The notes under the pieces were generated by a model, which was given only the letters and a program-made list of their open reading frames with translations, had not been told where the DNA came from and did not search any database. Made by a program: the position numbers and the translations under genes. A stretch of DNA of 5,612 bases from a virus, in the IMG/VR virus record IMGVR_UViG_3300045988_001123, positions 1 to 5,612 of that record. One strand, 5' to 3'. Below are positions 1 through 5,612 of this stretch, in pieces. Within the stretch, counting starts at the first letter, position 1. The number at the start of each line of letters is the position of its first letter.

Positions 1-55
1 ACTGGTACAATGCAGCGCAAAGCTGGCAGCAGATGCTCAGTTCTACACAAATGAC
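1..55. repeat. Terminal redundancy copy 1 (identical to 5558-5612), an assembly signature of a circular genome
   Basis: Base-by-base comparison: actggtacaatgcagcgcaaagctggcagcagatgctcagttctacacaaatgac occurs at both ends of the window. Confidence 0.97.
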
Positions 56-200
56 GCCTTACGGACTGCAAAAGGCCTTAACAGAAATCGGAGAAGATAC
101 AAGCAAAGCAATTGACAAAAACGTACCAAAAGGAAGCGAAAAACACAAAAGTAAGGCCGGAGTAACGCACGGCGGAAAAGGCGGTGATATTAAAAAGTGA
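1..200 (+). CDS. VP2 minor capsid / DNA pilot protein, C-terminal part (continuation of 4921-5612 across the circular junction; first full codon at 3; stop TGA 198-200)
   Basis: The frame is open from the window start (W Y N A A Q S W Q Q M L S S T Q M T P Y G L Q K A L T E I G E D T S K ... G G D I K K stop). It is in phase with the ORF that runs off the 3' end once the 55-nt redundancy is collapsed. Total length is 278 aa. Confidence 0.85.
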   Translation, partial: WYNAAQSWQQMLSSTQMTPYGLQKALTEIGEDTSKAIDKNVPKGSEKHKSKAGVTHGGKGGDIKK

Positions 201-1216
201 GTTGTTACAAACCGTTAATACGGCTGTACAACCCGGAAAACAAAGACATAAGCGGGCGGGTGTATTCACTTGCCCGCTTTTCTGAAATATCGGGAAAACA
301 GCTCAAATATGAAGATTTGATGTACAGAAAAGACGTAATGTTGATACCATGCGGACAGTGCATCGGATGCAGAATAAGACAAAGAGAAGACTGGGCAACA
401 CGTATAGAATTAGAAGCACGAGACTATCCGAAAGAAGAAGTGTGGTTTATCACACTAACATATGACGATGACCATGTACCAGGAATGATTGTAAAAACGG
501 GTGAAATCATGCGAAAAGTACAATACGTCTGGAAACCGGGAGAGAAGCGCCCTGAAAGCGTGCAAACGTTACTGTATACTGACGTTCAAAAGTTCTTAAA
601 ACGTCTCAGGAAAGCTAATAGGGGCAAACTACGCTATTTTGTGGCGGGAGAGTATGGAGAACAGACAGCAAGGCCGCATTACCACATGATACTGTATGGA
701 TGGCAACCAACAGACCTGAAACACCTGTACAAGATACAGCACAACGGATACTTCACAAGCCAATGGCTAGCAAACCTATGGGACATGGGTCAAATACAGA
801 TAGCACAAGCAGTGCCAGAAACATATAGATATGTTGCAGGGTACGTCACAAAAAAAATGTACGAGATAGACGGCCAAAAAGCAAACGCATACTATGAGCT
901 AGGGCAACAAAAGCCTTTTGCATGTATGAGTCTCAAGCCAGGCTTAGGAGACCACTATTATCAAGAACACAAAGCGGAAATCTGGAAACAAGGATATATC
1001 CAATGCACAAACGGCAAGCGAGCACAAATTCCGCGTTATTATGAAAAAATGATGGAAGCCGAAAACCCACAAAGATTGTGGAGAATTAAACAGAACAGAC
1101 AAGCAGCAGCAATAGCAGAAAACCGACTAAAGTATGAAAACACAGACTTTGCAGAACAGTGCAAGACAAAAGAAAGGGTGATAAAGAAGCAAATGAAGAA
1201 GAGAGGGACAATCTAA
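197..1216 (+). CDS. VP4 replication initiation protein (HUH rolling-circle endonuclease, Microviridae A/VP4 family)
   Basis: 339-aa ORF with a GTG start. Extended SD AAGGCGGTGAT at 178-188 lies 8 nt upstream. The N-terminus MSCYKP...IPCGQCIGCR matches the typical gokushovirus VP4. Motif 1 is WFITLTYDD, the HUH motif PHYHMILYG has codons 677-685, and the double-tyrosine motif is YVAGYVTKK (Tyr codons 830-832 and 842-844; compare phiX174 A YVAKYVNKK). Confidence 0.92.
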   Translation: MSCYKPLIRLYNPENKDISGRVYSLARFSEISGKQLKYEDLMYRKDVMLIPCGQCIGCRIRQREDWATRIELEARDYPKEEVWFITLTYDDDHVPGMIVKTGEIMRKVQYVWKPGEKRPESVQTLLYTDVQKFLKRLRKANRGKLRYFVAGEYGEQTARPHYHMILYGWQPTDLKHLYKIQHNGYFTSQWLANLWDMGQIQIAQAVPETYRYVAGYVTKKMYEIDGQKANAYYELGQQKPFACMSLKPGLGDHYYQEHKAEIWKQGYIQCTNGKRAQIPRYYEKMMEAENPQRLWRIKQNRQAAAIAENRLKYENTDFAEQCKTKERVIKKQMKKRGTI

Positions 1217-1237
1217 CGGTATCACTAACGGTGTCAC
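1214..1237 (+). repeat. Tandem 12-mer TAACGGTATCAC / TAACGGTGTCAC spanning the VP4 stop codon
   Basis: Two adjacent 12-nt units differ at one position. The second contains GGTGtCACC, a 4+4 inverted repeat. Confidence 0.8.
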
Positions 1238-1239
1238 CT

Positions 1240-1276
1240 AGCCCAGTACCTATCAAGTAAGGTACTGGGCTTTTGT
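1240..1276 (+). terminator. Rho-independent terminator downstream of VP4
   Basis: Perfect stem aGCCCAGTACC (1240-1250) pairs with GGTACTGGGCt (1261-1271). The loop is about 8-10 nt and is followed by TTTTGT. It lies 24 nt after the VP4 stop. Confidence 0.8.
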
Positions 1277-1327
1277 CGTCTAAAGGCTCCATATATCAAA
1301 CTATTCAGTCTATCAAATTACTAAATC

Positions 1328-1381
1328 TATAGCGCACGTGCGCACACGCGCGATAGCGCGCACGCGCGCACGCGCGCTATA
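1328..1381. repeat. GC-rich imperfect palindrome / long hairpin with two alternating purine-pyrimidine tracts
   Basis: Pairing position i with 2709-i gives 21 Watson-Crick pairs out of 25, in blocks of 8 bp, 7 bp, an isolated pair at 1345/1364, and 5 bp, with mismatches at 1336, 1344, 1346 and 1347. The tetraloop is ATAG (1353-1356). The perfect 12-bp palindrome GCGCACGTGCGC lies at 1332-1343. Strict Pu/Py alternation runs over 1332-1352 (21 nt) and 1356-1377 (22 nt). The element is flanked by TATA...TATA. Confidence 0.9.
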
Positions 1382-1476
1382 ATATTAACTTGTTGTAGAA
1401 GTAGTAGTAGGCAATGTGGAAAAGTTGATAAGTGCTAAAATTTAACGTTAAAGCGTAAATAAAAAGCAAAAAACAG

Positions 1477-1588
1477 TGTTGAAAGATTTGTTGAAAATTT
1501 GTTGAAATGTTGAAAGTTCGTCAAAATGACGGAAATCATTGTGCAATATTTTGTTGAAAACCTGTTGAAACTGTTAAAACTGTTGAAA
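1477..1588 (+). repeat. Iteron-like array: 8 direct copies of TGTTGAAA in two clusters
   Basis: Perfect copies start at 1477, 1489, 1500, 1508, 1552, 1563 and 1581. The variant TGTTAAAA starts at 1572. Within-cluster spacing is 8-12 nt. The clusters are separated by a 36-nt spacer containing the palindrome CGTCAaaaTGACG (1519-1531). Degenerate copies may lie upstream (tgttgtagaa 1391-1400, agttgata 1423-1430). Confidence 0.9.
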
Positions 1589-1680
1589 ACGCGCACAGCG
1601 CTAAAAATGAATGGATTAGCCGAGTTCCGCATGCGCTCCACACGGCAAGGCGCTAAAGCGCCATTCAAACCAAAAAACAA

Positions 1681-1709
1681 TTGACGTGTGGCAAAATATA
1701 TGATACAAT
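1681..1709 (+). promoter_or_regulatory. Sigma70/SigA-type promoter with extended -10
   Basis: The -35 is TTGACG (1681-1686). The spacer is 17 nt and ends in TGa. The -10 is TACAAT (1704-1709). The promoter sits about 25 nt upstream of the first gene of the long + strand gene block. Confidence 0.7.
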
Positions 1710-1734
1710 ACACAATAGAAAGCGAGGGAGCAAG

Positions 1735-2124
1735 ATGATTAAAAGCTACATCATGGACACAGACGCAAACGAAAAAGTAGGTCAACACTTTAAAGTGCGA
1801 GAATTTGCATGCAAAGATGGCTCGCAAGTCGTGTTCATCGACAGCTATTTAGTGTCCATTCTGGATATCCTCAGAAACCAAGTCGGTAAGCCAGTATACA
1901 TAAACAGCGGATACAGGACACCGACAAGGAATAAAAAGGTAGGCGGTGCAAAGTACTCATACCACATGCGAGGAATGGCAGCAGACATCCGGATTGAAGG
2001 CATGACCGCAAAAGAAATTGCCGACAAACTGAATAAAATCATTCCGTCTGGATGCGGCATTATCGTGTACAACACATGGGTACACATTGACACACGTACC
2101 AAAACCTACAGAAAGGGGGTATAA
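1735..2124 (+). CDS. Zn-dependent peptidoglycan peptidase, M15 / LAS superfamily (Peptidase_M15_3-like), putative endolysin
   Basis: 129 aa from ATG 1735, with SD GAGGGAG at 1724-1730. Motifs seen: FKVREFACKDG, SGYRTPTRNKKVGGAKYSYHMRGMAAD and WVHIDTR. These give the H-x6-D...H zinc triad (H77 codon 1963-1965, D84, H117). No signal peptide or TM segment is visible. Confidence 0.8.
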   Translation: MIKSYIMDTDANEKVGQHFKVREFACKDGSQVVFIDSYLVSILDILRNQVGKPVYINSGYRTPTRNKKVGGAKYSYHMRGMAADIRIEGMTAKEIADKLNKIIPSGCGIIVYNTWVHIDTRTKTYRKGV

Positions 2125-2125
2125 G

Positions 2126-2248
2126 ATGGCGCTTATTTCCATTAAAGACGTCAAGCAGGCAATTCGTCTAATGATGCAGATTTTGGAAAAGCTTGACGAA
2201 ATCTATCACGCATTGCATGACAGCATCAACGAAAACGAAAAGGAGTAA
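2126..2248 (+). CDS. Hypothetical 40-aa protein (below the ORF-track cutoff)
   Basis: ATG 2126 lies 1 nt after the peptidase stop, with SD AAGGGGG at 2113-2119 (6-nt spacing). The translation is MALISIKDVKQAIRLMMQILEKLDEIYHALHDSINENEKE, an amphipathic helix with an acidic tail. Its last codons carry the SD of the next gene. Confidence 0.5.
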   Translation: MALISIKDVKQAIRLMMQILEKLDEIYHALHDSINENEKE

Positions 2249-2252
2249 AGCC

Positions 2253-2480
2253 ATGATGCACAAAACATGGAACGTAAGAGACCAGACCAAAGAAGAACTG
2301 GAAAAGCTACTCGAGCGAAAATACAAAGAAATCGATAGCAATTACAAAATGGTTAAAAAGGTGTCAAACATCGAAGACGCTAAAAAGCTCATAGATGAAA
2401 TTTGGCAAATGAAAAACTTTGCAAATGCTATAGAAATGGAACTAATCAGAAGGGAGTATAACGATGGCACAGCATCGTAA
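2253..2480 (+). CDS. Hypothetical 75-aa charged, probably helical/coiled-coil protein
   Basis: ATG 2253 is preceded by AAGGAG (2240-2245, 7-nt spacing). The track's TTG 2193 start has no SD and would overlap the upstream ORF. The sequence MMHKTWNVRDQTKEELEKLLERKYKEIDSNYKM... carries no motif I recognise. Confidence 0.6.
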   Translation: MMHKTWNVRDQTKEELEKLLERKYKEIDSNYKMVKKVSNIEDAKKLIDEIWQMKNFANAIEMELIRREYNDGTAS

Positions 2481-2586
2481 GAAGATGAACGGCGCAAAAG
2501 ACCGCCGAATGTTCAACGTAACAGCACGAAAGACCAAAACGATTAACCTCAGCCAAAAGCCCATGCGCGGCGGAATTCGGCTGTAA
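2464..2586 (+). CDS. Small basic DNA-binding/packaging protein (gokushovirus VP8 / phiX174 J-like)
   Basis: The ORF is 40 aa and below the track cutoff. ATG 2464 has SD AGGGAG at 2451-2456 (7-nt spacing). The translation MAQHRKKMNGAKDRRMFNVTARKTKTINLSQKPMRGGIRL is Lys/Arg-rich. Its C-terminal PMRGGIRL resembles the RGG(I/R)R(F/L) ending I recall for Chlamydia-phage and SpV4 ORF8 proteins. Confidence 0.7.
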   Translation: MAQHRKKMNGAKDRRMFNVTARKTKTINLSQKPMRGGIRL

Positions 2587-2602
2587 GAGAAAGGAAAGAA
2601 CA

Positions 2603-2842
2603 ATGGAACATCTGTACTATGGAGTCTACGACAGCGTGGCAAAATGCTATGCATGGGTAGGTGAGAGCAAAAACAACGGAACCTTTGCACGGATGTGCGA
2701 AACGATGCAGAAGGACAAGAGCACGTTCATCGGGCAATCCCCGACCGATTATGTGGGCTACAGACTGGCGTCCTTCAACGATGAAACCGGCGAGTTTTAC
2801 AACGGCAAAGAAAAAGTGTGGGAGGGCAAGCCGAATGAATAA
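2603..2842 (+). CDS. Conserved gokushovirus small non-structural protein (VP5-like)
   Basis: 79 aa, with the purine-rich SD-like AAAGGAAAG at 2590-2598. The pattern YGVYDSVAKCY...NNGTFARMC...SPTDYVGYRLASFNDETGEF matches the Y/FxVxDxxA...A-R-F...DY-L...G-FDD-TG pattern I recall for the small protein encoded between VP4 and VP3 in gokushoviruses. This is recalled from memory, not searched. Confidence 0.6.
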   Translation: MEHLYYGVYDSVAKCYAWVGESKNNGTFARMCETMQKDKSTFIGQSPTDYVGYRLASFNDETGEFYNGKEKVWEGKPNE

Positions 2843-3233
2843 ACGATACGAGGAAGGGCGAGAGCCCTTCTTTTCAAATTCAGGCGAAAAGCTGCAAAAA
2901 CAATACGTCTGGACAAAGGACGAAAAAGGCCAAGAAAAGCTGCTGGAAACCGAGCCAATCGACATCCAGCAGGAAATTGAAAGCTATTCGGATGAATGTG
3001 ATATCAAAAGCATTGTCCGAAAAGCAAGTTTTGACCCACAGTTTCTGAAAAGTCTGTCGGAGGGAGCATTAAACGATACATACACGGATATTACGGAATT
3101 TCCGCAGAACATTCACGAGTACCATCGAATGGTAGCGACCGCACAGGCAAACGCCATGAAACTCGAAGAACTGCAAAAAATGGCAGCAGCAGAACCGGAA
3201 GCAAAGGAAGAAGAAAAGGAGGAAGAAAAGTGA
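2835..3233 (+). CDS. VP3 internal scaffolding protein
   Basis: 132 aa from ATG 2835, with SD GGGAGGG at 2820-2826. The start overlaps the upstream gene by 8 nt (ATGAATAA). The gene lies immediately upstream of VP1. The motif IESYSDECDIKSIVRK...YTDITEFPQNIHEY is typical of the gokushovirus scaffold. The tail is acidic (EEEKEEEK). Confidence 0.75.
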   Translation: MNKRYEEGREPFFSNSGEKLQKQYVWTKDEKGQEKLLETEPIDIQQEIESYSDECDIKSIVRKASFDPQFLKSLSEGALNDTYTDITEFPQNIHEYHRMVATAQANAMKLEELQKMAAAEPEAKEEEKEEEK

Positions 3234-4882
3234 ATCGAAACAACGAAAGACACTTTAATCAGATTCCAGAAATGAAAGCAAGTCGAACGCGGTTCAACCG
3301 CGACCAGACAATTTTAACAACGTTCGATTCCGGCAAGCTGATTCCATTCTATGTTGACGAGGTATTACCGGGCGATACCTTCAACGTAAATACAGCAGCA
3401 ATTGTTCGAATGAGTACACCGAAGTATCCGGTGATGGACGATGCATTCATTGACTTCTACTACTTCTATTGTCCAAACCGAATCCTATGGGATAATTTCA
3501 AGCAGTTCATGGGAGAAGTAGAGCAAACACCGTGGATGCCGAAAAAAGACTATAAAGTGCCCATGATCGTCATCAACGGAAAAAAAGAAAATCCGGAACC
3601 GTATGAAGGATCAATCCTAGATTACATGGGAGTCCCAACGAAAATTGAAAACATTTTTAAAGTAAACGCACTACCAATCAGAGCATATGTAAAAATCTGG
3701 AATGAATTTTTCAGAGATGAAAACGTAGATAATGCAGCAACCATCAAAACCGATGACAGCAACATAAATTATCAAGACGGCAAAGAAAGCGAAAGCGATA
3801 TAGACCAAATCTTACTAAAAGCAATAGGCGGTGGCAGATGCTTACCAGTAAACAAATTCCATGACTACTTCACAAGCTGCCTACCTTATCCTCAGCGCGG
3901 GCCAGCAGTAACACTGCCGATGGAAGGTAATGCACCAGTATTTGGATATAGCGTCTTCCAAGATAACGTCAAAACAACAGATAAAATAATCCTAAACCAG
4001 CCGTGGCCAGCAAACGGCACAACGGACTTTTCAAACGCGGAAAAAGCGGGAAAACTGACAGGAAAAGGCACAGTCGAAGGAGGTAGCTACATCGCACAAG
4101 CATTCCTAAAAGCAGACCTCAGCAATGTAACCGCAGCAACCATCAACGACTTAAGAAAAGCCGTAGCAGTACAGCAGTACTACGAAGCGCTCGCACGAGG
4201 CGGCAGCCGATACCGCGAACAGGTACAAGCACTGTGGAATGTAACTATCAGCGACAAAACGGTACAGATCCCAGAATACCTGGGCGGCGGCAGATACCAC
4301 ATCAATATCAACCAAATCGTGCAGACAGCGGAAAACGATAAGTCACCGCTGGGCGAAACTGGTGCAATGTCAGTGACGCCGATAAACGAAAGCTCTTTTA
4401 CCAAATCTTTTGAAGAGCATGGATTTGTAATTGGTGTCTGTTGTGTGCGACACAATCGCAGTTACCAGCAAGGCTTGGAGCGTTTCTGGAGTCGAGAAGA
4501 CAGACTGGACTACTATGTACCGCAGTTTGCAAATCTAGGCGAACAGCCCGTAAAGAAAAAGGAAATCATGTTGACCGGCACGACAGCGGACGAAGAAACG
4601 TTCGGTTATCAGGAGGCCTGGGCGGACTACCGAATGAAACCAAACCGGGTAAGCGGCCTCATGCGAAGCAACGCAACAGGCACGTTGGACTTCTGGCACT
4701 ACGCAGACAATTATTCAACCGTACCAACACTGTCGCAAGGCTGGATGCAAGAAGGCAAGACCGAAATTGCACGCACACTCGTCGTGCAGAATGAGCCGCA
4801 ATTTTTCGGCGCTATCCGAGTAGCAAACAAAACCACAAGACGGATGCCGTTGTACAGTGTACCGGGCTTGTACAAACTGTAA
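3230..4882 (+). CDS. VP1 major capsid protein (Microviridae F/VP1 family)
   Basis: 550 aa with a GTG start and SD AAGGAGG at 3216-3222 (7-nt spacing). Hallmarks seen: HFNQIP...RTRFNRDQTILTTFDSGKLIPFYVDEVLPGDTF, HDYFTSCLPYPQRG, INDLRKA...ARGGSRY and IPEYLGGG. Confidence 0.95.
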   Translation: MNRNNERHFNQIPEMKASRTRFNRDQTILTTFDSGKLIPFYVDEVLPGDTFNVNTAAIVRMSTPKYPVMDDAFIDFYYFYCPNRILWDNFKQFMGEVEQTPWMPKKDYKVPMIVINGKKENPEPYEGSILDYMGVPTKIENIFKVNALPIRAYVKIWNEFFRDENVDNAATIKTDDSNINYQDGKESESDIDQILLKAIGGGRCLPVNKFHDYFTSCLPYPQRGPAVTLPMEGNAPVFGYSVFQDNVKTTDKIILNQPWPANGTTDFSNAEKAGKLTGKGTVEGGSYIAQAFLKADLSNVTAATINDLRKAVAVQQYYEALARGGSRYREQVQALWNVTISDKTVQIPEYLGGGRYHININQIVQTAENDKSPLGETGAMSVTPINESSFTKSFEEHGFVIGVCCVRHNRSYQQGLERFWSREDRLDYYVPQFANLGEQPVKKKEIMLTGTTADEETFGYQEAWADYRMKPNRVSGLMRSNATGTLDFWHYADNYSTVPTLSQGWMQEGKTEIARTLVVQNEPQFFGAIRVANKTTRRMPLYSVPGLYKL

Positions 4883-4885
4883 GAA

Positions 4886-4891
4886 AGGAGG
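4886..4891 (+). promoter_or_regulatory. Shine-Dalgarno AGGAGG lying 29 nt upstream of the VP2 ATG, separated from it by a hairpin
   Basis: This is the only SD-like element between the VP1 stop (4880-4882) and ATG 4921. The 8 nt directly before the ATG are attttaa-like and have no SD. Confidence 0.55.
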
Positions 4892-4892
4892 A

Positions 4893-4918
4893 AGCCCGGA
4901 GAAATCCGGGCTATTTTT
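4893..4918 (+). terminator. Rho-independent (probably leaky) terminator between VP1 and VP2
   Basis: The stem is AGCCCGG (4893-4899) pairing with CCGGGCT (4906-4912). The loop is agaaat, followed by aTTTTT (4913-4918). Confidence 0.7.
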
Positions 4919-4920
4919 AA

Positions 4921-5612
4921 ATGAGTGGATTATCTGGACTCTTAACAGCACTAAACGTAGCGGGAAACGTAGCGAACACAATCGGAACTTTTGCAGGAGC
5001 AGCTAAAAACATAGCCGGAGCGTTTGGTGGATGGGGGCAAACAGGCAATAGCCAAAGTAGCGGCGGCAGCACAAGCCAAGGCGGCGGACACTCCGAAAGC
5101 GGAAGTCAATCGGGCACCAACGTGCAGCAAGTCAATGACTGGTTAAAACAGGCATACGCATACCAAGGACAAGAAGCAGCCATGCAAGGCAAATACAACA
5201 GCCAGAGTATGTTAAAACAGATGGGCTATAACACGCTACAAGCAATCATGCAAGGCGTATACAACCACATCGAAAACAGTGTAGCAATGAACTACAACAG
5301 CGCAGAAGCACTAGCAAACAGGGACTGGCAAGAGCACATGTCAAACACAGCGTACCAGCGAGCCGTTGAGGACATGAAAAAAGCAGGGATTAACCCTATC
5401 TTAGCATTCGCAAACGGCGGCGCAAGCACACCGGGAGGAAGTGCAGGAACAATCAGTGGAGCAAGTATGGGACTTGCAAGCAGCAGCGCACTAGGAGTAA
5501 GCAGAAGCGGAGGATTTGTGCCTAACGCATACGAAAGCAACAGTTGGAGCAAAAGCGACTGGTACAATGCAGCGCAAAGCTGGCAGCAGATGCTCAGTTC
5601 TACACAAATGAC
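4921..5612 (+). CDS. VP2 minor capsid / DNA pilot protein, N-terminal part (runs off the window and continues at 1-200)
   Basis: ATG 4921 is the first possible start, because an in-frame TAA lies at 4918-4920. I translated the frame by hand and found no stop to 5612. It has a hydrophobic Gly/Ala-rich N-terminus, a G/S/Q-rich low-complexity segment, and the hallmark NTAYQRAVEDMKKAGINPILAF. Confidence 0.88.
   Translation, partial: MSGLSGLLTALNVAGNVANTIGTFAGAAKNIAGAFGGWGQTGNSQSSGGSTSQGGGHSESGSQSGTNVQQVNDWLKQAYAYQGQEAAMQGKYNSQSMLKQMGYNTLQAIMQGVYNHIENSVAMNYNSAEALANRDWQEHMSNTAYQRAVEDMKKAGINPILAFANGGASTPGGSAGTISGASMGLASSSALGVSRSGGFVPNAYESNSWSKSDWYNAAQSWQQMLSSTQM
5558..5612. repeat. Terminal redundancy copy 2 (identical to 1-55)
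   Basis: Same 55-mer as 1-55. The VP2 reading frame is continuous through it. Confidence 0.97.

Follow-up and report, generated by a model that had tools for sequence, protein, structure and literature searches.

What is a block made almost purely of CG and CA dinucleotides doing in the replication region of a small A-rich phage genome, and on which strand does it act? The question is raised by an imperfect palindrome in the window (by which we mean the whole stretch of DNA analysed, 5,612 nt). The source is a circular genome of 5,557 nt, the window ending with a terminal overlap of 55 nt (positions 1-55 are the same as 5558-5612), and it is the genome of a human-gut gokushovirus (Microviridae), 83-84% identical to KX513868 and KT264791. 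All the recognisable genes lie on the plus strand (Pfam, PHROGs): besides those of Table 1, they are the genes of a small DNA-binding protein, of VP3, of VP1 and of VP2 (PHROGs), while a family search with the two longest minus-strand open reading frames gave no match. A preliminary description of this DNA had called the genome A-rich and had placed the palindrome in a non-transcribed gap. The plus strand indeed contains 36.9% A and 18.2% T, and the palindrome lies inside a non-coding stretch of 518 nt (1217-1734) which follows VP4, that is to say in a replication region adjoining the Rep gene. The best promoter of the window stands at the right end of this untranscribed gap, upstream of the peptidase and structural genes. 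Plasmid homology was looked for in the non-coding region and none was found. It is known that replicons with single-stranded DNA require sites for the initiation of the complementary strand (PMC5714925). Gokushoviruses are the dominant ssDNA phages of the human gut, and our search of the literature found no origin mapping for them: neither a described gokushovirus origin, nor the virion polarity of this clade, nor the palindrome, nor the family of nick-type hairpins described below.

Table 1. Features of the replication region and of the genes on either side of it (window coordinates)
Feature	Position	Strand	Basis or remark
VP4/Rep gene, HUH rolling-circle initiator	320-1216	+	ORF; Pfam REP_ORF2-G2P, E=5e-17; labelled VP4 in relatives
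Tandem 12-mers CTAACGGT(A/G)TCA; minus strand reads TGAYACCGTTAG	1213-1237	-	repeat scan; overlaps the VP4 stop codon
Candidate viral-strand origin (dso) hairpin, 12-bp stem	1240-1271	-	loop TTACTTGATA on the minus strand; R1 match 1281..1221
17-nt tandem repeat, 2.2 copies, between nick-type hairpin and palindrome	1294-1330	-	repeat scan
(CG/CA)n palindrome, 25+4+25 nt	1328-1381; arms 1328-1352 and 1357-1381; loop 1353-1356	-	perfect minus-strand hairpin
Highly conserved non-coding module	1382-1590	either orientation in relatives	conservation, inversions, motif counts
CG/CA cluster ACGCGCACAGCGCT, right boundary of the module	1590-1604		CGCGCAC common to the palindrome arms; breakpoints; L127 junctions
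Best sigma-70-type promoter in the window, TTGACG-17 nt-TACAAT with TG	1681-1709	+	promoter scan
Peptidase M15 gene	1735-2124	+	Pfam

On the plus strand, the arms of the palindrome are 84% complementary: over 25 positions they form 21 Watson-Crick pairs and four A·C mismatches, around the loop ATAG. We thus recovered the 54-nt element with the coordinates and the pairing first given for it, and likewise its two strictly alternating purine/pyrimidine tracts, of 21 nt (1332-1352) and 22 nt (1356-1377); elsewhere in the genome such runs never exceed 12 nt. On the minus strand the stem is unbroken over 25 bp, four of the pairs being G·T. When the plus-strand 54-mer is folded as single-stranded DNA, the expected hairpin does form (-24.1 kcal/mol), but it is unexceptional, with z=-1.66 and 13 of 200 dinucleotide shuffles folding as well. 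The minus-strand hairpin is stronger (-29.8 kcal/mol, z=-3.95) and none of 200 shuffles does as well. On either strand, this is the strongest 60-nt fold of the genome (-24.4 and -30.3 kcal/mol, the genome means being about -5 with a standard deviation of 3). A minus-strand stretch of 196 nt folds as two separate stems, the palindrome and the neighbouring nick-type hairpin (-48.7 kcal/mol, z=-7.6). One must note that the arms are also direct repeats of each other, with a period of 26 (87-88%) and a period of 8 (GCGCACGC). This low complexity accounts for part of the palindromic symmetry; it does not explain the fact that all four mismatches are A·C on the plus strand. No open reading frame was found in the palindrome, and its length varies out of frame among relatives.

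A stem so rich in G and C could act in RNA, either as an intrinsic terminator or by stabilising, as a hairpin, a transcript in sense or antisense direction: with G·U pairs the minus-sense RNA hairpin would be perfect, and the tail of the window's minus strand is moderately T-rich (GATTTAGTAATTTG). We consider this very improbable. The terminator scan calls the palindrome on neither strand, the tails of relatives have no T-runs (ATAAAGCATATC and CTAGCGACAG on the minus strand, GGCTCTTC on the plus strand), and there is no credible promoter directed into the palindrome. In Rfam, no family reached its threshold with this sequence, which only resembles miRNA precursors (23.9 bits for a threshold of 90, and 21.4 for a threshold of 64).

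The palindrome was then compared in two sets of relatives: a close set of 80 viral contigs whose VP4 is 90-96% identical, and a distant set of eight GenBank gokushoviruses which have the neighbouring module in common with the window. It is found at the equivalent place in nearly all of the roughly 72 close relatives (VP4 identity of 90% or more) and in six of the eight distant gut gokushoviruses; in both sets the stem is kept, with compensatory changes, which the preliminary description had proposed to look for. Absence from close relatives had been named there as part of an outcome that would tell against the element, and it concerns four of the roughly 72: the palindrome is absent from L023, L072 and L080 and truncated in L022. 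The palindrome may not be essential; in these four it may be dispensable or replaceable, or it may have been lost in assembly. About 50 distinct variants were collected, with arms of 14-26 nt. Their loops (ATAG, GTAG, AAG, AAA, CAAA, AATA, TAG, TAA, TAAG, TTAA, TAAT) are all A-rich on the plus strand, and their lengths change in steps of 2. The variation consists almost wholly of transitions, so that the alternation of purines and pyrimidines is kept even where the flanks can no longer be aligned. The dyad symmetry also reaches into flanks which are specific to a lineage and do not alternate: TATA/TATA in the window, ACAGG/CCTGT in L125, ATTG/CAAT in L121 and CTG/CAG in L045.

At least two types of Watson-Crick pair occur at 13 of the 20 pair positions. 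In 17 gap-free variants of 43 nt, both partners have changed in four pairs (17 cells); the covariation score, 0.262, compares with 0.193 in shuffles, none of 500 of which reaches it. In the same variants 98.2% of the cells are paired on the minus strand vs 85.6% on the plus strand, and the minus-strand level is attained by none of 500 shuffles. Sliding the register by ±2 leaves a pairing of 88-92% and not a single compensatory cell. Because the comparative pairing and the compensatory changes exceed those of all the shuffles, comparison of sequences confirms the palindrome as a real, conserved hairpin, beyond what chance would give.

The two strands are far from equivalent in this respect. Over the approximately 50 variants, the coding strand has 177 A·C mismatches vs 14 G·T mismatches (the sequences are related, and these counts are not counts of independent events). 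At one pair position, A·C is found on the plus strand in all 17 variants, hence U·G on the minus strand in all 17. Counted over the first 20 pairs, pairing amounts to 99.1% on the minus strand vs 82.4% on the plus strand. Of the 59 entries extracted, 50 have the more stable hairpin on the minus strand; the nine ties are made up of eight spurious entries which are not palindromes and of L026. In other words, a T of the plus strand nearly always faces an A, and an A of the plus strand often faces a C. Selection for a structure on the opposite strand classically leaves such a pattern, which indicates that selection may have acted on the minus strand. Lineages with unalignable flanks show it again (L120-L127). 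The genome does have an excess of A over T (2.0 overall, 2.7 at third codon positions and 1.4 in non-coding DNA), but a bias of 1.4-2.7 to 1 is too small for an A·C to G·T ratio of 12.6 to 1.

The second element of the region is the hairpin located just past the VP4 stop codon, 24 nt after the end of the gene and 57 nt from the palindrome. In the window, its perfect stem is followed by TTTTG, which makes it terminator-like (terminator scan); in relatives this T-run is not kept (TATTG, TAGGT, TAACC). Its loop, TATCAAGTAA, is invariant in them, and its stem covaries (GCCCAG/CTGGGC, GCCAAG/CTTGGC, GCCTAG/CTAGGC, and GTACC/GGTAC vs GTGCC/GGCAC). In the variants L004, L016 and L018 (GTACC/GATAC) one finds again an A·C on the plus strand and a G·T on the minus strand. 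In its minus-strand reading the loop contains ACTTGATA, the core of the phiX174 viral-strand origin; the GenBank record of phiX174 places its rep_origin at CAACTTG^ATATT. The VP4 nick predicted here, ACTTG^ATA, would fall between positions 1254 and 1253 of the window, on the minus strand.

We gathered 80 diverse gokushovirus genomes with a VP4 alignment, and most of them carry a hairpin with the loop (C/T)TACTTGAT and the 3' flank (A)GGTGACACC. A covariance model, R1, was built from an alignment (A2) of 44 of these gokushoviruses, none belonging to the clade of the window, which display an invariant CTTGAT loop, a 9-bp stem and an invariant TGA.A / GTGACACC flank. The R1 family was defined by a stem of at least 8 bp, an invariant CTTGAT in the loop and the (A)GGTGACACC 3' flank. 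Against the window, R1 gives a single strong match, on the minus strand (50.7 bits, E=3.3e-12), which includes the conserved GTGACACC flank; the next best match has 7.2 bits, and the plus-strand reading of the same hairpin scores 6.4 bits. Among the 80 close relatives, 77 are matched, once each and always on the strand opposite to VP4, and these 77 are all those which have sequence there. The match is likewise on the minus strand in the distant gut relatives. In Chp2, in phiMH2K and in some 70 diverse gokushoviruses it is on the gene strand (phiMH2K is outside the R1 training, Chp2 inside the training alignment); Chp2 has on its coding strand a similar architecture, with a 14-bp stem, the loop TCTACTTGAT and the flank AGGTGATA. 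Otherwise, an inversion like that of the window was seen only in L204 and, weakly, in L197. Judged by these matches, the nick-type hairpin is a subfamily-wide element, turned round in this gut clade.

The palindrome had been suggested, as a fallback, to be itself the nick-site hairpin of Rep (VP4). It is a hairpin near a rep gene, as in many HUH systems, but its loops are variable and it contains neither a CTTGAT core nor an R1 match. The adjacent hairpin, with its invariant loop and its score of 50.7 bits, fits the R1 family and the palindrome does not, which leads us to reject the suggestion as hardly conceivable.

Several repeats surround these two hairpins. The tandem 12-mers are directly 3' of the nick-type hairpin on the minus strand and contain the conserved GTGACACC flank; they are a candidate Rep-binding site. 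The 17-nt repeat, read on the minus strand, is (A/G)TTTGATA(G/T), that is two degenerate copies of the nick core, and many relatives have a perfect CTACTTGATAGAC at the equivalent place. The order on the minus strand, from 5' to 3', is therefore: module, palindrome (1381..1328), degenerate nick cores (1330..1294), nick-type hairpin, TGAYACCGTTAG repeats (1237..1213) and antisense VP4.

The module on the other side of the palindrome is conserved more strongly than coding DNA. It comprises an AT-rich part TATAATATTAACTTGTTG, a (TAG)n run (1396-1410), a box-like repeat TGTGGAAAAGTTGATAAG from 1415, about nine TGTTGAAA repeats (1477-1590) and a central inverted repeat TTCGTCAAAATGACGGAA (1517-1534). 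It is matched at least partly by 45 GenBank gokushovirus records, 27 of which cover at least 80% of it, in both orientations and at two genomic positions: in KT264784 and MT121961 it is located between VP2 and VP4. In six close relatives, and in several distant ones too, its orientation to the genes is reversed; in the six, the breakpoints lie near 1378 and near 1590. In a tree, the inverted copies group in a few clades and are not scattered; we therefore regard the inversions as rare old events, the probable sites of exchange being the palindrome arms and their likely partner, the CGCGCAC cluster at 1590-1604. The palindrome does not flip with the module: it stays on the VP4 side, and its polarity relative to the genes and to the nick-type hairpin is constant whichever orientation the module has. 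This constancy argues that the palindrome, and not the module, would be the strand-specific element.

These observations bear on two other explanations. According to the first, the palindrome would act in the duplex, as Z-DNA or as a cruciform in the supercoiled RF, absorbing torsion or setting a boundary where it separates the nick-type hairpin from the AT-rich/(TAG)n module. The palindrome is indeed placed between the nick-type hairpin and the AT-rich block, and in genomes where the module is inverted (L127) the AT-rich end abuts another small CG/CA cluster. Both runs are moreover of the Z-DNA-prone kind (alternating, GC-rich and at least about 12 bp long); their strict alternation over 21 and 22 nt, compared with at most 12 nt elsewhere, is retained in the variants, transition-only variation preserving it even between unalignable flanks. 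But a role in the duplex gives no cause for G·T mismatches on one strand only; the dyad symmetry goes on into non-alternating flanks such as ACAGG/CCTGT, alternating CG is simply the most stable composition for a stem, and the palindrome remains on the VP4 side when the module flips. We find this explanation unlikely, without its chances being negligible. According to the second, the palindrome would have no function: it would be the by-product of a recombination junction, a slippage-prone GC microsatellite or quasi-palindrome which mediates rearrangements. Its length steps of 2, its direct repeats of period 8 and 26, and its natural deletion or truncation variants (L022, L023, L072, L080) would fit, as would its position, which coincides exactly with the left breakpoint of the 1378-1590 inversion and borders on mosaic blocks with 0-3 extra hairpins; some contigs (L048) end inside it. 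Yet a G+C content of about 85% has been kept in genomes of 43-45% G+C, across lineages with unalignable flanks, the changes are compensatory with a pairing above that of every shuffle, and the facing of T by A and of A by C indicates selection on the pairing of one strand. We hold such a by-product to be improbable.

The preferred reading is that the palindrome is a conserved, strand-specific DNA hairpin of a replication-control region, most likely a single-strand origin element (sso/ssi). The preliminary description had also proposed a complementary-strand origin; this remains plausible and is the function that fits best, but the strand then assumed is probably the wrong one. The strand which folds is most likely the complement of the genes, because of the A·C/G·T asymmetry and of the nick-type hairpin on the minus strand; the orientation of that hairpin and the wobble asymmetry of the palindrome are two independent markers which point to one and the same strand. 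Protein A of phiX174 nicks the strand which is displaced and packaged (PMC5714925). If VP4 does cut the minus strand at ACTTG^ATA, the viral strand would therefore be the complement of the genes. To our knowledge this would be unlike all characterised Microviridae, which are described as positive-sense, packaging their coding strand.

That precedent is an argument for the converse, namely that the coding strand is packaged here as elsewhere and that the hairpin with A·C mismatches is the complementary-strand origin on it, as first proposed. With about -24 kcal/mol the palindrome is also the strongest plus-strand fold of the genome. However, C-to-T changes, which would be neutral by wobble, are nearly absent from the plus strand when the disruptive A·C are abundant there (177 vs 14), the fold is no better than composition-matched shuffles, and every member of the clade has its nick-type hairpin on the opposite strand. 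We regard a plus-strand origin as quite improbable.

We infer the following course of events for a minus-strand origin. VP4 would cut the strand complementary to the genes in the loop of the 1240-1271 hairpin, at ACTTG^ATA. Rolling-circle synthesis would displace the nicked strand, which would be packaged. The palindrome, 74-127 nt 5' of the nick, would be among the last sequences displaced. In the strand coated with SSB, the (CG/TG)n hairpin would persist as a duplex island of 25 bp, made of G·C and G·T pairs, and host priming (primase, RNA polymerase and the primosome are candidates) would start the complementary strand at or beside this island. A C-to-T change on the single-stranded viral strand would yield the observed G·T pairs, which the hairpin tolerates. 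We propose tentatively, with chances which we put slightly below even, that the palindrome acts as an sso-like origin of the complementary strand, a hairpin situated 74-127 nt 5' of the nick on a viral strand which is here antisense. The same tentative standing, close to an even chance but short of it, is given to the full statement for the clade, which is abundant in human and animal guts: a rolling-circle origin hairpin inverted with respect to every gene, antisense virions, a palindrome acting as complementary-strand origin, and G·T pairs as the footprint of C-to-T changes.

In rolling-circle plasmids the sso has a similar position relative to the dso, and so has the minus origin of f1 relative to its plus origin. 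The traits of sso and ssi elements can be looked for one by one. Extensive conserved intrastrand pairing is present (a stem of 20-25 bp, 98-99% paired on the minus strand), and so is strand specificity, at the level of structure (177 vs 14; 98.2% vs 85.6%). The palindrome is non-coding, as are the plasmid elements ssoA, ssoT, ssoU, ssoW and ssi, which have the same extensive pairing and strand-specific structure; it lies just upstream of the predicted nick on the putative displaced strand, as deduced from the strand of the nick-type hairpin, and it has natural variants without it, as sso elements can be lost. It differs from them by its length (54 nt vs about 130-200), by its pure (CG/TG)n composition and by the lack of motifs of the RSB or CS-6 type. 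On the displaced strand, ssoA carries the motifs RSB and CS-6 (TAGCGT). The latter is absent from the minus strand, where the loop region is GCGCTATCGCGC, and TAGCG is confined to some variants, on their plus strand.

With f1 and M13 the likeness lies in the layout: a complementary-strand origin directly 5' of the nick hairpin of Rep, in one intergenic region. But the f1 hairpins mimic a -35/-10 promoter for RNA polymerase, whereas the palindrome has no promoter-like content, and the phage family and the Rep are different. The primosome assembly site of phiX174 and the primase hairpins of G4 (Bullavirinae) belong to Microviridae too, with an equal need for intergenic viral-strand hairpins free of SSB which recruit host priming. 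They have no sequence similarity to the palindrome, and they are far from the viral-strand origin, which is within gene A and not in a hairpin; in the gut clade 57 nt separate the two elements, and the viral strand is apparently antisense. Closer in approach are the conserved intergenic hairpins of the reekeekee- and roodoodoo-microviruses, also found by folding intergenic regions, which have compensatory substitutions and were proposed, there without testing, for negative-strand initiation (PMC9865509). Those belong to other clades and have other sequences, and the accessible part of that report mentions neither a strand asymmetry nor an adjoining nick-type hairpin (PMC9865509). As for the (CG)n/(CA)n tracts which form Z-DNA, the palindrome shares with them two alternating GC-rich tracts of 21-22 bp and transition-only variation; dyad symmetry, compensatory changes and one-strand wobble are not properties of such tracts. 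Hairpins acting as complementary-strand origins are known, and what is new is a strand-asymmetric (CG/TG)n hairpin beside a nick-type hairpin in Gokushovirinae.

The locus offers three cis elements, namely a nick-type hairpin recognisable throughout the subfamily, a strand-specific GC hairpin, which is the best candidate for second-strand initiation, and a conserved flanking module. If the strand has been correctly deduced, a large gut clade packages antisense DNA, and this would change the design of strand-specific viromics, of mutation-spectrum analyses and of the synthetic 'resurrection' of phages. Should the deduction fail, the hairpin would still be a well-defined target, with its existence, position, conservation, compensatory changes and strand asymmetry established here, together with the presence and the strand of the nick-type hairpin.

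A strong hairpin just 5' of the nick-type hairpin is common in other gokushoviruses and not universal. We rejected it as a general rule, the mean hairpin on the 5' side being no stronger than on the 3' side (-14.6 vs -13.2 kcal/mol); a comparison between the strands of these flanking hairpins is biased by the choice of windows and was left out. Base-composition skew was discarded as a marker of polarity. The G+T content of the coding strand is 42% in the window, 37% in phiMH2K and 53-59% in Chp1, Chp2 and SpV4, and since many genomes with the hairpin on the gene strand are also poor in G+T, the skew is uninformative.

Attachment at dif by XerCD is a feature of temperate gokushoviruses (PMC7062461). 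An attP of this kind was rejected here: the best matches to the dif sites of E. coli and B. subtilis have 16-17 identities out of 28, none of them in the region of the palindrome. A VP4 query found no prophage relatives in 185,579 bacterial genomes.

Finally, a reading of the module in terms of DnaA boxes was given up, as a strict box is found in only 30 of 77 copies; diverse gokushoviruses show no enrichment of the perfect TTATCCACA (8 observed vs 3.1 expected). In its layout, the module consists of the AT-rich block, (TAG)n (in 77 of 77 copies), a spacer of 4-5 nt and tandem GT(G/T)GAAAA repeats. This layout resembles, as a lead only, the basal unwinding system of bacterial oriC, in which a DnaA box, a spacer and DnaA-trios (3'-GAT-5') follow one another (PMC8287927).

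Within the window, the hairpin that seemingly serves as the terminator of the Rep gene VP4 (match 1221-1281, minus strand) is a member of a hairpin family found throughout the Gokushovirinae, in which the loop CTTGAT, the nick core of phiX174 type, is invariant and is accompanied by the flank GTGACACC. The gene strand carries this nick-type hairpin in about 70 diverse genomes as well as in Chp2 and phiMH2K; in the clade of the window, by contrast, it is found on the strand opposite to all the genes. One can notice that a genome outside this close clade, L204 (151-700, minus strand; L-numbers denote the related viral contigs and genomes compared with the window), likewise has its nick-type hairpin opposite to the genes. 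On the 5' side of that hairpin are the GC hairpin GAGCGCACcgtaGTGCGCTC, at a distance of about 35 nt, and the perfect DnaA box TTATCCACA, at about 130 nt.

Repeats are present on both sides of the nick hairpin (see the table). The tandem 12-mers, which come after it on the minus strand and within which GTGACACC is conserved, are a candidate Rep-binding site. At the position of the 17-nt tandem repeat, many relatives have a perfect second nick core (CTACTTGATAGAC) which is not within any hairpin; the site is shared by L004, L008, L017-L019, L028, L035, L046, L065, L067, L077 and L078.

Features of the window and their coordinates
Feature	Position	Description
Tandem 12-mers	1213-1237	CTAACGGT(A/G)TCA; overlap the VP4 stop codon
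Nick hairpin	1240-1271	minus strand
17-nt tandem repeat	1294-1330	(A/G)TTTGATA, read on the minus strand
Palindrome	1328-1381	(CG/CA)n hairpin
Module, left part	1378-1432	AT-rich block, then TAG AAG TAG TAG TAG, 4-nt spacer, TGTGGAAAAGTTGATAAG
Repeats	1477-1590	about nine TGTTGAAA, either side of the central inverted repeat
Inverted repeat	1517-1534	clade consensus TTCGTCA-AAA-TGACGAA; TGACGGA in the window

The region of the nick hairpin and the palindrome is a variable hairpin cluster: in the same gap, the relatives have from zero to three extra G/C-rich hairpins, for example AAGGGGTTGACTtaaaAGTCAACCCCTT and ATCCCCCCtagaaGGGGGGAT, either in the interval that separates the nick hairpin from the palindrome (L001, L003, L005, L039, L050-L054, L062, L073, L124-L126) or after the palindrome (L004-type loci). 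The palindrome itself is absent from L023, L072 and L080, and its left arm is missing in L022; these are natural or assembly variants. L023 has another hairpin (CCATTTTCGGGagttCCCGAAAATGG), farther right. Some metagenomic contigs end inside the palindrome (L048) or at most about 100 nt from it (L002, L025, L053, L076), which probably reflects a break of the assembly at the inverted repeat.

The non-coding module 1378-1590, of about 210 bp, is more conserved than the genes and is found in both orientations (the loci concerned, besides the window, are L015, L020, L023, L032, L042, L055, L121, L123, L124, L126 and L127), its inverted copies being grouped in a few clades. In two GenBank genomes the module lies elsewhere, in the intergenic space that separates VP2 from VP4. 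The arrangement of its left part resembles the unwinding module of oriC, made of DnaA box and DnaA-trio; (TAG)n is kept in all 77 of the 77 modules, and a strict DnaA box in only 30 of them. By their sequence, the repeats and the inverted repeat farther right show a possible resemblance to Spo0A 0A boxes (TGNCGAA).

Finally, positions 1-55 are identical to positions 5558-5612. The genome is therefore circular and complete in the window, with a length of 5,557 nt when this 55-nt overlap is counted once; VP2 spans the junction.

Follow-up and report, generated by a model that had tools for sequence, protein, structure and literature searches.

An oriC-like cassette of putative DnaA boxes and DnaA-trios between the VP4 and peptidase M15 genes of gut gokushoviruses

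Results

The locus and its repeat array

The window, i.e. the whole stretch of 5,612 nt analysed here, is a complete gut gokushovirus genome that is circular with a unit length of 5,557 nt, as its first 55 nt recur at its end. All genes of the window are carried on the + strand, including those for VP4/Rep (197-1216), peptidase M15 (1735-2124), VP5 (2603-2842), the scaffold protein VP3 (2661-3233) and the capsid protein VP1 (3230-4882). By Pfam, the recognised genes comprise the microvirus core set and the peptidase M15 only, and none of them codes for a replicon-encoded iteron-binding initiator (RepA/Rep_3-like). The closest relatives are gokushoviruses from human, pig and monkey gut. A strong sigma-70-type promoter with an extended -10 element (TTGACG-17-TACAAT with TG present, 10 of 12 matches; + strand, 1681-1709) precedes the peptidase M15 gene; with its start at 1681, it was found where it had been predicted, 93 nt downstream of the repeat array described next.

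The original prediction described eight same-orientation copies of an 8-mer in two clusters of four, and exactly this array, with seven perfect copies and one copy with a single mismatch, is present at 1477-1588. Exact copies of TGTTGAAA start on the + strand at 1477, 1489, 1500, 1508, 1552, 1563 and 1581, and the single-variant eighth repeat TGTTAAAA starts at 1572. Written as 9-mers, cluster I (1477-1516, + strand) consists of TGTTGAAAG, TGTTGAAAA, TGTTGAAAT and TGTTGAAAG with starts at 1477, 1489, 1500 and 1508, and cluster II (1552-1589, + strand) of TGTTGAAAA, TGTTGAAAC, TGTTAAAAC and TGTTGAAAA with starts at 1552, 1563, 1572 and 1581, giving start-to-start spacings of 12, 11 and 8 nt in cluster I and of 11, 9 and 9 nt in cluster II. 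A genome-wide background count of the 8-mer and its complement had been proposed as a control; it returned no further exact copy on either strand elsewhere in the 5.6 kb. The density of the array is beyond chance as claimed, with eight co-oriented copies of the TGTKGAWA family in 230 nt versus at most two in 1000 dinucleotide shuffles. The palindrome CGTCAAAATGACG likewise lies where it had been reported, in the inter-cluster spacer at 1519-1531; in alignments it is confined to the near clade of the window, unrelated sequence taking its place in other clades, and it is probably dispensable.

That the array lies outside coding DNA also held up. Open reading frames across it matched no Pfam family, and the lengths of the corresponding modules of relatives fall into all three classes modulo 3 (32/19/19), the region therefore being non-coding. 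Stop-free frames do span the array in 65 of 73 modules, but this results from the composition of the repeats and is not evidence of coding. With no Pfam family, no reading frame kept among relatives and no Rfam family at the gathering score in the cassette region, a hidden gene or non-coding RNA was ruled out.

A 215-bp cassette with an AT-rich end, trios and ten boxes

The array belongs to a conserved cassette of 215 bp (1376-1590, + strand), which is also the invertible unit described below. It contains an AT-rich end, a run of putative DnaA-trios, a spacer and ten DnaA-box-like 9-mers that all have one orientation, none being found on the - strand. Ahead of the two clusters, and on the + strand throughout, the cassette comprises (i) an AT-rich, easily melted end, CTATAATATTAAC, followed by a near-invariant TTGTTG (1377-1395), which is a candidate unwinding element, (ii) five DnaA-trios, TAG AAG TAG TAG TAG (1396-1410), in which 5'-TAG-3' corresponds to the consensus 3'-GAT-5', (iii) a 4-nt spacer, GCAA (1411-1414), that is G-rich in relatives (GGGG, GGAG, GGCC), (iv) a trio-proximal box, TGTGGAAAA (1415-1423; reverse complement TTTTCCACA), that aligns with DnaA-box 7 of Bacillus subtilis, and (v) a second box, AGTTGATAA (1423-1431), that overlaps the first by 1 nt, at 8 bp start-to-start. 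TTWTNCACA is matched exactly just once in the genome, by TGTGGAAAA at 1415. The proximal box differs from the DnaA box consensus TTATCCACA at one position and the second box at two, and the trios are separated by 4 nt from the former and by 12 nt from the latter. Boxes 1415-1423 and 1423-1431 and the trio run 1396-1410 were absent from the original prediction; these upstream boxes and trios are the key to identifying the unit to which the array belongs.

The cassette is the least stable duplex of the genome at both the 100-bp and the 215-bp scale, and only one 20-mer of the genome is less stable than that beginning at 1377 (-20.3 versus a mean of -27.4 kcal/mol). It is bracketed on both sides by the most stable GC-rich DNA of the region. 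On the left, a GC-rich inverted repeat of alternating purines and pyrimidines (1328-1381) has 25-nt arms that are 84% complementary; it is the most stable duplex of the region and, as single-stranded DNA, forms a hairpin with a dG of -24.4 kcal/mol (z = -2.6). On the right, a step in duplex stability at 1581-1600 coincides with the GC-rich boundary CGCGCACAGCGC (1590-1601).

Conservation and inversion among microviruses

A blastn search with the spacer between the VP4 and peptidase M15 genes matched 54 GenBank phage records, with a shared core (~1378-1590) that is present even in genomes without other detectable DNA similarity by blastn. Two pattern scans of viral contigs, together with the GenBank records, gave about 82 microvirus genomes that bear the cassette. 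Alignments revealed a common layout: an AT-rich TATAATATTAAC is followed by CTTGTTG, five to six TAG-type triplets, a G-rich spacer of 3-4 nt, two overlapping 9-mers, about 45 nt, four repeats (spacings 12, 11, 8), ~38 variable nt and four more repeats (spacings 11, 9, 9). Across 73 modules, conservation within the cassette is highest in the trios, the last three being TAG in 100%, and CTTGTTG is conserved at 81-100%; in 52 of 70 modules the trios lie 89 nt from cluster I.

The repeat slots are constrained as well. In the alignments they swap only among TGTTGAAA, TGTGGAAA(A), TGTGGAAAA, TGTGGATAA and TGTTGATA, of which TGTGGATAA is a perfect DnaA box TTATCCACA. Thus, slot 2 of cluster I is TGTGGATAA in one clade (L009/L017/L022/L083/L121/L123) and slot 1 of cluster II is TGTGGAAAA in many relatives, and at box position 4 the 73 modules have T 459 times, G 68 times and C never. 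The 8-mer itself is unchanged in genomes in which VP4 is 37-57% and VP1 41-55% identical to that of the window, and it therefore does not co-vary with Rep. The alignment of related gokushoviruses that the original prediction called for hence bears out the conservation of the repeats at this locus and shows no covariation of the 8-mer with Rep.

In 20 of the 82 genomes, about 24%, the cassette is inverted relative to the coding strand; in the remaining 76% the trio strand is the coding strand. The invertible unit is delimited by genome L324, the VP4 of which is 91% identical to that of the window: exactly 1376-1590 is flipped in place, both flanks, including the one that bears the promoter, are collinear, and the right-hand flank resumes at the boundary 1590-1601. 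The inverted cassette of L324 has GC-rich self-complementary boundaries and a GC-rich palindrome comparable to 1328-1381. An A-rich base skew tracks the coding strand alike in both cassette-orientation groups; as a marker of the packaged strand this skew is suggestive and cannot prove which strand is packaged.

The box cluster and the trios are absent from Chp2, phiMH2K and SpV4. Bacterial contamination or chimeric assembly was ruled out, because the same locus is shared by about 82 independent microvirus genomes and the listed bacterial loci described below have no VP1 or VP4. A relationship to a plasmid origin was likewise rejected, a blastn search of PLSDB having given no plasmid match.

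Likeness to the basal unwinding system of B. subtilis

The basal unwinding system (BUS) of B. subtilis oriC consists of DnaA-box 6/7, a GC spacer, DnaA-trios and an AT-rich region (PMC6669920, PMC8287927, PMC10721633; structure 8btg); the trio consensus is 3'-GAT-5' and the gap between the proximal box and the trios is about 4 bp (PMC8287927). We compared the cassette with five sequence-level features of such a system: (i) at least one box with at most two mismatches from TTATCCACA, usually as a co-oriented tandem pair, (ii) at least three consecutive trios (NAN, consensus 3'-GAT-5') adjoining the boxes, (iii) a spacer of about 4 bp from the proximal and 10-13 bp from the distal box, and not exceeding 16 bp, (iv) trios located 5' of TGTGGATAA on the same strand with the boxes facing the trios, and (v) an AT-rich region beyond. 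Boxes, trios, spacer, orientation and AT-rich region are all found in the cassette.

The likeness extends to the nucleotide level. The B. subtilis scaffold oligo oHM558 reads TAGTAGAAGTAATAGTAG-GGCC-TGTGGATTTGTGGATAAGT (PMC8287927 supplement) and positions 1393-1433 of the window read TTGTAGAAGTAGTAGTAG-GCAA-TGTGGAAAAGTTGATAAGT; without gaps, 32 of 41 positions are identical, versus at most 26 of 41 for shuffled sequences. The position and strand of the trios, the 4-nt spacer and the 8-bp offset of the boxes agree between the two, and box 7 and box 6 of B. subtilis (TGTGGATT|TGTGGATAA) have the same geometry as the boxes at 1415 and 1423. A strict pattern of trios, spacer and box occurred in none of 1000 shuffles. 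The cassette differs from the B. subtilis BUS in that it resides in a 5.6-kb ssDNA phage and away from dnaA, its boxes are mainly of the variant TTTTCAACA, it adds two tight four-box clusters 45 and 38 nt further on, and the unit is GC-clamped and invertible. As to the orientation of the boxes towards the trios, its reversal inactivates incC in B. subtilis.

Likeness to bacterial chromosomal origins

We scanned 185,579 bacterial species genomes for sets of three boxes at close spacing that begin with an exact TGTTGAAA, and obtained at least 120 loci where 1-2 were estimated by chance. Among the matches listed, none has microvirus VP1 or VP4 genes, at least 65 are Clostridia by record name, at least 38 are Oscillospiraceae, Ruminococcus, Ruminococcaceae, Gemmiger or Acutalibacteraceae, and some are Pseudomonas or Bacteroidota. 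By tblastn, the arrays of at least 14 of the listed matches are no more than about 500 bp away from dnaA and/or dnaN, and wherever dnaA is present among them the array sits in the dnaA-dnaN spacer; for loci L146 and L174 this neighbourhood was confirmed by Pfam. Most loci were not placed at an origin, the loci being fixed 8-kb blocks that are not centred on the match, so that neighbouring genes are often cut off.

In Oscillospiraceae and Ruminococcus chromosomes, arrays of TGTTGAAAA together with TAG trios fill the dnaA-dnaN spacer, and the DnaA boxes of the Ruminococcus albus 7 oriC have been tabulated as TGTTGAAAA-ACC-TGTTGAAAA (DoriC/PMC8287927). In L146, L155 and L174 the order is TAGTAGTAG-GGGG/GGTA-TGTTGAAAC-TGTTGAAAA followed by box clusters of like spacing; in the L146 origin it reads tagTAGTAGTAGTAG-gggg-TGTTGAAAc-TGTTGAAAa and then TGTTGAAAgatTGTTGAAAAGTTGAAA. 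An nhmmer profile built from the phage modules gave collinear matches to these three loci (L146, E = 2.5e-17; L155, 1e-13; L174, 2e-13). Phage and chromosomal units share the box variant, the TAG trios, the G-rich spacer and the 11/8 and 11/9 spacings, with the 11/8 spacing of cluster I recurring in L146 and L174, and they are collinear over about 180-200 nt. The chromosomal origins are longer (300-1200 bp), with a larger number of boxes that point either way and with dnaA and dnaN on their flanks, whereas the phage cassette is compact with all boxes in one orientation. Box composition is nearly alike in 702 phage boxes versus 128 boxes of bacterial origins, and AACTTGTTGTAG also occurs in a further bacterial dnaA-dnaN origin, L214. 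The DnaA proteins encoded beside these bacterial origins have the recognition helix DHSTIVYS versus DHTTVIHA in B. subtilis and Aquifex, a change that is compatible with a shifted box preference.

Discussion

Among microviruses, the 215-bp cassette has a conserved architecture, occurs in both orientations and is identical in design to bacterial origins. Judging from the sequence comparisons, we suggest that the repeats are most likely host DnaA boxes of the variant TTTTCAACA and not iterons for VP4, that the cassette as a whole is very probably a DnaA-box/DnaA-trio module, and that it may be regarded as a look-alike of a Firmicutes-type chromosomal origin. As it is phage-borne and lies between the genes for VP4 and peptidase M15, we refer to it as oriC-like and not as oriC, which is a chromosomal locus and in Firmicutes typically has dnaA/dnaN at its sides. 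The original prediction was correct in placing same-orientation, origin-style initiator sites in non-coding DNA, and the part that does not stand is their assignment to VP4 as HUH-Rep iterons beside a nick-site stem-loop. Its alternative of binding sites for a host or phage regulator came close to the evidence in that a host factor, host DnaA, appears to be involved; the proposed action on the promoter is among the rivals weighed below.

We infer from the origin context only that DnaA binds TTTTCAACA, and unwinding and actual firing of an origin are a further inferential step away. In the model that we favor, the cassette would act on the double-stranded replicative form (RF). Host DnaA would fill the two trio-proximal boxes with the aid of the two four-box clusters, which would concentrate DnaA locally and favor its oligomerisation; a filament of ATP-DnaA would then grow along one strand over the TAG trios and melt the neighbouring AT-rich stretch between the GC-rich clamps, and the host helicase, primase and replisome would load at the opened stretch. 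The outcome would be a Rep-independent and orientation-independent (theta-type) start of DNA synthesis on the RF. On balance, we lean towards a cassette that fires as a replication origin, and we give a similarly slight preference to the full sequence of events from recruitment of DnaA to the RF through opening to Rep-independent synthesis. That the trios and the geometry are conserved almost perfectly favors unwinding over mere binding or titration of DnaA, and the inversion of the cassette, including in a genome with a 91% identical VP4, fits an element that acts on duplex DNA. Against the DnaA reading speak that the stringent Escherichia coli consensus has a C where these boxes have an A, that most of the listed bacterial loci, some of them from Pseudomonas or Bacteroidota, were not placed at an origin, and that spacings of 8-9 bp are too close for full E. 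coli-style occupancy. Boxes 6 and 7 of B. subtilis are likewise 8 bp apart. Against the origin reading, there is no obvious need for a second origin in a rolling-circle phage.

As a first rival, the cassette could be a sink or sensor for DnaA, with a multicopy RF carrying ten boxes per genome: as a sink it would titrate DnaA and block initiation at the host chromosome, as with datA or multicopy box arrays, and as a sensor it would let DnaA occupancy of the boxes regulate the promoter 93 nt downstream and so tie lysis and late genes to the growth state of the host. The ten co-oriented boxes and the strong promoter close by are in line with this idea, and the identity with host origin boxes suits titration equally. 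Nevertheless, we regard it as unlikely, as neither trios nor a fixed 4-nt spacer, trio-facing boxes or an AT-rich end would be needed and these are the most conserved features of the cassette; moreover, the promoter lies outside the invertible unit, so that the distance and orientation of the boxes relative to it change upon inversion. datA, a DnaA-titrating box cluster outside oriC, has neither DnaA-trios nor an unwinding element. Alternatively, DnaA could assist rolling-circle replication by melting the AT-rich/CTTGTTG region and allowing VP4 to nick inside the cassette, which would then hold the plus-strand origin. HUH nucleases require a single-stranded substrate, the CTTGTTG beside the trios is almost invariant, AACTTG resembles the initial six nucleotides of the sequence at the phiX174 cleavage site, and the trio strand is the coding strand in 76% of genomes. 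We consider this scenario improbable: inversion in the other 24% would switch the packaged strand and yet the skew follows the coding strand, Chp2, phiMH2K and SpV4 have a homologous Rep without the cassette, and AACTTGTTGTAG is also part of the bacterial origin L214.

We attach very little weight to any of the remaining readings. For VP4 (Rep) iterons with a nick-site stem-loop at 1519-1531, as in a CRESS- or plasmid-like HUH origin, speak the direct, same-orientation 8-mers in non-coding DNA beside the rep gene; HUH-Rep iteron origins of CRESS-DNA viruses, geminiviruses and rolling-circle plasmids likewise have short direct repeats near rep. Such iterons, however, are Rep-specific, co-vary with Rep and have a fixed orientation beside a conserved nick-site hairpin, and none of this is true of the cassette: the 8-mer does not follow the divergence of Rep, other clades lack the palindrome, 20 of 82 cassettes have the opposite orientation, the repeats are missing from the classical gokushoviruses Chp2, phiMH2K and SpV4, homologous slots carry TGTGGATAA or TGTGGAAAA, i.e. 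canonical DnaA boxes, and the repeats and the whole layout are common to bacterial origins that, among the matches listed, lack VP4. phiX174, also a member of the Microviridae with a two-tyrosine HUH Rep like that of the window's phage, has a single 30-nt origin inside gene A that is free of repeats and works in a strand- and orientation-dependent manner. An element that the subfamily can do without, that does not follow Rep divergence and that occurs in either orientation is neither an origin at which Rep nicks and binds nor an origin that works in the ssDNA form. The latter bears on the next, equally remote reading, an origin for the complementary (minus) strand on incoming ssDNA that resembles an sso, the phiX174 primosome site or an ABC-primosome hairpin. 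ssDNA phages need such a site, and at the A site of R6K DnaA-dependent priming takes place on a hairpin that carries a DnaA box. The boxes of the cassette, however, are all co-oriented without a partner arm on the - strand, so that a single strand cannot fold into duplex boxes; ssDNA-form elements are orientation-dependent, with which the inversion of 24% of cassettes is at odds; the single orientation and extensive intrastrand pairing typical of single-strand origins are thus both lacking, and the neighbouring GC hairpin (1328-1381) is a better candidate for that role. It is scarcely credible, too, that the repeats serve a different host regulator such as Spo0A, act as decoy -35 hexamers for RNA polymerase or form a packaging signal. 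TGTTGAA is one mismatch from TGTCGAA, the Spo0A box, and TTGAAA resembles a -35 hexamer. TGTCGAA is absent from the 73 modules, with C at position 4 in 0 of 527 boxes, the array contains only one weak promoter-like match, by which a promoter array is also dismissed, and none of these readings accounts for the trios or for the likeness to chromosomal origins.

Host DnaA is recruited by way of DnaA boxes in other mobile replicons, namely at plasmid and phage theta origins such as P1 oriR, pSC101, F and RK2. These origins combine a small number of DnaA boxes with iterons bound by an initiator that the plasmid itself encodes, whereas the cassette has the full chromosomal DnaA-trio unwinding design and no gene for such an initiator. 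A more far-reaching version of the model that we favor, which we put forward tentatively and hold to be rather doubtful, is that the RF is a self-replicating minichromosome of the oriC type, i.e. that these phages have a second, host-DnaA-driven theta mode as a plasmid-like episome in Oscillospiraceae. If so, an inherited episome would amount to non-integrative lysogeny or a carrier state, phage replication would be coupled to the DnaA-ATP cell-cycle signal of the host, and the phage would compete with the host origin for DnaA.

Replication of Microviridae is the textbook case of Rep-driven rolling-circle replication. In the full-text literature, coverage of which was incomplete, we found no previous description of a DnaA box, oriC or DnaA-trio in Microviridae or gokushoviruses, and the 8-mer appeared there in primers only. 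If the origin reading is correct, a large gut clade (about 82 gokushovirus genomes) has co-opted the host initiator, with a bearing on how abundant gut phages replicate, persist and interfere with host replication. The box variant and the layout also point to hosts of the Oscillospiraceae/Ruminococcus type, which would be a sequence-based clue for gut gokushoviruses, the hosts of which are mostly unknown. Regarded as a natural compact BUS with a core of about 55 nt in a total of 215 nt, the cassette is portable and invertible; it offers a direct test of the BUS model in a new setting and is a candidate minimal replicon for genetically intractable gut Clostridia.

Genome ends and flanks of the oriC-like cassette

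An exact 55-nt terminal direct repeat (positions 1-55 and 5558-5612) indicates that the window represents a whole circular genome, 5,557 nt in length, with VP2 spanning the circle junction. The coding strand, across the whole window and in 39 related genomes, is very strongly skewed towards A over T (A 37%, T 18%), and in these related genomes an identical skew accompanies same-orientation and inverted cassettes.

Immediately to the left of the cassette lies a GC-rich inverted repeat of alternating purines and pyrimidines with 25-nt arms (1328-1381), which as a single-stranded DNA hairpin has a dG of -24.4 kcal/mol (z = -2.6). In L324, a close relative with the cassette flipped in place, the inverted cassette is likewise bordered by a GC palindrome similar to this repeat. 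The repeat could be a recombination site for inversion of the cassette; alternatively, it could act as a clamp on melting, form Z-DNA or function as a minus-strand origin. Two smaller elements, both kept in the near clade of the window, are a perfect 12-nt palindrome, TTTAACGTTAAA (1441-1452), in the stretch that separates the trio-proximal boxes from cluster I, and the hairpin GGCGCTAAAGCGCC (approximately 1648-1662) in the right flank of the cassette. The latter lies upstream of the promoter of the peptidase M15 gene (gene and promoter, 1681-2124). This promoter, TTGACG-17-TGATACAAT, is near-consensus with an extended -10, consistent with a Firmicutes-type host, and expression of a peptidase M15 gene from it fits a lysis strategy based on a cell-wall hydrolase.

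The trio flank and the bacterial origins

Directly 5' of the DnaA-trios is the motif CTTGTTG (1389-1395), which is conserved at 81-100% among 73 phage modules despite not being a proper NAN trio. The AACTTG at this site is similar to the core of the phiX174 cleavage site. The AACTTGTTGTAG of this region is also present in one bacterial dnaA-dnaN origin, that of L214 (approximately 6440-6470), which is the origin most similar to the phage trio flank. The dnaA-origin-dnaN order in L214 is Firmicutes-like, and its record label, Oxalobacter sp. bin, may be mis-assigned.

The DnaA proteins adjoining TGTTGAAA-type origins in L146 (2333-2650, C-terminus), L155, L214 and L243 have the DNA-reading helix DHSTIVYS, whereas the same helix is DHTTVIHA in B. 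subtilis and Aquifex DnaA. The changed helix may underlie the box dialect.

Box arrays in other genomes

In four non-microvirus viral contigs (L321, L334, L310 and L323), 8-14 TGTTGAAA-type boxes are arrayed in non-coding DNA, and the layout in L321, TAGTAG-gggc-box-box, resembles that of the B. subtilis basal unwinding system. Given that these four contigs encode no microvirus proteins, DnaA or DnaN, oriC-like modules may also serve mobile elements other than microviruses in the same hosts. L266, L276 and L343 were rejected as box arrays, being merely coding peptide repeats.

Eight Pseudomonas genomes (L134, L149, L186, L193, L199, L201, L202 and L241) have in common a group of 5-6 boxes, all in one orientation, with no adjacent dnaA within the blocks fetched. 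Its position in two complete chromosomes is approximately 130-190 kb from the sequence start. The group may represent a secondary cluster of DnaA boxes.

In the old inverted clade (L006, L007, L042, L098 and L113), cluster II is directly followed by one additional box in the opposite orientation, TTTTCCACA, which the window lacks; bacterial origins similarly have mixed box orientations.

Follow-up and report, generated by a model that had tools for sequence, protein, structure and literature searches.

Can a phage with a 5.6-kb genome release its progeny by means of a wall-degrading enzyme, and how would such an enzyme meet its substrate? This question is raised by a 129-aa ORF in the viral DNA analysed here, a stretch of 5612 nt that we call the window. 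An earlier inspection of the DNA without database searches (the sequence-only reading) had described this ORF as an M15/LAS peptidoglycan peptidase behind a strong promoter and had taken it for a host-derived accessory insertion into the backbone of a microvirus. We compared these claims with family profiles, structure prediction, related genomes and the literature.

Peptidase gene and its genome

The window turned out to be a complete circle of 5557 nt with a 55-nt exact repeat at both ends. All genes of this genome are on the plus strand. The assignment to gokushovirus-type Microviridae held up in the Pfam search: the Phage_F capsid protein, the VP4 replication initiator, the Chlamy_scaf scaffold and ORF5 were all found on one strand of a circle (Table 1). 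The nearest GenBank record, Human gut gokushovirus KX513868, is 83.6% identical at the nucleotide level across 87% of the genome. The slots follow each other in the order VP4, non-coding region, peptidase, orfA, orfB, VP8, VP5, VP3, VP1 and VP2. The family matches also bear out the position of the peptidase between VP4 and the VP8-like and VP5 genes. The products of orfA and orfB are hydrophilic, conserved in relatives and devoid of a membrane segment. A purine-rich Shine-Dalgarno (SD) sequence is present 5' of orfA, orfB, VP8, VP5, VP3 and VP1 as well as of the peptidase; that of VP4 is weaker, and when the sequence was read none was noted 5' of VP2.

Table 1. Features of the window; positions are counted from its first letter.
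Feature	Position	Strand	Basis or remark
VP4 replication initiator	197-1216	+	PF23343
Terminator-like hairpin	1240-1271	+	perfect 12-bp stem and T-run, just 3' of VP4 stop
Conserved non-coding region	1272-1680	+	ssDNA folding z = -5.4
GC-rich palindrome	1328-1381		in non-coding region
Invariant block TATTAACTTGTTGTAG..GTAGTAGTAG	about 1381-1412		in non-coding region
GTTGAAA repeats	1478-1588		7 exact copies
A-rich tract	1663-1679		immediately 5' of promoter
Predicted sigma-70-type promoter	1681-1709	+	TTGACG-17-TGaTACAAT; -35 TTGACG 1681-1686, 17-nt spacer, TG 1701-1702, -10 TACAAT 1704-1709
Shine-Dalgarno GAGGGAG	1724-1730	+	4 nt 5' of ATG, read from sequence
Peptidase M15_3	1735-2124	+	PF08291, PHROG 894
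S58-G59-Y60-R61 (SGYR motif) codons	1906-1917	+	S58 and R61 invariant
H77 (1963-1965) to D84 (1984-1986)	1963-1986	+	H-x6-D zinc-ligand motif, SYHMRGMAAD
H117-I118-D119 codons	2083-2091	+	predicted third zinc ligand and next Asp
orfA, 40 aa	2126-2248	+	SD and translation; no significant family match
orfB, 75 aa	2253-2480	+	SD and translation; no significant family match
VP8-like basic protein, 40 aa	2464-2586	+	PHROG 10695
VP5	2603-2842	+	PF20577 (ORF5)
VP3 scaffold	2835-3233	+	PF09675 (Chlamy_scaf)
VP1 capsid	3230-4882	+	PF02305 (Phage_F), E = 7.6e-139
Terminator-like hairpin	4893-4912		after VP1
VP2	start 4921, wraps round the circle to 200	+	

The peptidase gene begins with the ATG at 1735, ends with the TAA stop at 2122-2124 and encodes 129 aa. 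The longest ORF found mechanically occupies 1681-2124 (147 aa) and starts from a TTG, which is part of the -35 hexamer. We rejected this start: the real start is the ATG behind the SD sequence, and the homologues all begin at the same Met. The HMM search that had been proposed as a check found the Pfam family Peptidase_M15_3 (PF08291) with E = 4.6e-23 and 81.8 bits, above the curated cutoff of 23.2. The match extends over the whole domain (residues 18-119, profile positions 2-108 of 108). PHROG 894, annotated as 'endolysin', was matched with E = 8.6e-42. All the motifs of an M15/LAS zinc peptidase that the sequence-only reading had ascribed to the ORF are present: S58-G-Y-R61, S75-x-H77-x-x-G80-x-A82-x-D84 and V116-H117-x-D119. 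We compared 211 homologues, i.e., 128 intact microviral proteins and 83 other homologous ORFs, and found that E23, S58, R61, N66, S75, H77, D84, H117 and D119 are invariant in both groups. Sequence searches detected a single solved structure, the zinc DD-peptidase of Streptomyces albus G (1LBU; E = 2e-5 and 1.7e-7), which was also the sole match of a PDB profile search; H77 and D84 align with its H154 and D161. The gene is under strong purifying selection (median dN/dS 0.079 for 41 alleles with at least 85% identity). The protein consists of one catalytic domain, with neither a signal peptide nor a cell-wall-binding domain. Judging by its family and residues, it would cleave peptide bonds of peptidoglycan in a zinc-dependent manner. 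The equivalog profile of the L,D-endopeptidase MepK (YcbK; NF053624) gave 52.9 bits versus a cutoff of 185. The protein thus appears to be a homologue of MepK only, and the bond specificity of MepK cannot be assumed for it.

The first AlphaFold model of the peptidase was poor. Its pLDDT was 70.6, with values below 50 in the active-site loop, and the underlying alignment contained only homologues that were 84-95% identical. Foldseek found nothing for this model at E <= 0.001; the weak best match was VanXYc (M15) with E = 0.08, followed by unrelated folds. A model with a pLDDT of 70 counted against our main explanation. A slightly more diverse alignment of homologues gave a better second model (AF2; pLDDT 83.2, pTM 0.80). 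The best PDB match of this model was 1LBU (E = 3.6e-4, prob 1.00, rmsd 2.6 Å), and this structural match is moderate, with a TM-score of 0.56 normalised to the query. The next matches were Hedgehog-N, ChiX, VanXYc, VanY, LdcB, MepA, LysECD7 and the T5/RB49 endolysins, and all other credible matches were LAS-fold proteins. In the model, H117 and D119 lie within the final core beta-strand (116-119). The predicted fold is therefore that of Hedgehog and the DD-peptidases, with 1LBU on top.

Promoter and upstream region

The predicted promoter 5' of the peptidase was the top site of the genome scan and the only one with 10/12 and the TG. An equally good site occurred in 6% of 1000 dinucleotide shuffles, and the total of promoter-like sites in the genome equals the chance expectation. 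Within a single genome, such a match is weak evidence, modestly unlikely by chance. We accepted the promoter because it is conserved in relatives. A near-consensus promoter with the -10 ending 18-35 nt 5' of the peptidase ATG was found in 44 of 109 related genomes, and a further 41 of the 109 have one within 400 nt 5' of the peptidase, versus 0 of 98 control coding stretches. The proximal promoters mostly combine TTGACA, a 17-nt spacer and TAAAAT, TATAAT or TACAAT; the TG is present in 28 of the 44. Among relatives the hexamers are fixed and the spacer sequence is variable. This confirms that the peptidase is the first gene behind a near-consensus extended -10 promoter, as had been read from the sequence. 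In the relatives with a distal promoter, an ORF of 43-113 aa lies between it and the peptidase.

The terminator-like hairpin that follows VP4 is nearly invariant in 16 relatives. It probably ends a transcription unit that begins at 1681 and spans the whole genome. In this likely arrangement, a single unit would run round the circle and the peptidase would be the first gene in it. orfA and orfB, which directly follow the peptidase, should be co-transcribed with it.

Between this hairpin and the promoter lies a conserved non-coding region that contains, in addition to the elements given in Table 1, the hairpin GGCGCTAAAGCGCC. The region may serve as an origin or in regulation. The Rfam scan gave no credible match. 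A 52-aa ORF at 1526-1684 was rejected as a gene: it has no SD sequence, lies upstream of the promoter and carries single-base indels among relatives. We also rejected contig L112 as a sign that the iteron module inverts within a population, as this contig is a chimera of two different microviruses.

Distribution, origin and probable host

An accessory gene inserted into a conserved backbone, as assumed in the sequence-only reading, does not agree with the distribution of the peptidase. The peptidase gene occupies the same slot in 77 of the 80 nearest VP1 relatives in IMG/VR (at least 71% identity), and the three contigs that lack it are short and cut exactly at that region. In this gut clade the peptidase is effectively core, i.e., fixed, and not sporadic. 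IMG/VR contains 172 related loci. In a protein search, the homologues fell into at least 1981 clusters (90% identity). The 120 best of these are 84-95% identical to our protein and lie mostly on contigs of about 5.6-5.9 kb. A search with a divergent profile gave at least about 8000 matches, mostly from the same close cluster. The identical protein is encoded on five contigs from independent public metagenome assemblies. GenBank labels the gene in this slot 'peptidase M15' or 'similar to peptidase' in KX513868, KX513876, KX513877, MG945383 and MG945430, and the peptidase of MZ821031 is 91.5% identical. In the distant microviruses Dulem virus 195, chicken microvirus mg7_10 and KX513864, the peptidase comes after VP4/VP8 and before VP5/VP3.

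The alleles of the peptidase are 43-98% identical on backbones with VP1 72-95% identical. Alleles that are 73-91% identical were found on backbones whose VP1 and VP4 are only about 42% and 38% identical, respectively. Therefore, the module has been exchanged between distant gokushoviruses. Exchange of the peptidase module was already described for another gokushovirus pair (Kirchberger et al. 2022, PMC9239249).

Outside the microviruses, the closest matches in the phage collection (42-46% identity) came from Faecalibacterium phages and are endolysins with a single domain. In one of these phages, FP_oengus, the endolysin gene is located two genes upstream of an annotated holin, and the M15 homologue of Vibrio phage D478 is likewise part of a lysis cassette. 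For the cellular search we used one genome per prokaryotic species and a query built from a four-sequence alignment. The best 80 cellular matches were at most 52% identical, and almost all of them belong to (pro)phages of gut Clostridia (Acutalibacteraceae, Oscillospiraceae, Faecalibacterium, Lachnospiraceae). A small same-strand ORF with a transmembrane (TM) segment occurs within 600 nt of the M15 gene at 26 of 41 Clostridia loci versus 5.5 of 41 control positions. Such an enrichment is what marks holin-endolysin cassettes. A neighbour-joining tree, built without bootstrap, placed 126 of the 128 microviral proteins in one pure clade and 81 of the 83 others in a second one. The separation speaks against a recent insertion of host origin; these sequences fit an old capture followed by diversification inside the microviruses. 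Since the gene is core, the microviral alleles stand apart and no cellular homologue exceeds 52% identity, there are no recent insertion boundaries to be defined by the synteny comparison that had been suggested.

One of the cellular matches is an integrated gokushovirus of the cultured isolate Oscillibacter sp. PC13; it lies at about 141.5-146.4 kb of NZ_FOXE01000003.1, a contig of 177 kb. The prophage has the order tyrosine integrase, VP4, VP8, peptidase, VP5, VP3, VP1, VP2. It is flanked by an SLH-domain glycosidase on one side and, on the other, by an amidase and an ATPase that we take to be RadA-like from its AAA, DnaB_C and Lon_C Pfam domains. Our literature search found no report of an Oscillibacter gokushovirus prophage. 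This prophage could serve as an experimental system, and it supports Bacillota hosts. Consensus -35/-10 promoters and strong SD sites are not typical of Bacteroidota. From the consensus promoter, the strong SD sequence and the PC13 prophage, we infer a Bacillota host (Oscillospiraceae- or Faecalibacterium-like) rather than a member of Bacteroidota. Roux et al. (2012, PMC3394797) speculated likewise on Bacillota hosts.

Release of progeny and known systems

We consider it probable that the gene encodes a small single-domain M15_3/LAS peptidoglycan peptidase that was captured long ago, became fixed in the clade and serves the release of progeny. A gokushovirus ancestor would have acquired an enzyme of the same kind as the endolysins of the tailed phages of gut Clostridia. 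In the present genome, it would be transcribed first, from the conserved sigma-70-type extended -10 promoter, and translated from a strong SD sequence. Progeny would be released when the enzyme cleaves stem peptides or cross-links in the host wall. Most likely, the clade would thus lyse its hosts by a muralytic enzyme rather than by an inhibitor of the phiX174 E type. The endolysin role is suggested by the annotation of the tailed-phage counterparts as endolysins and by the apparent location of cellular homologues beside holin-like genes. By analogy, it is also consistent with the same proposal of Roux et al. (2012) and with the muralytic activity of Ebor Gp7, a protein of another microvirus.

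Two observations count against this role, and the first concerns the membrane. A catalytic domain homologous to the muralytic endolysins of tailed phages is present, but a canonical holin-endolysin system also has a holin, a small protein with 1-3 TM segments, in the same genome and usually next to the endolysin. As the sequence-only reading had stated, we found neither a holin nor a signal sequence. Among the coding-strand ORFs of at least 25 aa in the window, the 19-residue Kyte-Doolittle mean reaches a maximum of only 1.22, and none of them is a holin candidate. No ORF of this size in any plus-strand frame could form a TM segment, which includes proteins of the phiX174 E type. The N-terminus of the peptidase, MIKSYIMDTDANEKVGQHFKV, is hydrophilic, with no signal peptide or SAR domain in the protein, and its sole mildly hydrophobic stretch (residues 32-50) is a core helix of the modelled fold. 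The Gly/Ala-rich N-terminus of VP2 is the second most hydrophobic stretch. orfA and orfB were rejected as holins: they are hydrophilic and match no family, and their sequences look like coiled coils. When the highest hydropathy value of each of 137 related genomes was taken, the median was 1.30. ORFs above 1.6 come mostly from three over-long contigs (L036, L090 and L126) or from Dulem virus 195, whose hydrophobic ORFs are numerous and include one of 35 aa that is annotated after VP2; isolated ones occur in five other genomes (L015, L027, L032, L059 and L135). The small ORFs between promoter and peptidase in relatives are all hydrophilic, with no holin among them. Since no holin or TM ORF is found in the window and in close relatives, the tailed-phage enzyme was apparently acquired without its holin. 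With no holin, signal peptide or SAR domain, the endolysin reading lacks the membrane step, and a cytoplasmic endolysin without a known membrane crossing makes an incomplete lysis mechanism. The second observation is that the gene is promoter-proximal. Its product would be made as soon as infection begins, and such early synthesis is unusual for a lysis enzyme. Lysis of such phages thus becomes a concrete question: does the enzyme use an unknown export route or does it act on cytoplasmic precursors?

The latter possibility does not require an exported endolysin or a holin. The peptidase would stay in the cytoplasm, where its target would be the stem peptide carried by UDP-MurNAc-pentapeptide or lipid II. 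Wall synthesis would be starved and the growing cell would lyse, as an enzymatic counterpart of the 'protein antibiotics' E of phiX174 and A2 of Qbeta. The stem peptide is common to the wall precursors and the mature wall, and VanX and VanXY are cytoplasmic M15 enzymes that cut it in the precursor. VanXYc and VanY, which cleave precursors in the cytoplasm, are among the fold relatives of our model. The lack of a holin, signal peptide or TM ORF in the window or in close relatives also agrees with this reading, and an early protein from a promoter-proximal gene would suit a slow-acting block of synthesis. However, the closest homologues are tailed-phage endolysins that lie beside holins and act on the mature wall, and all catalytic and substrate-facing invariant residues are common to our protein and these endolysins. 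In addition, we know of no phage that lyses by enzymatic destruction of precursors. We therefore regard action on precursors as unlikely. If true, it would be an enzymatic form of the strategy by which phiX174 E and RNA phages block wall synthesis. In a weaker form of the reading without export, a structural protein such as VP2 may double as the factor that breaches the membrane.

It is still less probable that the peptidase is a virion-associated hydrolase for entry, which would open a thick wall of the Gram-positive type for DNA delivery by a tailless capsid. Such a role would suit the likely Bacillota hosts, and Ebor Gp7 was detected in virions in trace amounts by mass spectrometry (PMC11980548). 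However, our protein is a free 129-aa enzyme with no homology or fusion to structural proteins, a T=1 capsid is short of room, an enzyme inside it would not reach the wall, and the tailed-phage homologues are in lysis cassettes and not among tail genes. Finally, the movement of the module between distant backbones would also be expected of a selfish or host-modifying passenger (wall remodelling, superinfection exclusion) with no part in the lytic cycle, lysis being left to an unrecognised factor, but this is very improbable: no complete genome of the clade lacks the gene, purifying selection on it is strong, it comes first after the main promoter, and a genome of 5.6 kb leaves no room for passengers.

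The preferred reading, an endolysin-like peptidase of old capture, agrees with what has been described for other microviruses. Roux et al. (2012, PMC3394797) found a PF08291 peptidase in five gut Gokushovirinae and six Alpavirinae. They noted its affinity to Faecalibacterium and Bacteroides genes located beside holins, inferred horizontal transfer and proposed an endolysin role. Acquisition of bacterial peptidases by some gokushoviruses was reported by Kirchberger and Ochman (2020), and in the work of Kirchberger et al. (2022, PMC9239249) peptidases are standard lysis-associated accessory genes of microviruses. Marine roseophage isolates of the Occultatumvirinae carry M15 peptidases (PMC11499846). 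For Gp7 of Ebor, a 'Tainavirinae' microvirus, peptidoglycan degradation was shown by zymogram (mBio 2025, PMC11980548). In our literature search, we came across no experiments on gokushovirus M15 proteins as agents of lysis. Thus, an M15 peptidase in gut gokushoviruses has been known since 2012, and the novelty suggested by the sequence-only reading does not stand, given that report, the GenBank labels and more than 170 microvirus contigs in IMG/VR; its caveat that the domain may not be unprecedented was correct. The view that microviruses lyse without a muralytic enzyme is true for phiX174-like phages, but not for many gut gokushoviruses and alpaviruses.

Compared with the M15_3 proteins of gut Gokushovirinae and Alpavirinae, our peptidase shows nothing different in kind. 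The Pfam family, the size and the slot after VP4 are the same, the nearest non-microviral relatives are likewise from Faecalibacterium and other Clostridia, and the endolysin hypothesis is shared as well. The endolysins of FP_Toutatis and FP_oengus, cultured phages of gut Clostridia, are about 137 aa long, show 42-46% identity over the full length and have the same invariant residues. They differ by a 7-residue insertion before the last His and by their position in lysis cassettes that include a holin (in FP_oengus it is annotated as such), whereas the microviral gene has no holin partner. 1LBU, a zinc D-Ala-D-Ala carboxypeptidase, shares the H-x6-D...H zinc site and the core fold with our protein. 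However, it is a secreted protein of 213 aa with an N-terminal wall-binding domain and 27% identity over 95 aligned columns, and its substrate specificity cannot be transferred to the microviral peptidase. Ebor Gp7 and the M15 proteins of Occultatumvirinae are microvirus wall hydrolases too. Their phages belong to other microvirus subfamilies with alphaproteobacterial hosts, and Ebor has a 45-aa membrane protein.

phiX174 E and other single-gene lysis proteins likewise come from very small phages without a holin-endolysin pair. Protein E, a membrane protein whose gene overlaps another in a different frame, inhibits MraY, whereas the candidate described here is a soluble enzyme from a genome with no TM ORF. 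The window leaves the overall picture of microvirus lysis unchanged and adds another variant to it. The gain is modest: in an abundant gut clade, the peptidase is fixed, promoter-proximal and under strong purifying selection.

Genome form and exchange of the peptidase module

The first 55 nt of the window (1-55) are repeated exactly as its last 55 nt (5558-5612). A terminal direct repeat of this kind is what the assembly of a circular genome leaves behind; the circle here measures 5557 nt. The VP2 gene, which starts at 4921, crosses the junction of the circle and ends at 200. Between the stop codon of the capsid gene VP1 and the start of VP2, we found a second terminator-like hairpin (see the table), which suggests that transcription is attenuated after the capsid gene, ahead of the VP2/VP4 genes.

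The peptidase module and the remaining genome recombine independently of each other. Several related genomes, L026, L037 and L044 among them, carry peptidase alleles that are 86-91% identical to that of the window, on backbones in which VP1 is only about 42-45% identical and the replication initiator VP4 about 39%. KX513868 (Human gut gokushovirus) has the closest backbone (83.6% nucleotide identity), yet its peptidase is only 62% identical to that of the window.

The conserved region between VP4 and the peptidase

VP4 and the peptidase are separated by 518 nt of non-coding DNA (1217-1734), which in more than 15 relatives is conserved at least as well as the genes. The folding of this region as single-stranded DNA is far above that of shuffled sequences (z=-5.4), and an Rfam scan of it gave no match. 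It contains several structured or repeated elements and may serve as an origin of replication or in regulation.

Features of the window in the non-coding region between VP4 and the peptidase and between VP1 and VP2
Feature	Position	Location and details
Perfect 12-bp hairpin	1240-1271	518-nt non-coding stretch
Palindrome, GC-rich, alternating purine/pyrimidine	1328-1381	518-nt non-coding stretch
Nearly invariant block TATTAACTTGTTGTAG..GTAGTAGTAG	about 1381-1412	518-nt non-coding stretch
GTTGAAA repeats, 7 exact copies	1478-1515 and 1553-1588	two clusters; spacing within a cluster 8-12 nt
52-aa ORF, probably not a gene	1526-1684	inside the conserved non-coding region, upstream of the promoter
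GGCGCTAAAGCGCC hairpin		518-nt non-coding stretch, 5' of the promoter
Second terminator-like hairpin (8-bp stem, 6 GC pairs, T-run)	4893-4912	between the VP1 stop (4882) and the VP2 start (4921)

The 52-aa ORF was considered as a gene and is probably not one: it lacks a Shine-Dalgarno sequence, lies 5' of the promoter and shows paired +1/-1 single-base indels among relatives, though comparable translations are found in other related genomes.

The AACTTGTTGYAG block and the GTTGAAA repeats form a module (1381-1590 in the window; for example, 2300-2520 in the related genome L015 and 300-500 in L026). In related genomes, the orientation of this module is the same as that of the genes in 93 cases and opposite in 26, six of the latter being on the close backbone (L008, L015, L039, L048, L052 and L056). 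The element would then function in either orientation in a phage with single-stranded DNA. The distant backbone examined, that of L026, has the module at another place, upstream of VP4. Identity between the two backbone types is about 79% for the module but only about 42% for VP1. In one contig of 10.7 kb (L112, IMGVR_UViG_3300045988_004182), two different gokushoviruses are joined, one of each backbone type; this contig is probably an assembly chimera.

Peptidase neighbors in relatives and an integrated gokushovirus

In about one third of the related genomes (for example, L019, L048, L020, L055, L071, L052 and L038), the conserved promoter is separated from the peptidase by a hydrophilic ORF of 43-113 aa, which ends 4-15 nt upstream of the peptidase ATG. 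Judging by their translations, these ORFs appear to be of several unrelated sequence types, and no membrane segment was found in them.

An integrated gokushovirus is present in Oscillibacter sp. PC13, a cultured Oscillospiraceae isolate, at about 140.3-146.4 kb of a 177-kb contig (NZ_FOXE01000003.1; L184:4646-10712). After a tyrosine integrase, encoded on the opposite strand, come VP4, VP8, the M15 peptidase, VP5, VP3, VP1 and VP2. One flank of the prophage holds a GH18-SLH protein, the other a RadA-like ATPase and an amidase. In the collection of papers searched, none was found that described this prophage.

More distant carriers of the peptidase

Dulem virus 195 (PP511409), a peptidase-bearing microvirus more distant from the window, has an annotated 35-aa ORF after VP2 (L084:2593-2700), one segment of which, LLLFFMVLIVLSCVPGLIL, is strongly hydrophobic. 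This ORF is possibly a holin-like partner, absent from the clade of the window. It may also be an artefact of composition, because hydrophobic alternative-frame ORFs are abundant in this genome.

The homologue in the tailed phage bajarodcaudo virus 4 (L088:1992-2633) extends about 85 aa further at its C-terminus, and this additional part resembles, by eye, a peptidoglycan-binding domain. In contrast, the microviral peptidases consist of the catalytic domain only.

Follow-up and report, generated by a model that had tools for sequence, protein, structure and literature searches.

A terminator-like hairpin between the Shine-Dalgarno sequence and the VP2 start codon is conserved in a clade of gut gokushoviruses and may act in both termination and initiation

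The junction between the major capsid gene (VP1) and the DNA pilot gene (VP2) of a gut gokushovirus carries a GC-rich hairpin and U run, placed between an extended Shine-Dalgarno (SD) sequence and the VP2 start codon. We find this to be a real, strongly selected, RNA-sense hairpin module, present in every sampled genome of a deep VP1 clade. The best-supported explanation on comparative, sequence-level evidence is the dual function put forward in a first-pass annotation of this DNA: the hairpin would be a leaky intrinsic terminator after VP1 as well as the bridge of a split ribosome-binding site (RBS) for VP2. We give the two roles together a probability of roughly 0.55, and each of them, termination or bridging, appears likely when taken alone. 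Because the terminator-like hairpin sits between the SD and the VP2 start codon, one fold probably serves both roles.

The DNA analyzed (the window, 5,612 nt, IMG/VR record IMGVR_UViG_3300045988_001123) comprises an entire circular microvirus genome, 5557 nt long, plus a 55-nt terminal overlap, with positions 1-55 verified to be identical to 5558-5612. In GenBank it comes closest to gokushoviruses from the human and pig gut, with which it shares 66-82% nucleotide identity, and no prophage relative was found in a VP1 scan of bacterial genomes. All recognized genes are carried on the + strand:

197-1216, + strand: Rep/VP4
1681-2124, + strand: M15 peptidase
2603-2842, + strand: VP5-like DNA-binding protein
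end at 3233, + strand: scaffold VP3
3230-4882, + strand: VP1 major capsid gene, 550 aa, TAA stop at 4880-4882 (Pfam Phage_F, E = 7.6e-139; phrog_514, major head protein)
4921-5612, + strand: VP2 DNA pilot protein, 278 aa, from ATG 4921 over the circular junction to TGA 198-200 (phrog_8742, E = 2.9e-112)

The assigned start of VP2 is supported. ATG 4921 directly follows an in-frame TAA (4918-4920), and the frame offers no further start codon until GTG 5122, 67 codons on, in agreement with the earlier claim that VP2 can start only at this ATG. In addition, VP2 residues 1-230 align with positions 1-233 of the phrog_8742 profile, with residue 1 on profile position 1, and the ATG is kept in every relative. 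The junction leading up to it reads ctgTAA GAAAGGAGG A AGCCCGGA GAAA TCCGGGCT ATTTTTAA ATG and comprises the following:

4882-4891, + strand: extended SD AGAAAGGAGG, 10 nt complementary to a 16S rRNA tail of the form ...CCUCCUUUCU-3'
4893-4912, + strand: hairpin AGCCCGGA-GAAA-UCCGGGCU, 8 bp (6 G-C) with a GAAA loop, in both the RNAfold minimum free energy and centroid structures
4913-4920, + strand: tail AUUUUUAA, with the U tract at 4914-4918, forming the single-stranded spacer to the AUG and ending in the in-frame TAA 4918-4920

The SD and the VP1 stop codon share one base, the first of the SD and the last of the stop, and along the linear sequence 29 nt separate the AGGAGG core of the SD (4886-4891) from the AUG. 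All coordinates of the first-pass annotation agreed with the sequence, and the complement to the anti-SD proved longer than the six-base core it had named: AGAAAGGAGG is the longest such complement among the five gene starts that we compared (Rep, orf2464, VP5-like, VP1, and VP2). There is no second SD near the AUG, as had also been claimed. The unpaired tail holds no SD-like 4-mer, and the only other GGAG (4898-4901) lies within the stem and loop.

The hairpin is located where it had been described, but the 7-bp stem assigned to it, which would leave a 6-nt loop, gave way to 8 bp and a GAAA tetraloop, because A4900-U4905 also pairs. Stem bases have an unpaired probability below 0.1 in the RNAfold ensemble (pairing above 0.9), and the free energy of the hairpin alone is about -16 kcal/mol. 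With the stem folded, 1 + 8 = 9 unpaired nt are left between the SD and the AUG. That count stands, whereas its description as an ideal spacing was overstated, because the 9 nt leave out the width of the helix base and because GGAGG pairs weakly with the U run through G.U pairs, which brings the SD unpaired probability in the ensemble to ~0.2. In terms of the predicted fold, this pairing could dampen or throttle initiation rather than promote it; a 9-10-bp SD:anti-SD duplex should easily displace the weak GGAGG:U-run helix.

No Rfam family matched at or near the element. The fold in the window alone is modestly above chance (z = -2.3, with 3 of 200 shuffles folding equally well), and the case for more than chance comes from the relatives, through the presence of the module in all 146 genomes of the clade and through covariation that none of 500 shuffles reproduced.

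Scanning IMG/VR with VP1 yielded 80 loci whose VP1 is 72-87% identical at the amino-acid level. The two ends of the VP1-VP2 spacer could be located in 79 of them (L056 lacked a VP2 start), and in every one of these the spacer measures 38-40 nt and contains the module. Two further subclades have the same architecture built from different stems: GAAAGGGGGAA-GCCCGGGG-CAAAA-CCCCGGGC-UAUUUU(AUU)-AUG where VP1 is ~55% identical to that of the window, and GAAAGGAGGA-AGCCCCGC-AAAA-GCGGGGCU-AUUUUUGA-AUG where it is ~42-48% identical. Altogether the module was present in 146 of 153 loci with a recognizable VP1 end, the remaining seven being outgroups. These 146, most of them drawn from one large metagenome data set, are all of the sampled genomes of the VP1 clade, and they extend down to ~42% VP1 identity and over differing VP2 N-termini. 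The SD core GAAAGGRGG is nearly invariant among them. As measured per column, on columns anchored on stem ends and blurred by variable stem boundaries, the module is conserved about as strongly as codon positions 1-2 of the VP1 C-terminus and far more strongly than the VP2 N-terminal coding sequence. With a covariance model derived from 88 distinct module versions, each of the 88 module-bearing loci searched gave exactly one match, on the + strand and at the VP1-VP2 junction, and five outgroup loci gave none. Conservation of the SD-hairpin-AUG geometry together with covariation, which the first-pass annotation had singled out as the pattern to look for in relatives, is thus clearly present.

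Because a MAFFT alignment put the stem arms out of register between subclades, pairs were counted on the covariance-model alignment. Five of nine stem pairs showed changes on both sides, standard pairs made up 95.6% of the cells, and the compensatory swaps included C-G to G-C, C-G to U-A, G-C to A-U, and A-U to G-C. All five covariation measures beat every one of the 500 shuffles, and the signal collapsed when the 3' partners were slid by one column or more. An alignment of this kind is biased in favor of the structure. The compensatory changes are, however, shown independently of it by the slide control and by the unaligned stems, where the same swaps are seen in GCCCGG/CCGGGC, GGCCGG/CCGGCC, GCCGGG/CCCGGC, GCCUGG/CCAGGC, GCCCCGC/GCGGGGC, and GACCCGGG/CCCGGGUC.

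The pairs also tell on which strand the fold is selected. G.U wobble intermediates are present with the G on either arm, and since these would be A.C mismatches on the opposite strand, selection acts on the mRNA-sense strand. The loop, on the other hand, varies freely in sequence and length (GAAA, CAAAA, CAAUA, CGACA, UCAAAAC, UUUU, GUC), which disfavors a loop-specific nick or protein-binding site; with such variation between subclades, the loop was rejected as a nick site, origin, or protein-binding site.

It is important to consider here that covariation cannot tell RNA from + strand single-stranded DNA. The F-G spacers of phiX174 and G4 contain origin-related hairpins, and the location of our element, just behind the major capsid gene, resembles theirs. 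The hairpin might then serve in the DNA, as a signal for complementary-strand priming, packaging, or recognition by Rep. We regard such a role as highly improbable, as the element is only ~20 nt long, shows no fixed nick or recognition motif in a loop that is conserved neither in sequence nor in length, and is rigidly tied to the SD on one side and to the VP2 AUG on the other.

That tie is visible in the spacing. Across the 146 genomes, the linear distance from SD core to AUG is 28-39 nt (mode, 29-31), and the bridged distance, counting unpaired nucleotides, is 6-11 nt in 141 of them (mode, 9). Tail length is 6-10 nt in 143 genomes, and an SD-like 4-mer is absent from all 146 tails. In the outgroup junctions without a hairpin (TAA-GGGGGUGAGAAU-AUG, TAA-GGGGGAAACCAAGA-AUG, and TAA-GGGGGUGCAAA-AUG), the SD comes right after the VP1 stop and 6-9 nt from the AUG. 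As this equals the bridged spacing of the hairpin clade, it seems that an ordinary RBS spacer has had the hairpin and U run inserted into it. Several genomes of the second subclade carry a 70-120-nt unrelated insert after the VP1 stop, with the SD-hairpin-AUG unit intact beside VP2. Because the SD stays abutting the hairpin and the unit stays abutting the VP2 AUG despite these inserts, the SD belongs with VP2 and not with VP1 termination.

The sequence features expected of a split initiation region are all found here, namely, an SD more than ~20 nt from the AUG, a bridging stem, a sole SD and a sole start, and a conserved hairpin that covaries. In the split initiation regions of phage T4, the hairpin shortens the SD-to-AUG distance from 22 to 5 nt for gene 38 and from 27 to 11 nt for gene 25, mutations that destabilize the stem reduce initiation, and conservation is limited to one clade (PMC3014915; PMC7297116); these cases have been reviewed (PMC3014915, covering Gold 1988, Nivinskas et al. 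1999, and Malys and Nivinskas 2009). The gokushovirus junction is alike in that the SD is too far away in the linear sequence and an intervening stable hairpin would cut the distance (29 to 9 nt), in its position between late or structural phage genes, and in being confined to one clade and missing from distant relatives. It differs in its setting, the single-stranded DNA Microviridae (Gokushovirinae), with probably a different kind of host, and in that the bridging hairpin is fully terminator-like, with a GC stem, a U run directly after it, and a position right behind the upstream gene. For T4 the support comes from mutagenesis, reporters, and dimethyl sulfate (DMS) probing; for the gokushovirus element it is comparative.

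We turn to the terminator reading. The hairpin has the stem of an intrinsic terminator (at least 5 bp, GC-rich, with a short loop), with its 8 pairs, 6 of them G-C, and 4-nt loop, and of the 8 nt in the tail AUUUUUAA, 5 are U, with an A ahead of the U run. This qualifies as a U tract, although one shorter than in strong terminators, and a leaky site would therefore be expected. The terminator would probably be leaky, which fits the need for expression of VP2 and Rep downstream. Throughout the clade (57 distinct variants), the first 8 nt past the stem include 4-6 U, with U at tail positions 2-5 in 132-144 of the 146 genomes. Longer tails gain A residues on the AUG side, and U is always beside the stem. 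A simple scan of the genome gave only two terminator-like sites on the + strand, one of which is the VP1-VP2 hairpin. The other is a stronger hairpin at 1240-1271, after Rep. We also looked for a VP2 promoter inside VP1 and rejected it, with promoter-like matches at the shuffled expectation (9 versus 8.4 +/- 2.9).

The stem begins 10 nt past the VP1 stop in the window and in 88 of 146 relatives. A ribosome pausing at the stop codon would have its leading edge exactly there. For a hairpin to form in the wake of a terminating ribosome, 10-15 nt from the stop are said to be required; 10 nt is the low end of that range, where the ribosome can repress termination (PMC4824070). With the stem only 10 nt past the stop and the U tract short (5 U after an A), termination may be weak or absent.

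The terminator likeness claimed by the first-pass annotation gains support by analogy from two sister lineages, sampled around MG945207 and MT135282. These gokushoviruses share the same junction, the same type of GC hairpin and U tract, and an extended SD, GAAAGGAG. Among their 55 distinct junctions (one locus without a downstream ORF counted), 22 are SD-only, 30 have the ordinary order of stop, GC hairpin, U tract, GAAAGGAG, 7-9 nt, and AUG, and none is split. The hairpin in these lineages lies outside the RBS and has been gained and lost repeatedly. Canonical-order and split-clade hairpins have median spans of 23 versus 22 nt, median stems of 9 versus 8 bp, and median free energies of -19.5 versus -17.7 kcal/mol, with comparable U content. 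Because the sisters carry these matching hairpins, a post-VP1 terminator would be a recurrent feature of gut gokushoviruses, and, judged by its sequence, the element in the window's clade is one of the same kind, moved to the other side of the SD.

Transcription of the structural genes is known to be attenuated in a related way in phiX174, where weak terminators TJ, TF, and TG follow genes J, F, and G and only ~18% of transcription is left where the structural genes end (bioRxiv 10.1101/2020.03.05.979765). The likeness is that of weak Rho-independent terminators behind microvirus capsid genes, leaving less mRNA for the pilot (H) and Rep (A) genes (Logel and Jaschke). phiX174 belongs to a distant subfamily, termination was measured there and is predicted here, and an SD of the next gene upstream of a phiX174 terminator hairpin was not described in the literature that we searched. 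In Clostridia, internal terminators set operon stoichiometry (PMC9045158). The ABC-importer operons among them are similar to our case, with a stem-loop right behind the gene for the most abundant product, partial termination, stabilization of the upstream transcript, and a U-rich tail often paired with 5' purines (PMC9045158). Unlike the element described here, those terminators belong to cellular operons whose intergenic regions are longer, and they have not been described as taking part in a downstream RBS (PMC9045158).

Alternatively, the element may be translational only, a split or deliberately weakened RBS in which the U-rich tail is a mere spacer and RNA polymerase reads through. The 4-6 U after the stem are preceded by an A, the stem is at a distance from the stop where a terminating ribosome can repress termination (PMC4824070), and in most of the ensemble the U run pairs with the SD, which would allow VP2 to be throttled. 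We nonetheless consider it unlikely that the element acts in translation only. The polarity of the tail, with U beside the stem and A beside the AUG, is needless for a mere spacer, a terminator at the VP1-VP2 junction recurs in the sister lineages, and the hairpin is one of just two terminator-like sites on the + strand of the genome.

To see how the arrangements evolved, we placed them on a VP1 tree (FastTree, 146 VP1 representatives clustered at 88% identity), which is approximate and has flagged long branches, with junction classes assigned by rules. The split layout forms one clade of 100 representatives that is reached by one change (SH-like support, 89), and it shows no losses over 22.3 substitutions per site. 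The 43 other tips show at least 9 switches between hairpin-then-SD and SD-only over ~19 substitutions per site. At that outside rate, ~10 changes would be expected inside the split clade, and none was seen. On this tree, the split arrangement has a single origin and was never lost. The contrast in switch rates is as expected if the hairpin is dispensable in the canonical order and indispensable between SD and AUG, since decay of the stem in the split layout would leave the SD stranded ~30 nt from the start codon.

This history also bears on the possibility that the hairpin is solely a terminator or 3'-end stabilizer, with VP2 started by SD-independent binding to an A/U-rich leader or by some other coupling. 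The tail UAUUUUUAAAUG is indeed A/U-rich and unstructured in the predicted fold, and the hairpin is indistinguishable from the canonical terminators of the sisters in size, free energy, and U content. This explanation strikes us as quite doubtful, as several features speak against it: an SD that is the longest anti-SD match of the five gene starts, is nearly invariant in 146 genomes, and upon insertions stays with the hairpin and not with the VP1 stop; a tail length held to 6-10 nt; and a hairpin that is labile in the sisters yet never lost in the split clade. Moreover, VP1, Rep, and the VP5-like ORF have spaced SDs, their anti-SD matches lying 7-8 nt from the start codons, and it is from these other genes of the phage, and these only, that we infer SD dependence for VP2.

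Under the dual-use reading, the element would act on the polycistronic late mRNA of a gut gokushovirus as follows. RNA polymerase leaving VP1 would meet the GC hairpin and U run as a leaky Rho-independent terminator, so that VP1-only transcripts would outnumber those running on into VP2 and Rep, and the hairpin would cap the 3' end of the terminated VP1 mRNA. In read-through transcripts, the hairpin would stay folded and loop out 20 nt, so that between AGAAAGGAGG and the VP2 AUG there would remain ~9 unpaired nt and the width of the helix base. The start codon would then be within reach of a 30S subunit bound at the SD, as in T4 genes 38 and 25. Any quantitative effect on the VP1:VP2 ratio would follow from these predicted steps.

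A more speculative extension, which we hold to be improbable, is that the junction works as a termination-reinitiation hand-over, in which the small subunit released from VP1 is caught by the 10-nt SD and swung over the hairpin to the VP2 AUG. If so, VP2 output would be the product of terminator read-through and a constant share of VP1 translation, and one 45-nt module would fix the capsid-to-pilot stoichiometry at both levels.

To our knowledge, very few hairpin-bridged ribosome-binding sites have been studied experimentally, those of T4 genes 38 and 25, and we found no description of the present element for Microviridae in the searchable literature. What looks like the T4-type solution appears in an unrelated family of single-stranded DNA phages, with a terminator-type hairpin as the bridge, and it has been kept without loss across a deep clade of ~100 distinct lineages. 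There is a practical consequence for annotation, in that VP2 starts of this kind will be wrongly scored by gene callers that accept an SD only within ~15 nt. Junctions of the SD-only, terminator-then-SD, and SD-terminator-AUG types form a natural series in which to compare how a disposable regulatory hairpin becomes essential. If the dual-use reading is true, one 20-nt fold would set both the amount of VP2/Rep mRNA and its translatability, which would be an economical route to a 60:12-type capsid stoichiometry in a 5.5-kb genome.

An exact 55-nt direct repeat occupies the two ends of the window (1-55 = 5558-5612), and the genome is thus circular, with a length of 5557 nt and with VP2 spanning the junction. 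Among the structural genes of this genome, only VP2 has a free-standing intergenic spacer. The starts of Rep and VP1 are arranged as follows.

Window 192-200, + strand: Rep start, GTG overlapping the stop codon of the gene before it (GTGA), SD 7-8 nt upstream.
Window 3226-3233, + strand: VP1 start, GTG overlapping the stop codon of the gene before it (GTGA), SD 7-8 nt upstream.

The + strand of the window holds two terminator candidates and no others, the hairpin with its U-rich tail at 4893-4918 and the one listed here.

Window 1240-1276, + strand: terminator-like hairpin after Rep, 12 bp followed by TTTGTCGTCT, stronger than 4893-4918.

That there are only these two suggests that transcription forms one long unit, attenuated internally and closed by a final terminator. 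The hairpin before VP2 also contains, in its upper stem and loop, an additional GGAG (4898-4901), 19 nt from the AUG; this motif is sequestered by stem pairing and is not conserved where subclades have CAAAA-type loops.

Some genomes of the second subclade, a further VP1 group with the same layout and different stems, carry a noncoding insertion 3' of VP1.

L103:2911-3010 (also L114, L144, L098, L145, L132, and L142): ~100-nt insertion that separates the SD-hairpin module from the VP1 stop.

This insertion includes an AT-rich inverted segment and a CAGCTG-centered palindrome in three tandem copies (TCAGCTGAGnnnGTCAGCTGAGGCCTCAGCTGA), and it leaves the SD-hairpin-AUG unit undisturbed. In two other relatives (L089:2860-2916 and L087), ~14 nt of the VP1 end, stop codon included, is repeated in the VP1-VP2 spacer (TAA ATGACCATCACTAA ...) immediately 5' of the SD module; the junction has thus undergone a small tandem duplication. 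In a single genome (L121:2877-2947), a poly(A)-rich insertion of 71 nt (…AAACAAAAAAAAAAAAGG…) separates the VP1 stop from the module.

We also compared VP1-VP2 junctions of the sister lineages around MG945207 and MT135282 (loci L170-L303), where the order, if a hairpin is present, is hairpin, SD, AUG. The canonical terminator hairpin is present or absent even among close relatives whose VP1 proteins are ≥88% identical, and at least nine gains or losses fall on the tree. Turnover of this regulatory element is thus rapid.
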